From contig CAXXMV010000008.1 of NCBI GenBank assembly GCA_963662285.2, positions 1,578,992 to 1,642,991 of the forward strand: a stretch of DNA of 64,000 bases. The letters are read 5' to 3'. The position numbers and the translations under genes were made by a program. Below, piece after piece: positions 1-64,000 of this stretch. The notes under the pieces are model-generated. The model saw only the letters and a list, made by a program, of their open reading frames with translations. It was not told where the DNA came from and searched no databases. Position 1 is the stretch's first letter. Every line of letters begins with the position of its first letter. This stretch comes from a bacterium (GTDB taxonomy: Bacteria > Hinthialibacterota > Hinthialibacteria > Hinthialibacterales > Hinthialibacteraceae).

Positions 1-2
1 CT

Positions 3-1208
3 TTGAGAGTAGGCAAAACAACAACCCCCTGGTCGGTTGTGGTTCATATCCCAGAGGATATTATTACCGCCCAAGCCACAGCCATGATGTGGAAACAATT
101 GGGTTTATGCATTGTCTTTCTTGGCGGTTCCTTGATTTTATTGTGGTTTATCGCGAAAAACATTGCAACACCAATAAAGAAAGCCGCACATTTTGCCCAG
201 GTTGTCGCCAATGGAGATTTGACTCAACAGATTCACATTGATCAAGAAGACGAAGTGGGTCAGTTAGCAAAAGCATTGAATACGATGAGCCAGAATTTGA
301 GCCATATCATGTCGGGTATTCAATTGGCGGCCGAACAAGTCGCCGCCAGTTCAGAACAACTATCGGCTTCGTCGCAAAGTCTGTCGCAAGCGGCCACTGA
401 ACAAGCCAGCAACCTGGAAGAGACCTCAGCTTCCATTGAGGAACTGACCGCCTCGGTCGAACAGAATGCCAGCAATGCCGCTCAAGCAGATGGCGTGACG
501 CGAACAGCAGCCAAAGAGGCCAATGAAGGTGGAAATGCTGTAACTGAAACAGTCGAAGCGATGAAGCAAATCGCTACTCAAATTTCAATCATCGACGATA
601 TCTCCGATCAAACCAACCTACTGGCATTAAACGCTGCCATTGAAGCGGCGCGCGCTGGTGAAATGGGTAAAGGCTTTGCCGTAGTGGCCGTTGAAGTTCG
701 TAAATTAGCGGAACGAAGCCAGGAAGCTTCCAAAGAGATCAGTGAACTGGCTAAAAATAGCGTGATTCAGGCCGAAAACGCTGGTAAATTGATTCAAAAA
801 GTTGTTCCTGCCATTCAAAACGCATCGGAATTGGTTCAGGAAATCTCATCCAGTTCCACCGAACAGTCGCATGGCGCCGAACAAATCCGTGCAGCTATTA
901 CCCAACTTGATCAGGTTACCCAGCAAAACTCCGCCACCAGTGAAGAATCCGCTTCAGCCAGTGAAGAACTATCTGCTCAAGCGCAATCCCTGCAGGAAAT
1001 GGTTAGCCAGTTCAAAATTAACTCATCAAATTCATCAAAACCTTCTATTAGAGGAATCAGAAAACCTACGCCAAAACCACGGGTTGCCCTACAACAACCA
1101 CAACGGTCACAACAATGGGAAAACCGCTTGCTGCCTGGTTATCAGTCGCAAAGAAATGATATTCATGCAGAATTCGATGATGATCATGAAAAATTTCGAG
1201 ATTTCTAA
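3..1208 (+). CDS. Methyl-accepting chemotaxis protein (5'-truncated by window edge)
   Basis: TM helix, HAMP domain ([19 protein letters not shown]...DEVGQLA) and MCP signalling hairpin [43 protein letters not shown]. Confidence 0.95.
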
Positions 1209-1245
1209 AGCGATTCACAATAAAATCTCTGCTTAGAATCATATC

Positions 1246-1291
1246 TAGCCTTCAAAAAGCCTATCTATACAGGCTTTTGAAGGCTATTTTT
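1246..1291 (+). terminator. Rho-independent terminator after MCP
   Basis: Hairpin TAGCCTTCAAAAAGCCT...AGGCTTTTGAAGGCTA followed by TTTTT. Confidence 0.8.
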
Positions 1292-1385
1292 GTAAGATAA
1301 TCTTTCTCATACAAGTTCATGCATATTGAAAGCGCTATAATGAGGAATAAACTGATAGACAAGTATACCTAAGGAGCCTAGCGCA

Positions 1386-2375
1386 ATGAATTCAACAGAC
1401 AATATCCTCATCATCGGAGGAGCAGGTTACATCGGCAGCGTCGCGGTTGAGACACTTATTAATAGTGGATACCAGGTCATAGTATTTGATAATCTAGAAA
1501 AAGGTCACCGCGATGCGGTGCACCCATCAGCCCGGTTTATTGAAGGCGACCTGCGGGATGCAGCGGTGGTTGAATCAGTTTTTAGTTCTAACCAAATTCA
1601 AGCGGTAATGCATTTCGGCGCCTACAGTCTAGTGGGCGAATCGATGATTGATCCGGACAAATATTTTTCAAATAACGTGGTTGGCGGCCATATTCTACTG
1701 AATGCAATGCGCGATCATGAAGTGGGACGTATTGTATTCTCCTCTACCGCCGCCACTTATGGCCAACCCAAAGAGTCTCCCATTAAAGAAGAGAGCCGCA
1801 CCGAACCGATCAATCCTTATGGACGCTCTAAACTGGCTTTTGAATTTATGCTTAAGAGTTATGAAGAAGCCTATGGCATCAAACACGCCGTGCTGCGTTA
1901 TTTCAACGCCGCCGGGGCCAGTGAAGCGTTTGGCGAAGATCATGATCCCGAAACCCATATCATCCCTCTGACTCTGCAAGTGGCTTTAGGCCAAAGAGAG
2001 CATATCGGCATCTTCGGGACGGATTTTGACACCCCCGACGGTTCCTGCGTACGCGACTATATTCATATCCGCGACCTGGCCGAAGCTCACCGCCTGGCTT
2101 TGGAATATATCAGAGATCAATCCATAACCTGCAATCTGGGCAACGGGCTGGGCTTCTCGGTTCGTGAAGTTATAGAAACCTGCCGCGAAGTCTCCGGCCA
2201 TCCCATTCCCGCCGTAGAGACGGATAGACGACCCGGCGATCCGGCGCATTTGACCGCATCAGCGGATAGAGCGCGAAAGAATCTTAAATGGGAACCTCAG
2301 ATTCCTGAATTGAAAGATATCGTTGAATCAGCATGGCAGTGGCATAAAAAGCATCCTAATGGATATAAAGCTTAA
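1386..2375 (+). CDS. galE: UDP-glucose 4-epimerase
   Basis: GGAGYIGS Rossmann motif, FSSTAATYG, YGRSK catalytic YxxxK, LRYFNAAG, DGSCVRDYIH. Confidence 0.95.
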   Translation: MNSTDNILIIGGAGYIGSVAVETLINSGYQVIVFDNLEKGHRDAVHPSARFIEGDLRDAAVVESVFSSNQIQAVMHFGAYSLVGESMIDPDKYFSNNVVGGHILLNAMRDHEVGRIVFSSTAATYGQPKESPIKEESRTEPINPYGRSKLAFEFMLKSYEEAYGIKHAVLRYFNAAGASEAFGEDHDPETHIIPLTLQVALGQREHIGIFGTDFDTPDGSCVRDYIHIRDLAEAHRLALEYIRDQSITCNLGNGLGFSVREVIETCREVSGHPIPAVETDRRPGDPAHLTASADRARKNLKWEPQIPELKDIVESAWQWHKKHPNGYKA

Positions 2376-2420
2376 GTAAAACTATTCCTTAAAAGAATAC
2401 ACGCAATCAAAAGTGATATC

Positions 2421-2460
2421 ATCAAGGGCTGACCGCATTGCGGTCTTGCCCTTGGCACCC
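2421..2460. repeat. REP-like palindrome family A (ATCAAGGGC...GCCCTTGGCACCC)
   Basis: Near-identical to 53305-53344; same arms as 12566, 12757, 19491, 24563, 60397. Confidence 0.8.
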
Positions 2461-2499
2461 ATATCCTGATGGATATAAGGCGTAAGGCGAACTGACATA

Positions 2500-3552
2500 A
2501 TGACCAACTTTCAATCCAGTGAGCATCCACACCGTAGATGGAATCCATTATTAGAAGAATGGGTATTGGTTTCACCTCATCGCGCCAAGCGCCCCTGGTC
2601 GGGCAAAGTTGAAGCAGTCCAGTCTCAAAACTTGCCGGAATTTGATGAAGAGTGCTATCTTTGTCCGGGCAACACCCGTGCAGGCGGTAAACAGAATCCT
2701 GATTACCAATCGACCTTTGTGTTTGATAATGATTTCGCCGCTCTGCTGCCCGATTCTCCAGCGGCGCCGGAAATAACCAATTGCAACGGGATTATCCGCC
2801 AACAACCGGAAACCGGATTATGCCGGGTGATTTGCTTTTCTCCCAAACATAACCTGACTATGGCGCAGATGAGTCTGGCCGAAATTATCGGAGTGATTGA
2901 TGTCTGGAGCAAACAGTTCACCGAAATTGGCGCTCGTGAAGATATCTCAAGCGTGACCATTTTTGAGAATCGCGGCGATATTATGGGGTGCAGCAATCCT
3001 CATCCCCACGGCCAAATCTGGGCCAACCGATCGATACCCAATATTCAGTTACAAGAATTAAATACCCAGCAATCATATTTTATGCAACATAATTCACCCA
3101 TGTTAATAGATTATGTGGAATGGGAAATTGAGCAAAAGGTTCGCATTGTTATTGAGAACGATCATTTTGTCGCCCTGGTTCCACACTGGGCGGTGTGGCC
3201 CTTCGAGACCATGATTTTACCGCGCCGCGCCATGCAGTCGATTACTGAATTAACCAATGAGGAAAAGAACTCATGGGCTGATATCATAAAACAATTATTG
3301 ATCCGTTACGATAACTTATTCGAGATATCGTTTCCCTATTCGATGGGAATGCACCAGAAACCGACTGATGGACAGGATCATCCAGGGCTGGTTTTTCATC
3401 AACACTTTTTCCCTCCCCTATTGCGCTCGGCGACCATCAAGAAATTCCAGGTGGGCTACGAAATGTCCGGCGAGCCGCAACGCGACATCACAGCCGAACA
3501 GGCAGCGGAACGGCTGCGAGAATTACCTTCAGTGCATTACAAAAATCGATAG
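2500..3552 (+). CDS. galT: Galactose-1-phosphate uridylyltransferase
   Basis: HPHRRWNPL...WVLVSPHRAKRPW, CYLCPGN and catalytic GCSNPHPHGQIW. Confidence 0.95.
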   Translation: MTNFQSSEHPHRRWNPLLEEWVLVSPHRAKRPWSGKVEAVQSQNLPEFDEECYLCPGNTRAGGKQNPDYQSTFVFDNDFAALLPDSPAAPEITNCNGIIRQQPETGLCRVICFSPKHNLTMAQMSLAEIIGVIDVWSKQFTEIGAREDISSVTIFENRGDIMGCSNPHPHGQIWANRSIPNIQLQELNTQQSYFMQHNSPMLIDYVEWEIEQKVRIVIENDHFVALVPHWAVWPFETMILPRRAMQSITELTNEEKNSWADIIKQLLIRYDNLFEISFPYSMGMHQKPTDGQDHPGLVFHQHFFPPLLRSATIKKFQVGYEMSGEPQRDITAEQAAERLRELPSVHYKNR

Positions 3553-3603
3553 ATGAGGATGTCCAACTTCGAGTCGATGCGTCCGGCAAAGTTTACGAAA
3601 ATA

Positions 3604-3637
3604 AAGAGGGTGCAGCAAGATTATACTGCACCCTCTT
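3604..3637. terminator. Hairpin between convergent galT and glnK (probably bidirectional terminator)
   Basis: AAGAGGGTGCAG...CTGCACCCTCTT perfect 12-bp stem. Confidence 0.75.
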
Positions 3638-3668
3638 AGTACGAAAGCATCCATTACTGGAGAATGGT

Positions 3669-4037
<369 letters not shown>

Positions 4038-4082
4038 CTATCGCCATATTTACTGACTGACAGAGGTTAAGTCGCTCAATGC

Positions 4083-5471
4083 TTATCGAGCCATGACGGT
4101 GAAGTCGGAGTAAGCCGACGCGGCGTGTTCGCCAAAGTCCAAGCCTTCCATCTCTTCCTGTTCGGTGACTCTTAAACCAATTGTTTTGTCGATTACTTTG
4201 AAGAGTATGTAGCATGTACCGAATGTCCAGACGAAGCATGCGCCGATTCCGATCAACTGAGCGAATACTTGAGTTAGTCCACCGCCAAAGAATAGACCGT
4301 TGACGCCGCCGAATGATTCTTGCGCGAACAGTCCGGCCGCCAATGTTCCCCAGGCGCCGCAGACGCCATGTACTGAAACCGCGCCCACTGGATCGTCTAC
4401 GCCTATGTTTTCCCAGGCGATGACGGAGATAACAACGATGATGCCGGCGAGAAATCCAATGATGATTGATGAAATAGGACTAACGTTTGCGCAACCAGCC
4501 GTGATAGCAACCAATCCGGCCAAAGCGCCGTTTAGCGTCATGCCTGCGTCAGGCTTCCCGAATTTGATCCAGGCGGTAAGTAATGCGCCGATCGCGCCTG
4601 CTGCTGCTGCCAGGTTTGTAGTGACTGCAATAATCGCCAGGTCGCCGCCAACAGTTGTTGTACTGCCCGGATTAAATCCAAACCAACCCAACCAAAGGAT
4701 GAAAACGCCCAATGCTGCGATGGGGATGTTGTGTCCGGGAATAACTTGCGGCTTACCGCTGGATGAATACTTACCAAGACGTGGACCAAGAACAATGGCG
4801 CCAGCCAAACCAGCCCAGCCGCCAACTGAGTGAACTACTGTCGAACCGGCGAAATCGATGAATCCAACATCCAGCACGCCTTCCAACCAACCTTCGCCAG
4901 CGAACAGGCTGCCCCATGCCCAGGAACCGAATATGGGATAGATCAATGCTGAAATCACCACTGAGTAGACCAGATAGGCGTGGAATTTTGTTCTTTCCGC
5001 AACCGCGCCGGATACGATGGTCGCCGCTGTAGCGGCGAACACAACCTGGAATATCCAAAAGGCGTAGGTCCAATAGTTATGTGAACCGTCTGCATTGAAC
5101 ATATATCCTGACAGGAAGAAACCATCAGTCCCGAACCACCCGGTAGTAGTGGTTCCAAACATGATGCCAAATCCAACCATAAAGAAGATTATTGATCCTA
5201 TGCAGACATCAAGAAGATTCTTCATGATAATATTTACTGCATTCTTGGCTCGTGTAAAACCGCATTCCACCATGGCGAAACCAGCCTGCATGAAGAAGAC
5301 CAGAAATGCCGCAATACAAGTCCAGAGAATATTACCGTCATCCTGCGTGACGTATGTTGGGCCTTCCTGGGCGTCTTGAGCGAACGCCGTTACATCTAAT
5401 CCGGCTGCTAAAATTAATACTGCTAATATCAGAATACTTATGCCCTTGCGGCTTTTAATAAAGGAATACAT
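4083..5471 (-). CDS. amtB: Ammonium transporter
   Basis: FFMQAGFAMVE, DFAGSTVVH, LWLGWFGFN, DDPVGAVSVHG; N-terminal signal peptide. Confidence 0.96.
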   Translation of the reverse strand: MYSFIKSRKGISILILAVLILAAGLDVTAFAQDAQEGPTYVTQDDGNILWTCIAAFLVFFMQAGFAMVECGFTRAKNAVNIIMKNLLDVCIGSIIFFMVGFGIMFGTTTTGWFGTDGFFLSGYMFNADGSHNYWTYAFWIFQVVFAATAATIVSGAVAERTKFHAYLVYSVVISALIYPIFGSWAWGSLFAGEGWLEGVLDVGFIDFAGSTVVHSVGGWAGLAGAIVLGPRLGKYSSSGKPQVIPGHNIPIAALGVFILWLGWFGFNPGSTTTVGGDLAIIAVTTNLAAAAGAIGALLTAWIKFGKPDAGMTLNGALAGLVAITAGCANVSPISSIIIGFLAGIIVVISVIAWENIGVDDPVGAVSVHGVCGAWGTLAAGLFAQESFGGVNGLFFGGGLTQVFAQLIGIGACFVWTFGTCYILFKVIDKTIGLRVTEQEEMEGLDFGEHAASAYSDFTVMAR

Positions 5472-5615
5472 AGGTGAAACTCCTTTCGCAACTTCGGCGG
5501 AAAAATCGGTTACGGTTACTTATGCGATTGCTGGATCAAACAAGAGTGCTCTTCTAACTCCCGGGAAAGCTTAGTAGAGAGCCTTGAATTGATTTCTAAC
5601 TTTGTTTTCTTTAAG

Positions 5616-5634
5616 TGCAATCGCTATGCCAAAA
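5616..5634 (-). promoter_or_regulatory. Sigma54 (-24/-12) promoter of amtB-glnK
   Basis: Minus strand TTTTGGCATAGCGATTGCA = GG-N10-GC; expected for nitrogen genes. An NtrC-like GCAT-N7-GTGC lies at 5645-5659. Confidence 0.8.
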
Positions 5635-5830
5635 GGGATTGCACGCACAAAAACAATGCGTAACTGCAAGGAGTTTAATAGTTTGCGAATATTGATAGGT
5701 ACTGGAATTATGCAGTGTTTGAAAAATGAACTTTGTTGACTGTCTGAATAATCAGTCAAACTGTTCAGATCGAGGCAGGAAATATTGCTGTACAATTTTC
5801 GATATAAGCTATGTTGGAATTTAACAATTA

Positions 5831-6073
5831 CTACTCCCGATCACCAGTTTCATCATTGATATATTGGAATACCTCTTCAATGGAAACATTGAATATCCTG
5901 GAGATTTTGAAAGCCAGCGTAAGCGACGGCGAATAACGATCCGCTTCGATGGCGATGATGGTTTGCCGCGTAACTCCCGCCCTCTCAGCCAGCTGCTGCT
6001 GAGTCATCTCACCATTCTCAAAACGCAGCCGCCTGACCTGGTTCTGCAAGTTGTTACGCGACATGTGCTCCAC
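5831..6073 (-). CDS. XRE-family helix-turn-helix transcriptional regulator
   Basis: MTQQQLAERAGVTRQTIIAIEADRYSPSLTLAFKISRIF. Confidence 0.92.
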   Translation of the reverse strand: MEHMSRNNLQNQVRRLRFENGEMTQQQLAERAGVTRQTIIAIEADRYSPSLTLAFKISRIFNVSIEEVFQYINDETGDRE

Positions 6074-6554
6074 CCATTCTCTCTTGAATCAAACAACTGA
6101 TAACATGAACCAACTGAAATAACACCACCCACCCGACGAATATCAACGGTATAACATTGACTGAAACCGAACCGTTCGACCCCACCATTCTCCATGCCAC
6201 AAACCAAGCCGCCAGAAAATAAAACCAGCATACGCTGTGAGCCATAAAAATGGCGTTCTTGAATATAACCAGATCACGTTCATCCATCTGCACTGGCACA
6301 TTCTTAAATCTCTTCTTAAAAACAATAGGCGCAAACCACTGAAAAAAAGGAATCGACCACATAATACTGGTAGCGGCCAGCCATACCACAATCGAAAACA
6401 AAGTCTTCTCACACAATCCATCCCAATAAACCGCCGAAGCCACAACCGAACCTAAAACCAGTGCGCTGAGAATAACAATCATAGCTCCAATATAACTCTC
6501 ATATTCCTTCTTCATGATTGATGCCTCCAATACTGAATTTACTATCATTTCCAA
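6054..6554 (-). CDS. Membrane protein (DUF2178-like), partner of the XRE regulator
   Basis: Four hydrophobic segments with MDERD motif before TM3; overlaps the regulator start. Confidence 0.65.
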   Translation of the reverse strand: MEMIVNSVLEASIMKKEYESYIGAMIVILSALVLGSVVASAVYWDGLCEKTLFSIVVWLAATSIMWSIPFFQWFAPIVFKKRFKNVPVQMDERDLVIFKNAIFMAHSVCWFYFLAAWFVAWRMVGSNGSVSVNVIPLIFVGWVVLFQLVHVISCLIQERMGGAHVA

Positions 6555-6567
6555 TTCAAAATATATA

Positions 6568-6606
6568 GTAATGTATATTTTACATAATGTCTAGTATTTT
6601 TTACAT
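6568..6606 (-). promoter_or_regulatory. Tandem imperfect palindromes, probable operator of the XRE regulator
   Basis: Minus strand ATGTAAAAAATACTAGACAT then TATGTAAAATATACATTAC just upstream of the operon. Confidence 0.45.
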
Positions 6607-6845
6607 TTTATTTTGGGGGAATTGTATGAGGGATTTGGTGGTAGATTTGAAAAAAATCATGAATTTGAATGTAATTATGAGTAGGGATTAGTTTGATTGG
6701 ATAAACAAATGATAAATTCATATTTTCTGGATTTTTATTATTACTTTGCTTTTTATGTCGGATTGACGCTAAGTAAATCGCTCCACACTTCATCGAAAAG
6801 AAACTGGATCAAGACGGATTTTTCATTTATCGGTATTGCTGCAAT

Positions 6846-7475
6846 TTATTCATAACTAATTTTACACATCTTTTGAATATCATCTTTAATATTATCCATG
6901 TACATAAAAGGTAAAGAATAATATCCCAATATTCGCTTCTTACTTGAAGATGTCTTCCGTTTAAACATATGCTCATCAAACAAAAACTTATCTGTATAAG
7001 GCTCGCATACAGATAAGTCTAATATTTCAGCACTTCTTTTCATTTTTTGATCATAAGAATGCAACTCATGAGCCCCAATATCCAAAGCAGTAGCTATATG
7101 AATTGCGTCGGCAGGTTTTAGTGTTGGGATTTCTTTGTTTTTTAATGTTTTTCTTAATACATCTCTTGCTTTAATGGTAATAAATTGGTGAACATCAACT
7201 AACTTTATCGGGCTTGATAACGGATTCCAGAGACTATTGATTTTATCTAAACTTTCATCGGTTAATTTTACTTTGTCGACACTCAAGTATGCGACCTCGG
7301 TCATACTAAAGACTGAAGTATAAATCTCTATGCGTCCGTTTTCTGCCTCCTCTAATAATGTGGCAATTATTGGTGCTCTTTCAGAATAACATTCTTCTTC
7401 ATCATCAAGTAAAGAGACAAATACATTTGAATCCCAATAAAATCGAGGAATATTATTATTGCTTTTTTTAGGCAT
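6846..7475 (-). CDS. PIN-domain (VapC-like) ribonuclease
   Basis: FYWDSNVF, TSVFSMTEV, KPADAIHIATA, SYDQKM acidic PIN motifs. Confidence 0.85.
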   Translation of the reverse strand: MPKKSNNNIPRFYWDSNVFVSLLDDEEECYSERAPIIATLLEEAENGRIEIYTSVFSMTEVAYLSVDKVKLTDESLDKINSLWNPLSSPIKLVDVHQFITIKARDVLRKTLKNKEIPTLKPADAIHIATALDIGAHELHSYDQKMKRSAEILDLSVCEPYTDKFLFDEHMFKRKTSSSKKRILGYYSLPFMYMDNIKDDIQKMCKISYE

Positions 7476-8286
7476 CTCTTATTTTTCTAATGGCCCCCTC
7501 TGGAGATTTTCCTTCCAACAAGCCAGAAGCACATCCAATAGCATCCCTCCAATTACCGGCATCTTTAATTATTTCAATTTTTTTCACGTCTTTAATACTT
7601 GTAGGCAATCCACTTTCAGAGTCTCTTGTAACAAGTCCCTGCACAATAGCAATCTCTCCCCAAGAATCTCTCATTACATCCTTAAAAGAAGAATTCAAAA
7701 AACAATTAACTACGTTGTTTCTCAACAATTCAAGCATGGTAATTTTATAATTTGGGTATCTGAATATATTTTGCACACGGCCTTGTATTGCACCAAAAGA
7801 TTCCAGAGGGATAACTTTATTTTGTTGAGATTTGAGTATATCAAAATAATTCTTATCCAAAGAATGGGTTGTTTTTTCTGTACTAAAATTGATAGATTTA
7901 ATACTCCCATTAATCAAACCGGTGATACCAACGACAGGTTTTCGCAGGTCTTCCTCAATATCGTTTATTTTCCCAGTCTGCGCATTTTCCCCTATTTTTT
8001 CAAATTCATTTACAATCTGATTTATGATAAAAATATCATCTTCTGTAGAAGGTTCACCCTCAATTGTCGCAAGTGCACTACCGGCTTTTAATTCTCTTAT
8101 AATCCAATTGATAGGAGTGGCGCTTACGTATTTTTTATTCAGAGAGTGAATTAATTTTTTAAATTCCTGCATTGCTATAGAGAAATCATCAAGGCTGACC
8201 TCTCCATTCAATTCTATGGTTAATTTATTATTACTCATTTTTCCTATTTCGTGTGGCATTTCTTTACTCTTTTGCCTTCTAAACAC
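7468..8286 (-). CDS. Hypothetical protein translationally coupled to the PIN gene
   Basis: 272-aa AT-rich ORF overlapping PIN start by 8 nt; true start may be MSNNKLTIEL. Confidence 0.7.
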   Translation of the reverse strand: MFRRQKSKEMPHEIGKMSNNKLTIELNGEVSLDDFSIAMQEFKKLIHSLNKKYVSATPINWIIRELKAGSALATIEGEPSTEDDIFIINQIVNEFEKIGENAQTGKINDIEEDLRKPVVGITGLINGSIKSINFSTEKTTHSLDKNYFDILKSQQNKVIPLESFGAIQGRVQNIFRYPNYKITMLELLRNNVVNCFLNSSFKDVMRDSWGEIAIVQGLVTRDSESGLPTSIKDVKKIEIIKDAGNWRDAIGCASGLLEGKSPEGAIRKIRDA

Positions 8287-8761
8287 TTAATGGCAAATTA
8301 GGTTCGTTTAAAATCTTCTACTTTGCAAGTAATGTATTTTAAAAGTAAAAAATGCATAATATATTTACATATATCCTGTAGAAACACGCAGAAATATATC
8401 GTTAAAATCAAGTTTCTCAAATCCAACAGTGTTCATCTGCGAATCGCACCTGATATGATCTTTTCTACCATGATTTACAACATCATGTCTAGAGAATTCC
8501 CATACAATTTCCAAATAAACACTAAATTAATCTATTATAATTATAGCGTTTTTCCTAACTCAATTCCACATTATCTACTCAAGATTCTTCCATACTACGT
8601 TTAACACAGATGTATATAATGAACAGATTTGTCAAGTATTTAATTATTTTTTAAAAAATTCACTCACAGAAATAGTTCAACTTTGCTCTATGCTTCTATG
8701 CTATATATACATATTATTGTTAGTATATAATAATTCAAAATAATGATGTGGGGAGATTAAA

Positions 8762-9919
8762 ATGAGAATCAGGGGTTTATTTAGAACGTTGGTTGTTTTT
8801 TCAATATGCTTATTCGCATTCAGCGCTTGGGCGCAACATGAAGCATCGCGCTTTGCGTCTTTTCATGCCGACTGGCCGGAGACGCTGGAACTTGATATTA
8901 ATATCATCGTATCGGGTGAAGCGGGCGCCTTTACCGTGTCTGAGACTCCTCCAGTTGGATGGGAGGTCAGTAGGATTCTTTCCAGCGGTGATTATGTGGA
9001 TGGCGTTATCAGCTGGGAATCTTCTATTCGCAGAGCGGGTTTGAATAAAACACTGACATACACATTAACTCTACCCAGTCTTGATGCAGCAGTAGGCGTC
9101 TTTGAGGGATATGTCAACGATGTGAAAATCGGCGGCTTTCAAATCTTTACGCCGGGCAAAGTGAATCCCGACATTCAAACGCCGATTAAATCAGGTTTGA
9201 ATTATAACTATTTGGTCTACTTGCCCCCATCCTATGAAATACAGGATGAGCCTATGCCGCTGATGTTCTTTCTACATGGCGCCGGGGAACGCGGATCGAA
9301 TATGGAGTTAGTGAAAGTTCATGGTCCTCCCAAAATAGTGGAAAATCCATCAATGAAAAAATCACTTTTCGGCGACGCCGAGTTTCCCTTTATCCTGGTT
9401 TCTCCTCAATGTCCAGCAGGAGGATGGTGGGAGAACGAACCTCTGCTTAAAGTGGTTAATGAAGTTCTGGAAAACTATGCCGTAGACCTATCAAAAATTT
9501 ATATCACTGGCGTAAGCATGGGTGGATTCGGCAGTTGGAGTTTTGCCAGCGAACATCCTGAACTGATTGCAGCGGCGCTTCCAATTGCTGGAGGTGGAGA
9601 TGTATTTAATTGGTCAATTAAATCATACGCATCAAATGTGGATAATCTCAAAGCCGCCGACGCCAATAATCTGGTTGATATTCCGGTCTGGGCTTTTCAT
9701 GGCGATAGCGACACAGTCGTTCCGATTGAACTTGATCAGGAAATTGTCGATCAAATTACAGAATTGGGCGGCGACGTTCAGTTTAAAGTCTATCCCGGAG
9801 CGGGTCATGTTGACTCATGGACGCAAACTTATAATAATCCTGACATCTATCCCTGGTTATTATCAAAGCAAAAAGGATCGACCGATTCTTATATAAATAA
9901 TTGGTCAATGTTTAAGTAA
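8762..9919 (+). CDS. Secreted alpha/beta hydrolase (COG4099-like esterase/peptidase) with N-terminal Ig-like domain
   Basis: Signal peptide (AWA-Q), FLHGAGERG, nucleophile GVSMGG, WAFHGDSDTVVP, GAGH; C-terminal INNWSMFK tail. Confidence 0.85.
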   Translation: MRIRGLFRTLVVFSICLFAFSAWAQHEASRFASFHADWPETLELDINIIVSGEAGAFTVSETPPVGWEVSRILSSGDYVDGVISWESSIRRAGLNKTLTYTLTLPSLDAAVGVFEGYVNDVKIGGFQIFTPGKVNPDIQTPIKSGLNYNYLVYLPPSYEIQDEPMPLMFFLHGAGERGSNMELVKVHGPPKIVENPSMKKSLFGDAEFPFILVSPQCPAGGWWENEPLLKVVNEVLENYAVDLSKIYITGVSMGGFGSWSFASEHPELIAAALPIAGGGDVFNWSIKSYASNVDNLKAADANNLVDIPVWAFHGDSDTVVPIELDQEIVDQITELGGDVQFKVYPGAGHVDSWTQTYNNPDIYPWLLSKQKGSTDSYINNWSMFK

Positions 9920-9943
9920 ACGGGCTTTATGCAAGTACATTAC

Positions 9944-9979
9944 GCGGTGGGCTTGATTAGAAATTCAGCCCACCGTTTT
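9944..9979 (+). terminator. Rho-independent terminator
   Basis: CGGTGGGCT...AGCCCACCG followed by TTTT. Confidence 0.65.
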
Positions 9980-10007
9980 ATTTCTAATTCTATCGGAGGA
10001 ACATCAA

Positions 10008-12488
10008 GTGAAACGCTATTATATTTTATTGTTAGTTATTTTCTCGTTAGTCTGCGCTTACCAGAGCGGCGCCGCGCAATCTCAACCAATCGGCGGTCAA
10101 GCTTTGGATTTGAATGATTCCAGTAATACGGTTGAATGGAACGCCCGATGGATTCAACACCCCATGTTCCGTAATATTCCCTTCCGCTATCAATACCGCA
10201 AGGATAAGGAAGCGGATGTATCGGGATATGAAGAGAAAGACCCCAGGAACATTCATACTCTGTTCCGTAAGGTTTTTGAATTAGGCGACCAAAAGATCAA
10301 AAGCGCTAAATTGTTTATTACCGCTGATGATGTTTATAAACTCTATCTCAATGAGGAGTTCATCGGTCTGGGTCCGGCGCCCGGTTATCTGTTCGCCTAT
10401 CCCTATAACGCCTGGGATGTAACTGAGGCGTTGCAATCCGGTAAACTCAATTGCCTCGCAGTTCATGTTTATTATCAGGGGCTGGTCAACCGCGTATGGG
10501 GCAGCGGCGATAACCTGCAAGGCTTGTTGGCGCAACTGGAAATCACTTATCAGAACGGGGAAACCGAAACCATCATTTCAGATGGGTCATGGAAATATCA
10601 TCAAACCAACGCTTATGATTCAGACCGGACTCTGGGTTACAAAACCCAATTCGCGGAAGATATTGACCTGCATCAGATAATGCCTGATTGGAAAACGGTT
10701 TCCTTTGATGATGGGGATTGGGAAAAACCATTCGTGCGCGGCAATCCCACTCCGGGGCAGTATACCCTGGCCCCGCAGATCACTCCGCCATTGGCTTATG
10801 AAAAAGTTTGGCCCGAAAAAATTATTAAAACTGGTGAAGGCAGATACTTCATCGATTTTGGAACCGAATTGACCGGAACCACCTGTTTCCTCGTTTCAGG
10901 ATCAGACGGGCATAAAGTGGAAATCCGCCACGGTGAAGAACTCATCAAAGAAAATGAAGTGCGCTTTGAAATGCGCGCTAGCTGCAAATATCAGGAGTTC
11001 ATAACGCTGGCTGGACGTCAAAATGACCTGATCGAGTTTTTTGATTATAAAGGCTTCCGTTACGTCGAAGTGTTGAACTGGCCGGAAGAACTGAATAAAG
11101 ATAACGTATGGGTGCTCAACCGTCATTATCCCTTCCCCCAAGAGGCTTGCTCGTTCACCTCGTCCAACGATCTATTAAACCGCATCTGGCAGCTATGTGA
11201 AAATGGCGCCAAGCAGGGCGCGCAGGATACTTACCTCGATTGCCCTACGAGAGAAAAAGGCGGCTACCTGGGCGACGCTTACGTTACAGGTCAATCGCAC
11301 CTCTATCTAACCGGGGACGCGCTGGTTCTCAAAAAGACCTTGCAAGATTTCGCCTATTCGGCCCGCCTCTGTCCCGGTTTGATGGCTGTGGCGCCGGGTA
11401 ATTTCATGCAGGAAATCGCCGACTATTCCCTGCTCTGGCCTATTATCGTTGAGCGCTATTATCTGTGGAGCGGCGATGAGCAATTCGTGCAATCAATGAT
11501 CCCCATTTTGGACGGCCTGCTTGAGTGGTTTGCGCAATATGAGAATGAAACTGGTCTACTGGAAGCCGTCCCGGAAAAATGGAACCTGGTTGATTGGCCC
11601 AGCAACCTACGCGACAACTATGATTTCGATGATAAAAAGATCGAGGGCGTTAACACGGTACTTAATCATTTCTACTATGGATGCTTACGGAGTTCCACCT
11701 GGTTATACCAATACACCGAAAAATCAACGAAAGCGCTCTCTACTAATAACAAAGCAACCCGACTAAAACAATCCATGCAGGATCAATTGATGAATCCAGC
11801 CACGGGCTTATTCGTCGACTCGGCGGGGTCATCTCATTCGGCGTTGCATTCCAACGCCCTGTCTCCCATGTTCGGCGTTGCGCCAAAAGACGGGACTGAT
11901 AAGCTGCTTGCGTTCCTGAGAAAGAAACGCATGGTCTGCGGAGTATATTTCGCCTCGTTCCTGCTCGAAGGTTTATACAATGCCGCTGAGGTTGATCTGG
12001 CTTATGATTTAATCACCTGTAAGGATATACATTCCTGGAACACCATGCTTGAGGCGGGCGCCACGACCTGCATGGAAGCCTGGGGACCCGAACAGAAATG
12101 GAACACCAGTTGGTGCCACCCCTGGAGCAGCTGCCCCATCTTCATCGTGGCGGGCGAACTAATGGGATTAAAACCGGGTAAACCAGGATGGGCGGAAATC
12201 GATTTTTCTCCCAAGCCACCCAAAGACCTGGAATCAGCTGAGTTGACTATCACAACTCCCAAGGGCGCGATAACAACCTCGTTCACGCAAACGGATAATG
12301 AGATCGTATATAAACTACTGGTTCCCGAAGGCAGCGCAGCCAATGTTACCTTCATAAATGCCAAGAGCATCATGCTTGATGGCAATCCAGTTAAGGCCAA
12401 GCAGCGTATAGCCTCCGCTTCAGTCATATATAGTAAACTACCCATGCGCCTTCAGCCCGGCGAACATACCCTGAAGGTTTATCGTTAG
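10008..12488 (+). CDS. GH78 alpha-L-rhamnosidase-family glycosidase, secreted
   Basis: Signal peptide, ITADDVYKLYLN, DCPTREKGGYLGD, GATTCMEAW, SWCHPWS. Confidence 0.88.
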   Translation: MKRYYILLLVIFSLVCAYQSGAAQSQPIGGQALDLNDSSNTVEWNARWIQHPMFRNIPFRYQYRKDKEADVSGYEEKDPRNIHTLFRKVFELGDQKIKSAKLFITADDVYKLYLNEEFIGLGPAPGYLFAYPYNAWDVTEALQSGKLNCLAVHVYYQGLVNRVWGSGDNLQGLLAQLEITYQNGETETIISDGSWKYHQTNAYDSDRTLGYKTQFAEDIDLHQIMPDWKTVSFDDGDWEKPFVRGNPTPGQYTLAPQITPPLAYEKVWPEKIIKTGEGRYFIDFGTELTGTTCFLVSGSDGHKVEIRHGEELIKENEVRFEMRASCKYQEFITLAGRQNDLIEFFDYKGFRYVEVLNWPEELNKDNVWVLNRHYPFPQEACSFTSSNDLLNRIWQLCENGAKQGAQDTYLDCPTREKGGYLGDAYVTGQSHLYLTGDALVLKKTLQDFAYSARLCPGLMAVAPGNFMQEIADYSLLWPIIVERYYLWSGDEQFVQSMIPILDGLLEWFAQYENETGLLEAVPEKWNLVDWPSNLRDNYDFDDKKIEGVNTVLNHFYYGCLRSSTWLYQYTEKSTKALSTNNKATRLKQSMQDQLMNPATGLFVDSAGSSHSALHSNALSPMFGVAPKDGTDKLLAFLRKKRMVCGVYFASFLLEGLYNAAEVDLAYDLITCKDIHSWNTMLEAGATTCMEAWGPEQKWNTSWCHPWSSCPIFIVAGELMGLKPGKPGWAEIDFSPKPPKDLESAELTITTPKGAITTSFTQTDNEIVYKLLVPEGSAANVTFINAKSIMLDGNPVKAKQRIASASVIYSKLPMRLQPGEHTLKVYR

Positions 12489-12565
12489 AGCTAACATGAC
12501 AGTTCAGTTATATGAAGACTATGCTTTATACAAAGTGATTATTAGAATTTTTATAAGGATTTGTC

Positions 12566-12789
12566 GGGTGGCAAGGGCAGTGTATTTTCTGCCCTTGATT
12601 CAATTCACCTATTTCATTTCAATAATTTTTATCAATGTTTCACTAAGAACACAGAATCATAATTAATAGTATCGATATTGTGATTCAAGCGTCTACAATT
12701 CACTATAAAAGGATAAATAATCATAAGAATTATTCCTTTAATACACAGTATTTAAGTCAAGGGCAGAAAGGACACTGCCCTTGGCACCC
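12566..12789. repeat. Inverted doublet of family A palindromes (REPIN-like, ~224 bp)
   Basis: GGGTGGCAAGGGCAGTGTATTTTCTGCCCTTGAT (12566-12599) and TCAAGGGCAGAAAGGACACTGCCCTTGGCACCC (12757-12789) face each other around an AT-rich spacer. Confidence 0.8.
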
Positions 12790-12935
12790 ACATAGTCTTT
12801 AATCAAAACAAAACTTGTGGGTAAAGATCAGAGGCTTGGGGGAGGGATAACGCACTTCAATTGTCTGACCTATTATGATCGAACATGGTAATATACATTA
12901 CGTGAAGCAATCAAATAGATTAAGGATACATTACT

Positions 12936-14708
12936 ATGACCAGCATCAGACTTGCATTATTAACAACCATCGCGCTTGTCACGGTGAGTCATACAGGAGT
13001 TGCGCAAGAAGCCAAGCAGCTTAATAAAGTGTGGGATACCTTCAGCGACTGCTGGACGGCGACGGATAGTCTTGGGCGGCCTGTCGCCGATCACGCCATC
13101 ACTGGCGACGTGCGACCAGAAAAAACCGTGGCTCTTTTCTATTACATCTGGCATGGTCAACATACCACCCGGCTTTATGATATAGCCAAGATTCTTAAGC
13201 AAAATCCAGAGGAGCCAGTTTGGGGCCCGGTTCACGCCTTTCATCATTGGTCAGAGCCGCTCTATGGATATTACCGGGCCGATGATGAATACGTAGTGCG
13301 GAAGAATGCGCAGATGCTGGCCGACGCTGGCGTCGACGCTATCTTTTTCGACGTCACCAACGCGCTTCCCTACACCGAGATTTACATGAACCTGTGCCGC
13401 ATCTATGCGGATATCAGAAAACAAGGCGGGCGCACGCCGCAGATCGCCTTCCTTACCAATACCAGTTCGGGCAAGACGGTTCAATCGATCTATGAAGACC
13501 TATACGCCAAGGGGCTGTACCGTGACCTATGGTTTTATTGGAAGGGTAAACCGATAATCCTGGCTAAATCCGAAGAGATGACCGAAGAACAGCGGGAATT
13601 TTTCACCATCCGCCGTTCTTGGGCCTGGCAACCGGGACAGGATCAATGGCCCTGGCTGGAACATTATCCCCAAAAAGGCGGTTGGAGCGAGAGTCCTGAT
13701 AAAATAGAACAAATGGTTGTCGAAACCGCCCAGCATCCCCTCAACCACAATGATGGTCTGGGGCTGGGCAAAAGTTTTCACAATGGCGTTCAACCGGCGC
13801 CGGGCAACTATCAAAGCGAAAAGGGTTATTGCTTCGCGGAACAATGGAAACGCGCCCTTGAGGTTGACCCTGAGTTGATCTTCATCACCCAATGGAACGA
13901 ATGGATCGCCATGCGCTTTCTGGCCGATAAGCCCATGATGCTGGCCGGCAAGCAATTGCAGTCGGGCGATTCGTATTTCGTCGATTTATTCAGCATGGAA
14001 TTCAACCGCGATATCGAACCGATGAAGGGCGGCTATCAGGATAACTATTATTACCAGATGGTTGACGGCATCCGAAGGTTTAAGGGAACGCGCAAGCAAG
14101 CGCCGCCATCCGCAGCCAAGACCATCGACTTGAAAGATTTTTCAACGTGGAGCAACGTGCAACCCGAATACCGCGATGATATGGGCGACACCTATCACCG
14201 TGATCATCCCGGCTATGGCGAGCTGCATTACACCAATACTACGGGACGCAATGATTTCAAGATAGCCAAAGCCGCCCGCGACAATGACAACATCTATTTT
14301 TATATAGAAACGGTTGAGCCTATTTCTCCAAAAACGGGAACCAATTGGATGACGCTCTTGGTTCAATTGGACGATTTGACCAAACCATCCTGGGAGGGAT
14401 GGCATTACCTGGTTCAACCATCTAGCGACGCCAGCGATTCTCCATTAGCGCTTTATAAATCAAAGGGTGGATGGAATTGGGAAAAGGTTGGCGACATTAC
14501 CTATCATCTAAATAAAGAACGCATGTCGCTAAGCATTCCACGTAGTATGTTAAGTATTCATAATGATATCAACATCCGATTCAAGTGGTCGGATAACATG
14601 CAGGAACATGATCCACTGGATTGGATACTGAACGGCGATACAGCGCCCAATGGACGGTTTCAATACCGGTATGCAACAACAGCTACTATAAAGAAAGCCC
14701 AAAATTAA
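12936..14708 (+). CDS. Secreted putative glycoside hydrolase (GH99/GH71-like TIM barrel plus C-terminal beta domain)
   Basis: Signal peptide; VALFYYIWH, HHWSEPLYGYY, LADAGVDAIFFD, FITQWNEW; paralogous to C-terminal part of 14740-19368. Confidence 0.7.
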   Translation: MTSIRLALLTTIALVTVSHTGVAQEAKQLNKVWDTFSDCWTATDSLGRPVADHAITGDVRPEKTVALFYYIWHGQHTTRLYDIAKILKQNPEEPVWGPVHAFHHWSEPLYGYYRADDEYVVRKNAQMLADAGVDAIFFDVTNALPYTEIYMNLCRIYADIRKQGGRTPQIAFLTNTSSGKTVQSIYEDLYAKGLYRDLWFYWKGKPIILAKSEEMTEEQREFFTIRRSWAWQPGQDQWPWLEHYPQKGGWSESPDKIEQMVVETAQHPLNHNDGLGLGKSFHNGVQPAPGNYQSEKGYCFAEQWKRALEVDPELIFITQWNEWIAMRFLADKPMMLAGKQLQSGDSYFVDLFSMEFNRDIEPMKGGYQDNYYYQMVDGIRRFKGTRKQAPPSAAKTIDLKDFSTWSNVQPEYRDDMGDTYHRDHPGYGELHYTNTTGRNDFKIAKAARDNDNIYFYIETVEPISPKTGTNWMTLLVQLDDLTKPSWEGWHYLVQPSSDASDSPLALYKSKGGWNWEKVGDITYHLNKERMSLSIPRSMLSIHNDINIRFKWSDNMQEHDPLDWILNGDTAPNGRFQYRYATTATIKKAQN

Positions 14709-14739
14709 TTTATAGATATCAATAGATTCGGAGAAAATC

Positions 14740-17700
14740 ATGAATAAAACATCCTTCGCGAAACATCTTTGTTTAAGCATCTCTCTCTTGTTTATCCTAT
14801 CATATCAGAGCCATGCGCAATCATCCGTCAGCGATTTGTCCATCGATTCACTGCAATGTGAATACCTGACCAATCCATGCGGTATTGATGAGACGGCGCC
14901 CCGGCTTAGTTGGATAGTGAAATCTGAAACCAGGGGGCAGAAGCAGACCGCTTATCAAATTCTGGTCGCATCAAATCCCGACATACTGGCATCAGATAAG
15001 GGAGACTTGTGGGACAGCCGCAAGATAGAGAGCAGCGAAACCGTGAATATTGTTTATTGCGGTAAAAATCTGCTTTCGCGTAAGGTCTGCTATTGGAAAG
15101 TGCGCGCCTGGGATAAGGATAGCCGCGCCTCTTCGTGGAGCAAGCCAGCGCAATGGTCTATGGGTCTCCTTCAGCCAAACGATTGGAAAGCGGAGTGGAT
15201 CAGTTTCAAAGACGATGCGCCCATCCAAGCGACTCCACAGAATATGGAACTTCCCCCCGCCCGCTATTACCGCAAATCCTTTTCACTCAATAAAACAATA
15301 CAACGCGCCACTATCTATTCAACGGCGCTTGGAATTTACGAACTGCAAATCAATGGTGAACGCATCACCCGGCAAATGTTCACTCCCGGATGGTCTGATT
15401 ATAACCAACGGGTTTACTACAACACGTTTGACGTAACCGGGATGATCAAAAGAGGAAAGAACGCACTGGGCGCCATCGTGGCGGATGGCTGGTACAGTGG
15501 ATACCTGGGCTACGCCCTGCTGGTTGGCTATGGCCCCGACAAATGCGGACGTTACATCTATGGCAAGACGCCCAGTTTGATGACCCAGTTGGAAATTGAA
15601 TATCAGGATGGCTCAAAGTCTATCATCAAAACCGATAAAACCTGGAAAGTAAGCACTGGCCCCATTGTTCATTCCGACATGCTGATGGGTGAAACCTATG
15701 ACGCGCGTCTGGAACAAAAAGGTTGGAGCACATCAGAATACAGCGATATTACCTGGGATAACGCTATCAGGGCGGAGGAAAACGGCAGTCTCAAAAAGAC
15801 ATTCTACGATCAAGGCGGGGCGCGTGAAATTGACTTGGGTTTCAGCACTCCAAAAAAAATCCAAGCCTATCCTTCCGTTCCAATACAACCTACTGAATTA
15901 ATTAATCCGGTTGAAATCACCGAACAGGCGCCCGGCGTTTATATTTTCAACCTGGGTCAAAACTTTTCCGGCGTCGTACGAATTAAAGTCCACGGCGAGG
16001 AAGGTTCTAAAATCCAAATCCGTCATGGTGAAATGCTGCATCCCGATGGCCGCCTGATGACCGAAAACCTGCGCAAAGCCAAAGCGACTGACGAATATAT
16101 TCTGCGGGGCGATGAAGGCTATGAAACCTGGATGCCGCGCTTCACCTATCATGGATTCCAATTCGTCGAGTTGACCGGACTGACTGAAAAACCAACCCTC
16201 GAAACTGTCACCGGCATCGTCATCCATTCCGACACGCCGATGGTCAGTTCGTTTGAATGTTCCGACCCCATGGTAAATAAACTTTTCAAAAACATCACCT
16301 GGACCCAACGCGCTAATTTCTTCGAGATTCCCACCGACTGCCCGCAACGCGATGAGCGGTTCGGCTGGACTGGCGATGCTCAGATCTACGTACGCGCCGC
16401 CTGCTATAACGCCGACGCCGCCGCCTTCTACACCAAGTGGCTCGACGACCTGGAAGAAGCGCAGTTGCCCAATGGCGCCTATCCCGATTACGCGCCTTAT
16501 CCCATGATGCATGGCAAACCGCAGCGGGGATTCGCCACGGCCTGGATGGACGCGGGAATCATCTGCCCCTACACCGTTTATAAAGTCTACAACGACCTGC
16601 GCGTCATCGAACGGCATTACGACTCAATGCAACGCTTTATGCAATTCCGTCAGACCAACAGCCCCGACTACCTGGGCGTCAATATCGGTAATGGCTGGGG
16701 CGACTGGCTGTCGCTGGATCAGAACACGCCCATTGAATATATCGACACGGTATATTTCGCCAACAGCGCCAAATTGATGTCTGAAATGGCCGCCGCTATT
16801 GGTAAAACAGATGACGCCGAAACTTACCAAAAGTTATTCCAAAACATCAAAAACGCTTTCCAGGAAAAATATATCGATGCGGAAGGCAAACTGACCATCG
16901 ACAACCAAACCACCTACGCCATCGCGCTTGACGTGGACCTGATTCCCGACAAATTCCGCCAATCAGCGGCGGATCGGCTGGTTGAACTGATCGAGCAAAA
17001 CGAAACCCGCATGAGCACCGGATTCCTGGGAACCCGTCCGCTATTGCCCGTGCTTACAGATACAGGTCATAACGACCTGGCCGTACAACTGCTGCAAAGC
17101 CGCCGCTTCCCATCATGGGGCTATGAAGTAGCCAACGGCGCGACGTCGATCTGGGAACGTTGGAATAGTTATACCAAAGACAAGGGGTTCTTCAGCGTCT
17201 CCATGAATTCATTCAGCCACTATTCATTCGGCGCGGTATGCGAGTGGATGTTCCGCGACCTGGCCGGGATCGACGCGCAAGAGGGCGGGTTTAAAAATAT
17301 CATCATCAAACCTAATCCCCCCACGCCGGGATCAAATCCAGAGCACAAAGCGATCAACTGGGTCAAAGCGCAATACAAATCAAACCGGGGTCTGATCAAA
17401 ACCCAATGGAAACTAGAAGCCGACCAGTTTCAACTGGACGTTGCGATTCCCGCCAACACTCAGGCGACGGTCTATTTACCTGCTGTTGCGCTAAACAAAG
17501 TTATGGTCAACGATAAAAACGTAGATAAAGCCGATGGAGTAAGCGTGACAGGTATGGAGGAGGATCGGACCATACTGACCATCGAATCTGGACAGTACCG
17601 CTTCGAATCAACCATGAATGTTAGTGCTCCAAAGAAAACAACATCACTGTTCCAAGGCAAGCCGTATAAAGGCGGAGATACTTTCGCCGATACATGGGTC

Positions 17701-19368
17701 GCCACCGACGACCTGGGTAGAAAAGCGCCCGACGCAGCCCAATGCGGCCCCGTAAAAAAAGATAAATGGGTGGGAATCTTCTATTGGACATGGCACACGC
17801 CAGGACGCGGCGGCCCCTACGATAACACCAAGATACTGGCGACCGCCAAGGATGGCGCAGTAGAATGGCCGCCCACACAAGGCTCGCATCACTGGGGCGA
17901 ACCGGAACTGGGTTACTACCTGATGACCGATCCCTTTGTCATCCGCAAACACGCCAGCATGTTAGTCGACGCCGGGGTTGATGTTGTATTATTCGACACC
18001 ACCAATCCACCCTTCACCTGGAAGGATCAATACGAAGCCTTGTGCCGCGAGTATACCGCCATGCGTCAAGAAGGCGCCCGGACGCCTCAGATCGGTTTCA
18101 TCGGCCCCTTTGGCAATCCATGTCCAGTAACCGATATCCTGTGGAAGGATTTGTATAAACCGGGCAAATGGAAAGACCTGTGGTTCGAGTGGGATGGTAA
18201 GCCATTTATATTAGCGAACAAAGAATATATCAAAGATAAAGAGATGTTGGATTTCTTCACCTTCCGCCGCCCCATGCCTGATTACTGGATCGGACCCAGC
18301 GGGCCGGATCAATGGAGTTGGCTGGAAGTGCATCCTCAGCACGTTTTCAAAAACAGCCAGGGCGAAACGGAGCAAATGAGCGTCGGCGTCGCCCAAAACG
18401 CCATACCTAACACCCCCGGCCCTGCCCCCATGAGCCACAAAATCGGCGCCATGGGACGCAGCTGGAGCAACGGCAAAAAAGATCCGCGCCAGGATGCGGT
18501 AAACCTGGGACTCAATTTCGACGAACAATGGAACCGCGTCATGGAAGTAAACCCAAAGTTCGTCTTCGTAACGGGATGGAACGAATGGATCGCAGGCCGT
18601 TATTATAAATGGTCCAAATACACCGATGGTGATTGCTACTATCCCGGCGGCATGTTCGTTGATCAATACAATCATGAATACAGCCGCGATTGCGAACCAA
18701 TGCGCAGCGGACATACCGACAACTACTACTATCAACTGGCCAGCTGGATTCGGCGCTACAAAGGCGTCAGAGAACAACCTACAGCCCAAGGTTCGAGCGA
18801 AATAACCATCGATGGTTGCTTTAATGACTGGAGCAAGGTTACTCCAGAGTTCCACGACGCAATCGGCGATACCAGCCACCGCGACCATCCGGGATACGGA
18901 GAACTGGTTTACCAGAATGATACCGGCCGCAACGATTTTGTAATTAGCAAGGCGGCCTATGATGAGAACAACATGTATTTCTTCGCGCAGACTTTGGAAA
19001 ACATCACGCCCCATACAGACCCGTTCTGGATGCTGCTACTGCTTGACGCGGATCAAGACGCCAGCACTGGCTGGTTAGGCTATGATTTCATCATCAATCT
19101 CGAAACGCTGAGTTCAACCAAAACCACCATAAAAAAATGGAGCAATGGAAACTGGCAAAATGCTGGGGAAACCTCATATAATGTCAATGGCAACGGTTTG
19201 GAATTATCCATCCCCCGATCCATGATCGGCATGACTGGAGTAACACCGTCACTAGATTTTCATTGGGCGGATAACATCCAGAGTTTCGCTGATGTATCAG
19301 AACTGGGCGTCAATGGAGACAGCGCCCCCAACCGGAGATGGAACTACCGCTATCAAACAGCGCAATAA
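14740..19368 (+). CDS. GH78 alpha-L-rhamnosidase fused to a C-terminal GH99/71-like domain
   Basis: LQCEYLTNP, PTDCPQRDERFGWTGD, GATSIWERWNS, SMNSFSHY, then DTWVATDDLGR...VGIFYWTWH...FVTGWNEW. Confidence 0.88.
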   Translation: MNKTSFAKHLCLSISLLFILSYQSHAQSSVSDLSIDSLQCEYLTNPCGIDETAPRLSWIVKSETRGQKQTAYQILVASNPDILASDKGDLWDSRKIESSETVNIVYCGKNLLSRKVCYWKVRAWDKDSRASSWSKPAQWSMGLLQPNDWKAEWISFKDDAPIQATPQNMELPPARYYRKSFSLNKTIQRATIYSTALGIYELQINGERITRQMFTPGWSDYNQRVYYNTFDVTGMIKRGKNALGAIVADGWYSGYLGYALLVGYGPDKCGRYIYGKTPSLMTQLEIEYQDGSKSIIKTDKTWKVSTGPIVHSDMLMGETYDARLEQKGWSTSEYSDITWDNAIRAEENGSLKKTFYDQGGAREIDLGFSTPKKIQAYPSVPIQPTELINPVEITEQAPGVYIFNLGQNFSGVVRIKVHGEEGSKIQIRHGEMLHPDGRLMTENLRKAKATDEYILRGDEGYETWMPRFTYHGFQFVELTGLTEKPTLETVTGIVIHSDTPMVSSFECSDPMVNKLFKNITWTQRANFFEIPTDCPQRDERFGWTGDAQIYVRAACYNADAAAFYTKWLDDLEEAQLPNGAYPDYAPYPMMHGKPQRGFATAWMDAGIICPYTVYKVYNDLRVIERHYDSMQRFMQFRQTNSPDYLGVNIGNGWGDWLSLDQNTPIEYIDTVYFANSAKLMSEMAAAIGKTDDAETYQKLFQNIKNAFQEKYIDAEGKLTIDNQTTYAIALDVDLIPDKFRQSAADRLVELIEQNETRMSTGFLGTRPLLPVLTDTGHNDLAVQLLQSRRFPSWGYEVANGATSIWERWNSYTKDKGFFSVSMNSFSHYSFGAVCEWMFRDLAGIDAQEGGFKNIIIKPNPPTPGSNPEHKAINWVKAQYKSNRGLIKTQWKLEADQFQLDVAIPANTQATVYLPAVALNKVMVNDKNVDKADGVSVTGMEEDRTILTIESGQYRFESTMNVSAPKKTTSLFQGKPYKGGDTFADTWVATDDLGRKAPDAAQCGPVKKDKWVGIFYWTWHTPGRGGPYDNTKILATAKDGAVEWPPTQGSHHWGEPELGYYLMTDPFVIRKHASMLVDAGVDVVLFDTTNPPFTWKDQYEALCREYTAMRQEGARTPQIGFIGPFGNPCPVTDILWKDLYKPGKWKDLWFEWDGKPFILANKEYIKDKEMLDFFTFRRPMPDYWIGPSGPDQWSWLEVHPQHVFKNSQGETEQMSVGVAQNAIPNTPGPAPMSHKIGAMGRSWSNGKKDPRQDAVNLGLNFDEQWNRVMEVNPKFVFVTGWNEWIAGRYYKWSKYTDGDCYYPGGMFVDQYNHEYSRDCEPMRSGHTDNYYYQLASWIRRYKGVREQPTAQGSSEITIDGCFNDWSKVTPEFHDAIGDTSHRDHPGYGELVYQNDTGRNDFVISKAAYDENNMYFFAQTLENITPHTDPFWMLLLLDADQDASTGWLGYDFIINLETLSSTKTTIKKWSNGNWQNAGETSYNVNGNGLELSIPRSMIGMTGVTPSLDFHWADNIQSFADVSELGVNGDSAPNRRWNYRYQTAQ

Positions 19369-19372
19369 TAAC

Positions 19373-19457
19373 GTAGGGCGCGCCCCTTGTGGGCGCCCGG
19401 AATACGCATCAACCACGGGTGAAAGCATAATCGGGTAACCACAAGGGTTACCCCTAC
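19373..19457. repeat. GTAG-type REP doublet (family B)
   Basis: GTAGGGCGCGCCCCTTGTGGGCGCCCGG and inverted partner CGGGTAACCACAAGGGTTACCCCTAC; exact reverse-complement copy at 32902-32929. Confidence 0.8.
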
Positions 19458-19490
19458 ATTTGATGATCATTCCTGGTAGTTAGACACGAT

Positions 19491-19524
19491 GGGTGCCAAG
19501 GGCAGTGTATTTTCTGCCCTTGAT
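19491..19524. repeat. REP-like palindrome family A
   Basis: GGGTGCCAAGGGCAGTGTATTTTCTGCCCTTGAT. Confidence 0.8.
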
Positions 19525-19637
19525 CAAGCCACCCAATATAAGGTGAACTGAAAACGTTTTCAACAATTTTATTTTATGTCGGGTATTTAACATTGTTTTT
19601 AACATATCAAGCAATCTAAACTATACGGAGTCTTTCC

Positions 19638-22600
19638 ATGAAATTTCCTTTCGAGCAGGTTGAGTCGCGTCTTAAAGAATTTTCGCAACGTCAATACTAC
19701 TATTCACGCATCGAGCGCTGCCAGAATATCCGAATCGCTAATGACGACATCGGCGATCCATTCGACTTTGCCGTAAAAAACGGCCAATGGAAAAAGTTCA
19801 GCGCCGGTCAAAAATGGCCTGATATAGATTCATATTACTGGCTGCAAGCGCAGGTCTGCACGCCTGACGATTTCCCCAAGGCGCCGCTGCTATTATTGAT
19901 GCGGCTTTCAAAAGACCTGACCCTGCATACTCCTGAGGGCATGGTATACGTCGATGGAAAGATGCGTCATGGCATCGACCGTATGCATGACGTGGTGCGG
20001 CTCAGCGAGTCAGCTGTCGCAAACCAGAAATATCAGATAGCCGTGCGGGTCTATTCCGGCTCGCCCATGATTGACCTGCGGCCCGCATCCGTCCAGCCCG
20101 CCCAATTGGAGGAATGCGCTGTGGCTTCGTTGAATCAGGCGGCCTATGATTTTTATCATCAAGCCCGAACCATGCATCAAGCCATTGCCACCATGCCCGA
20201 TGATTCCTACATTCGCGGTCAGCTGCTGGGTTTATTGGTCGAAGCCTTCAACCGAATTGATTATTGCTACCCCCGCTCAGACGAGTTCTATGCATCAATC
20301 ACCAAATCCTTGCGCTTGCTGAAAAGTGAACTAAAAAAGATCGACGTCCCGCCTTTACCCGAAACCGTAACCGGGGTGGGACATTCCCATATCGACGTAG
20401 CCTGGTTATGGCCGCTAAGCCGCACCCGCGAAAAATCAGCCCATACTTTCTCCACCGTACTCGACTTAATGGAACGCTATCCCGACTATAAATTCGTGCA
20501 AAGCCAGGCTCAGCTCTATGAATACATCAAACAGGATGAGCCGGGGCTTTATAAAAAGATCAAGCAAAAAATCAAAAACGGCCAATGGGAAGCCGAAGGC
20601 GGCATGTGGGTTGAAGCCGACTGCAACCTCACCTCCGGCGAATCGCTGGTCCGGCAGTTCTTGTATGGCCAGCGATTCTTTGAAGATGAACTGGGCGTCA
20701 AATGCAAGACCCTGTGGCTGCCGGATGTTTTCGGCTACAGCTGGGCGCTGCCCCAGATTCTCAAAGGCGCCGAAATCGAAAACTTCGTCACCTCAAAAAT
20801 TTCCTGGAACCAATACAACCAGATGCCCTTCGATCTGTTCCGCTGGCGCGGCATGGATGGCAGCGAAGTGCTGACCAGTTTCCTGACCGCGCCCTGCCAC
20901 CAATGGTTCTACACTTACAACGGCTTGATGGAACCCGGTGAAATCAAGGGAACCTGGCAGAATTTCAAACCAAAATCGCTGCACAACGAAGTGCTGCTAT
21001 CCTATGGATACGGCGACGGCGGCGGCGGCCCGACCGAAGAGATGCTGCAAACCGCCCGATGCCTCAAAGACATGCCCGCCTTCCCCAAGACCCGGTTGGG
21101 CCGGGTTGATGAATACCTGGAGAGGCTCGAACCAACCCGCAGCCAGGCCCCGGTTTGGAATGGCGAACTGTATCTCGAATACCACCGCGGCACCTATACC
21201 TCGCAGGCGCAGAACAAACGCTTCAACCGTCAATCGGAATTACTAATGCAGCAGACCGAACTGATCGCCAGTCTGGCGGCGCTGGCCGGAACCAAATACC
21301 CCCGTCAACGCATACGTAAAGTATGGGAAAAGATTCTGCTCAACCAGTTCCACGACATAATTCCCGGATCATCGATCCACGAAGTATATGAGGAGAGCAC
21401 AGAGGATTATCAGTGGATACGCGAAGAGGCTGAGTCCATTATCGCTGAGTCATGCGCTAAACTCACTAAACCAACCGGTAAGCAGAAATGCTATTCCATC
21501 TTTAACACGCTGGGCTGGATGCGCTTTGAGCCGCTGCTTCTTGCAGGAATCGAAGCCGATTCCATCCTTGACTCGGATGGCGATGTAATTGAAACGCAAA
21601 CTATTGAGAGGGTGGATGGCGAAAAGCAGTTGCTGGCTGATTGGGATTTTGAACCATTCAGCGCCGTCACCATTCAAGAAAACAAAACAACATCCGAGTC
21701 CGGGACGGATGAGTGCGAATCCAGTTTCCGCATCACCAAAAAACTGATCGAAAACGAAGTGCTGCGCGTCAATCTCAATGCTTACGGCGAGATAACCTCA
21801 ATCTACGACAAAGAAGCCCATCGCGAAGTTCTGGCTGACGGCGAAAAAGGCAATGTCTTCCAAGCCTTCGAAGACAAGCCGCTGCAACACGACGCCTGGG
21901 ATATCGACCTGTTCTATCAGGATAAAATGATATCAACCGGCGAAAAAGCCGAGATAGAAATCATCGATAACGGTCCACTGCGCGCCACGCTTAAAATTCG
22001 CAAGACCATACTCAATAGCGCGATCGAACAGAACATCTCGCTCTACCGCGACTCTAACCGGATTGATTTTGATACCAAAGTTGATTGGTTCAATAAAGAC
22101 ACTCTGCTCAAAGCAGCCTTCCCGGTTGCGATTAACGCCAGCGCGGCGACCTATGATATCCAGTTCGGCAACGTGCAACGCCCCACCCATTTCAACACCA
22201 GCTGGGATTGGGCCAGATTCGAGACCTGCGCCCACAAATGGGTCGACCTATCCGAGGGGTATTACGGCGTCAGCCTGATCAACGACTGCAAGTATGGCCA
22301 CGACATCCACGACCACACCATCAGGTTGACTTTAATCAAATGCGCTGGTTTCCCCGACCCGCTGGCTGATGTGGGAACTCACCGCTTCGCCTACAGCCTC
22401 GTTCCTCATATGGGTGACTGGCGCGACGCCTGCATCCCCCAGATGGCCTATGAATTCAACTCGGCGCCCCTGGTGCTTGAGGGATCATGGAATCACCCGC
22501 TGTTGCCCGAAGATCAACCATTCATCGAAGTGAACAGCGCTAACATCATTGTCGAGTCGGTGAAATTCGCCGAGAAGGAAGACGCGCTTATCGTTCGCCT

Positions 22601-22775
22601 TTTCGAATGCTATAACAAACGCGGTCCGGCAACCCTGACATTCAACCAACCACTGACCAAAGCCTCACGCTGCAACCTGCTGGAACGCCAGGAACAGGAG
22701 ATTGATAGAGAAGGCTATTCGGTTATGCTGAATATCAAGCCTTATGAGATAGTAACCCTGAAGATCGAGTTCTAA
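19638..22775 (+). CDS. GH38 alpha-mannosidase
   Basis: GHSHIDVAWLWP, WLPDVFGYSWALPQI, GYGDGGGGPT, GELYLEYHRGTYTSQ, LLNQFHDIIPGSSI. Confidence 0.93.
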   Translation: MKFPFEQVESRLKEFSQRQYYYSRIERCQNIRIANDDIGDPFDFAVKNGQWKKFSAGQKWPDIDSYYWLQAQVCTPDDFPKAPLLLLMRLSKDLTLHTPEGMVYVDGKMRHGIDRMHDVVRLSESAVANQKYQIAVRVYSGSPMIDLRPASVQPAQLEECAVASLNQAAYDFYHQARTMHQAIATMPDDSYIRGQLLGLLVEAFNRIDYCYPRSDEFYASITKSLRLLKSELKKIDVPPLPETVTGVGHSHIDVAWLWPLSRTREKSAHTFSTVLDLMERYPDYKFVQSQAQLYEYIKQDEPGLYKKIKQKIKNGQWEAEGGMWVEADCNLTSGESLVRQFLYGQRFFEDELGVKCKTLWLPDVFGYSWALPQILKGAEIENFVTSKISWNQYNQMPFDLFRWRGMDGSEVLTSFLTAPCHQWFYTYNGLMEPGEIKGTWQNFKPKSLHNEVLLSYGYGDGGGGPTEEMLQTARCLKDMPAFPKTRLGRVDEYLERLEPTRSQAPVWNGELYLEYHRGTYTSQAQNKRFNRQSELLMQQTELIASLAALAGTKYPRQRIRKVWEKILLNQFHDIIPGSSIHEVYEESTEDYQWIREEAESIIAESCAKLTKPTGKQKCYSIFNTLGWMRFEPLLLAGIEADSILDSDGDVIETQTIERVDGEKQLLADWDFEPFSAVTIQENKTTSESGTDECESSFRITKKLIENEVLRVNLNAYGEITSIYDKEAHREVLADGEKGNVFQAFEDKPLQHDAWDIDLFYQDKMISTGEKAEIEIIDNGPLRATLKIRKTILNSAIEQNISLYRDSNRIDFDTKVDWFNKDTLLKAAFPVAINASAATYDIQFGNVQRPTHFNTSWDWARFETCAHKWVDLSEGYYGVSLINDCKYGHDIHDHTIRLTLIKCAGFPDPLADVGTHRFAYSLVPHMGDWRDACIPQMAYEFNSAPLVLEGSWNHPLLPEDQPFIEVNSANIIVESVKFAEKEDALIVRLFECYNKRGPATLTFNQPLTKASRCNLLERQEQEIDREGYSVMLNIKPYEIVTLKIEF

Positions 22776-22781
22776 CCGTAA

Positions 22782-23549
22782 TTACGCAGCTAATTCATCA
22801 TGAGCGGTTTCCCGTTCTGACCACAGAACGGGGACTGCGTCATAGTTCCTAAATGCTTCAATTACATTTGAAGAAACTTCCGTATTAGCATCATTGAGGA
22901 AAGAGTACAGTTTTGATTCTGGAGACCGGGTTTCCCTGGTATCAATCCATTTATAAAGCAGCGCTTCTACAGAATCTTTTCTGGGATTGTTTATGGTTTG
23001 CAAAATACGCTCAGGTTGTTGACGTGATTTAGGAATCACAAAATCAAACATATAATCAAAACCACTTTTACCTGAAAATTTAACTTTTGGCGTATAACGG
23101 ATCTCCGTCAAATCCAGCCAATGCATCACATCTTCAAAAAACAGGCTGGTGATAACCGGCGATGCTGTATAGAATAGGTCATTAACCGATAGCATGGCTT
23201 GAATTATATTATGCTTACGCAAAGGAAAATTATCCTTCGTAGCATGGATAACAAGTTGTTCTTGATCCACCTTTACGCCAAATCCAGCCAATGTCGTATC
23301 CAGTAGTTCCTTACGTCTTGGAGAATTCAGTTGACAACCTGAACTAATAAGATCATTAATAATATATCCGTCATCAGTCAATAAATAGCCGCCATTCTCT
23401 TTACGCGCATAGATTTGCAGGCAATCGTTATGCCGATCAAGATAAGGCGTAGTGATTTCACACCATTGATCATTGACTTGTTCGATAACAGTCTTATCTT
23501 TAAGCCAATCAATGTGCTTGTTTATAAGTATTTGAATCTCATCTTTCAT
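22782..23549 (-). CDS. DUF1828/DUF1829-domain protein
   Basis: EITTPYLDRHNDCLQIY, LTDDGYI, KFSGKSGFDYMFDFVIP typical of this family. Confidence 0.75.
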   Translation of the reverse strand: MKDEIQILINKHIDWLKDKTVIEQVNDQWCEITTPYLDRHNDCLQIYARKENGGYLLTDDGYIINDLISSGCQLNSPRRKELLDTTLAGFGVKVDQEQLVIHATKDNFPLRKHNIIQAMLSVNDLFYTASPVITSLFFEDVMHWLDLTEIRYTPKVKFSGKSGFDYMFDFVIPKSRQQPERILQTINNPRKDSVEALLYKWIDTRETRSPESKLYSFLNDANTEVSSNVIEAFRNYDAVPVLWSERETAHDELAA

Positions 23550-23638
23550 GTCAACAAATCCGGTTGAATATCTGGTTTATCAATTATATTGCAATACTTC
23601 ATAAAAGACTGAAACGAATCATTCTGTATCTTAACCAT
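23546..23638 (-). pseudogene. C-terminal remnant of the usual upstream partner of DUF1828 genes
   Basis: Translates MVKIQNDSFQSFMKYCNIIDKPDIQPDLLT*, stop overlaps DUF1828 start as ATGA; FMxYCNI tail recalled from this partner family. Confidence 0.45.
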
Positions 23639-23658
23639 GCAATTATTTTTTATTTTTC

Positions 23659-24363
23659 TTATCTCTCAAGAAGAAAGTTCTTGTATATTTGATAATGCTC
23701 AGTCTCTTGATACTCAATGACGCTTACTGGACTATGATCGAAACTGTATATCTGAGCATCTTCGTAAGCCAACAAAATGGGGGAATGCGTCGCTATTATA
23801 AACTGCGCGTGTCCTCCTTTGACGTTTTCATGAATAATATCCAGCAACTCAAGTTGACTTTTGGGAGATAGCGCTGTCTCTGGTTCATCCAGAAAGTAGA
23901 TACCCCTTATCTTGTAGCGGGAACGAAAATAAGACATCATTGATTGGCCATGCGATTGCGTGACTAGAGACTTTCCTCCATAATATTTCAATTGCCCAGG
24001 ATCGGAGGCCGCCCAACTATCGACTATACCCCTGAAATCGTTAAACAGTTCTGAACCGAAGTACGATCCAGGCGCCATTCCATTGGCCCACTCTAAGGAG
24101 ATACATTTGTATAATTGTCTTTCATACGGGTTAAACTGGTAACGTTCATCTTCAGACTTGCGCCAAATATGAATATTGCCCGCAAGGGCTAACGCCTCCA
24201 ATAAAGTGGACTTTCCCGTACCATTCTCTCCCACGAAAAGAGTTACCGGAAATTCAAATCGCAATTGCTTAGTTTGATTGAAAACCGGCAAAGAGAAGGG
24301 GTAATGAAAATTCGATGGGTACTTTTCATGGTTCAATGTGACGCTAATTATGTGATTGCTCAT
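23659..24363 (-). CDS. Stand-alone ABC/AAA-type ATPase (COG3910-like)
   Basis: Walker A GENGTGKST, QSHGQS signature, YFLDEPETALSP, FIIATHSPIL. Confidence 0.9.
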   Translation of the reverse strand: MSNHIISVTLNHEKYPSNFHYPFSLPVFNQTKQLRFEFPVTLFVGENGTGKSTLLEALALAGNIHIWRKSEDERYQFNPYERQLYKCISLEWANGMAPGSYFGSELFNDFRGIVDSWAASDPGQLKYYGGKSLVTQSHGQSMMSYFRSRYKIRGIYFLDEPETALSPKSQLELLDIIHENVKGGHAQFIIATHSPILLAYEDAQIYSFDHSPVSVIEYQETEHYQIYKNFLLER

Positions 24364-24562
24364 GGTGTATTTCTATTTCCTTCAAGCAGATTGAACCCTT
24401 ATTATATTTCTTTATAAACATCTAACAAGATAATCACCCGCGCCACGGGATAAAAACCAGAGCCGCAATGCAGGAGATACACCCGAAAAAACTGTAGTTC
24501 AACAATGATTTTTTCTTCTGCGTTGATCGTTGATAAGAATTATTGAAATTGAAGAGGTGATA

Positions 24563-24598
24563 GCGCCAAGGGCAGAAAATACACTGCCTTTGGCGCCC
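24563..24598. repeat. REP-like palindrome family A
   Basis: GCGCCAAGGGCAGAAAATACACTGCCTTTGGCGCCC. Confidence 0.75.
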
Positions 24599-24609
24599 GC
24601 AACTCCTAT

Positions 24610-25887
24610 CTACCAATCAGTAACCGAACCATCATCGGCGTCATAGGTTTCGGGATTGCGCCAGTCGTGATCTATCTTGTCCGCCATTAGTTCTTCATCC
24701 AGTTCGATGCCTAAACCGGGAGCGGTGGGCAGCGGGATATATCCATCAATCACCTGGAAAGGCTCTGTTATGTAGCCGTCTCCCAGGGATGATTGTTCCT
24801 GACAGAGGAAATTGGGAATCGAAGCGGCCAATTGCAGCCCCGCAGCCAGAGAGATCGGTCCCAGTGGATTATGGGGCGCGATTCCGGCGTAATAGGCTTC
24901 AGCCATTCCCGCAATCAGGCGCACTTCGGTGATGCCTCCCGCATGGCACATATCGGGCTGCAGAATGCTGGCGGCGCGCTTCTCCAGAATTTCGCGGAAG
25001 CCCCATTTGGTGAAGATGCGCTCTCCAGTGGCAATGGGGATATGGGTGCTCTTGGCCAAATCAGCCATGATATCAACATTCTGACATTGCACCGGCTCCT
25101 CAATGAAATAGGGCTGATACGGTTCGAGAGCATGTATAAGCACCTTGGCGGTCTGCGGGGGAACCTCGCCGTGAAAATCTATGGCGATGTCGCATTCCTT
25201 GCCGCCCGCTTCACGTAGAGAAGCGAACCGCTCCGTAGCGTATTCAATGAAGCCGGGATTCTCGATAATTCGGGTGGCGCGTTTTCGGGCGACTCCGGTT
25301 TTGAATGCCCGAAATCCTTGTTTCATACCGCGTTCGATATCTTCCGGCCTGCCAGCGCGTCCATAGACTTTGATCTTACTGCGGGTGGGGCCGCCCAAAA
25401 GTTCATAAACTGGAACGCCCAGTGCTTTGCCTTTGATATCCCAAAGCGCCTGATCGATACCGGAAAGAGCGCTGGTGAGAATCGGGCCTCCGCGATAAAA
25501 TGCCTGACGGTAAATGGCTTGCCAATGATGAACCACCCGGCGTGGATCTTTGCCGACCAGGTATGGCGCAATCTCCTGCACCGCTGTAGCGCAGGTTTTA
25601 GCGCGTCCTTCGAGGATCGGTTCTCCCAGTCCGGTAATTCCGGCGTTAGTATGTATTTTGAGAAACAACCAACGCGGCTTAACCAGGAAGGTTTCCAGTT
25701 TGGTTATCTTGAGAGCGCCTTTAGGATCAATAAGCGCCGCGCCGGATTTGGCGCCGCTTTTATCTGCGTAAGGATCGTTCTGGGCATTAAGAGACTGAGG
25801 TATTGCAGCGAGCGCTCCGGCGCCAAACATGTTCCGTAACATTGACCGCCGTGATAGGGCGTTGCCTAAGCTGGTTTTTCGCGTCAT
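24610..25887 (-). CDS. dgoD: Galactonate dehydratase-like enolase-superfamily enzyme with Tat signal
   Basis: PRWLFLKIHT, YRGGPILTSALSGIDQALWDIKGK, DFHG, FIEEP, ATGER, APHNPLGP; SRRSML twin-arginine leader. Confidence 0.85.
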   Translation of the reverse strand: MTRKTSLGNALSRRSMLRNMFGAGALAAIPQSLNAQNDPYADKSGAKSGAALIDPKGALKITKLETFLVKPRWLFLKIHTNAGITGLGEPILEGRAKTCATAVQEIAPYLVGKDPRRVVHHWQAIYRQAFYRGGPILTSALSGIDQALWDIKGKALGVPVYELLGGPTRSKIKVYGRAGRPEDIERGMKQGFRAFKTGVARKRATRIIENPGFIEYATERFASLREAGGKECDIAIDFHGEVPPQTAKVLIHALEPYQPYFIEEPVQCQNVDIMADLAKSTHIPIATGERIFTKWGFREILEKRAASILQPDMCHAGGITEVRLIAGMAEAYYAGIAPHNPLGPISLAAGLQLAASIPNFLCQEQSSLGDGYITEPFQVIDGYIPLPTAPGLGIELDEELMADKIDHDWRNPETYDADDGSVTDW

Positions 25888-26103
25888 TTTGATGATCCTT
25901 CCTGATAGAAACTTGTATAATAAGTTCTGATTCGCGTTTACAAATCCTGTAAAAATAGTCTCTTATAAGACCAAACGCGACTATAATAGAACATGTTTTT
26001 GAGTAATGCTCTAATATTAAAAAAAAACTGGCGCCCAGTATAGAGACAATACTTATTTATATGATAATATGATATTTATACCAATGGAGAGGTTGCAAAG
26101 TTC

Positions 26104-26688
26104 ATGACAAACAAATGCTATAACCGCGGTTTCACCTTGATCGAATTGCTAATAGTTGTAGCCATCATCGGCATTCTGGCGGCTATCGCCGTACCAAATT
26201 TCCTGAATGCGCAGCTCCGCGCCAGAGTAGCCCAGGCCTATGGAGATCAGCGCGCTTTAGCCATCGGATTTGATATGTATGCGGTGGATAATAACAACAG
26301 GTATCCATATAGAGGCGGCAATCTGTGGGAATCATACATAATCTATCCTATGCTGACCACGCCGGTAGCCTATATGAACAGCATACCGCATGATCAATTT
26401 ACTATCAAAGACTCTCCACAGCGCGTAGCTCACGGTCATTATTATCCCGCCTGGAACGTTCATGCGGTGGTTATCGCTAATAGTTGGAATCCGGGCTGGG
26501 GCGGTTATCCCGTGCTCAATGCAGTAAAGAGCGGCTCTCGAATATTGATGGTCAGTTCCGGGCCGGATAAACACGAAGATATAGGCTCCCAGGGCGGCGG
26601 CCTTCTGGCCTATCACATGAGCAATGGATTGATCTCTGAAGGCGATATCTACCGATTCACGCCTGGAAATAAAGGCGATTCATTCTAG
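26104..26688 (+). CDS. Prepilin-type N-terminal cleavage/methylation (GspG-like) protein
   Basis: RGFTLIELLIVVAIIGILAAIAVPNF; SSGPD motif near C-terminus. Confidence 0.85.
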   Translation: MTNKCYNRGFTLIELLIVVAIIGILAAIAVPNFLNAQLRARVAQAYGDQRALAIGFDMYAVDNNNRYPYRGGNLWESYIIYPMLTTPVAYMNSIPHDQFTIKDSPQRVAHGHYYPAWNVHAVVIANSWNPGWGGYPVLNAVKSGSRILMVSSGPDKHEDIGSQGGGLLAYHMSNGLISEGDIYRFTPGNKGDSF

Positions 26689-26876
26689 ATATCTCTATAG
26701 TTATAAGTCTGTTTAATATCTAAAAATCACAGCATTATACTAATAATAAATGTCGGATAATCCTCTTTCTATGCTACTTTATAATCAGAAATGTTGGACG
26801 TACATACTTTCTAATTCGCGTGATTATAAATGAGCATATTTCAAGAACCGCTCCAGCAGAGCAAAAATCATAACTA

Positions 26877-27404
26877 TTGATGAACACGAACGAATTTGAA
26901 CAGTTGGCTCAGGAGCATCTCAGGCCGCTATACAGTTATTGTTTAAGCCTGATGTGCGACGCGCACTGCGCTGAAGAATTGGCGCAGGAAGTATTGGTGC
27001 GCGCCTTTCAGGCTTGGCCTACCTTAAGAGACCACAGCCGGTTCGCGCCCTGGCTGCGCGGCATCGCCCGCAGATGCTCGTGGAACCTATGGCGCAGCGC
27101 CAAACGGAATCCACTGGATCGCAGAGAAAACGCCGATGACAGCGAATTGCTCGATACGATTGTCGATGAACAGGGTACGCCTGCCGACCAAATGCAAAAA
27201 AATGAACTGAAGCAATCATTATTGAAAGCATTGAAGAAGTTATCTCAGCGTAACCGCGAGGTGGTTATTCTGCGCTATTTCGAAGAACTATCCTATGCGG
27301 AAATCGCCCTACGCCTGGGTATTACCATAGACGTAGTCGACCAGCGCCTGACCCGTTCAAAATTGAAGTTGCGCGGGATGCTGCAATCGGTGGAGATATA
27401 TTAA
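26877..27404 (+). CDS. ECF RNA polymerase sigma factor
   Basis: Region 2 AEELAQEVLVRAF..FAPWLRGIARR and region 4 LRYFEELSYAEIA. Confidence 0.92.
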   Translation: MMNTNEFEQLAQEHLRPLYSYCLSLMCDAHCAEELAQEVLVRAFQAWPTLRDHSRFAPWLRGIARRCSWNLWRSAKRNPLDRRENADDSELLDTIVDEQGTPADQMQKNELKQSLLKALKKLSQRNREVVILRYFEELSYAEIALRLGITIDVVDQRLTRSKLKLRGMLQSVEIY

Positions 27405-27405
27405 A

Positions 27406-28896
27406 ATGACCATGAAACCAATAAAAAAACTACATGGATATCTTTCCCGGTACGTCGATGACTGTCTCTCGCATGATGAGAAAGCATTCGTAGACGCCCA
27501 TCTGCAATCAAATAGCAAGTTGCGCGAGGTAGTCGATTCGCTGCGCTCCATATCACATATTCTAAATAAGGCTTTCAGGGAGATTGAACCAATGAACGCC
27601 GTGGAACTCCGCTTACAACAATTCGTAAATAACATACCCCATAGGGCTGCGCATTATCCAAAAAGAAAATGGTTCTCAGACTGGAGCGGTTTTTTCGCCA
27701 ATCACAGAAAACTGCAATACGCCGGTATTGGCGCGTCAATCTTGATCCTGACCATGTTAATCGTTCCCGGATTGATTGAACCCCATTTAAATTCATTGAA
27801 CAAATTACCATCCATACAAACAGAAAAAGACCTTGCTTTAGGTAATTACGTAATACAAGAAAATCGCGACAAAAAAGGCGGCGCCATGCGCGGTGTAACG
27901 GCCGGAGTAAGCCTCGGCGAACCGCTCCGCCGCAGCAAAGGAATTGAGAAATACGATTCTAATGAACGGTTTGGCAAAGGATACAGCCTGGGAAGACCTT
28001 TATCGCCTAATACTAAAGGCGGCGCCTTCGGAGGATTAGGCAATGAAACTAATGCATTAGTATATGATTCCAGGGGTATGGATAATGACGGTGATGGAAT
28101 AAGAGAAAAATATATCACAGATCAACCATCACCAGGCAATCAAATTGCCCAAGCTGACGCTAAATCCGATAAACCGCCCAAGGGAGAAAAAGGCGAACAG
28201 GCCATAATCGATGTCCGCAAAATCACCCGCAACGCCGATATGCAGGTCGAAGTTGCAGATATAAAAGAAGCGCAGAAGAAGGTTGAACAGATCGTAACAG
28301 AATCGGGAGGCGCCGTCGCCCATCTATCAACCCGCGAAGACGAAGACCGGCCTAGTGCGCAATACACTCTCTGGATACCATCCGCCAAACTGGATGCAGT
28401 GATTGAATCATGCAAACAATTAGGTAAAGTGCAAAATCTGGAAATACAGATCCAAGACATCACCGAATCATATTTCGATCAGCAAACCCGCATCAAAAAC
28501 CTGCAACGCCAGGAAGAGCGCTTATTGAAACTCTATGAACGCGACACGGTGAAGATGGAGGAACTGCTCAAGGTTGAACAAGAGATAGCGCGGGTTCGCA
28601 TCGAGGTCGAGAACTTGCAGGGACGGCAACGGCTCTGGGATCGGCAGATTCAATTCTCCACCCTATCCCTAAGTTTGCTTCAAAAACCAAAAGAGAAGCC
28701 CATCGTCGAATCTGAAGCGCAAGACGTATTCACCCCCATCCGCCGCGCATTCCAAGACGCCATCGCGGTTATCATGTATTCCTGTTCGCTGCTGGCAACC
28801 CTGGCGGCCTGGATATTCTCCTTCGCATTATTCATCGTACCCTGGCTAATATTGGTCGCAATCATCTGGTATATTATAAAACGCCGCATGAAGTAG
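27406..28896 (+). CDS. Putative anti-sigma factor with C-terminal DUF4349 domain
   Basis: zf-HC2-like N-terminus (LSRYVDDCLS..E...VDAHL), one TM, then RKITRNADM...DITESYFDQQTRIKNL...EIARVRIEVENLQG and C-terminal TM. Confidence 0.75.
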   Translation: MTMKPIKKLHGYLSRYVDDCLSHDEKAFVDAHLQSNSKLREVVDSLRSISHILNKAFREIEPMNAVELRLQQFVNNIPHRAAHYPKRKWFSDWSGFFANHRKLQYAGIGASILILTMLIVPGLIEPHLNSLNKLPSIQTEKDLALGNYVIQENRDKKGGAMRGVTAGVSLGEPLRRSKGIEKYDSNERFGKGYSLGRPLSPNTKGGAFGGLGNETNALVYDSRGMDNDGDGIREKYITDQPSPGNQIAQADAKSDKPPKGEKGEQAIIDVRKITRNADMQVEVADIKEAQKKVEQIVTESGGAVAHLSTREDEDRPSAQYTLWIPSAKLDAVIESCKQLGKVQNLEIQIQDITESYFDQQTRIKNLQRQEERLLKLYERDTVKMEELLKVEQEIARVRIEVENLQGRQRLWDRQIQFSTLSLSLLQKPKEKPIVESEAQDVFTPIRRAFQDAIAVIMYSCSLLATLAAWIFSFALFIVPWLILVAIIWYIIKRRMK

Positions 28897-28924
28897 ACGG
28901 GTAAAACGAGAAACATTATAGAGT

Positions 28925-28997
28925 GGGTAGCATCGGCTTCTAGCCGGTACGCCAATCCCTTCCTATTTGGCGCACCGGCTAGAAGCCGGTGCTACCC
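28925..28997. repeat. GTAG-type REP inverted doublet (family D) between convergent genes
   Basis: GGGTAGCATCGGCTTCTAGCCGGT...ACCGGCTAGAAGCCGGTGCTACCC. Confidence 0.75.
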
Positions 28998-29034
28998 TTT
29001 TTGATGCTACCTGTATATAGAATCTTTTGTGTAT

Positions 29035-30384
29035 CTAAACAATATCCTGCTTCTCAGCATCCCAGCGCACTTCCCGTCTTTCCATGTAGGATTTAACCGA
29101 CATAACGCAGGTTGCGGTTTCGATGAAGGCTTCATCTTCGTTGCATTTGGCTTTTTTGCGGCTGCGCACGCTATTGAAGAAGTCCTGCATGTGGCTGGGT
29201 AGTTCAGGAGTCTTTTTAGGATCAAATTTCATCATCGGTTTGTTGGAATTCAATTTACCCGTTTCGAGTTGCGAGGCGTATTTAGCCGATGAACCGTCTG
29301 GATAGACGTCAAAGGTGCTGACAGATTGGGCGATGGAATCAAAGCGCAGCATGCCTTCTTTACCCCGGAACTCAGGCGGCTGAACGAAGGCGCTATTCAT
29401 GCTGCAATCAAACGAGACATTACAGCCCTTCTTTTCGTACTTATAAATTGTGCTCCAAGTATCAGGCACTTCACGCCCGTCATCAAGCAGGATGTTTTGT
29501 CCGCTGCACATGCATGCTTCCGGGATGCCCAGGCGCAGCACGGAATGCACGAAATCAATTTCATGCGACAACAGATCGCCCGCAATGCCAGTTCCATAAG
29601 GCCAGTAGCAGCGCCAATGCCAGAAATGCTCCATATTAAAGGGAATCTTGGGACATTTTCCCAGCCAGCGCTGCCAATCAACATCCTTTATAACCTCTTT
29701 AGGATCAGGACGCTCAAAACGGTCATACCACCCATACCAACGCCAGATGTTTTGTCCCATAGGCCGGTTTTCAAAACGTCCGATTTTAACCAAGGTTACC
29801 GGACCGATAACGCCTTCTTTAATCAACTCTGCGGCTTGTACTCCAGAGGTCATGGAACGGGCCTGATGCCCCAGCTGCATGATTGTGTTGTTCTTCTTAA
29901 TGGCGGCCAGCATCTCTTTGGCTTCGGCGATAGAACGGGTCCAGCCTTTTTCGATGTAGATATCTTTGCCTGCATTGGCGGCGTCGACCAGGATTTGTTT
30001 ATGCCAATGGTCTGGCGTAGCGACCACTACGACATCGACCTTTGGATCAGCCAGCAGGTCTTTGTAGTCGATATAGGTCTTCACCTCAGGATTCATGCTT
30101 CGATCAACGCCTTTATCCCGGTGTCCTTTATAAACATCGCAAACCGCTACCACCTTGGTTCCTTTGATACCTCCACCTTGCTGCCTTCCCGCCACTTGAG
30201 TCAGAAGCGTGCCGCCCCGAACTCCGATGCCGATATGTCCTACGCCTATTACATCGTTAGCGGATTTAGCGGCCAGAACCGCAGGAGCGCTTGTGGATAA
30301 AATAGTCAGAGCGGTTGCTCCGGTTCCAGTAGTTCCAAGAAAATTTCTTCGCGATAGTTTTTGATTCATAATATAATTCGCCAT
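29035..30384 (-). CDS. Gfo/Idh/MocA-family oxidoreductase with Tat signal
   Basis: SRRNFLG leader, IGIGVRG, VATPDHWH, GKDIYIEK, GDLLSHEID. Confidence 0.9.
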   Translation of the reverse strand: MANYIMNQKLSRRNFLGTTGTGATALTILSTSAPAVLAAKSANDVIGVGHIGIGVRGGTLLTQVAGRQQGGGIKGTKVVAVCDVYKGHRDKGVDRSMNPEVKTYIDYKDLLADPKVDVVVVATPDHWHKQILVDAANAGKDIYIEKGWTRSIAEAKEMLAAIKKNNTIMQLGHQARSMTSGVQAAELIKEGVIGPVTLVKIGRFENRPMGQNIWRWYGWYDRFERPDPKEVIKDVDWQRWLGKCPKIPFNMEHFWHWRCYWPYGTGIAGDLLSHEIDFVHSVLRLGIPEACMCSGQNILLDDGREVPDTWSTIYKYEKKGCNVSFDCSMNSAFVQPPEFRGKEGMLRFDSIAQSVSTFDVYPDGSSAKYASQLETGKLNSNKPMMKFDPKKTPELPSHMQDFFNSVRSRKKAKCNEDEAFIETATCVMSVKSYMERREVRWDAEKQDIV

Positions 30385-30487
30385 TTCGACATATATATTA
30401 TCAAAAATTCAGGAAACCGTGATATTAATAATACTAATCCTTGTTGATTCTGTAATCATAGTCAAGTTGCGTATTGAACGCACTACT

Positions 30488-31747
30488 TTATTGTTCTTCA
30501 TTAAAGTAGTACAGGAACACTTCAAGCAGTTGTTGACCGAATAATTCCCAATCCTCGCCGAAAGGTTCCTTTTTTAATCCTGCTATCCAGTTGCAATTAA
30601 GTTCCTGGATTATGGCGTTGATGCCGAAGCGCTCCAGGAAGCCTTCGCCCAAAGAGCCTGGATTATGAAAATTGCCGCCGGTAGCGCCTTCGGTAAACCA
30701 GGTCTTGGCATATAAAAGTTTCTCGAAGCGCTTCATATCGGCCAGATATTTATCCAGCGAAATATTGGGACGGCTGATATGCAAGTTGCCGCCTTCGTCA
30801 TTATGAAAATCGATTGCCAGGTCAGGTCGCTTGCCTTTATCTATCATTGATCTGATCCAGGATTCCAGAGCATGATTTTCGGGCGAGAGTTTGACATCCG
30901 CCGGTTTATCCCATTTACGGTTCAAGTCCATACCCAGGCTGTTGAAGCGGGTCCAACCACGGGCCACGCCATCCTTGTTCGACATCGGCATAATATATAC
31001 GCAGAATTTTTCACGATAACGGCGTGATGCTTCGTCATCTTGCAGAAATTTATTGATTAAACCTTGCGCCACCCAGTTGCCTCCAGGTTCCCAGGGATGC
31101 GCCCTAGCGCGAAGCAAGACGCTGTGAGGCGCATTAGGGTCGCCTACCCGTATAATCTCCAGTTCGCGGCCTTCGACCGTATGGCCGATTGTCTCGATTC
31201 CAACCAATGGATTATCTTTAATCTTGCGTTTAAGTCTCTCCAGATCGCTTATTCTATAAGGTTCAAGCCGTGCGGCGTACATGTTTTCCTGCTTCATGTG
31301 AACTGTGAATTTTATCAGGCTTTTATCAACGAATTTTGCTGGAATCACTTCCCAATCCTTCCCATCAGGTGATAGAAAGCAGATTGATTTTTCCGATACA
31401 GGAATCCCACGCTTGCCATTCCAGACATTATGAAAATTATGCAGTATGAATGTAAGATCAGAATCTTGGCGCCCCTGTATCTGGAAATGCCAGTGACCAT
31501 TAGCACGGTTAGTCGAGTTGCGCTCTAAATCGTATTTTAGATAGACATGGATATTCAAGTCTGCATCAACCTCCCAATGTAGAGGAGAAGCGTTCTCGAA
31601 ACTGGTGTTAATGTAATAAAAGTCGGGATGCAATACAGGATCAACGGTTGGTTGAGGCTGGGCGGATGCAATAGTGCTAATTGTGAAGAAGTATAAGATT
31701 GAAGCGATGCAAAAGAGTGTTCTTTTTATCATGGTAATGTTCTCCAA
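30488..31747 (-). CDS. M14 zinc carboxypeptidase, secreted
   Basis: Signal peptide, RAHPWE (HxxE), NKDG..RG..R.N..GMDLNRKW, IDFH. Confidence 0.88.
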   Translation of the reverse strand: MENITMIKRTLFCIASILYFFTISTIASAQPQPTVDPVLHPDFYYINTSFENASPLHWEVDADLNIHVYLKYDLERNSTNRANGHWHFQIQGRQDSDLTFILHNFHNVWNGKRGIPVSEKSICFLSPDGKDWEVIPAKFVDKSLIKFTVHMKQENMYAARLEPYRISDLERLKRKIKDNPLVGIETIGHTVEGRELEIIRVGDPNAPHSVLLRARAHPWEPGGNWVAQGLINKFLQDDEASRRYREKFCVYIMPMSNKDGVARGWTRFNSLGMDLNRKWDKPADVKLSPENHALESWIRSMIDKGKRPDLAIDFHNDEGGNLHISRPNISLDKYLADMKRFEKLLYAKTWFTEGATGGNFHNPGSLGEGFLERFGINAIIQELNCNWIAGLKKEPFGEDWELFGQQLLEVFLYYFNEEQ

Positions 31748-31840
31748 AATTTTATGTGATTACTCATTATCCAAATATTTAATACTAAAAACGGCAGTTA
31801 GATAATGATATTAAAGTCAATTGGAAAATCTATAGTTTTA

Positions 31841-32041
31841 GCAAACAACCCCCTCTTGAATTCTCCCCCAATTTGGGGGAGAGGGATTATGGTATATAAA
31901 CATATAGATCGTTTAGACTTAGCTATTCAAAAACCTTGGTAACACATCCCTCTCCCAAGATTGGGAGAGGTTAGGTGAGGGTTGATAACAATCACCTTAG
32001 CAAACAAATTACCACTATAGTTATTGCACCTTCAGGGTGAA
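31841..32041. repeat. ~200-bp MITE-like repeat (family E), copy 1
   Basis: GCAAACAACCCCCTCTTGAATTCTCCCCCAA..GGGGGAGAGGGA ... CCTCTCCCA..TGGGAGAGGTTAGG.GAGGGTTGATAA ... CACCT..AGGGTGAA; second copy 46387-46589. Confidence 0.75.
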
Positions 32042-32070
32042 GAGGTAAGTAATTTTCTCGATTTTTTTTG

Positions 32071-32110
32071 TCTGAATCTGGATAGCCATGATGGAAGGAT
32101 GATCAGGATT
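32071..32110. repeat. Short repeat family F (TCTGAATCTGGAT...CAGGATT)
   Basis: Similar copy at 44520-44560. Confidence 0.5.
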
Positions 32111-32135
32111 TTTTTTATATAGGGTCTTGACCTAA

Positions 32136-32828
32136 TCAATAACGCCCGCCGAAGATGGCCGTACCGATGCGAACTATGGTTGAACCTTCTTCGATGGCTA
32201 CCTGAAAATCATTGGTCATTCCCATTGATAATTCCAGTGGATTGTTTTGACCGACGATATCATCGTGGTACTGCTGCCCCAGCTCACGCAGATTCCTGAA
32301 ATATTGCCTGACCTCTTCGGGATCATCCACAAATGGTGGAATGGTCATCAAGCCCTTGCATGATAAATGCGGCGCATCCTGAAGGGCGCCCAGCAGCTTT
32401 TCCAGTTCACTGATATCCGCGCCGAATTTACTTTCTTCGCCGGAAAGGTTTAATTGCAGCAGAATAGATATAGAGGTATCTCGTTTGGCAGCTTCATCTT
32501 CCAATGCCTGAATCAACTTCGGGCTGTCCACTGAGTGGATTAATGTAAAAAGTGGAACAACCTTCTTCACTTTGTTGGTTTGCAAATGACCGATCAGATG
32601 CCAATCAGCTTGCAGATCATCCAGTTCTGCGATTTTACCTTCTGCTTCCTGGATGCGGTTCTCACCAAACACCCGCATCCCCGCCGCGTAGGCCTCACGC
32701 ACCGCTTCAGCCGGCTTGGTTTTACTCACGGCAACAATAGTAACCTGGTCAGCGCGGCGCCCTGATCGAATGGCGGCGTCATTAACTTGCTGCTGAATCT
32801 TTTGAATTGATAATGCTATGTTAGTCAT
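32136..32828 (-). CDS. yggS: YggS/PROSC-family PLP homeostasis protein
   Basis: VAVSKTKP, FGENRIQE, WHLIGHLQTNK, LSMGMTNDF, VRIGTAIFG; start moved to MTNIAL because the longer ORF begins inside REP elements. Confidence 0.93.
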   Translation of the reverse strand: MTNIALSIQKIQQQVNDAAIRSGRRADQVTIVAVSKTKPAEAVREAYAAGMRVFGENRIQEAEGKIAELDDLQADWHLIGHLQTNKVKKVVPLFTLIHSVDSPKLIQALEDEAAKRDTSISILLQLNLSGEESKFGADISELEKLLGALQDAPHLSCKGLMTIPPFVDDPEEVRQYFRNLRELGQQYHDDIVGQNNPLELSMGMTNDFQVAIEEGSTIVRIGTAIFGGRY

Positions 32829-32850
32829 GATGTTTCTCTCATTAGTTATT

Positions 32851-32984
32851 TGGTTAGCTACGCTATCGCTTGTAGCCCACCTTACGAGGTTCTGTGTTAT
32901 ACCGGGCGCCCACAAGGGGCGCGCCCTACATAAGCTTTTTGTATATCCCCCTCACCCTAGCCCTCTCCTGTGGGGAGAGGGGAC
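32851..32984. repeat. Cluster of REP elements (degenerate family C, family B, partial family E-like)
   Basis: GCTACGCTATCGCTTGTAGCCCACCTTAC; CCGGGCGCCCACAAGGGGCGCGCCCTAC; CCCCTCACCCTAGCCCTCTCCTGTGGGGAGAGGGGAC. Confidence 0.7.
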
Positions 32985-33005
32985 TTCATATTTAGCATAG
33001 TCCCT

Positions 33006-33043
33006 AAAAAGAACCGGGGGAACGCCTTTCGACGTTCCCCCGG
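33006..33043 (-). terminator. Rho-independent terminator of the cohesin operon
   Basis: CCGGGGGAACG...CGTTCCCCCGG stem with minus-strand TTCTTTTT tail. Confidence 0.8.
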
Positions 33044-33065
33044 AATTAATCGGTATGTTAATCGT

Positions 33066-35372
33066 TTAACGCTTTACCGGCCAAGCCAACTCAACATCTT
33101 TGTTAACGTCAATGTTAAATGTGTATGGCGGGCTGACAGGATAGGCAATTGTGTCTTGGCCATCAATTACATAAGAACCATCGTAATCAAGACCAGCCGG
33201 TATTAATGCAGGTGCAAATCGCGTAGAAGCTCCGCCTACATGTACTCCGCCGAATCCGTCAAACATAAAGATTCCAACTCTACGACCAGTCTTGGCGACT
33301 GTTGCGCCGCTTTCATCCAAACCATAAATGGTGGATTCACTGATCTCGATTTCGAAGTCGCGGGCGATATTAATCGGGAAGCCTTCTGGAAGATTGCCAA
33401 ATGGCAGCAGACCTTGCAGATGTGCAGGCGTTCCGGCTGGCTGATCAGCGAATGGAGCGAATTCAATCATTCCGTCGCCCATCAGGATGCCAAGGCCGAT
33501 CCACTCCGTACCTTCTGCGTTAGGAATGAACTCGATATCCTGCATAACTCCGCTTCCGGCAAACATCGGAACCACAGGCAGGTTTTCGGTTTGCAGCGCA
33601 GGAGCGTCTCCCACAATGTGAATAGCTCCAGCAGAATCAAGAATGTAAGCGCCGGTTCCAATCAAGTCGCTGCTGTATTGGCTATTGCTTACGTCAATAT
33701 CTTTGCCGCGCCAGATCTTAAGACCGACAGCAGTAGAGCCTGGTGAAAGTGTATTTACTGTATCGAGCGCTTCAAGAGCCGCGCCTTCAGCGTAGATTTT
33801 ACCTTTTTTGGTCAAAACGTAGAATCCACCGTTTCCTGCTGGTTCTACATCAACTAGTGATGTTAGGAACTCGCCGTTAGGATTCTTTTCGGTTGACATG
33901 AAGAGCACCGGAACGATATCGGACTTAAAGGTTCCAAAGTTAATCGTTTCACCGTTATTATCGATATCAATACCACCGTTGTTTGGACCGCCAGTTGCGC
34001 CAAGACGTCCATTGACTGGCGGAACATTGCCAATACTGCCGCCCATCAGGAAGTAGACGCCCTCAGAGCCGTTGCCGTTTGCTTTAATCTCGCCAGTAAA
34101 TTCAAGGTCTTTGGCGATCGGGAAAGGCTGTCCTTTGATGAAGAGGAATGGTCCAAGAGCATCAGGATCAATCTGACCATCAAATTCTCCCGGTTTAACC
34201 AGTTGTCCAATTCTATTGGAGATTCCAATATCAAAGTTATGAACCGCGTTACCGCGAGGATAGGTTCCTCCCAGTTCGTCTAAGGAGACGAGACCGAGAT
34301 CAGGATTAACCTCGATAACGGTTGGCGTCGCTGTTGGTTCGCCCACGATAGGAGTTGCTGTCGGCTCTGGAACTTTTGTAGGAGTCGGAGTTGGTTCGAC
34401 AACGCCAGTCTCTGTTGGAGTAGGCTCAACAACGCCTGTCTCTGTTGGAGTAGGTTCTGTAACTTCCGTTGGAGTTGGTTCAGGAACCTCCGTTGGAGTT
34501 GGTTCAGGAACACCCGTCTCAGTCGGAGTCGGAACTGCTGTTTCGCTGACAACAATTACTGTCGTCATTACATCAGCGCCTATCAAGTCGTCGAGGATGT
34601 TACCCAGTGATAGTGAAACTTCACCAGCTGCCTGGGCTGTATACTGGATATTAAGCAGTAGGCCATCTCCATTTACTGAAGAAGCGCCGCCTGCTGCAGC
34701 GATGCGAACAGCACCGACAGGATTATCTAGCGTATTACCAAGGACAAATGCGAAATCGCTGGTTAACGTTCCATCATTTTGAACAACTGCAGAACCAAGA
34801 ATTGCATTTGATTGCAGTATATCAAATCCGAATGCGTCAACATTTACAGCATTCTTGATTTCAATAGAAACGTTGACTGAATCGCCTGTATTGACCGCCT
34901 CAGGAGCACTGAGAATCAATTCAATGTTCTCTGGAACAGGCGTTGCCGTTGGTTCAGGAACAGATGTCTCAGTCGGAGTCGGTTCAACAACAGCTGATTC
35001 TGTTGGAGTAGGTTCAACCACTGCCGATTCTGTAGGAGTCGGTTCCACAACAGGGGTTTCTGTTGGCGTCGGCTCCACAACAGCAGATTCTGTTGGAGTA
35101 GGTTCTACTGGAACAGGAGTGTTCGTCGGAATTTCGACAGGAGTTTCAGTAGGCGTCTCTACTGGAGTCTCTGCCGCGGTTGTTGGAGTTGGCGTTGGAA
35201 GCACGGGTATAGGCGTAGATGTAGGCACTATAACCGGTGTTTCCGTTGGAGTTTCAATCGGGGTCTCCACTGGCGTCTCAATTTCCTGCGCCATTAGAAT
35301 GCCCGGACTAAATCCAATAACACATCCCAACAATAAAAAAGCGATTACTATTTTCAATCGATTAGTGTACAT
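33066..35372 (-). CDS. Secreted Pro/Thr-rich surface protein with cohesin-like domain
   Basis: Signal peptide (GGAGG RBS before MYTNRLK), EPTPTE linkers, cohesin-like VNVSIEIKNAVNVDAFGFDI...GDGLLLNIQY, large unknown C-terminal beta domain. Confidence 0.75.
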   Translation of the reverse strand: MYTNRLKIVIAFLLLGCVIGFSPGILMAQEIETPVETPIETPTETPVIVPTSTPIPVLPTPTPTTAAETPVETPTETPVEIPTNTPVPVEPTPTESAVVEPTPTETPVVEPTPTESAVVEPTPTESAVVEPTPTETSVPEPTATPVPENIELILSAPEAVNTGDSVNVSIEIKNAVNVDAFGFDILQSNAILGSAVVQNDGTLTSDFAFVLGNTLDNPVGAVRIAAAGGASSVNGDGLLLNIQYTAQAAGEVSLSLGNILDDLIGADVMTTVIVVSETAVPTPTETGVPEPTPTEVPEPTPTEVTEPTPTETGVVEPTPTETGVVEPTPTPTKVPEPTATPIVGEPTATPTVIEVNPDLGLVSLDELGGTYPRGNAVHNFDIGISNRIGQLVKPGEFDGQIDPDALGPFLFIKGQPFPIAKDLEFTGEIKANGNGSEGVYFLMGGSIGNVPPVNGRLGATGGPNNGGIDIDNNGETINFGTFKSDIVPVLFMSTEKNPNGEFLTSLVDVEPAGNGGFYVLTKKGKIYAEGAALEALDTVNTLSPGSTAVGLKIWRGKDIDVSNSQYSSDLIGTGAYILDSAGAIHIVGDAPALQTENLPVVPMFAGSGVMQDIEFIPNAEGTEWIGLGILMGDGMIEFAPFADQPAGTPAHLQGLLPFGNLPEGFPINIARDFEIEISESTIYGLDESGATVAKTGRRVGIFMFDGFGGVHVGGASTRFAPALIPAGLDYDGSYVIDGQDTIAYPVSPPYTFNIDVNKDVELAWPVKR
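34320..34540 (-). repeat. Coding tandem repeats (EPTPTEV, 24-30 nt units)
   Basis: Degenerate repeats encoding the second PT linker. Confidence 0.8.
34940..35280 (-). repeat. Coding tandem repeats (VVEPTPTESA, 30 nt units; ETP motifs)
   Basis: Degenerate repeats encoding the first PT linker. Confidence 0.8.
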
Positions 35373-35507
35373 CAATGTTGCCTCCATTACTCGCGCCCTC
35401 GTTTGTGAAGACAAAAATAGTCTCTAACATGCTAACAATACTAACAATAGACGCAAACGTCTACCCTTATTTTAAAAAAACATATAAAAAAAACTCCCCA
35501 AGGGTGA

Positions 35508-36347
35508 TTAAGGGAGGATAATCACTGCATTTATTGATTTTGGAACGCTACTATTAATAATTTCAGTTTGGGTAATTTCAGTTTTCTCATCAATAACTAT
35601 GGCATCATCGAATGATATCGTGGTCTCGCCGCTGGCGCCGGAAGCCACTTCAAAAACAATATCCACTATCCGTGCATCACCATCAAATCCAAAACCGGTT
35701 GGTGTTGGATGGATGCGGGAAAGAAGAAAAGTAATGATGTCGTCAATTTTACCGTTTTGATTGCTAACTTCTGGCGATTCAAATATTTCCCCGCTTTCAC
35801 GAATAACGCTTAGATCAGAATTGGGGTTGCATGTCCAGAAAAGAGTTGCTTGATTAATGTTTCCTGAAGCAACCTCAATATCTTTGTCATCAATCTTATT
35901 CGCGCTATCGCCTTCGCTGTTGAGGTCGAAGTAAGACATACCATCGCTGGTAGTAGACTGCCCAAAGCGTTCCGCCAAAGTAAGGATATCGGCAATATTT
36001 TCGCGCCCATCGAAATTAAGATCGCCTTTTGATTCACTTATATCAACTATTTTCAGTTTTGTGTTATCAAATGTTAAATCGCAACTAACGCCCATCAGAT
36101 TAGTAGCGCTTTTCAATACCAAGGTTGCAGTAAAGCGGGTACGCGTCTCTCCATCGACAACTACTTCTGTAAATTCAGGAGTGGAATCGATAGTAGACGC
36201 AAATTGGGAATCTTCGCCTGTAATCTTAAAATCTAAAATTAGCGAAGCTTCATCATTATCGCCGGCATATACATTGGTTGAGAATAACATCAAGGTTAGA
36301 AGTGCGAATGAAATATAAAGCGGTTTATTGCGGATATGGCGTCTCAC
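35508..36347 (-). CDS. Secreted cohesin-like protein with internal dockerin-like (double EF-hand) segment
   Basis: Signal peptide (VYA-G); NLMGVSCDLTFDNTKLKIVDI; GDLNFDGRENIADIL and FDLNSEGDSANKIDDKDI; DGDARIVDIVFEV..GETTISFDD. Confidence 0.65.
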   Translation of the reverse strand: MRRHIRNKPLYISFALLTLMLFSTNVYAGDNDEASLILDFKITGEDSQFASTIDSTPEFTEVVVDGETRTRFTATLVLKSATNLMGVSCDLTFDNTKLKIVDISESKGDLNFDGRENIADILTLAERFGQSTTSDGMSYFDLNSEGDSANKIDDKDIEVASGNINQATLFWTCNPNSDLSVIRESGEIFESPEVSNQNGKIDDIITFLLSRIHPTPTGFGFDGDARIVDIVFEVASGASGETTISFDDAIVIDEKTEITQTEIINSSVPKSINAVIILP

Positions 36348-36412
36348 GAATTACAGACCTCCGGACGTTTCGTTGTTGGGACTTTATTATAAAATAAACT
36401 CCCTGGGGGAAA

Positions 36413-36490
36413 TGGCGGGGCCGACGAGACTCGAACTCGCGACCTCCTGATCGACAGTCAGGCATTCTAACCAAACTGAACTACGGCCCC
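36413..36490 (-). tRNA. tRNA-Asp(GTC)
   Basis: GGGGCCGTAGTTCAGTTTGGTTAGAATGCCTGACTGTCGATCAGGAGGTCGCGAGTTCGAGTCTCGTCGGCCCCGCCA; full cloverleaf, encoded CCA. Confidence 0.95.
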
Positions 36491-36526
36491 GTTTAATGAC
36501 CATTTCCGCCGGGGAGTTTAACGCTA

Positions 36527-36601
36527 TGGGCAAGACTGGAGTCGAACCAGCGACATCCTGCTTGTAAGGCAGGCGCTCTAACCAAACTGAGCTACTCGCC
36601 C
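36527..36601 (-). tRNA. tRNA-Val(TAC)
   Basis: GGGCGAGTAGCTCAGTTTGGTTAGAGCGCCTGCCTTACAAGCAGGATGTCGCTGGTTCGACTCCAGTCTTGCCCA; no encoded CCA. Confidence 0.95.
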
Positions 36602-36863
36602 TGGTTAATCTACTTAAGTCAATATAGCGATAATCCCATTGAAATGTCAAGAACAATTCAGCTCAAAAGCATACTTTATTTTGCTGAAGCATTCCACCGC
36701 ACAACTCTTGATACCTCAATATCCTACTAACTGCTTTAATCATATCGAAAGCATGTTATGATAGGGTTGGCGGTTATTGCCTGTAACAGTGACGTAGTAT
36801 AGGCGGATTTTTGTTTTCGTCACCCCTTCAAAACTTATTTTTTAACTTTTTTTTAAGAAAATT

Positions 36864-37193
36864 ATGAAAAATATACGCCGACAAGAAAAAAAACACCGTA
36901 TTAATACGAAAGATCGATTTATTAGCGTCTTAAAAGGTGATTCTCCCTCAAAAGAGTACTCTCCTTCATGGTTCCAGCGGCGCGAACTTTTTTTCCCTTT
37001 AATCATTATTTTTGTCTTTTTTATGATCGCATTCGTTGTAAAAATTCTTGTTACCGTTCAAAATCTTCCTGATGAATCTTCTATACCAAAACCTGAAATA
37101 AATCAAATAAATGCTTCTCCTACGCCTGATTCATCCGATTCCGAAGAAGAAATGGATTATGAAGAAGCCAAGAAGATTTTTGGAAATTCATAA
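36864..37193 (+). CDS. Hypothetical single-pass membrane protein
   Basis: Basic N-terminus, one hydrophobic helix, acidic tail; upstream of recJ. Confidence 0.6.
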   Translation: MKNIRRQEKKHRINTKDRFISVLKGDSPSKEYSPSWFQRRELFFPLIIIFVFFMIAFVVKILVTVQNLPDESSIPKPEINQINASPTPDSSDSEEEMDYEEAKKIFGNS

Positions 37194-37246
37194 TATTATC
37201 AAGAGAAAACGCCGTATTCTTCTTAGAAAGCTAATTTTAAAACTTT

Positions 37247-39271
37247 ATGAAACGTCTTTGGAAATTTCAAAAAGTTGCTGATCAAGCAATTCAGCAACTA
37301 AGCGCTCAAGGAGACATCTCCCCATTACTGGCGCAACTGCTTGCTATTCGAGGCATAGATACTGCCAGCGCCGCCCGTACATATCTCTTACCTAATGAAT
37401 ATGATATTCCAAGCCCTTTTCTTTTTAATGAGATGCAGCCAGCAGTAGAACGCATCCTGCAAGCCATAAAAAACAATCAACGCGTTCTGATTCATGGCGA
37501 TTATGATGCTGACGGCATTACAGCATCGTGCATTATGCTGCAAACCCTGAGCGCTTTGGGGCTGGAAGCGGAGTATTTTTTACCTGACCGTACGAAAGAT
37601 GGCTATGGTTTGCAGACTCAAACCATATTAGATAATGCCTCTTCATTTGATTTGTTGATTACGGTCGATTGTGGAACCTCTTCGGTTGAAGCGGTTAAAG
37701 CGGCCAACCATGCCGGTCTGGACGTCATTATTACCGATCACCACAGCCCCGGTGATGAACGTCCCCCTGCTCTAGCATTAATCAATCCCATCCAACATGG
37801 GGAGCAGTATCCCAGCAAAAACCTGGCTGGCGCCGGAGTAGCCTGGAAACTGGCTGCGGCATTGTTCGAAGCCCATTCCCGTTCAGGCGAAGAAGACTCG
37901 TTGCTTGATCTGGTGGCTTTAGGCACTGTGGCGGACGTAGTATCCATTGTCGGAGAAAACCGCACACTGTTAACCCACGCCTTTGAAAGATTCAAGTCTA
38001 TTAATCGTCCTGGTTTAACGGCATTGATGGACCTGGCCAAAGTTATCCCCTCCCGCATTGGAACACAGGAACTCGGCTTCCGTATCGGACCAAGGATCAA
38101 TGCCGCCGGGCGGATGGAGCATCCCCGGCTGGCTCTGGAACTGTTGTTGACCAACGACGAAATACATGCCAAAGAATTAGCGCAGTATCTAAGCCAACTG
38201 AATACCAAGCGCCAAAGCGTTGAAACTAAAATACTTAATGAGGCGGTTGCTTTTATTGAAAGCAAAGGTTTACAGGATCGATCCGGGCGCGTTCTGGTAG
38301 TGGCCGGAGAGGGATGGCATCTTGGCGTACTTGGCATAGTCGCCGCCCGTTTGGTGCAAAAATATCAAAGACCAACCTTTCTGCTCAGCCGGATCGAAGA
38401 CAAATACGTCGGTTCCGCCCGTAGCGTGGATGGCGTAAGTTTAATCCCTTTACTTGATGCGGCGCGTCCTCACTCCATATCCTGCGGGGGGCATGCCGGA
38501 GCGGCGGGAATGAAGGTAACTCCTGAGAATCTCGATGCTTTTATTAATTCAATTTATGACGCTGTTGATGATTTAGATTTTCACTCTGGGCCTTCCCCAC
38601 TGTTATTGGATGCTAAATTACCCCTGGAACAGATTGACGCCCCATTCATGAACGAAATGCAGCGCATGGAGCCATTTGGAGAAGGCAACCAAGAGCCGGT
38701 CTTCTATTCTCAAGCCAAAATCGGCGGCATGGGCGCCAGAATTGTCGGAAATAATCATTTAAGGCTTAGCCTTCAGCACCAAAGAGGTACAATTACCGCA
38801 ATTGGTTTCGGGCTGGGCGACAAACTGGAAACCCTGCAAAGAGGAGATGTGGAACTGGCTTTCTGCTGCCGTTGGAACGAATATAACGGGCGGCGCGATA
38901 TAGATTTACATCTCAAAGATGTTCGACCGGCCTCCAGCGCATCCGGCGGATCGCCTGCCAATATACCAGGCGGCGCATCTCCGGAAATGAGCATTAAAGA
39001 GCAAGTCTGGAACCGTGAACTGCTGGGCAAAATTTACAAATTATTAGAAAAGTCATGCAACGATCAAAGAATCATCATCCGTCAGAATACAGATGTGTTG
39101 GCTCAGATGGTTAAAATATCGCATGCCGATTTTGATAAAGCATTGACAATATTCGCAGAAATAGATTTGCTGACCATAAATGACGGAAACATAATCATTC
39201 ATGAAGCGCAGACGAAAAGCCGTCAACTAACCGATTCTAAAACATACCGTTTATTAACAGAGAAAAAATAG
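37247..39271 (+). CDS. recJ: Single-stranded-DNA exonuclease RecJ
   Basis: HGDYDADG, ITVDCG, IITDHH, LGTVADV, GPRINAAGR, GGHAGAAG, MEPFGEGN. Confidence 0.96.
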   Translation: MKRLWKFQKVADQAIQQLSAQGDISPLLAQLLAIRGIDTASAARTYLLPNEYDIPSPFLFNEMQPAVERILQAIKNNQRVLIHGDYDADGITASCIMLQTLSALGLEAEYFLPDRTKDGYGLQTQTILDNASSFDLLITVDCGTSSVEAVKAANHAGLDVIITDHHSPGDERPPALALINPIQHGEQYPSKNLAGAGVAWKLAAALFEAHSRSGEEDSLLDLVALGTVADVVSIVGENRTLLTHAFERFKSINRPGLTALMDLAKVIPSRIGTQELGFRIGPRINAAGRMEHPRLALELLLTNDEIHAKELAQYLSQLNTKRQSVETKILNEAVAFIESKGLQDRSGRVLVVAGEGWHLGVLGIVAARLVQKYQRPTFLLSRIEDKYVGSARSVDGVSLIPLLDAARPHSISCGGHAGAAGMKVTPENLDAFINSIYDAVDDLDFHSGPSPLLLDAKLPLEQIDAPFMNEMQRMEPFGEGNQEPVFYSQAKIGGMGARIVGNNHLRLSLQHQRGTITAIGFGLGDKLETLQRGDVELAFCCRWNEYNGRRDIDLHLKDVRPASSASGGSPANIPGGASPEMSIKEQVWNRELLGKIYKLLEKSCNDQRIIIRQNTDVLAQMVKISHADFDKALTIFAEIDLLTINDGNIIIHEAQTKSRQLTDSKTYRLLTEKK

Positions 39272-40044
39272 TGATTTTTGTACTTTTACCCGCTTATAAC
39301 GAAGCCGATAATATTTTCCCATTGCTCAAAACGATATCCGATGAGGCATCAAAGAAGTTCGGTGATAAATATGAGAACTGTTTTCCCGTTCATGCTGTTG
39401 TGGTTAATGATGGCAGCGATGACGATACGGGAAATGAGGCGCGGCGCTTCTCCGGACCGATACAGACCACTGTATTGGAGCATAGCCATAACCGGGGACT
39501 GGCGGCCGCTTTACGCACCGGCATAGATTTTATCCTCGATAAAGGCGGCGCAGATGACTGGATAGTCACTTTAGACGCCGATCAAACCCACCACCCGCGA
39601 TATATCTTTTCGCTGGTGGATAAACTTGAAGAAGGCTGCCAGATTGTAGTGGCTTCACGGTACGCTCCAGGAGGCAAGGAATACGGCGTGAGCCTATGGA
39701 GAAAGTTCCTAAGCCACGGCGCCAGAAGAACTTATCACCTTTTCTTCCCCGGTATTCCACTGCGTGACTTTTCATGCGGTTTTCGCGGATTCTCTTACAC
39801 ATCCCTGAAATCGGTCAGCGATATGTGGGGAGAACGCCTGATGGAAAGCCCCGGATTCGCCTGCACCGGCGAGTTGATGCTCAAATGCCTGGCCCATGTT
39901 GATCCAGACAAAATCGCCGAAATCCCCTTTGAACTGCACTACGAACAAAAAGGCGGCGCCAGCAAAATGCCAACCTTCAAAACCATCCTCGGAACGTTGC
40001 GCTTAATCTTCAAAGCTAATAAATGGCTGAATAGAACTGAATAG
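39271..40044 (+). CDS. GT2 glycosyltransferase (DPM1-like)
   Basis: LPAYNEA, VVNDGSDD, TLDAD, RDFSCGFR. Confidence 0.9.
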   Translation: MIFVLLPAYNEADNIFPLLKTISDEASKKFGDKYENCFPVHAVVVNDGSDDDTGNEARRFSGPIQTTVLEHSHNRGLAAALRTGIDFILDKGGADDWIVTLDADQTHHPRYIFSLVDKLEEGCQIVVASRYAPGGKEYGVSLWRKFLSHGARRTYHLFFPGIPLRDFSCGFRGFSYTSLKSVSDMWGERLMESPGFACTGELMLKCLAHVDPDKIAEIPFELHYEQKGGASKMPTFKTILGTLRLIFKANKWLNRTE

Positions 40045-40185
40045 ACATTAAGGCGTATTACCACTTTTTTAAATCAGTCAGAGAGGAATACAGCGTAGAT
40101 ACCTCTATTATAATCAAATACTATTCTTTATAATATTCACGTATAATAAACTACTTGTTGCGCAAAAAACCAGGAAAGTTACATA

Positions 40186-40374
40186 ATGAAAACCATATTA
40201 ACTACTGACATTTTATGCCAGGAAGCAAAGTTGTTTTCTAAAAAAGAGTCCATTCACGACGATAAGTTTTTATATGGAATAACCGATGGTAAAGCAGTCG
40301 GCACATATCTTGAGCATAAATTCCAGAAACATCTACATAAAAAATATGCATGTATCGACAGTTCCTATTCATGA
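40186..40374 (+). pseudogene. N-terminal fragment of a type II restriction endonuclease (NspV-like)
   Basis: LYGITDGKAVGTYLEHKF recalled from NspV-type enzymes; only 62 aa, ends against the neighbouring gene. Confidence 0.6.
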
Positions 40375-42257
40375 AGATACTTATCGACAAAATTGAGATA
40401 GGCTTCGGCGGCGGTGATTTGGTTGACTTTCTTCATGAATCCATGACCTTCGTCATCGAATACTAAATACTCGACTGGAATATTGTTTTTCCTCGCAGCC
40501 ACAACAATCTCGTCGCTTTCCACCTGCAGCACTCGAGGATCGTTCTTTCCTTGAGCTACTAACAAGGGTTTCTTTATATTGGCAGCATGGAAAAGAGGCG
40601 AGATGTTGCGTAGGCGCTCTTCCTCTTTGCTTGGATCTCCCAATTCCGCATACATGGACTCGCGATAGGCTGCCCACCAGGTAGGAATGCTGTTCAGTGT
40701 CCTTACCAAGTTTGTAATACCGCAGACATTGATCCCCAGATCGAAAGCGTCAGGTTCGAAAGTTAGCGCTGCGGAGACCATATACCCTCCATAGCTCTCT
40801 CCCATGATTCCGATATGCTTTGAATCAATCCAATCAAGAGATTCCAAATAGCGCCGACCGAATATGCAATCTTTCAGGTCTACATCGCCGTGTTTTTTAT
40901 CGTCCAAGTGAAAAAAGGTCTTTCCATATCCTGAACTTCCACGATTATTGACTGCTAACACTGCGTAACCGTGGTTTATTAAAAACTGTAACAGGGCATT
41001 GTACCCTTTTCGACTTTGTCCCCCCGGCCCACCGTGAACATACACTAATGCTGGCACTTTGTTTTCCTGTGATGACTGCTTTGGCTTGTATAAGATGGCT
41101 GGAATCTTCAGATCGTCGAAACTTGGATAACGGACTACTTTCGATAAAACCAGGTCGTCTTGGTTGATTTTGTCGCTCAACGAAGTTGTCAATCGACGGT
41201 AGGGCGCGTTATTCTGTAAATATAGAATATATAGGTTGGATGGAGATGTATCGCTATCAACATAAAATGCCATGTATTTGCCACTTCGTGAAATGGATAT
41301 ACCATGAATATCCCCTTCCGGGATATCAGGAAGTGGAACATTTTTTTTAGTTTTAGTGTCAAAAATGGTGACTTGTGTTTGTGCGTCAGCGTTTACTGCA
41401 GTAACCTGGTAGCGTCCGTTTCGAGAAAAATAACAATTCAAAATATCCCATTGCTCTTGTAATATCAACGTTTTTTTTCCACTGTTCAGATCGTATGCCC
41501 ATAAGCGATCAAATTCACTTCCTTCATTACTGGTGTAATAGAATTCCTTGCAGTCTGGAGTAAATGTCTGGATACCATGGCTGATATCACCTTTGTGCGG
41601 AGAGATGTATTTTGGTTCACTATTGGGTGACTGCACGTCGAATAGGTAGATATCGTTGTCTGCGTTGTTATGGATTTTTAGTAAAGCTATCCATCTTCCA
41701 TCTAGACTGATGGCTTCGGGACTATAACCATCATTGTTCTCAAAGATCATTTTTCGTTCAAATGTATCGATGCAGTATTCGTACAAGTCAAAGAATTTTG
41801 AATCACGTTCGTTGTTTGTGATCCAAAAGCGTTGATCGTCGCCCGCCCACCCCTCGAACATCGCCTTATTGTTTTCTCCAGGAGTCAAATCTATGGATGT
41901 TCCATCCAGCAGTTGAACGTAAATATGATTGAGTTCGTTTCCTCCCTTATCGGAAGTATATAGAAACCTGTCGTCGTTTGGAAACCATGCATGTCCCCAT
42001 TTATAGTCTTTATCGGATTGAGTTAATTGTACTGGTGGTCCACCGGCAATGGGTTGACTGTAGACGTTTATGACGCCACTTTTGTCAGTATTGATCAATA
42101 GGCGGGTTTCATCCGAGGAAAACGACGCCTCAAAAATGGAAATAGTGTTGAAGAAAGTATCAGCATCGTATTGTTTAACTTCAAGTGAATTCGCATTTAA
42201 TATGAGAATGACGGAACAGAAAGTGAAAATTGGAATGCGCATATTTCTCTTCTCCAT
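40365..42257 (-). CDS. S9 prolyl oligopeptidase/acylaminoacyl-peptidase family, secreted
   Basis: Beta-propeller, VHGGPGGQ, NNRGSSGYG, GESYGG nucleophile, GKNDPRV, DEGHG. Confidence 0.92.
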   Translation of the reverse strand: MEKRNMRIPIFTFCSVILILNANSLEVKQYDADTFFNTISIFEASFSSDETRLLINTDKSGVINVYSQPIAGGPPVQLTQSDKDYKWGHAWFPNDDRFLYTSDKGGNELNHIYVQLLDGTSIDLTPGENNKAMFEGWAGDDQRFWITNNERDSKFFDLYEYCIDTFERKMIFENNDGYSPEAISLDGRWIALLKIHNNADNDIYLFDVQSPNSEPKYISPHKGDISHGIQTFTPDCKEFYYTSNEGSEFDRLWAYDLNSGKKTLILQEQWDILNCYFSRNGRYQVTAVNADAQTQVTIFDTKTKKNVPLPDIPEGDIHGISISRSGKYMAFYVDSDTSPSNLYILYLQNNAPYRRLTTSLSDKINQDDLVLSKVVRYPSFDDLKIPAILYKPKQSSQENKVPALVYVHGGPGGQSRKGYNALLQFLINHGYAVLAVNNRGSSGYGKTFFHLDDKKHGDVDLKDCIFGRRYLESLDWIDSKHIGIMGESYGGYMVSAALTFEPDAFDLGINVCGITNLVRTLNSIPTWWAAYRESMYAELGDPSKEEERLRNISPLFHAANIKKPLLVAQGKNDPRVLQVESDEIVVAARKNNIPVEYLVFDDEGHGFMKKVNQITAAEAYLNFVDKYLHE

Positions 42258-42260
42258 TTA

Positions 42261-42382
42261 TGATGAATCGGCAAAAAGTAGATGAAAGACGAAACTCATT
42301 CTACATCTTGTATATAATTCTTATGAAAATACACTAAGTATTGTGGTCATGAAAATCAATTTAACTTTTTACCGTTTCGTCA
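42261..42382. mobile_element. MITE-like element, left copy
   Basis: Ends TGATGAATCGGCAAAAAGT / ACTTTTTACCGTTTCGTCA; aligns to reverse complement of 43920-44020. Confidence 0.65.
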
Positions 42383-42542
42383 TCAATATTTAGGGTGTCA
42401 ATATCAGCCGACGTTTAATTTTGATTTGACTTATGTATTAGAACTTATTGAATATTACAAACACTAAAAACTAAAATATAAGTAAATAATCTTATTTTAG
42501 CGATTTAGTGGTCTTATCGATATATAAAAGTTTTGTGGAAAT

Positions 42543-43658
42543 TCAATTTGTTGATTTCTTGATAAACGCTAAGTGAATAACTTTGCGTCCATCAACTTTT
42601 GTTTTAGGATTGTAAGTCAACAAAATATTTTTCAATTCAGATATATTTTTATATGCAAATTCATTTGTTGAAAACGTAATCTTAAGTTTTGAATGATCAT
42701 ATCCCATCATTTCAGATAATTCATGTAATCTTTGCCTGTAACTTTCAACAAAATCTTTACTATCGGTGCTTGTAATTGGTTTAGAAGCAGTAATCAGTTC
42801 GATAGGAATTAAATAAGTTAAATGGGTTGCATCAGAATTATAAAAGGATTCATTGATGCTTACAATCATTCGAGCAAAACATAAATTAAGCCATCCTCCA
42901 GCGAGAATGATTTTTTTAGTAAATTCTCTTTTGTTCGAGAAGTGGAACATCCCGCCGGTAGCAATATGAATATCTGAATTGCCTAGAGAATCTAATATAA
43001 TACCTTTAATGGGATTCCAAAATAGTGATTTTTCATCCACTGGTGCGTGTTCAATCAGATTAAGAGGATAGCCGGGAGCTTCAAAAAAAATGTGCTTATT
43101 TAGTTTCTCTTCATTCAAGAAAGGTATAAATGATTTACCTAATTCCTCATTCATGTACAAGTTATGAGGATGCACTAAAAGGAAATAGGGATATTTATCA
43201 TTAAGTGGAAATTTCTTTGATGGTAGTGGAAAAAAACTGAGTTCAATACTATGACTATCGCAAATGCTTATTTCCATAATTGCATTATCTTTTGATTTCA
43301 AATTGTCCTTTTGATTGATTATTTTCGCTTTCTGTTTCACTGCATAAGAATAATAAAACCAAGGATGTGGTTGTAACTGTTTTATTGCTTGCTCAGCAGA
43401 AGGAAGAACAATGTTTAACACTATATCGAAATCATCTATCTGAAAACTAGTAGACAAATTTTCATCCAATGACCAAATATCAAAGTATAACTTATCATTT
43501 TCAGTCCTAATTCTACTAATGCCCAAATTATTGATATTCTCTGCATACAGAGAGTCTATCTTTTTAATCTCTTGGTCAGTTAAAGAGAAGATATGAGAAT
43601 TAAAAAATATGTTTAATGTAGTGAAAATGGAGAGAATTAATATTCTATTGATTCTCAT
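42543..43658 (-). CDS. Hypothetical AT-rich secreted protein
   Basis: 371-aa ORF with signal-peptide-like N-terminus; no recognised family. Confidence 0.7.
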   Translation of the reverse strand: MRINRILILSIFTTLNIFFNSHIFSLTDQEIKKIDSLYAENINNLGISRIRTENDKLYFDIWSLDENLSTSFQIDDFDIVLNIVLPSAEQAIKQLQPHPWFYYSYAVKQKAKIINQKDNLKSKDNAIMEISICDSHSIELSFFPLPSKKFPLNDKYPYFLLVHPHNLYMNEELGKSFIPFLNEEKLNKHIFFEAPGYPLNLIEHAPVDEKSLFWNPIKGIILDSLGNSDIHIATGGMFHFSNKREFTKKIILAGGWLNLCFARMIVSINESFYNSDATHLTYLIPIELITASKPITSTDSKDFVESYRQRLHELSEMMGYDHSKLKITFSTNEFAYKNISELKNILLTYNPKTKVDGRKVIHLAFIKKSTN

Positions 43659-43919
43659 AATATTGTCTTTTCCTTTTTTCTACCTGAGATTTCTCACATA
43701 AGATGAGATTCGAAACTTTTTTCAGATGAATTGGTCGATTTTCCCATAATGTCCGGTTCTTGTCAACAATTATTTGATCAATGTTGATTAAATTCAAAAC
43801 ACGAATGTAGGGATTATTACTGCCAACAACTAATTTTCGAATCTATCTGAGAAATCCGGTTATTCACCAACAACAAGCCTAAACAGTTATCATTATTCAA
43901 TAACTAAAACTGATATTTA

Positions 43920-44020
43920 TGACGAAACGGAAAAAAATAAAAAAACAGATTCCATGACAACAGTACTTAGTGGATATTTATAAGAGTTTCATCTTTCATC
44001 CACTTTTTACCGACTCATCA
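43920..44020. mobile_element. MITE-like element, right copy (inverted)
   Basis: Ends TGACGAAACGGAAAAAAAT / ACTTTTTACCGACTCATCA. Confidence 0.65.
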
Positions 44021-44054
44021 TCAATCAATATATTTATGCCAATCGCTCAAGCAA

Positions 44055-44420
44055 TTATTTTTTAATAAGTAATCCGCTTTGCAAATCTTGCGGGCGGATC
44101 GGATGTTGATATTCCTTGCCCGTCTTCTTTGGTGGAGTGAACGATAAGACGGATTCAATATCTGGTTTAGCGACGGGTTTAGAACTGACTATTTTTTTGA
44201 GGTTTTCAATTTTTGCGATAGTTTTGTCTCCCTGTTTTGAAATGCTTTTGATGAATGTCATGCGGGTTTTTATGGAAGAGCAAAAGAATTTAAACAGTGT
44301 AATTGATGCGTGACTGTTGATATCAAAGGTTTTAGAGAGAACATCCGCGATTTTGGCAATGCAGTGTTCCAACGTTGAAAGAACTTTCCGGTCTAATTGG
44401 TTTGTTATTGCAGCGTCCAT
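44055..44420 (-). CDS. Hypothetical protein
   Basis: 121-aa ORF with AGGAGA RBS and upstream sigma54 motif. Confidence 0.6.
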   Translation of the reverse strand: MDAAITNQLDRKVLSTLEHCIAKIADVLSKTFDINSHASITLFKFFCSSIKTRMTFIKSISKQGDKTIAKIENLKKIVSSKPVAKPDIESVLSFTPPKKTGKEYQHPIRPQDLQSGLLIKK

Positions 44421-44467
44421 GATTTTTCTCCTTTTCCGAATTGGATATGCAGATACATACGTAATAT

Positions 44468-44486
44468 GGCAAGAATCATGCCAAAA
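44468..44486 (-). promoter_or_regulatory. Sigma54 (-24/-12) promoter
   Basis: Minus strand TTTTGGCATGATTCTTGCC = GG-N10-GC, ~48 nt before the 44420 start. Confidence 0.65.
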
Positions 44487-44692
44487 GATGAACGCCTGTT
44501 CAGTTTGGGGTGAATTTTGTCTGAATCTGGATTTGCAGGATATTTCGGATTATCAGGATTTAATATTATTCGTTGGCAACATGGATCAACAATCCACTAT
44601 TTATAATCCTGATAATTCTTGGTTTTAGATTGGCTGGTAAGCAGGTCTTCAAAATTCCAGAGAGATAATTTTCCTCTTTTATCTAGAATCAT

Positions 44693-44734
44693 CATCTCTT
44701 CTTCGGCTTCAGGGTGAAAGCGAATTGGTTTCAT
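44693..44734 (-). pseudogene. N-terminal remnant of RelE/ParE toxin
   Basis: MKPIRFHPEAEEEM starts at TAATG overlap with antitoxin stop, similarity then lost. Confidence 0.6.
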
Positions 44735-44961
44735 TATAATGACTTGGAGGCCTTGCTAAAAACTGCTTCCGCATCCCGGAGTTGGGTCAATCCTTGATCA
44801 ATTTCCTCGCAACGTTTGCGAATCGTGGCTTTCCACTCGGGTGATAATGATTTTGAGGGTTCGACATCAAGGCTCTCGATCAGTTTTTCAGCGATAAAGG
44901 CGCGCATGGCGGGAGGTAACTCGAGCGCATCCAAAACGATCTTTTCGGCATCTGCGTTCAT
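44734..44961 (-). CDS. Addiction-module antitoxin (TIGR02574-like)
   Basis: ALELPPAMRAFIAEKLIESL...EWKATIRKRCEEIDQG. Confidence 0.85.
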   Translation of the reverse strand: MNADAEKIVLDALELPPAMRAFIAEKLIESLDVEPSKSLSPEWKATIRKRCEEIDQGLTQLRDAEAVFSKASKSL

Positions 44962-45168
44962 TGGATTGATTCATCTCCTTGTCGTTTGAGAGTTGATTTT
45001 TCTGGTTCATATTATAGCATATAGCGGTTAACAAAAATATATGCGTATTGAAAACTCTGTATTTGTTAAAAGTCCCATCTTTTGGGGACTTTTAACAACC
45101 GCATCAACGCACGTTATTCTGAGAATCGCTCTAGAATAAGCATCTTATTTCCTTAACCAAAAGTGGCT

Positions 45169-45203
45169 TTGGTGGGCTACGCTTCGCTTTTAGCCCACCC
45201 TAC
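45169..45203. repeat. GTAG-type REP (family C)
   Basis: TTGGTGGGCTACGCTTCGCTTTTAGCCCACCCTAC, identical to 45631-45665. Confidence 0.85.
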
Positions 45204-45214
45204 CCGGTGCATCA

Positions 45215-45520
45215 TCAAGCCTGCTTTGCTTCATCTTTATTGGTGTAAATGAAATAGAGGTTGCGGAAGTAGATCAGGCAATTGAAGAGGTAACCGAAGA
45301 TGAAGACCGGGTCGGCGCGGTGGATGGCGTAGGCCAGGGTCAGCAGGCATCCAATGATACTGAGATACCAGAAGGCGATGGGGATTATGCTTTTCTTGGC
45401 AATCTCGCTGGCGATCCATTGCACAATAAAGCGGGATGCAAAGACCGCTTGCCCCAGAAAACCTATCGCCATCCAAATGGTGAAGCCCTGTGATAATATC
45501 TCGTTCCATTTGTCCGCCAT
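45215..45520 (-). CDS. Lipid-A-disaccharide synthase N-terminal (LAB_N) domain membrane protein
   Basis: GFLGQAVFASRFIVQWIASE..KSIIPIAFWYLS..YAIHRADPVFI..IYFRNL. Confidence 0.9.
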   Translation of the reverse strand: MADKWNEILSQGFTIWMAIGFLGQAVFASRFIVQWIASEIAKKSIIPIAFWYLSIIGCLLTLAYAIHRADPVFIFGYLFNCLIYFRNLYFIYTNKDEAKQA

Positions 45521-45630
45521 GATTTATATCAACCTTTATATACGTTTTTGTCTATATTAGAATCGTCTTCAACCTATGATGGCTTTGCAAGATAATGGAT
45601 CAAGGGTTTTAGGATAGACGTTGATGAATC

Positions 45631-45665
45631 TTGGTGGGCTACGCTTCGCTTTTAGCCCACCCTAC
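45631..45665. repeat. GTAG-type REP (family C)
   Basis: Identical 35-mer to 45169-45203, same orientation. Confidence 0.85.
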
Positions 45666-45688
45666 GCACTACATTCTGGAGATTAATT

Positions 45689-46360
45689 ATGGAAGAGAAG
45701 AATTTCTTCTCAACGTTAAATGATCGCACCCTTAAAATTCTAAATAAACGCCCGGTTTTATGCCATACTCTTTTAGTTCCTGCTTGCCTGCTATTCTTCG
45801 TAACCCTGGTTGCTTATGATGCGCCTCCCCTCGGATATCCTGTCTTCACCTCTTTTATCTATATGGGAAATTCTCTGCCAGAATCTTTATTGAGAGAATT
45901 TTTTAGGTTTCTTCAATTATTCACCGCACGGTTCATTCCACCATCAGGAATGGCGTCGTATCAATTTATTTGTCATGGCGTTCCAAATTTATTCATGTTT
46001 TTGTCAATTTTGATTCCTCAATTGTTGCTTTGGGCGTATCGTACAAGAAGAAAAATACTTGCGCTCTTTATTCTTGCCATAGTTGTACTCGATATTACGG
46101 TCATATACGCCAATGGTTATTATTCAGTAGTGTGTTTTAATTGCGTCATGAAATTGGCAGGAAACCAAACTATATCTGAAGAGGAACTATACCTGCAATG
46201 CGGCCGTCCTTTATACACCACGCAAGTTATATTGAATAATGAGGAAAGAACTAAAGAGGTATGGGGATACTATACCAATGGCTTTTCGGCGAAGCATGTT
46301 GTGTATAAAGATGACGGGATGGTCTTTGTAATTGGTCCAACATATCTATGGTTGGATTGA
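45689..46360 (+). CDS. Hypothetical membrane protein
   Basis: GGAG RBS, several TM segments, C-terminal L..CGRP....EVWGY (SmpA-like) motif. Confidence 0.65.
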   Translation: MEEKNFFSTLNDRTLKILNKRPVLCHTLLVPACLLFFVTLVAYDAPPLGYPVFTSFIYMGNSLPESLLREFFRFLQLFTARFIPPSGMASYQFICHGVPNLFMFLSILIPQLLLWAYRTRRKILALFILAIVVLDITVIYANGYYSVVCFNCVMKLAGNQTISEEELYLQCGRPLYTTQVILNNEERTKEVWGYYTNGFSAKHVVYKDDGMVFVIGPTYLWLD

Positions 46361-46386
46361 TGGATTTTGATTGGTTAAGGTTTTTT

Positions 46387-46589
46387 GCAAACAACCCCCT
46401 CTTGAATTCTCCCCCAAGCTTGGGGGAGAGGGATTTTGAGATATAACCAGTTATATTGTTTTGGCTTAGTATACAAAATACTGTGTTCAAACATTCCTCT
46501 CCCAGGATTGGGAGAGGTTAGGAGAGGGTTGATAATAACAACCCTCGCAGAGGAATCACTGGCGATATTAGAGTCACCTCTAGGGTGAA
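46387..46589. repeat. ~200-bp MITE-like repeat (family E), copy 2
   Basis: Collinear with 31841-32041 including spacer and CACCT..AGGGTGAA end. Confidence 0.75.
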
Positions 46590-46591
46590 AA

Positions 46592-48109
46592 TTAATACAA
46601 CATATAATCCCGGATGGCTGTCACCACTGGATCGGATGTTACAATGTAAACGGCGGTGGGATTATCATCACTCTCGCTGGCCAGAATCAGAATTTCTTCA
46701 TCGCCGTCTTGATTCAAATCACCTAGCACATCTATTGAAGCAGCGAACATGTTTCCACTCTGACGTCCATAAAAGATGGGTGAGGCTATCTGGGTGATAT
46801 CATCCACAACGGCTGGAATATTAATCTGATCATTGGCGAGCAAATGCAGCGCTCCGGTTGCCGCTCCATCATTGAACGGCGCAATGGCGAATGGCGCTCC
46901 AAGCAATAATCCATGCCTGGAACATGCCATGGTCTGACCTAATTCGCTATTATCGAAAGCTGAAGTTATCAGGGTGGTCAGTTCCAGGTTATCGGGCGTG
47001 ATCTCTATTTGTTTGGAACCGCCTTCCGGCATTGAGATAACCGCCACGGTTCCGGTAGCCGATCTAACCGATGGAAGCGATCCCCGTGGAAAACCGCAGA
47101 TTAACTCTGCAAATCCATCGCCATTAACATCGCAACCAACCATTGAACTTATTTTATGCATACTGGCGTTATCAAACAAACGCAGCGTCAGGTCAATTGT
47201 TTCACTGGACATTTGATCCGCTAGCTGGATGCCGGGCATAAATGCGGCGCCGGGAATTATAGAGATCGAAACGCTGGCCGGATCAGTGTCAATCCGGGTT
47301 ATCAGAGCAATATCGTCCACTCCATTTTTGGTGAAATCTCCAATCGATTCAAATGCTGTTGCATATCCGGCGAAAGTATTAGTCTGTTCAGGATTGATGT
47401 TGTTAAATATTGTCGCTGAATACGCCATATCAAGATTAAGAGTGCTGATAATGCGTTCCGGGTATTCGATCCTTCCAAAGATAACATAAGCTGCGCCTAA
47501 TAAAAGATTATCTTCCAGGTCTAAACGCGCAAAGAGCGGGCTGGGGATAAGTATATCGGCTGATGCATCTGAGTTGATGTAGCCGCCATTACCTAAATAA
47601 GCGCCCAGGTTTTCTCCCGGAGTTCCTTCGATAATCAATAAAAACTGGCTTTCGAGACTTGTGGATACTGATTGGATGCCGAAACCGCCTTTTAAGACAT
47701 ATATCCGGCCTCCACTGCCATCGAATGGCGCTCCAATCACCAGATCGGCCTTGCCATCACGGTTAATGTCTCCCGGAGCGGCGATGGACGTCCCGAAGCC
47801 CGATCCATGATTGCCTTGAATGACAAAACCGTATGGTAATGTTGAAGATAGATTTACTACCTTGGGGTAGGTGCGTTTTCCGTAAATAACATAAACTTTA
47901 TCGGCGACCGGAGCGGTAATGGCGAAATCAGGCAGTCCGTCTCCGTTGATATCTCCAATGGTTTTCACTTCGCTGCCCAGCGCGCCATTTATCGAATCGC
48001 CGGTAATGCGTATGGTTCCTTCTGGAAGATTATTCATATCCACCAGCTGGGCGGATGCAAATGTGCAGCCAATTCCTGTCAATAAAAGCAGTTGCAAAAA
48101 TCTTTTCAT
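46592..48109 (-). CDS. Secreted FG-GAP / integrin-alpha beta-propeller protein
   Basis: Repeats GDINGDGLPDFAITAP, GDINRDGKADLVIGAP, DVNGDGFAELICGFP, GDLNQDGDEEILI; start at MKRFLQLLL signal peptide; tail IRDYMLY. Confidence 0.85.
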   Translation of the reverse strand: MKRFLQLLLLTGIGCTFASAQLVDMNNLPEGTIRITGDSINGALGSEVKTIGDINGDGLPDFAITAPVADKVYVIYGKRTYPKVVNLSSTLPYGFVIQGNHGSGFGTSIAAPGDINRDGKADLVIGAPFDGSGGRIYVLKGGFGIQSVSTSLESQFLLIIEGTPGENLGAYLGNGGYINSDASADILIPSPLFARLDLEDNLLLGAAYVIFGRIEYPERIISTLNLDMAYSATIFNNINPEQTNTFAGYATAFESIGDFTKNGVDDIALITRIDTDPASVSISIIPGAAFMPGIQLADQMSSETIDLTLRLFDNASMHKISSMVGCDVNGDGFAELICGFPRGSLPSVRSATGTVAVISMPEGGSKQIEITPDNLELTTLITSAFDNSELGQTMACSRHGLLLGAPFAIAPFNDGAATGALHLLANDQINIPAVVDDITQIASPIFYGRQSGNMFAASIDVLGDLNQDGDEEILILASESDDNPTAVYIVTSDPVVTAIRDYMLY

Positions 48110-48226
48110 TACTGTTTCCTTTCGAGCCTGCAATAAAACGGTATCATAATAGTTAGAAGATGTCCTATAAGTATTTATAATCGTACAAAACAGCCGCAAT
48201 CGGTAATTCTACCTATTTTTAGGAAA

Positions 48227-48934
48227 ATGATGCAGTACCTTGAAAACAAAACCATATTAATCGCATCCGGGCCGACTTTCGCCCCCATAGATGCGGTGCG
48301 TTCTTTGACCAATCGTTCCACCGGGCGTTTGGGCAGCGTCATCGCTTATACCTTGATGAAACGCGGCGCCAAGGTCCGATTTCTTGCAGGAGAAACCAGC
48401 CTGACCCCCGCCTTGCTCTATCCCGGAGAGAATATGTCCCGTATTGAGCAAGAGAGCTTCACCACCGTTCCACAATTAAAAGAGTGCATTCAGCGCAATT
48501 TATCCCGGTATCCAATCGATGCGGTATTGATGGCGGCGGCGGTTTTGGATTATATCCCGGTCGATGTGCAACAAGGTAAGCAACGGTCTGATCGGGATGA
48601 ATGGACTATCCGTCTGCAACGCGGCGAGAAAATCATCGAAAGCATCCGCCAATGGTCGCCCGGCGTTTTTCTGGTGGGATTCAAACTGGAAGCGCAAATC
48701 TCTTTGGATGATCTGACCGGGCGGGCGGCTGATCTGATGCAGCGCTCCAAAGCCGGATTGGTGGTAGCCAACCGGGTGGAAGATATCGGGGGCGAACAGC
48801 ACGTCGCTTATCTTATCGACCAAGATCAAGCAAGTGGAAATTACCGCGCTTCATCACCATTATTGACCCGTGAAGCCATTGCTGAGGGATTGGCTGATAA
48901 ATTAGAGCATTATTTCGCATCTCAACCAAAATAA
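48227..48934 (+). CDS. coaB: Phosphopantothenate-cysteine ligase (stand-alone CoaB)
   Basis: SGPTFAPIDAVRSLTNRSTGRLG, MAAAVLDY, LVGFKLE, VVAN. Confidence 0.85.
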   Translation: MMQYLENKTILIASGPTFAPIDAVRSLTNRSTGRLGSVIAYTLMKRGAKVRFLAGETSLTPALLYPGENMSRIEQESFTTVPQLKECIQRNLSRYPIDAVLMAAAVLDYIPVDVQQGKQRSDRDEWTIRLQRGEKIIESIRQWSPGVFLVGFKLEAQISLDDLTGRAADLMQRSKAGLVVANRVEDIGGEQHVAYLIDQDQASGNYRASSPLLTREAIAEGLADKLEHYFASQPK

Positions 48935-48949
48935 TTGCGGAGGAAAATC

Positions 48950-49498
48950 ATGGCGCTGAAAGATAAAAAGATACTGCTTGGAGTAACCGGAGGCATCGCA
49001 GCCTATAAAGCAGCCTACCTGATCCGCTTGCTTAAAAAAGAACAGGCCGATGTCCACGTAATCATGACGAAAAGCGCACAAAATTTCATCACTCCCCTGA
49101 CTCTGGGAATCCTCTCTGAAAATCCCGTGGCGACCGAAATGTTCGACGCTGCCTCACGCAATGAAGTGCGTCATATATCATGGGCGGATTGGGCTGAATT
49201 GGCGCTGATTGCTCCAGCCACCGCCAATATCATCGGTAAATCGGCTAATGGAATCGCTGACGATATGCTATCCAGCATCATCCTGGCTCTGCAATGCCCG
49301 GTAGTTTTCGCGCCAGCCATGCATCATCAGATGTGGACGCATCCAGCCGTCCAGCGCAACATCGAAACGCTCAAAGGCTTCGGTTATAAAATCATTGAAC
49401 CGGACGCGGGAGAACTCGCTTCAGGAGACATTGGCGTAGGCCGCATGCAGGAACCGGAAACTATCGTTGAATTTATCAAGCAATTATATAGCAGTTAG
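48950..49498 (+). CDS. coaC: Phosphopantothenoylcysteine decarboxylase (stand-alone CoaC)
   Basis: LGVTGGIAAYK, APATANIIGK..NGIADD, APAMH..M, GELASGDIGVGRM; GGAGG RBS. Confidence 0.9.
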   Translation: MALKDKKILLGVTGGIAAYKAAYLIRLLKKEQADVHVIMTKSAQNFITPLTLGILSENPVATEMFDAASRNEVRHISWADWAELALIAPATANIIGKSANGIADDMLSSIILALQCPVVFAPAMHHQMWTHPAVQRNIETLKGFGYKIIEPDAGELASGDIGVGRMQEPETIVEFIKQLYSS

Positions 49499-49648
49499 CG
49501 AGTAGTTATTAATCCAAATCATCTCTCTTGCCGATGAACTTCGGCGGGAGGCAAGAAAAAGGCTAAGCCAGTTATATTCCATGCAACTTGACCCCGCATT
49601 ATCCTTCACATATACTTGAGTAATCAAATACATGTGAAGGATAATAAC

Positions 49649-50080
49649 ATGCACCAACTCACGCTCCAAGCAAGATTTTGTATGAATTACACAGCAGTTC
49701 ACACAAAAATATCAAAAATGATAGATATTCAATTAAGCCTCCATGGAATCAGTTTTACAGAATTCATGATCCTTTTTCATTTAGATCAAGCCATAGAAAA
49801 AAAAATGAGGCGGATTGATTTAGCTGAAAAAATTGGACTCTCAGCATCCGGCATCACTCGATTGGTGGCGCCCATGGAAAAAATCGGGCTGGTTCATAAA
49901 GAAAGTAATAAACGTGATGCAAGGGTGAGTTTAGTCAAACTATCCTCTGCCGGAAAAAGAATTATTCAAGAATCAACTGTCAGTTTTAATACAACTGCAC
50001 AGGATATTCTTGCCGATTTAGAAGAAAGCAGCATCAGTGATATGTTAAATTCACTCAAGATTCTTGGTGGGAATATTTAA
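49649..50080 (+). CDS. MarR-family transcriptional regulator
   Basis: MRRIDLAEKIGLSASGITRLV...RDARVSLVKLS..GK. Confidence 0.88.
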   Translation: MHQLTLQARFCMNYTAVHTKISKMIDIQLSLHGISFTEFMILFHLDQAIEKKMRRIDLAEKIGLSASGITRLVAPMEKIGLVHKESNKRDARVSLVKLSSAGKRIIQESTVSFNTTAQDILADLEESSISDMLNSLKILGGNI

Positions 50081-50100
50081 TAGCGCATAGGGTGGATGGA

Positions 50101-50454
50101 TCAATTTTTAACGAGTTGGCTCTGGCGTGGGTGTATGCAACAGGAAATTTCCGCATGTTCTTTTTGTTTAGGATGAACCGAAATCTCCACATCCTGGTCG
50201 AGAGCGGTTAGGAATTCCATCAAGCGGCCTAGCGAAAAGTTGCCTGAACGGTTTCTCATCAGGGCGGAAACGTGAGGCTGTTTAATTCCAAGAACCTTGC
50301 CTGCTTCAATTTGCGTAAGGCTGCGTTCTTTTATGATGTTATGAATTTGCAGCGTCAAATTTGCTTTAATCAACTCCTGCTCTGGATTAGCAAAACCCAA
50401 GTCAGCAAAGATATTACCGTTGCTTTCTTCAATTTGTACTGCTTCTTTCGTCAT
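50101..50454 (-). CDS. HigA-like XRE antitoxin (HTH_37)
   Basis: SNGNIFADLG, LTQIEAGKVLGIKQPHVSALM..FSLGRLMEFLTALDQDVEI. Confidence 0.88.
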   Translation of the reverse strand: MTKEAVQIEESNGNIFADLGFANPEQELIKANLTLQIHNIIKERSLTQIEAGKVLGIKQPHVSALMRNRSGNFSLGRLMEFLTALDQDVEISVHPKQKEHAEISCCIHPRQSQLVKN

Positions 50455-50653
50455 TTCAATTCTGCCTTCTTTTTGTAGTCTTCTTTGGCTTCGGACTTTT
50501 CTTCATTAAAGGGACTCGGCCTACTGAACATTTCTTTTACTGCCGGGAGGATTTTCGGTGGAGCGTCTAAGGCATCACAAAACTCTTCCCATTTTTCTGG
50601 TGATAAGACAAACTTGGTTTGTCGATTTCCTTGGAATTATCCATATTAGACAT
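50451..50653 (-). pseudogene. Frameshifted DUF1778 (TacA-like) antitoxin fragment
   Basis: MSNMDNSKEID then, after a 1-nt shift, QTKFVLSPEKWEEFCDALDAPPKILPAVKEMFSRPSPF...EAKEDYKKKAELK*. Confidence 0.55.
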
Positions 50654-50795
50654 GATGTTACATCCTCTGATTCATTTTTCTTTATTAGTATACCAAGATA
50701 TGATCCCATTGAGCTATCTGTAATCGCTTGCTCACCAGATCGATGCCTTCTCAATAAACAGTTTATAATATAAGTCCAAGAAATTCAAAAATTTC

Positions 50796-51650
50796 TTGAC
50801 TGTTAAGAAAATACTTTATAAACTTTGGAAATCAGTGGATGATTTATTCGGATACAAAGAGTTGATAACGGGTGGGGATATGACAGATATATTCAATAGT
50901 TGGAGAAAAAGGATAGAGGGTGATGGCCCAATTGAAAAACATATATTACTTTTAAAATTGAAAGATATTTTAGAAAACTCACCTGATTTTGGTGTAAGAT
51001 CAAATTTCGATTCTTCTTCACCTCAAAGGCAATGGTTATCACAAGTTAAGGCTCTTTTATCTCGTTTAGGATTCGAAAACAAAATGAAATTTGAATCATC
51101 TTTTAATTCTCTTCCACATTCATGGAAATATGCGATTATTCGAATACAAGGGCAAGTCTTAGATGCTATTGAAGAAATTAAACTTGATTTGGAGTTAGAT
51201 GATCGTAGCGAAATCGGTAGTGCTTATGCTCCAGGTGATGTCTATAGGTTTTATGCTGATCTCAAAGAAATTATTAATTCTGCTAAAAGCCAGATCATGA
51301 TAGTTGACCCATATTTCGATGGGGTTGCTTTTAAAGATTATCTTTCAACTATCAATTGTGATATTAATATTCAAATTCTTGCTAATAGATATTCAAAGGA
51401 TATTAATTCTTATGTAAGCAAGCATCAGGATCAATATAGTACAGACATATATATTAGAAAAAGCAAAGAACTACATGATCGTATTATATTTATTGATGAT
51501 GATATTGCATGGATAATTGGCGGCTCAATCAAAGATGCAGGTAAAAAAGCCACATACCTTATCCCTTTGCAGCCATCATTATCTGTTAAGAAAAAAGAAA
51601 TATATGCTGAAATTTGGCAGAGAGCACAACCTGTTGAAGCAGATGCCTAA
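50796..51650 (+). CDS. Protein with C-terminal PLD-like nuclease domain
   Basis: IMIVDPY and LHDRIIFIDD..WIIGGSIKDAG (HDR-type PLD variant); true start probably later than 50796. Confidence 0.65.
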   Translation: MTVKKILYKLWKSVDDLFGYKELITGGDMTDIFNSWRKRIEGDGPIEKHILLLKLKDILENSPDFGVRSNFDSSSPQRQWLSQVKALLSRLGFENKMKFESSFNSLPHSWKYAIIRIQGQVLDAIEEIKLDLELDDRSEIGSAYAPGDVYRFYADLKEIINSAKSQIMIVDPYFDGVAFKDYLSTINCDINIQILANRYSKDINSYVSKHQDQYSTDIYIRKSKELHDRIIFIDDDIAWIIGGSIKDAGKKATYLIPLQPSLSVKKKEIYAEIWQRAQPVEADA

Positions 51651-51784
51651 TAAAACAATAATTATGATAAGCGGATCGAGTGCAAGGCGAAGCCAGCCCT
51701 TGAAGAATGCATAAAATAGAAAGTTATAATATCATAGTCTGACCGTTTGTTGGTCTTGCCCTTGATGACCATGCGCCTATTGGA

Positions 51785-52159
51785 GTGAGTAAAGTGGATA
51801 CCTTTAAGCAATTTCTTTTAAAACAAGAAAAAATTGAGAAAATTCTTCTTTACGAGCATGAAATTTATAAAAGTATTCCAGGAACTAAAAAATCCTATAG
51901 ACAAGATTCTGAAAACACCAATACCATGATCCAAAAACATTCACATATCTATGCAAAACCTAAAGGAGGCGGAAAAGAATTGTACGCAGTAAATATTGAT
52001 GGTAGTGGTCATGATGGTTCTAGTGGTATAGAAATCCCTTTTGTACAAGCTGATTATTTGAGATCAATTGGTTACGACATCAACTCCAGCAATATTCTAG
52101 AAAGTATGATTTTAGATAGTCTTAACAAAGAGCAGTTTTCACTCGTTATTTTTGTATAA
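51785..52159 (+). CDS. Hypothetical protein with HxH...NxDGxxHD motif
   Basis: YRQD..KHSHIY..AVNIDGSGHDG; AT-rich. Confidence 0.6.
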   Translation: MSKVDTFKQFLLKQEKIEKILLYEHEIYKSIPGTKKSYRQDSENTNTMIQKHSHIYAKPKGGGKELYAVNIDGSGHDGSSGIEIPFVQADYLRSIGYDINSSNILESMILDSLNKEQFSLVIFV

Positions 52160-52275
52160 TAAGAGAACACTATTACGTCGGGTATTAGGATAAACTGTTG
52201 AGTTGTGAAAGTGTTTTTTCGGAAGTTTAATCCAAGGAAATAATGAAAAGCAGAGATAAATAAAGACGGTGATTT

Positions 52276-52391
52276 TGCCCGAGGCGGGACTCGAACCCGT
52301 ACAGACTTAGTCTACTAGTTTCCTAAATACTCCTTATCATGAAAGAAATATTTAGGAAAACTAGCGTGTCTACCAATTCCACCACTCGGGC
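52276..52391 (-). tRNA. tRNA-Leu-like gene with 33 extra nt forming an extended anticodon hairpin
   Basis: Acceptor GCCCGAG/CTCGGGC+A73, Leu-type D arm GTGGAATTGGTAGACAC, stem CTAGT/ACTAG enclosing 40 nt instead of 7, long variable arm TAGAC/GTCTG, T arm GGGTTCGAGTCCC. Confidence 0.8.
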
Positions 52392-52416
52392 TAATTTTCC
52401 GAATAATATTATATAA

Positions 52417-52435
52417 GGCAATATCCATACCAAAA
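52417..52435 (-). promoter_or_regulatory. Sigma54-like promoter upstream of the tRNA-Leu-like gene
   Basis: Minus strand TTTTGGTATGGATATTGCC (GG-N10-GC); aligns with the motifs at 5616 and 44468. Confidence 0.5.
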
Positions 52436-52639
52436 CATAATGCGCTGATTTTTTGTGGTTTGCGATTCTATTTACTATCACCTAAGGATTTTTTGGCACA
52501 CAAACAAGGAAAGGATTGTGCCAAAATGGATATCATTAAAAGACGTATAAAAAAGTGTGGGTGACAATGCATCCTACGCAACATAGGACAATATTAAGAT
52601 GAGCGTTCTGAATCGCCTTGATACCGAACTCCGCCACAA

Positions 52640-53101
52640 TCAGTATCCCATATTCAAATGTTGCGCTTGTTCAGCCAGTTGATCGAGGGCTTTTCTGCGT
52701 TCCGCCTGGTTTTGTTCTTTATATTGCTGCACATCCTTGAACAGAATCCGTCGGTGGGTTCCAACTTTGCGGAAAGGGATTGCTCCTTCATCCAACAGCC
52801 CGACCAGGAAAGGCCGGGATACATTCAGTAACTCCGCCGCCTGTTGGGTCGTAAGTTCCGTCTGCGTGGGGATCATTGTTACTGTGTTGCCCTTCGCCAT
52901 TTCTTTAAGAACATTTACTAAAAGATGTATGGCCGAGGCGGGTAGAATAATATCTTCGCTTGTTGCGCCATCTTCTCTAATCTGGATGGGTAAGTCTTTG
53001 CTTGTTTCCGAAAAGCATGCCAAACGTTGGCTAGATTCCTGAGCCAGACTGGTTTCCGCTTGTGTTGGCGTAATTGATTCAAAGGAACCGGAGTTTTTCA
53101 T
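52640..53101 (-). CDS. Excisionase-family HTH_17 DNA-binding protein (antitoxin type usually paired with a PIN toxin)
   Basis: ELTTQQAAELLNVSRPFLVGLLDEGAIPFRKVGTHRRI...ALDQLAEQAQHLNMGY. Confidence 0.88.
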   Translation of the reverse strand: MKNSGSFESITPTQAETSLAQESSQRLACFSETSKDLPIQIREDGATSEDIILPASAIHLLVNVLKEMAKGNTVTMIPTQTELTTQQAAELLNVSRPFLVGLLDEGAIPFRKVGTHRRILFKDVQQYKEQNQAERRKALDQLAEQAQHLNMGY

Positions 53102-53304
53102 AGCAGCCTCCAGAGTTTTTTTGTCTGTTATTACTACAATATAACTCTAAACGAAATAAACGCAACAAATAAAATAAACGAAAGCAGATTGAATTTCATG
53201 CAGGGGATAATTCTGAGCGCTCACGCTTAAATTTAAATCCCTCGCTTGGCGTTAGGCAAAGCGAAGCATACCCTTGAGGATTTTGCAATATCATAAGTTA
53301 TCGC

Positions 53305-53344
53305 ATCAAGGGCTGACTGCGATGCGGTCTTGCCCTTGGCACCC
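53305..53344. repeat. REP-like palindrome family A
   Basis: ATCAAGGGCTGACTGCGATGCGGTCTTGCCCTTGGCACCC. Confidence 0.8.
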
Positions 53345-53382
53345 ACCCTTGAAGATGACACGTAATATGGAATTTACAACAA

Positions 53383-54291
53383 TTATTCCGAAAAAATCTC
53401 CATCAAAGCCTGTTCCACAGGCGTCAAATGAACCAGCAGAGAACGTTGCAGCAGGGATGAGTCGAGGGATACGTCTTGGGCGCGGGGGCATGATGTTTTT
53501 ATGGTTGACATTTTTACCGGGTTGATCAGGGATTGGTCGTAATTGCGCAGTCGGGCTAGTTTTTGACCGAAGGCTACGCGGGTTATTCTTTCTGGTCCTC
53601 CGATATGGTAGGTTCGGGCGGTGATTTTTTTATTGATCAGGGCTTGGATGGTTTTTGCTACGTCGCCCGCATAGGCCGGGGTGCGGTATTCGTCTGAGAA
53701 GAGGGTCAGTTGGTCGCCGTTTTGAAACGCGTTATCCATCCATTGCAGGAATGATCCTTTTCCGATGGGGTTGCAGGCGCCGTACATCAGCGCAGTGCGC
53801 AGGATTACATGATTGCTCCAGCTGCGGCGCACAATTTGTTCAGCCATCAGTTTGGTTTTGCCGTAATAGTTGACCGGATTGGTTGGCGACTGCTCGTTGT
53901 AGGGTTGATTCTGGCCGTCGAATACCAGGTCGGTGGATATGTACACAAACAGCGTCTTGGGGTTGCATAAGCGGCGCAGCAAACGATCAGTCCCCCGGAC
54001 GTTTACGTCATAGGCTAATTGGGGATGCTTCTCGCATAAACCGGTATTAGCCAGAGCCGCTGCGTGGATAACAACATCCGGTCGTGCATAGCGCAAACAA
54101 TTTTCTATGGTGAAGGGGCGCCGCAGATCCATTTTGATTCCACGGCAGTGTGGGATATCAATGCGGTGGTCTGAGTAGGTATAAAAAACCTTATGCTGAT
54201 GACGTAAGACTGACGCCAGGTTCCATCCTAAGAATCCGCTGGCGCCGGTAATTAATATGCGTTTTGGTTTATTTTTCAGTGTGTTTATCAT
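53383..54291 (-). CDS. RmlD-like extended SDR (dTDP-4-dehydrorhamnose reductase family)
   Basis: ITGASGFLG, YISTDLVFDG, YYGKTK, DEYRTP. Confidence 0.85.
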   Translation of the reverse strand: MINTLKNKPKRILITGASGFLGWNLASVLRHQHKVFYTYSDHRIDIPHCRGIKMDLRRPFTIENCLRYARPDVVIHAAALANTGLCEKHPQLAYDVNVRGTDRLLRRLCNPKTLFVYISTDLVFDGQNQPYNEQSPTNPVNYYGKTKLMAEQIVRRSWSNHVILRTALMYGACNPIGKGSFLQWMDNAFQNGDQLTLFSDEYRTPAYAGDVAKTIQALINKKITARTYHIGGPERITRVAFGQKLARLRNYDQSLINPVKMSTIKTSCPRAQDVSLDSSLLQRSLLVHLTPVEQALMEIFSE

Positions 54292-54313
54292 TTTAGTGGA
54301 TATTTCACTTAAA

Positions 54314-55123
54314 TCACTTAATACGTAATTCTTTATTTTCCAATGCCTTGGCATCATCCCACAGTTTATCCATCTCTTCCAGGGATGCTTCTTTGAGAGT
54401 TTTATCGGTTTTGGCTATCTCTTTCTCTATGTGCAGGAATCTGCGTTTGAATTTTTCATTGGCTTTATTGAGCGCTTGTTCAGGATCAACGTCGACATAG
54501 CGGGCGACGTTGACTATGGCGAATAACATATCGCCCAGTTCCTCTTCTATTTTCAGGCGGTGTTGTCCGGTATAGGCTTCGCGGAATTCTTCCCATTCCT
54601 CTTCGAATTTGTCGAAAACTTCCTCGATCATCTCCCAGTCAAAGCCGACCCGCGAGGCCCGGTCTTGAATTTGGTGGGCCTGCATCAATGAAGGCAGCGA
54701 TTTGGGGATGCCTTCAAGAATGGATTCCCGCTCCGGCTTCTCTTTTTGCTTGTCTTCTTCCCAATTGCGCAGCACTTCTTCGGCGGAATGGGTTTCCCGG
54801 TCGCCGAAAACATGAGGGTGGCGATGAACCAGTTTCTCGCAGAGGACATCGAGCACCTGTTCAATAGAGAAGCGTTCCTCTTCTTCGGCGATACGGGCGT
54901 GGAAAATCACCTGCAGCAGCACGTCGCCGCATTCTTCCACCATGGCTTTGTCATCGGCGGCGTCGATACTGTCCAGAAATTCGTAGGCTTCTTCAATTAG
55001 ATACTTTTTGAGTGAAACATGAGTCTGTTCTTTATCCCAGGGGCAGCCGTCATCAGCCCGCAAACGGGACATGATTTCGACTAGTTCCAGGAATTTTTCA
55101 GAAATTGGATTGCTTTGACACAT
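54314..55123 (-). CDS. mazG: Nucleoside triphosphate pyrophosphohydrolase MazG
   Basis: GCPWDKEQT, EECGDVLLQV, RHPHVFG, GFDW, EEELGD. Confidence 0.95.
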   Translation of the reverse strand: MCQSNPISEKFLELVEIMSRLRADDGCPWDKEQTHVSLKKYLIEEAYEFLDSIDAADDKAMVEECGDVLLQVIFHARIAEEEERFSIEQVLDVLCEKLVHRHPHVFGDRETHSAEEVLRNWEEDKQKEKPERESILEGIPKSLPSLMQAHQIQDRASRVGFDWEMIEEVFDKFEEEWEEFREAYTGQHRLKIEEELGDMLFAIVNVARYVDVDPEQALNKANEKFKRRFLHIEKEIAKTDKTLKEASLEEMDKLWDDAKALENKELRIK

Positions 55124-55334
55124 ACAAGAACTCCTTAATATTGAAACACTAACTATTGGAAATGATTTATTAAAAGTTAAAAATGCTGTATAACATCCGA
55201 TAATACTATTACAGTTTCACTCCGTTTTGCTTTTGATGGAAGGAAGATAGATTATGAGAATATTGATATTTGCGCTATAATATCATAAATATTTGAATGA
55301 TTTCTACATAGCAAATAAAAGGACTCCTGTTTCC

Positions 55335-55994
55335 ATGCGTGATTTATTGTTCCATGCCTGCGCGGCAGCTTTAGTATTAGTTTTTATATTGATTCTAAGT
55401 TTTGAATCTTCCGCCGATTTAGTCGTCTTCAACAATGGCGACCATCGTTATGGCAAAGCCACTGAACTAAAAGATGGTTCAGTCATGCTGAATGTCAATG
55501 GCACCATTAAAATTTTCAAGAAAGCTCAGGTTAAAGATGTATTTATGGGCATTGATCCTCCCAAGGCTGGTGAGATACGCTCTGTTTCTGATTTTACTTC
55601 CAAAGGTGGACCTGAAATTATTGGCGTTACCGGTGCAATCACTCATCAAAACCGGATTAAGACTCTCGGTGGTAAGATGGTGACCATGGATGTTGAAGAC
55701 GGTTTTGATGTAAATGTTATGCAGATGTTTCCTACAACTTACAGTTTCTTCAATCGCCGTGGATGTTTTGTGGCTGGAGTACTGATTAATCCCACTACTC
55801 GTAGTTGGCGCGCTTTACAATTACGCGCTCATTTATTCGATGCGAAGGATAAAATACTCACATCAAAAGACTTCTATATCTTTCGCATCCCGGCAGCGAC
55901 GGCAAAAGGTCCTGGACAGCGTAAGTTTGAGATGAATTTCACCGATGTCGCCTATGAAAGAATTGAGCGCATGAGGCTGGTTCGTAAATTCTGA
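55335..55994 (+). CDS. Hypothetical secreted protein
   Basis: Signal peptide (SSA-DLVVFNNG), C-terminal FxLYD-like segment (AHLFDAKDKIL). Confidence 0.65.
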   Translation: MRDLLFHACAAALVLVFILILSFESSADLVVFNNGDHRYGKATELKDGSVMLNVNGTIKIFKKAQVKDVFMGIDPPKAGEIRSVSDFTSKGGPEIIGVTGAITHQNRIKTLGGKMVTMDVEDGFDVNVMQMFPTTYSFFNRRGCFVAGVLINPTTRSWRALQLRAHLFDAKDKILTSKDFYIFRIPAATAKGPGQRKFEMNFTDVAYERIERMRLVRKF

Positions 55995-56059
55995 ATATGT
56001 TAAATTGATTTATCAACCGGAAAAAAGTCCAGAAACAGCAATCATCAAGGAGTAGTACA

Positions 56060-57085
56060 ATGCGAAATTATTGTAGATTTTATGTTAAGCAACTAATTCT
56101 TTTATCAGGGTTTATAGTTCTTATGATTTCACCCGTAACGGCACAGGAGATTTATGAATATTTTCCCGAAGACGCCAGTTATTTGGATTTCGCTATAGTT
56201 GATATTAATGACGCCATTGTACAATTAAAACCGGGACTTTATGAAATGGATAATCAACTCCGGTTTAATAAAGATTCCAATATTATCTTCGAAGGTTCGG
56301 GCAGCGGCCTGGGAGAAGACGCCACCATTCTTGATTTCACAATCTATTCAGACTTTGAAGAAGATTCACGCGCTCTGGGCATTAGAGGTGGAGTTATTAT
56401 CCGCAACCTGACCATAATGAATGTCAGAGGCCGGGCCGCCGATTTGAGGACTGGAACAATAGAAGTTCCTTCTGATGATGAAGTGATTTTTGAAAACGTA
56501 TGGTTCGTTGATTGCAACACCGGCCTTAAAACAACTGGCGGACGCACTATTGGAACCGCCGAAAAACCAATGCTGGTAAAAAACTGCGTCTTTCTCACAA
56601 CGCCCGAATTTCCCTATGAACCAAGCGACTCTCCTCTGGATTTCAAGGATACAACATTCGCGCTAATCGATCATTGCGACTTTTATAACTATAATGATAT
56701 GCTGCAAATGAATATCAATGATCCGGTAGCGGCGCCCAACGATGGACCGGGCGTAACTATCAAAAACTCAATCCTGCTTTCCAACAATGGCCCAGATGAT
56801 GACGATATAGATGTCTCGGCGGGCAAGTTGATCCTGCAAAACTCAGTTCTATGGGACGCCGTTTCGAAGAATAAGATAGATCGGTTGGGTGATGGAGTAA
56901 TCGAAGAGAGTAATAATATCATCTCTGATCCACTATATACAAATGTCGGACCAGCCATAGCTGCCAATGAACTGGATTTCAGCCTGATGCCTCTATCGCC
57001 AGCCAAAGGGATCAGCGATGACGGACGTGACGCCGGATCAATCGCCGAAGAATTCGTTCAGATACACTTATGGCAATTATATTGA
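56060..57085 (+). CDS. Secreted parallel beta-helix (pectin-lyase-like) protein
   Basis: Signal peptide, LKPGLY, IRNLTI, FENVWF, VKNCVF, IDHCDF, DPLY...DFSL..SPA..G.DAG; tail IHLWQLY. Confidence 0.75.
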   Translation: MRNYCRFYVKQLILLSGFIVLMISPVTAQEIYEYFPEDASYLDFAIVDINDAIVQLKPGLYEMDNQLRFNKDSNIIFEGSGSGLGEDATILDFTIYSDFEEDSRALGIRGGVIIRNLTIMNVRGRAADLRTGTIEVPSDDEVIFENVWFVDCNTGLKTTGGRTIGTAEKPMLVKNCVFLTTPEFPYEPSDSPLDFKDTTFALIDHCDFYNYNDMLQMNINDPVAAPNDGPGVTIKNSILLSNNGPDDDDIDVSAGKLILQNSVLWDAVSKNKIDRLGDGVIEESNNIISDPLYTNVGPAIAANELDFSLMPLSPAKGISDDGRDAGSIAEEFVQIHLWQLY

Positions 57086-57106
57086 TTTATTAAACGACAT
57101 AATGTC

Positions 57107-58198
57107 CTATCGTCGCAGACGGTCAATGATCGCCATACGGGGTTTCGTCTTCTTCCTTTGCGCAGAAACAACTGGTTGCTCTTCTTGAGGTTCTTCTTGA
57201 GGCTCTTCAACTGGTTGCGGCGCAGGAGGCGCTGACTTAGGTTTAACAGCCTGGCGTGATTCTTCAGCAGCGACTAAAGATGATTGACCCTCCTCAGTTG
57301 GACCGAGTTCATCTTCCCTCGATGCTACAATCGCCGTCATTTTTTCGCGCTCAACTGTAGTCAGGTCAGATTGCCCGCGGTATCCGATAGGGGGATTTCC
57401 GATAAGCGCAAAAGCCATCTCCCAATGGCTGATGCGGCGCAGGTTAGTGCACTCACCATTATGCAAAGATTCTTTGATCTGGTTATAAGCGCCATTCAAA
57501 CGCCGCCGGAATTTGGGGAACTCTTTCTCAACGCGCTTTTCAAGAATGGCCTGGACATGCTGTAATTCCTGTTGGCTATAACCAAGATCATTTATACTTA
57601 TTTTATTATGAGCCAGCATATCCTGAGTGATGCGGATACGTTCGAGTAAAATAATGTCTTTGGATGTAGTGAATTCAAGATTGATGCCCTGCTCGGATAT
57701 ATCATCCAACAGAATTCGAACATTGCGTTCTCCATGTTCAAACTCACGTTGCAGCATCAAATGATTGTTGCCCAGCGGATCTTTAAGGTGATTTAAAAGA
57801 ACCTGATCATGCGCCGCCGCCAGGATCAGTTGCCGCATATTGCTGATATGACTGGCGAATATTTCAGCCGAAGTCAGTTTCCAAATCGGTGACGGACCAT
57901 CCTGCTCCGCCTTTTTTTCAGATTCAATTTTATCAAGAAATACCTTCAGACCATCACGGGACTGCCAAAATGCGCTATGTCCGGATAAGACGCAGGTAAT
58001 GTCCAACTCTGGATTAGCTGAACGAAGAGCTTTCTCGATCTGATCAAATTTTACTTTAATCTCCTGGAATATATTCATATCCACATCCCAGGGATGTTGA
58101 GTTCCGGTAAGTTCCTTGAAAGAAACATCGCAGATTGAATGATTCGATAGATGATCTACCAGGTCGTCGGAGATCAATACAGCTGGCTTCTCGGCCAT
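57107..58198 (-). CDS. Hypothetical protein
   Basis: 363-aa ORF, helical with Pro/Glu-rich tail; no recognised family. Confidence 0.7.
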   Translation of the reverse strand: MAEKPAVLISDDLVDHLSNHSICDVSFKELTGTQHPWDVDMNIFQEIKVKFDQIEKALRSANPELDITCVLSGHSAFWQSRDGLKVFLDKIESEKKAEQDGPSPIWKLTSAEIFASHISNMRQLILAAAHDQVLLNHLKDPLGNNHLMLQREFEHGERNVRILLDDISEQGINLEFTTSKDIILLERIRITQDMLAHNKISINDLGYSQQELQHVQAILEKRVEKEFPKFRRRLNGAYNQIKESLHNGECTNLRRISHWEMAFALIGNPPIGYRGQSDLTTVEREKMTAIVASREDELGPTEEGQSSLVAAEESRQAVKPKSAPPAPQPVEEPQEEPQEEQPVVSAQRKKTKPRMAIIDRLRR

Positions 58199-58420
58199 AA
58201 AGCACCTGAATTATTAAGATATCGCCAGAAAAATCTAAAATAATAAAAATGAAGGAATCTATCCCCCGGAAAGTACAGATTAACAAAATAATTTAAACTC
58301 AATACGCAAATTATTTCAAGCGATTTGCTTATAATATATGCAACAAATATTGTAATTGATATATTACGTTACAATACCAATTAAAACAATAAGTTAGATT
58401 CTCATATTGTAATACAACAA

Positions 58421-60218
58421 TCAATCGTTTCGTTCGAGTTCATATAACCGCTTGCTGTATAGGTTCAATATATCACGCCTTTTGATTGTTCCTAAAAATT
58501 TATTTGATTCAGGATCAAGAATTGGAATCTCGTCGGTCACCAGTTCAGTCAATTTTCGCAACACGCTATGCAAATCTTCATCCGGTACGGCGTATTCAAA
58601 ATCTGGATTAGCTATATCCATAGCGATGATAAGGTCGCGCATATCTTCTTCTAGCAACAAAGTGCGCAGCTCATCAAGAGAGAAAACGCCGACAATTTCG
58701 CCCTGCTGATCCGTCACAGGGAAAACATTCTGCGAGGTTTGCAACACGCGGGGCAGGATTTGCCGAAGAGCCATATCATACGATACGGTAATATCACCAG
58801 TCTTGGTTTGAATTTCATTAACCTTCAATCCGGCCAGAACATCGGTTCTATATTCACCCAAGTGCGCTGGAGAATCGGATTTGGCATAGACCTGCTCTTC
58901 ATAAAGCGAACATCTATCGGTCAAGATATAAGTGAGTGAAGAAACCATCATCATGGGAACCAGAAGATCATAGGAATGAGCCATCTCGGTCACCATAAGC
59001 AGACTGGCGATTGGCGTTTTGGCGATGCCCGAGAAGAATGCCACCATTCCCACTAATGCGAAAGAGCGTGGATCGGATATCCAACCGGGGAACTGAGCGT
59101 CGAACATATATCCAAACGAAGCCCCCAGCATACACCCGATAAACAGCGATGGGCCAAAAACGCCGCCGCTGCCTCCTGATGAGATAGTGAATGAGGTAGC
59201 GATGATCTTGGCGAATACCAGGATAAGCATGAATGATATTTCCAGCTTATAGTTCAAAGCCTGATGAATCCAGCCATACCCGCCTCCCAACACTTCAGGA
59301 CGCATCAGCGCCAGGCCGCCCAATAACAGACCGCCGATCATCGGCAGGAAATGAGGTTTTATCGGAATTTTTTTGAAAAAATAATCACGCGCGCCATAAA
59401 ACACGGTTACATAAAGGATGCCAACTATGGCGCATAAGACTCCCATCAAGGCGTAAGGAACCAATTCCCACGCCGCGAATGTAAATTCTGGAGAATGGAA
59501 AACCTGAGTCCTGCCCGGTAAGAGTAGTAAAAACCGAAAAGGAGACCAGTGATGCGATAATGGCCGGGATTAATCCTTCGGTTTCCATTTCCTGGTTACG
59601 GTACAATACTTCAATAGCGAACAGGGCGCCGCCCAGTGGAGCGCAGAAGATCGCGCCGACTCCGCCAGCCGTACCTGCTATGAGCAGCGTCCGGCATTCG
59701 GTTGCATCCAAGCGCAGCACTTGAGCAAGCCACGAACCGAAGCCTGCTCCAATTTGAGCGATGGGACCTTCACGTCCGGCGCAGCCTCCAGAACCGATGG
59801 TAATGGCTGAAGCGATTGTTTTGATAATTGGAACCTGCCAGCGAATGCGTCCCCGGAGGCGATGAAATGACTTGATAAAGGCATCCGTCCCGTGGCCTTC
59901 CGCTTCAGGAGCGTAAGTGAAAACCAGGAATCCGCCGAGAAAGCCGCCGATCATGGGAACAATGGGCAGCAGCCAATAACGCAACCCGGTCGCGGGTTGC
60001 AGAATGACGGCGTCTTTAGCCACCTCTTTAAGCGACCAGCCCAGGCCTTTGACCATGAATAAATCCATGCAGCCGAAGACCAGAAAATTAAATAGAATGG
60101 CGCCCAGGCCGGCTATTACGCCGACCAATCCAGCCAGTATTACCCAACGTCCCGTACGGATCGCATGAAAGTAGAAAACCGGCCTTTGGTGTTTTGCGTG
60201 AGTATGTAACTCGTTCAT
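58421..60218 (-). pseudogene. ClC chloride channel/antiporter with CBS pair, split by a 1-nt frameshift near 59515
   Basis: GHGTD, GREGP in 59385-60218; GGVFGPSL and CBS domains in 58421-59464; removing one G from ACCGGGCAGG joins the frames. Confidence 0.85.
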
Positions 60219-60255
60219 CTAGGATAGCTTCTATCTGGAGAGGAATTCTATTCTA

Positions 60256-60810
60256 TTATAAATGTAACGCACTTGAATATTTCGTCAATCCATAGATATG
60301 CCAATTGTAACATTTGTTTAAATAAAGTTGGGATTTTGGGATAAACTGAAGTTTTGGTTTGTTACTCAGTCTGGACAAAAAATAGAAGGTGATAGCATCA
60401 AGGGTAGAAAAAACACTACCCTTGGCACCCAATTCTTCTTTACTTAATAATACGTAATTATCATCAATATGTTGTGTATTATGGATGGTTGCAATTTGCT
60501 CTATAAATTTATCGACATCAACAGTTCTTTCTCCGTTTTGGCTAACAAGCAAAACCTTGGCACCATAGGCGACAAGCGGAGGCAAACTATCTGCAGATGG
60601 AGATGCGTTGGCAATATTGCCGGCAAGAGAGCCTCTCATTCTCGTTTGTTTGGCACCAATCGTGGAGATAGCCTCAACCAATGCGGGGAAGTGCTTTTGC
60701 ACAATGCTGTTTTCTTTCACTTCGTTTATTTTTTGGTTAGCTCCGATGACAACAGTTTTTCCATTCTCTGCGATTCCCTTTAATTCAGGCAATTGGTCGA
60801 TGTTTACCAA
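60256..60810 (-). pseudogene. FAD-binding (CoxM/XdhB-type) domain fragment, frameshifted and truncated near 60503
   Basis: IGAKQTRMRGSLAGNIANASPSAD; similarity lost after ERTVDVDKFI, rest reads through a family A REP. Confidence 0.75.
60397..60430. repeat. REP-like palindrome family A
   Basis: ATCAAGGGTAGAAAAAACACTACCCTTGGCACCC (compensatory T-A change in stem). Confidence 0.75.
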
Positions 60811-63272
60811 AGTAGTGGGGATTGCTTACAGCGAAGTTCTATTACCACATCCGTTCCACCAGCAATCAACTGGGAATTTTTATTGCTTGTCAGCATTTGG
60901 CAGGCTTCGCTCAAACTCTTCGGGTTCAGCATAGTAACATTAGAGATGATATCTTTCACATCTTTGCTGCCTTTGTGAGCCTCACTGGCTCTTTCCGGTT
61001 TTACTAATTGTTTGCCGAGATAAACTTTTTCCAATGTCAACGGAATCTCGTAGCTGCGTTTTTTGGTGGCGTTATTCAGAGCGTTGGCGATGCAGGCAGC
61101 ACCGAGTTCCAGAGTTGGTTCGCCGATGCTTTTACCGCCGTAAGGACCGATAGCATCGGGATTTTCCACGATGATAGGCGAAATCTCTTTGATGTCTTTG
61201 ATGGTTGGAATGATGTATTCGTCAAAGTTTTTGGATTTCACGACACCGTTTTGAATATTGTAATGCTCCAAAACGCCGTAACCCATACCTTGGGTAACAC
61301 CACCGTAAATTTGACCTTCCAAGCCCAAGTGGTTGATAGCCTTGCCGACATCGTGAGCGGCGGATATTTTATTTACCGTGATTTTCCCCGTGTGCGTGTC
61401 CACAGTGATGTCCGCAACTTGACAGCCGTAAACATAGGTAAAATAAGCGTTGCCTTGTCCGGTCTCTTCTTCCCAAGAAACCTCGGGAGCTTTGAACCAA
61501 CCGTAAGCACTGAGGTTGTATCCGGCAAAATATGCGGTGGTGCAAGCATCTTTGAAGCTGATTTTGTTTTTGCCGATTATTTCGCCATTTCCCCATGTGG
61601 TGTCATCGAGAGAGTCAACTCCGAGTTTGTCTTTATTGGCATCGAAAATTCTTTGTTTAATTTTATTCGCTGCGTTCAAAACAGCGTTTCCGCCCATAAT
61701 AGTGCCACGAGAGGCAACTGTTGGACCTCCATCATTTATGGCTGCAGTCGATGGTTCGAGGAAGTGCATATCTTCGTATTTCATTCCCAGACACTCTGTG
61801 GCGACTTGGGCGAAAGTCGTTCTCAAACCTTGTCCGTTTTCGTTCAGACCAGTCCAGACATAGCCTGAGCCGTCTTGTTGCACGGAAACAATGGCTGATG
61901 TGGCATCCGTTCCTTCGGCACCGAGAGCACAGCCTCTGAACGAACAAGCAAGACCCACGCCTTTTTTGTATCTGTCGTTTTCTGCGTTAAACTTTTTGTA
62001 TTTGGCGATTTTTTCCGAATATTTTATGTCGTCGGTGGCTTTCTTTATCACTTCGCTCAAAGAGACTTTGTGTGAATCCAAGATTTGTCCAGAAGCGGTA
62101 ACTGAGCCTTGAGAGTATCCGTTTTTGGCTCTGATTTCCAGTGGAGAGAGTCCGCAGAGTTCGCCGATTTCATCCATCAGAGATTCTTGAGCGAAAATGA
62201 TTTGCGGAGAGCCAAAACCACGATAAGCAGCGGTGTAGGTGTTGTTTGTGTAAACCGCTCTGATGTCTGTGCTGACATTGTCAATCTCGTATGGACCCGT
62301 GGCTTGCACCACGGAACGCCAAGTTACGAAGAAACTCTGTGCCGAATAAGCACCGGAGTCTGCCAAAATATCGACCTTCATTGATTTAATTTTGCCATCG
62401 TTGTTGAAGCCGACTTTGTATTTCATCAGATACGGATGTCGCTTATAGCTCTCTTTCATCGACTCTTCGCGAGATAGGCTAATCTTGTGTGGCTTGCCGG
62501 TAAGCATAGCGAGCATGCTTACTCTACAAGCTACTGCGTTTACAGTGTCGTCTTTTCCACCGAAAGAGCCACCGAGATTAGAACAGCGAACATCAACTTG
62601 GTTTAGCCTCAAACCCAAAAATTTTGCAACTTCGCGTCTGGTTGTGTGTGGGTTTTGCACCGAGCCGTAAACTTTCACGCCCTTGCATGTCGGGTCGGGC
62701 ACAGCCACCAAACTCTCTGTCTCTATGTAGCCGTGTTCGTGAAATCCTGTTTTGTATTCTCTTTCTATCACTTGGTCGCATTCAGCGAAGCCCTTTTCCA
62801 CATCTCCTTTGCGGAGCGGATAATGCACCACGACATTTGTTTCATATTCTGGTCTTACCAGTGTTTCATCTTTTGCTGATTCTGTGATGTCAAATACGCC
62901 TTTTCCAGCTTCATACTCTACCTCTATCATATTGGCAGCGAGGTTGGCAATATTTTTGCTGATAGCACTGACGATGGCTACCACATCTCCAGAGTAATAA
63001 ACTTTGTCCTTACAAATTACGAATTGATCTTGACGAATGGGACCTATTTTGTCCTGCCCAATGACATCTTTATGCAGAGCGATTTTAACTACTCCCTCCA
63101 GTTTTTCAGCTTTGCTGATGTCGATTTTTTTAATCTTTCCACAAGGTATGTCAGTGTACTTTTGAGCCATATAGAGCATATTCTTAAGTTGTATATCATC
63201 CCCATAGATGGCTTTGCCGGTTACTTTTTCATACCCGTCTAGTCTTACGACTTTTTTTCCAACTATGTTCAT
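60804..63272 (-). CDS. Xanthine dehydrogenase-family molybdopterin-binding subunit (C-terminally fused to start of FAD domain)
   Basis: KVTGKAIYGDD, GGSFGGK, AYRGFGSPQ, ENGQG, GPTVASR, EGQIYGG, GKSIGE; then IAGGTDV. Confidence 0.9.
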   Translation of the reverse strand: MNIVGKKVVRLDGYEKVTGKAIYGDDIQLKNMLYMAQKYTDIPCGKIKKIDISKAEKLEGVVKIALHKDVIGQDKIGPIRQDQFVICKDKVYYSGDVVAIVSAISKNIANLAANMIEVEYEAGKGVFDITESAKDETLVRPEYETNVVVHYPLRKGDVEKGFAECDQVIEREYKTGFHEHGYIETESLVAVPDPTCKGVKVYGSVQNPHTTRREVAKFLGLRLNQVDVRCSNLGGSFGGKDDTVNAVACRVSMLAMLTGKPHKISLSREESMKESYKRHPYLMKYKVGFNNDGKIKSMKVDILADSGAYSAQSFFVTWRSVVQATGPYEIDNVSTDIRAVYTNNTYTAAYRGFGSPQIIFAQESLMDEIGELCGLSPLEIRAKNGYSQGSVTASGQILDSHKVSLSEVIKKATDDIKYSEKIAKYKKFNAENDRYKKGVGLACSFRGCALGAEGTDATSAIVSVQQDGSGYVWTGLNENGQGLRTTFAQVATECLGMKYEDMHFLEPSTAAINDGGPTVASRGTIMGGNAVLNAANKIKQRIFDANKDKLGVDSLDDTTWGNGEIIGKNKISFKDACTTAYFAGYNLSAYGWFKAPEVSWEEETGQGNAYFTYVYGCQVADITVDTHTGKITVNKISAAHDVGKAINHLGLEGQIYGGVTQGMGYGVLEHYNIQNGVVKSKNFDEYIIPTIKDIKEISPIIVENPDAIGPYGGKSIGEPTLELGAACIANALNNATKKRSYEIPLTLEKVYLGKQLVKPERASEAHKGSKDVKDIISNVTMLNPKSLSEACQMLTSNKNSQLIAGGTDVVIELRCKQSPLLW

Positions 63273-63446
63273 CTTTTCTCCTTGTAAGATAATTTCCCGT
63301 TAAAAAAAAATAAGCGAACAGATTGACAAGAGAAATTTAAGCGAAAATATTTTGACAGATTGGACAACCGTTTAATCTAAATCTTGTTTGTTCCATAGAT
63401 GTTTTGTAGAGTTGATTAACTCGCATTACAATAATTTTGAGGTTAG

Positions 63447-64000
63447 ATGAATAGAAGATTTTTTGTCTGCTTGGTTGCGTTGCTTGTTTGCGGAGCGTTG
63501 CCGGGTAGAGAGATAAAAGATATACCGGTTCCTTTTGGGTCTAAATATGTCCGACTTAACGAGAGGACAGATGCTGCCTTCGGTCTGATAGGTGGAGGAG
63601 GAATTTCCAGCTCGAAATTAGTATATACTGTTACCGAAGAGAAAACAAAATTTTTTTTTACCGCCGGAGCTCTTTTTGAGAAGCCTTTTACCCAATATTC
63701 CGTAGTGCGACTTGAATGTCTTTATGCATATAAAGGATTTTGTGTTGAAAGGGCAGGATATGATGAATATACGGGAGAAAGTACAGAGATTAATAGCGAA
63801 GTCAATTTAAGCTACATAGAAATTCCGTTGCTTTTTTGTGTAGGAACAGACAGGCTGAAAGATATCAGCTATTATCTTTTTGGTGGTCCGCAATACTCGT
63901 ATCTCTTTTCGGCATCCTATATTACTAACAGCACTAGTGGCAATGGTTCGCACGGAAGTTTGATGCAAATAGACAATTACGATTATGGGGTCGTTGCTGG
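63447..64000 (+). CDS. Outer-membrane beta-barrel (PorT/OMP_b-brl_2-like), 3'-truncated by window edge
   Basis: Open frame from ATG 63447 (absent from ORF track): signal peptide, NLSYIEIPLL, GGPQYSYL, DYGVVAG. Confidence 0.75.
   Translation, partial: MNRRFFVCLVALLVCGALPGREIKDIPVPFGSKYVRLNERTDAAFGLIGGGGISSSKLVYTVTEEKTKFFFTAGALFEKPFTQYSVVRLECLYAYKGFCVERAGYDEYTGESTEINSEVNLSYIEIPLLFCVGTDRLKDISYYLFGGPQYSYLFSASYITNSTSGNGSHGSLMQIDNYDYGVVA

What the first reader, a model, noticed from the sequence alone, without database searches (positions are those of the whole stretch)
52276..52391. tRNA-Leu body whose anticodon is buried in a long self-complementary hairpin
Seen: minus strand GCCCGAGTGGTGGAATTGGTAGACACG-CTAGT-TTTCCTAAATATTTCTTTCATGATAAGGAGTATTTAGGAA-ACTAG-TAGACTAAGTCTGT-ACGGGTTCGAGTCCCGC-CTCGGGCA. 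Acceptor, D, variable and T arms are intact (one A-C mismatch at the base of the T stem). The anticodon stem encloses 40 nt that fold into a continuous ~21-bp arm (one bulged U, two G-U pairs) with loop UCAUGAU. The 3' strand holds a Leu(UAG) loop (TT-TAG-GA) paired with its own antisense TCCTAAA. The insert is far too short for a group I intron, and no clean 33-nt excision restores a Leu anticodon; a 31-nt excision gives a 6-bp stem with a UAG loop. Known: bacterial LeuRS relies on A73 and D/variable-arm architecture rather than the anticodon. Inference: a chargeable but non-decoding tRNA mimic (aminoacyl donor, decoy for anticodon nucleases, regulatory RNA), a masked pre-tRNA needing cleavage and ligation, or the scar of an element that integrates in the anticodon loop.
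Basis: partly seen in the sequence, partly recalled or inferred. Interest (0 to 1): 0.9.

Follow-up and report, generated by a model that had tools for sequence, protein, structure and literature searches.

The report
tRNA-Leu gene with rod-shaped anticodon arm
A leucine tRNA gene in a small foreign-looking stretch of this bacterial genome has its anticodon loop replaced by a long hairpin, so as encoded it cannot read codons; it is a one-off in this genome and most likely a disabled spare copy, though similar rod-armed tRNA-Leu genes turn up elsewhere.

Summary
Window 52276-52391 (-) scores as a full-length tRNA in Rfam (40.1 bits, cut-off 29). Its Leu-type acceptor, D, variable and T arms are intact. 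A 40-nt loop folds with the anticodon stem into a 21-bp rod (-21.7 kcal/mol, z -6.1). An independent contig of a public run carries it unchanged.

- It is the only insert-bearing tRNA among 44 in the genome.
- The hairpin is single-copy, and no relative searched has it.
- A normal tRNA-Leu(UAG) exists elsewhere in the genome.
- It lies in a 32-36% GC islet beside a PLD-like candidate defence gene.
- A perfect TATAAT sits 16 nt upstream.

With a 5-bp stem, no contiguous excision restores a Leu anticodon. It is not a group I intron, a bulge-helix-bulge intron or a repeat element.

Pattern scans found analogues:
- Short, covarying hairpin inserts in phage tRNA-Leu(UAA).
- Rod-type tRNA-Leu genes in other phyla that also cannot be restored by excision. 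One pair of paralogues is far better conserved than its flanks and sits beside defence genes.

Verdict: real, and non-decoding as encoded. My odds are a disabled spare copy about 0.45, a co-opted tRNA-like RNA about 0.25, and a spliced pre-tRNA about 0.15. No expression data exist.

The parts
52276..52391 (-). tRNA-Leu-type gene, 116 nt, discriminator A73, no encoded CCA
   Evidence: Rfam RF00005 at 40.1 bits over model positions 1-71. The cloverleaf with the rod lies within 1.5-4.6 kcal/mol of the MFE.
52360..52391 (-). 5' half: acceptor 5' strand, D arm, 5' strand of the anticodon stem (CTAGT)
   Evidence: The D arm is 96% identical over positions 1-27 to a relative's tRNA-Leu(GAG).
52320..52359 (-). 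40-nt loop in place of the 7-nt anticodon loop; 25% G+C by my count
52343..52356 (-). 5' arm of the inner 14-bp helix, antisense to the anticodon-loop-like 3' arm
   Evidence: Fold; inverted repeat I1.
52336..52342 (-). apical loop UCAUGAU (contains the DNA palindrome TCATGA)
52322..52335 (-). 3' arm of the inner helix; 52321-52327 reads TTTAGGA, the Leu(UAG) loop seen in a relative
   Evidence: A relative (G018) has CTAGA-TTTAGGA-TCTAG in its tRNA-Leu(UAG).
52276..52319 (-). 3' half: anticodon stem 3' strand (ACTAG), 14-nt variable arm, T arm with A-C at its base, acceptor 3' strand, A73
52408..52413 (-). perfect TATAAT, 16 nt before the tRNA 5' end; the best -35 candidate is poor (TTTTGG)
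   Evidence: Many bona fide tRNA genes of this genome have TTGACA/TATAAT-like boxes at similar distance. The consensus scan listed no promoter on this strand.
50400..52600 (.). low-G+C islet (32-36% against 44% for the genome) holding the tRNA at its edge
   Evidence: genome G+C.
50796..51650 (+). PLD-like protein, candidate single-gene defence PDC-S05
   Evidence: PADLOC PDC-S05 E 5.1e-21. Pfam PLDc_2 E 2.2e-4, below its cut-off.
51785..52159 (+). 124-aa protein of unknown function, convergent with the tRNA
   Evidence: No family in Pfam above cut-off, NCBIfam or PADLOC. The Atlas nearest cluster is DUF6367-like, a lead only.
52640..53101 (-). excisionase-family HTH_17 DNA-binding protein upstream of the tRNA
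   Evidence: Pfam HTH_17 E 2.6e-12. TIGR01764 'excise' E 2.2e-15. Not found next to the epimerase orthologue in 29 relatives' loci.

Best explanation
This is a tRNA-Leu gene of the UAG type that is not one of the genome's standard set. It lies in a small, low-G+C accessory stretch beside a candidate defence gene. A quasi-palindromic insert of 31-33 nt has turned its anticodon loop into a rod.

Inferred steps:
- The gene can probably be transcribed from its own -10 box.
- The transcript can fold into the tRNA L-shape, so end-processing enzymes and LeuRS could still act on it. By established knowledge, bacterial LeuRS reads A73 and the core, not the anticodon.

What the sequence shows: the anticodon triplet is paired inside a 21-bp helix, so as encoded it cannot read codons.

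Within this reading I put about 0.45 on a disabled, redundant spare copy with no selected role. I put about 0.25 on a co-opted, non-decoding tRNA-like RNA. How the insert arose is unresolved.
For: - The tRNA body is intact and the rod is far more stable than chance.
- The anticodon arm resembles the family's Leu(UAG) arm: CTAGT..TTTAGGA..ACTAG here, CTAGA-TTTAGGA-TCTAG in G018.
- A normal tRNA-Leu(UAG) is present at C6:1273116, with GAG, UAA and CAG genes also present.
- It is the only insert-bearing hit among 44 Rfam tRNA hits in the genome.
- 0 of 8 excisions restore a Leu anticodon with a 5-bp stem.
- No group I or other Rfam family matches. EndA was not found.
- The setting is low in G+C, with a PDC-S05-like gene.
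- None of 29 relatives' loci has a tRNA-Leu within 1.5 kb downstream of the syntenic epimerase.
- A perfect TATAAT lies 16 nt upstream.
- An independent contig supports the sequence.
Against: - There is no expression or charging evidence at all.
- The insert is nearly perfect, and both imperfect pairs are G-U on the tRNA strand. The sense arm folds at -21.7 kcal/mol and the antisense arm at -13.8. That fits selection on the RNA, or simply a young insert; two such transitions have a 1 in 4 chance of both giving G-U.
- In the analogue G041, the interrupted tRNA differs at 1 of 118 nt between two paralogues, while the 748-nt alignment around it is 83.8% identical. That argues such rods can be under constraint, or undergo gene conversion.
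- A 6-bp-stem product with a UAG loop is formally possible, and RtcB is present.
Confidence: 0.7

Rival explanations
1. It is a masked pre-tRNA. The hairpin is a short non-group-I intron, like the 'enigmatic' introns reported in large phages. A host or element nuclease cuts it out and RtcB rejoins the halves, giving tRNA-Leu(UAG) with a 6-bp anticodon stem, or a 7-nt UUAGGAA loop.
For: - Short hairpin inserts that can be excised cleanly to CTTAAAA occur in tRNA-Leu(UAA) on viral contigs and in tRNA arrays, in three families with compensatory changes.
- Devoto et al. (preprint 10.1101/356790, passages read) report conserved introns in Lak megaphage tRNAs.
- RtcB is present in the genome.
- A 31-nt excision leaves TTTAGGA with a 6-bp stem.
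Against: - No excision with the normal 5-bp stem gives a Leu anticodon (0 of 8).
- There is no bulge-helix-bulge motif: the helix is continuous with one 1-nt bulge.
- EndA was not found, and no ribozyme or intron family matches.
- In the phage families the anticodon lies on the 5' side of the insert. Here it lies on the 3' side.
- The RtcB match is in two pieces in different frames.
- It is the only such tRNA in the genome.
Confidence: 0.15
2. It is a scar of DNA-level events at an integration hotspot. An element that targets the anticodon stem-loop of tRNA-Leu inserted or excised imprecisely and left a palindromic footprint.
For: - The tRNA lies at the edge of a low-G+C islet with a defence-type gene and next to an excisionase-family gene.
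- Analogues also lie beside accessory or defence genes: PDC-S32/AbiJ-like, GajB-like, a DNA methylase, an H-NS-like protein.
- One arm of the insert is the inverted copy of the loop-bearing arm.
Against: - No integrase in the ORFs scanned from 42.5 to 53.1 kb.
- No second copy of the tRNA 3' half or of the hairpin in the genome.
- The inserts of the analogues share no sequence.
- No known recombinase is established to leave 30-nt palindromes; this is my recollection, not a tested point.
- This reading explains origin, not present function, and overlaps with the best explanation.
Confidence: 0.1
3. It is an assembly or sequencing artefact: a fold-back chimera inside a normal tRNA-Leu gene.
For: - The genome is a metagenome-type assembly of 8 contigs at 92.5% completeness.
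- Other contigs in the scans show obvious tandem duplications inside tRNA genes (for example L049, L078, L082).
Against: - A separately built Logan contig of run X1 (8505 nt, depth 6.5) carries the whole 1001-nt stretch with 0 differences. It may come from the same sample.
- The two arms differ by two transitions and two indels, which a fold-back copy would not produce.
Confidence: 0.04

Closest known systems
Group I intron-interrupted bacterial tRNA genes (classical tRNA-Leu(UAA), CUU/intron/AAAA)
   Same: The interruption lies in the anticodon loop of a bacterial tRNA-Leu gene, and the exons form a normal tRNA body.
   Different: The insert is 31-40 nt. No Intron_gpI or any other Rfam family matches. 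No excision restores the loop with a 5-bp stem. The survey by Williams (preprint 10.1101/2020.01.27.920355, passages read) lists only group I introns.
'Enigmatic' introns in Lak megaphage tRNAs (Devoto et al., preprint 10.1101/356790)
   Same: Both are short, non-group-I inserts in tRNA genes of bacterial or phage origin with no known splicing route. I found comparable short inserts in tRNA-Leu(UAA) on viral contigs.
   Different: Those are reported as conserved across phage genomes and predicted to be excisable. Ours is a singleton in a bacterial chromosome and is not cleanly excisable.
Archaeal/eukaryal tRNA introns (bulge-helix-bulge, EndA/TSEN plus RtcB)
   Same: The insert pairs with the anticodon region and lengthens the anticodon stem. 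An RtcB homologue is present.
   Different: There are no 3-nt bulges flanking a 4-bp helix. The insert is not at 37/38. No EndA family match in the genome.
Rod-type tRNA-Leu genes found here in other phyla (L040/L066 in G041, L170, L151, G450)
   Same: - A Leu-type body.
- A 5-bp anticodon stem continued by U32-U33 paired to A-A.
- An unpaired base or bases on the 5' strand after 7-8 bp, then 9-14 bp and a 6-7-nt loop.
- None of the three tested (L170, L066, L151) gives a Leu anticodon by excision.
- Accessory or defence neighbours.
   Different: There is no sequence similarity between the inserts, and the parent isoacceptors differ (G041's derives from Leu(GAG)). This is an analogy of form, not shown homology. 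G450 can be restored to TTTGGAA by my reading.
Small palindromic repeat elements (REP/MITE-like) inserted in RNA genes
   Same: A palindromic insert inside a structural RNA gene. Bacteroidota tRNA-Leu genes in my scans carry a shared CCTGCCTGC..GCAGGCAGG palindrome.
   Different: Our hairpin has no second copy in its genome and none in 34 phylum relatives.

Membership tests
tRNA (Rfam RF00005), class II Leu type | Covariance-model score above the gathering cut-off over the full model | tested here: met
   40.1 bits against 29, model positions 1-71. It is the lowest of 44 hits in the genome.
tRNA (Rfam RF00005), class II Leu type | Long variable arm and discriminator A73 | tested here: met
   The 14-nt variable region with a 3-bp stem aligns with the genome's other tRNA-Leu genes, and A73 is present.
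tRNA (Rfam RF00005), class II Leu type | 7-nt anticodon loop presenting an unpaired anticodon | tested here: not met
   The loop is 40 nt and folds into a continuous helix; TAG is paired.
tRNA (Rfam RF00005), class II Leu type | Aminoacylation by LeuRS | not testable with these tools
   Needs an in vitro charging assay.
Group I intron in tRNA | Catalytic core (Rfam Intron_gpI), intron of roughly 200 nt or more | tested here: not met
   Only RF00005 matched at E up to 1 in window 52200-52480. The insert is 31-40 nt.
Bulge-helix-bulge (archaeal-type) tRNA intron | Two 3-nt bulges separated by a 4-bp helix at the splice sites | tested here: not met
   The fold is 7 bp, a 1-nt bulge and 14 bp.
Bulge-helix-bulge (archaeal-type) tRNA intron | Splicing endonuclease (PF01974) in the genome | tested here: not met
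   0 matches in G000, which is 92.5% complete; the control rings in 4 archaea.
Short phage-type tRNA inserts (Lak-like; families A1-A3 found here) | A contiguous excision restores a canonical 5-bp stem and 7-nt loop of the expected isotype | tested here: not met
   0 of 8 options. Families A1-A3 restore CTTAAAA by my reading.
Short phage-type tRNA inserts (Lak-like; families A1-A3 found here) | Insert conserved or covarying among relatives | tested here: inconclusive
   No relative with the insert was found: 40 relatives, 34 phylum genomes, metagenome contigs, viral contigs. No same-genus genome is held.
REP/MITE-like palindromic repeat | Several copies in the genome | tested here: not met
   blastn-short of the 50-nt arm finds only itself; the next best hit is 15 nt.
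Bacterial Y RNA (YrlA) with tRNA-like domain | Ro60/TROVE partner gene and Rfam Y RNA match | tested here: not met
   TROVE: 0 matches in the genome. No Rfam family but tRNA matches. That YrlA is a permuted tRNA-like RNA is recalled, not tested.
tRNA-gene attachment site of an integrated element | Integrase nearby and a direct repeat of the tRNA 3' part at the far end | tested here: not met
   No integrase family in 10 ORFs from 42.5 to 53.1 kb. BLAST of the 116-mer finds no partial copy in G000 beyond two other tRNA-Leu genes.

The most novel reading that the evidence does not exclude
The gene belongs to an undescribed class of tRNA-Leu derivatives whose anticodon loop is replaced by a rod of about 20 bp with a flipped-out base near position 34. 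These are carried on mobile or defence islets and kept by selection as chargeable tRNA-like RNAs that are excluded from the ribosome. Possible roles are a decoy or sensor for enzymes that cut or modify anticodon loops, or an RNA partner of neighbouring defence genes.
Probability: 0.2. Interest if true: 0.8.

Novelty: new variant of a known kind. Interest (0 to 1): 0.5.

Why it matters
Interrupted bacterial tRNA genes are thought of as group I intron hosts. A tRNA gene with a short, non-catalytic hairpin that buries the anticodon fits no described bacterial processing route.

If it is a dead copy, it is a small curiosity. It also warns that tRNA finders will mislabel such genes, as with 'tRNA-Pro(agg) with intron' here.

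If such rods are kept by selection, they would be a new kind of tRNA-derived RNA tied to mobile and defence DNA. The conserved paralogue pair in G041 hints at this. The short inserts in phage tRNA-Leu(UAA) would then point to an unknown way of splicing or using interrupted tRNAs in bacteria and phages.

Tried and rejected
- Homologues with the insert: none found. I searched 40 relatives by BLAST and 34 other genomes of the phylum by pattern. An exact 35-nt pattern of the 3' half found nothing in metagenome contigs or viral contigs. INPHARED phages in 'distant' mode gave only 5'-half matches to ordinary tRNA-Leu genes. The collections may leave out records of the window's own genome.
- Repeat-element idea: rejected, because the hairpin is single-copy.
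- Palindrome TTCCTAAATA..TATTTAGGAA in viral contigs: 33 contigs match. They fall into a few homologous groups in non-tRNA contexts, so they are unrelated.
- tRNA-Leu(CAA) idea: G000 lacks a detectable CAA gene. The odd gene's anticodon stem is unlike the relatives' CAA stem (CCAGA/TCTGG), so I rejected it.
- Synteny as a way to bound an island: the p233-MazG-epimerase block is conserved in 17 of 19 family loci. However, 10 kb downstream in 4 relatives shares nothing with window ORFs from 25 to 64 kb at E 1e-8. No boundary could be drawn.
- Promoter and terminator consensus scan: no site on the tRNA strand near the gene. My own scan found the TATAAT.
- Expression: no RNA holder is listed for this stretch, and only contigs could be laid. 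The 138-nt high-depth contigs there are another organism's ordinary tRNA-Leu(UAA).
- Leader complementarity: a 14-nt, 86% complementarity between the 5' leader and the 5' arm (I2) was considered as a trace of templated origin. I judged it possibly chance.
- AGG reading: the UUAGGAA loop would put a Pro anticodon on a Leu body, and L170 shares it. I kept it as a minor possibility, because the arm matches the family's Leu(UAG) arm.
- Literature: five searches found nothing on short hairpin inserts in bacterial tRNA genes, other than Devoto et al. Supplements were closed, so Devoto's Table S6 was not seen.
Its match was an unrelated adjacency.

Full report
**1. What is there**

On the minus strand of window 52276-52391 lies a 116-nt sequence that Rfam's tRNA model matches end to end. 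The score is 40.1 bits against a gathering score of 29, with 36 nt scored as an insertion in the anticodon loop. ARAGORN in default mode does not see it. With introns allowed, ARAGORN reports 'tRNA-Pro(agg), 33-nt intron'. That label comes only from taking the last seven loop bases as the anticodon loop.

The body is of the leucine class II type. It aligns with the genome's four ordinary tRNA-Leu genes through the acceptor stem, D arm, 14-nt variable arm and T arm, and it ends in A73. The single flaw is an A-C at the base of the T stem.

Between the anticodon-stem strands CTAGT and ACTAG lie 40 nt. Together with the stem they fold into 7 bp, one bulged U, 14 bp and the loop UCAUGAU. The energy is -21.7 kcal/mol, against -6.7 +/- 2.5 for 200 shuffles. 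The 3' arm carries TTTAGGA, which is the anticodon loop of tRNA-Leu(UAG) in a relative of the same family (G018). The 5' arm is its antisense.

A cloverleaf with this rod lies within 1.5 to 4.6 kcal/mol of the unconstrained minimum.

**2. Is it real DNA?**

A contig built independently by Logan from public run X1 (8505 nt, depth 6.5) carries window 51900-52900 without a single difference. The run may be the one the genome was assembled from, so this rules out an assembler quirk rather than a sample-level artefact.

The two arms differ by two transitions and two one-base indels. A fold-back chimera would not give that.

**3. Setting in the genome**

- The genome (7.29 Mb, 8 contigs, 44% G+C) has 43 ordinary tRNA genes plus this one. 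This is the only one with an insert and the lowest-scoring tRNA hit.
- Ordinary tRNA-Leu genes with anticodons GAG, UAA, CAG and UAG are present, so the odd gene is redundant. CAA was not found.
- The hairpin has no second copy in the genome.
- The gene sits at the edge of a 2.2-kb stretch of 32-36% G+C. That stretch holds a PLD-like protein matching the PADLOC candidate defence family PDC-S05 (E 5e-21) and a 124-aa protein of unknown function.
- An excisionase-family HTH protein lies just upstream. I saw no integrase.
- The block p233-MazG-epimerase next to it is syntenic in 17 of 19 loci from the family. None of 29 relatives' loci has a tRNA-Leu within 1.5 kb beyond the epimerase. Ten kilobases further on, 4 relatives share nothing with this part of the window.
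- The body differs from the host's own tRNA-Leu genes by compensated stem changes.

Together these points indicate an accessory, probably acquired, gene copy.

A perfect TATAAT lies 16 nt before the 5' end. Many of the genome's real tRNA genes have strong TTGACA/TATAAT boxes at similar spacing, but here the -35 is poor. Transcription is therefore plausible but not shown. No RNA run is listed for this stretch.

**4. What it is not**

- It is not a group I intron: the insert is too short and no Rfam match exists.
- It is not an archaeal-type intron: there is no bulge-helix-bulge motif and no EndA gene.
- It is not a repeat element: it is single-copy.
- It is not a Y RNA: no TROVE gene and no Rfam match.
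- With the normal 5-bp stem, none of the 8 contiguous excisions that leave a 7-nt loop gives a leucine anticodon. They give AGG, TGG, TCG or TCC. Only if the first and last loop bases are counted as a sixth stem pair does TTTAGGA (UAG) appear.
- RtcB is present, though its match is in two pieces in different frames.

**5. Relatives and analogues**

No homologue with the insert was found. The searches covered 40 relatives, the 34 other genomes held for the phylum, metagenome contigs, viral contigs and GenBank phages. No genome of the same genus is held. The closest relatives share only about 55% protein identity in the neighbouring epimerase. Covariation in the rod therefore cannot be tested.

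To ask whether such things exist at all, I scanned three collections. The pattern was a Leu-type D arm followed 46-76 nt later by a T loop.

Hairpin inserts in or beside the anticodon loop, by my reading, were found in:
- 6 of 47 stretches in genome contigs.
- 4 of 53 distinct sequences from 88 stretches in viral contigs.

The rest were long variable arms, neighbouring T loops, masked stretches or tandem duplications.

The hairpin cases fall into two kinds.

*Kind A: cleanly excisable inserts.* Three families of 21-36-nt inserts occur in tRNA-Leu(UAA). A clean excision restores CTTAAAA in each. They lie on viral contigs and in tRNA arrays of 4 and 13 genes. Their helices change by compensation:
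- U-A becomes G-C in the inner hairpin of family A1.
- TTAT/ATAA becomes TTAGAG/CTCTAA in family A3.

These resemble the 'enigmatic' tRNA introns that Devoto et al. reported in Lak megaphages. I could not see their sequences.

*Kind B: rods like ours.* The 5-bp stem continues through U32-U33 paired to A-A. One or two unpaired bases follow on the 5' strand after 7-8 bp, then 9-14 bp and a 6-7-nt loop. The members are L170, L151, L040/L066 and G450. For the three I tested (L170, L066, L151), no excision gives a leucine anticodon.

The best-documented case is the Dehalococcoidia genome G041:
- Its two copies derive from a tRNA-Leu(GAG) type whose uninterrupted relatives read CTGTC-TTGAGGG-GGCAG.
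- The insert replaces AGGG rather than simply splitting the loop.
- The hairpin occurs only in these two genes.
- None of 150 other genomes of the order has it.
- The two copies differ at 1 of 118 nt, while the 748-nt alignment around them is 83.8% identical.
- Each lies beside a defence-type gene: PDC-S32/AbiJ-like at E 2e-23 and GajB-like at E 5e-41.

That pattern means either constraint on the whole interrupted gene or gene conversion.

The inserts of kind B share no sequence with ours. Two details recur: TCATGA at the tip in ours and in L151, and UUAGGA next to the stem in ours and in L170. With so few cases I treat both as leads only.

**6. Reading**

What follows from the sequence is that the RNA, if made, keeps everything needed for tRNA end-processing. 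By textbook knowledge of bacterial LeuRS identity (A73 and the core, not the anticodon), it also keeps what charging needs. It presents no anticodon. As encoded it is a non-decoder (confidence 0.7).

Whether that is all there is to it cannot be settled here.

- For a disabled spare copy (about 0.45): it is a singleton, it is redundant, it lies in an acquired islet, and it has no clean splice. Mutational accidents in tRNA genes of such assemblies are also common.
- For a co-opted tRNA-like RNA (about 0.25): the body and the rod are both nearly flawless. Both imperfect pairs are G-U on the tRNA strand, so the sense arm is 8 kcal/mol more stable than the antisense arm. That is weak evidence, with a chance of 1 in 4. 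The form also recurs in unrelated phyla, once with signs of constraint.
- For a spliced pre-tRNA (about 0.15): the phage families of kind A and RtcB speak for it. The excision arithmetic and the lack of any known cutter speak against it.
- An artefact is unlikely (about 0.04).

How a 31-33-nt quasi-palindrome, one arm of which is antisense to the original loop, arose is not explained by anything I tested.

**7. Novelty and score**

Short non-group-I inserts in phage tRNAs have been noted in print as unexplained. I found nothing in five literature searches on rod-type tRNA-Leu genes in bacterial chromosomes.

I file this as a new variant of a known kind, namely interrupted or pseudo tRNA genes. 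Interest is 0.5. The anatomy is truly odd and real. But the window's own copy is a singleton without expression data and may well be dead. The more promising lead is the wider set of analogues.

Noticed in passing
L090, L105, L124, L165, L231, L284, L258 (family A1); L132, L236, L295 (A2); L101, L280 (A3): Three families of 21-36-nt hairpin inserts in tRNA-Leu(UAA) genes on viral and metagenome contigs, some inside tRNA arrays. Clean excision restores CTTAAAA, and the helices change by compensation. They look like unexplained phage tRNA introns.
   Followed up: partly
L039, L075, L077 (anticodon arm); L042, L060, L095 (T arm): A shared palindrome, CCTGCCTGC..GCAGGCAGG, sits at different places inside tRNA-Leu genes of several Bacteroidota-type assemblies. 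It could be a small mobile palindromic element, or an artefact.
   Followed up: no
L047, L070, L057, L137, L198, L043, L059, L038, L067, L068: Leu-like class II tRNA bodies with very long variable arms carry non-Leu anticodons: TGG, CGG, GGA, CGC, GCC. Because LeuRS ignores the anticodon, these would mistranslate if charged.
   Followed up: no
L242 and 21 further viral loci; L096, L102, L110 and others; L048 (Prevotella): A Leu-type D arm and T arm flank a conserved 62-nt middle (TCTCAAA[A/G]TGAGATGG...) in 22 viral loci and in several gut metagenome contigs. This is a conserved tRNA-like RNA of unknown kind.
   Followed up: no
L049, L078, L082, L063, L045, L080, L085, L128: Tandem duplications of 10-35 nt inside tRNA-Leu genes of metagenome assemblies, most likely assembly errors.
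   Followed up: no
G000:C2:1547935-1549046: The genome's RtcB match comes in two adjoining pieces in different reading frames (model positions 1-153 and 173-426). This could be a frameshift, a split gene or a sequencing error.
   Followed up: no
G000 whole genome: No tRNA-Leu(CAA), tRNA-Ser(GGA) or tRNA-Arg(ACG) was found by ARAGORN or Rfam, although relatives have Leu(CAA). The genome is 92.5% complete.
   Followed up: partly
window 48227-49498: The CoaB-like (DFP) and CoaC-like (Flavoprotein) domains are two separate adjoining ORFs, with DFP first. By my recollection this is the reverse of the usual fused CoaBC order.
   Followed up: no
window 52390-52403 and 52352-52365: The 14 nt that straddle the tRNA 5' end are 86% complementary to the 5' strand of the rod, so the leader resembles the 3' arm. 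This is possibly chance.
   Followed up: partly
L351 15137-15559 (-), L352 15116-15544 (-) (G041): A 140-142-aa ORF with no family match follows each rod-type tRNA-Leu of G041 on the same strand. It is duplicated with the tRNA as a unit of about 820 nt.
   Followed up: partly
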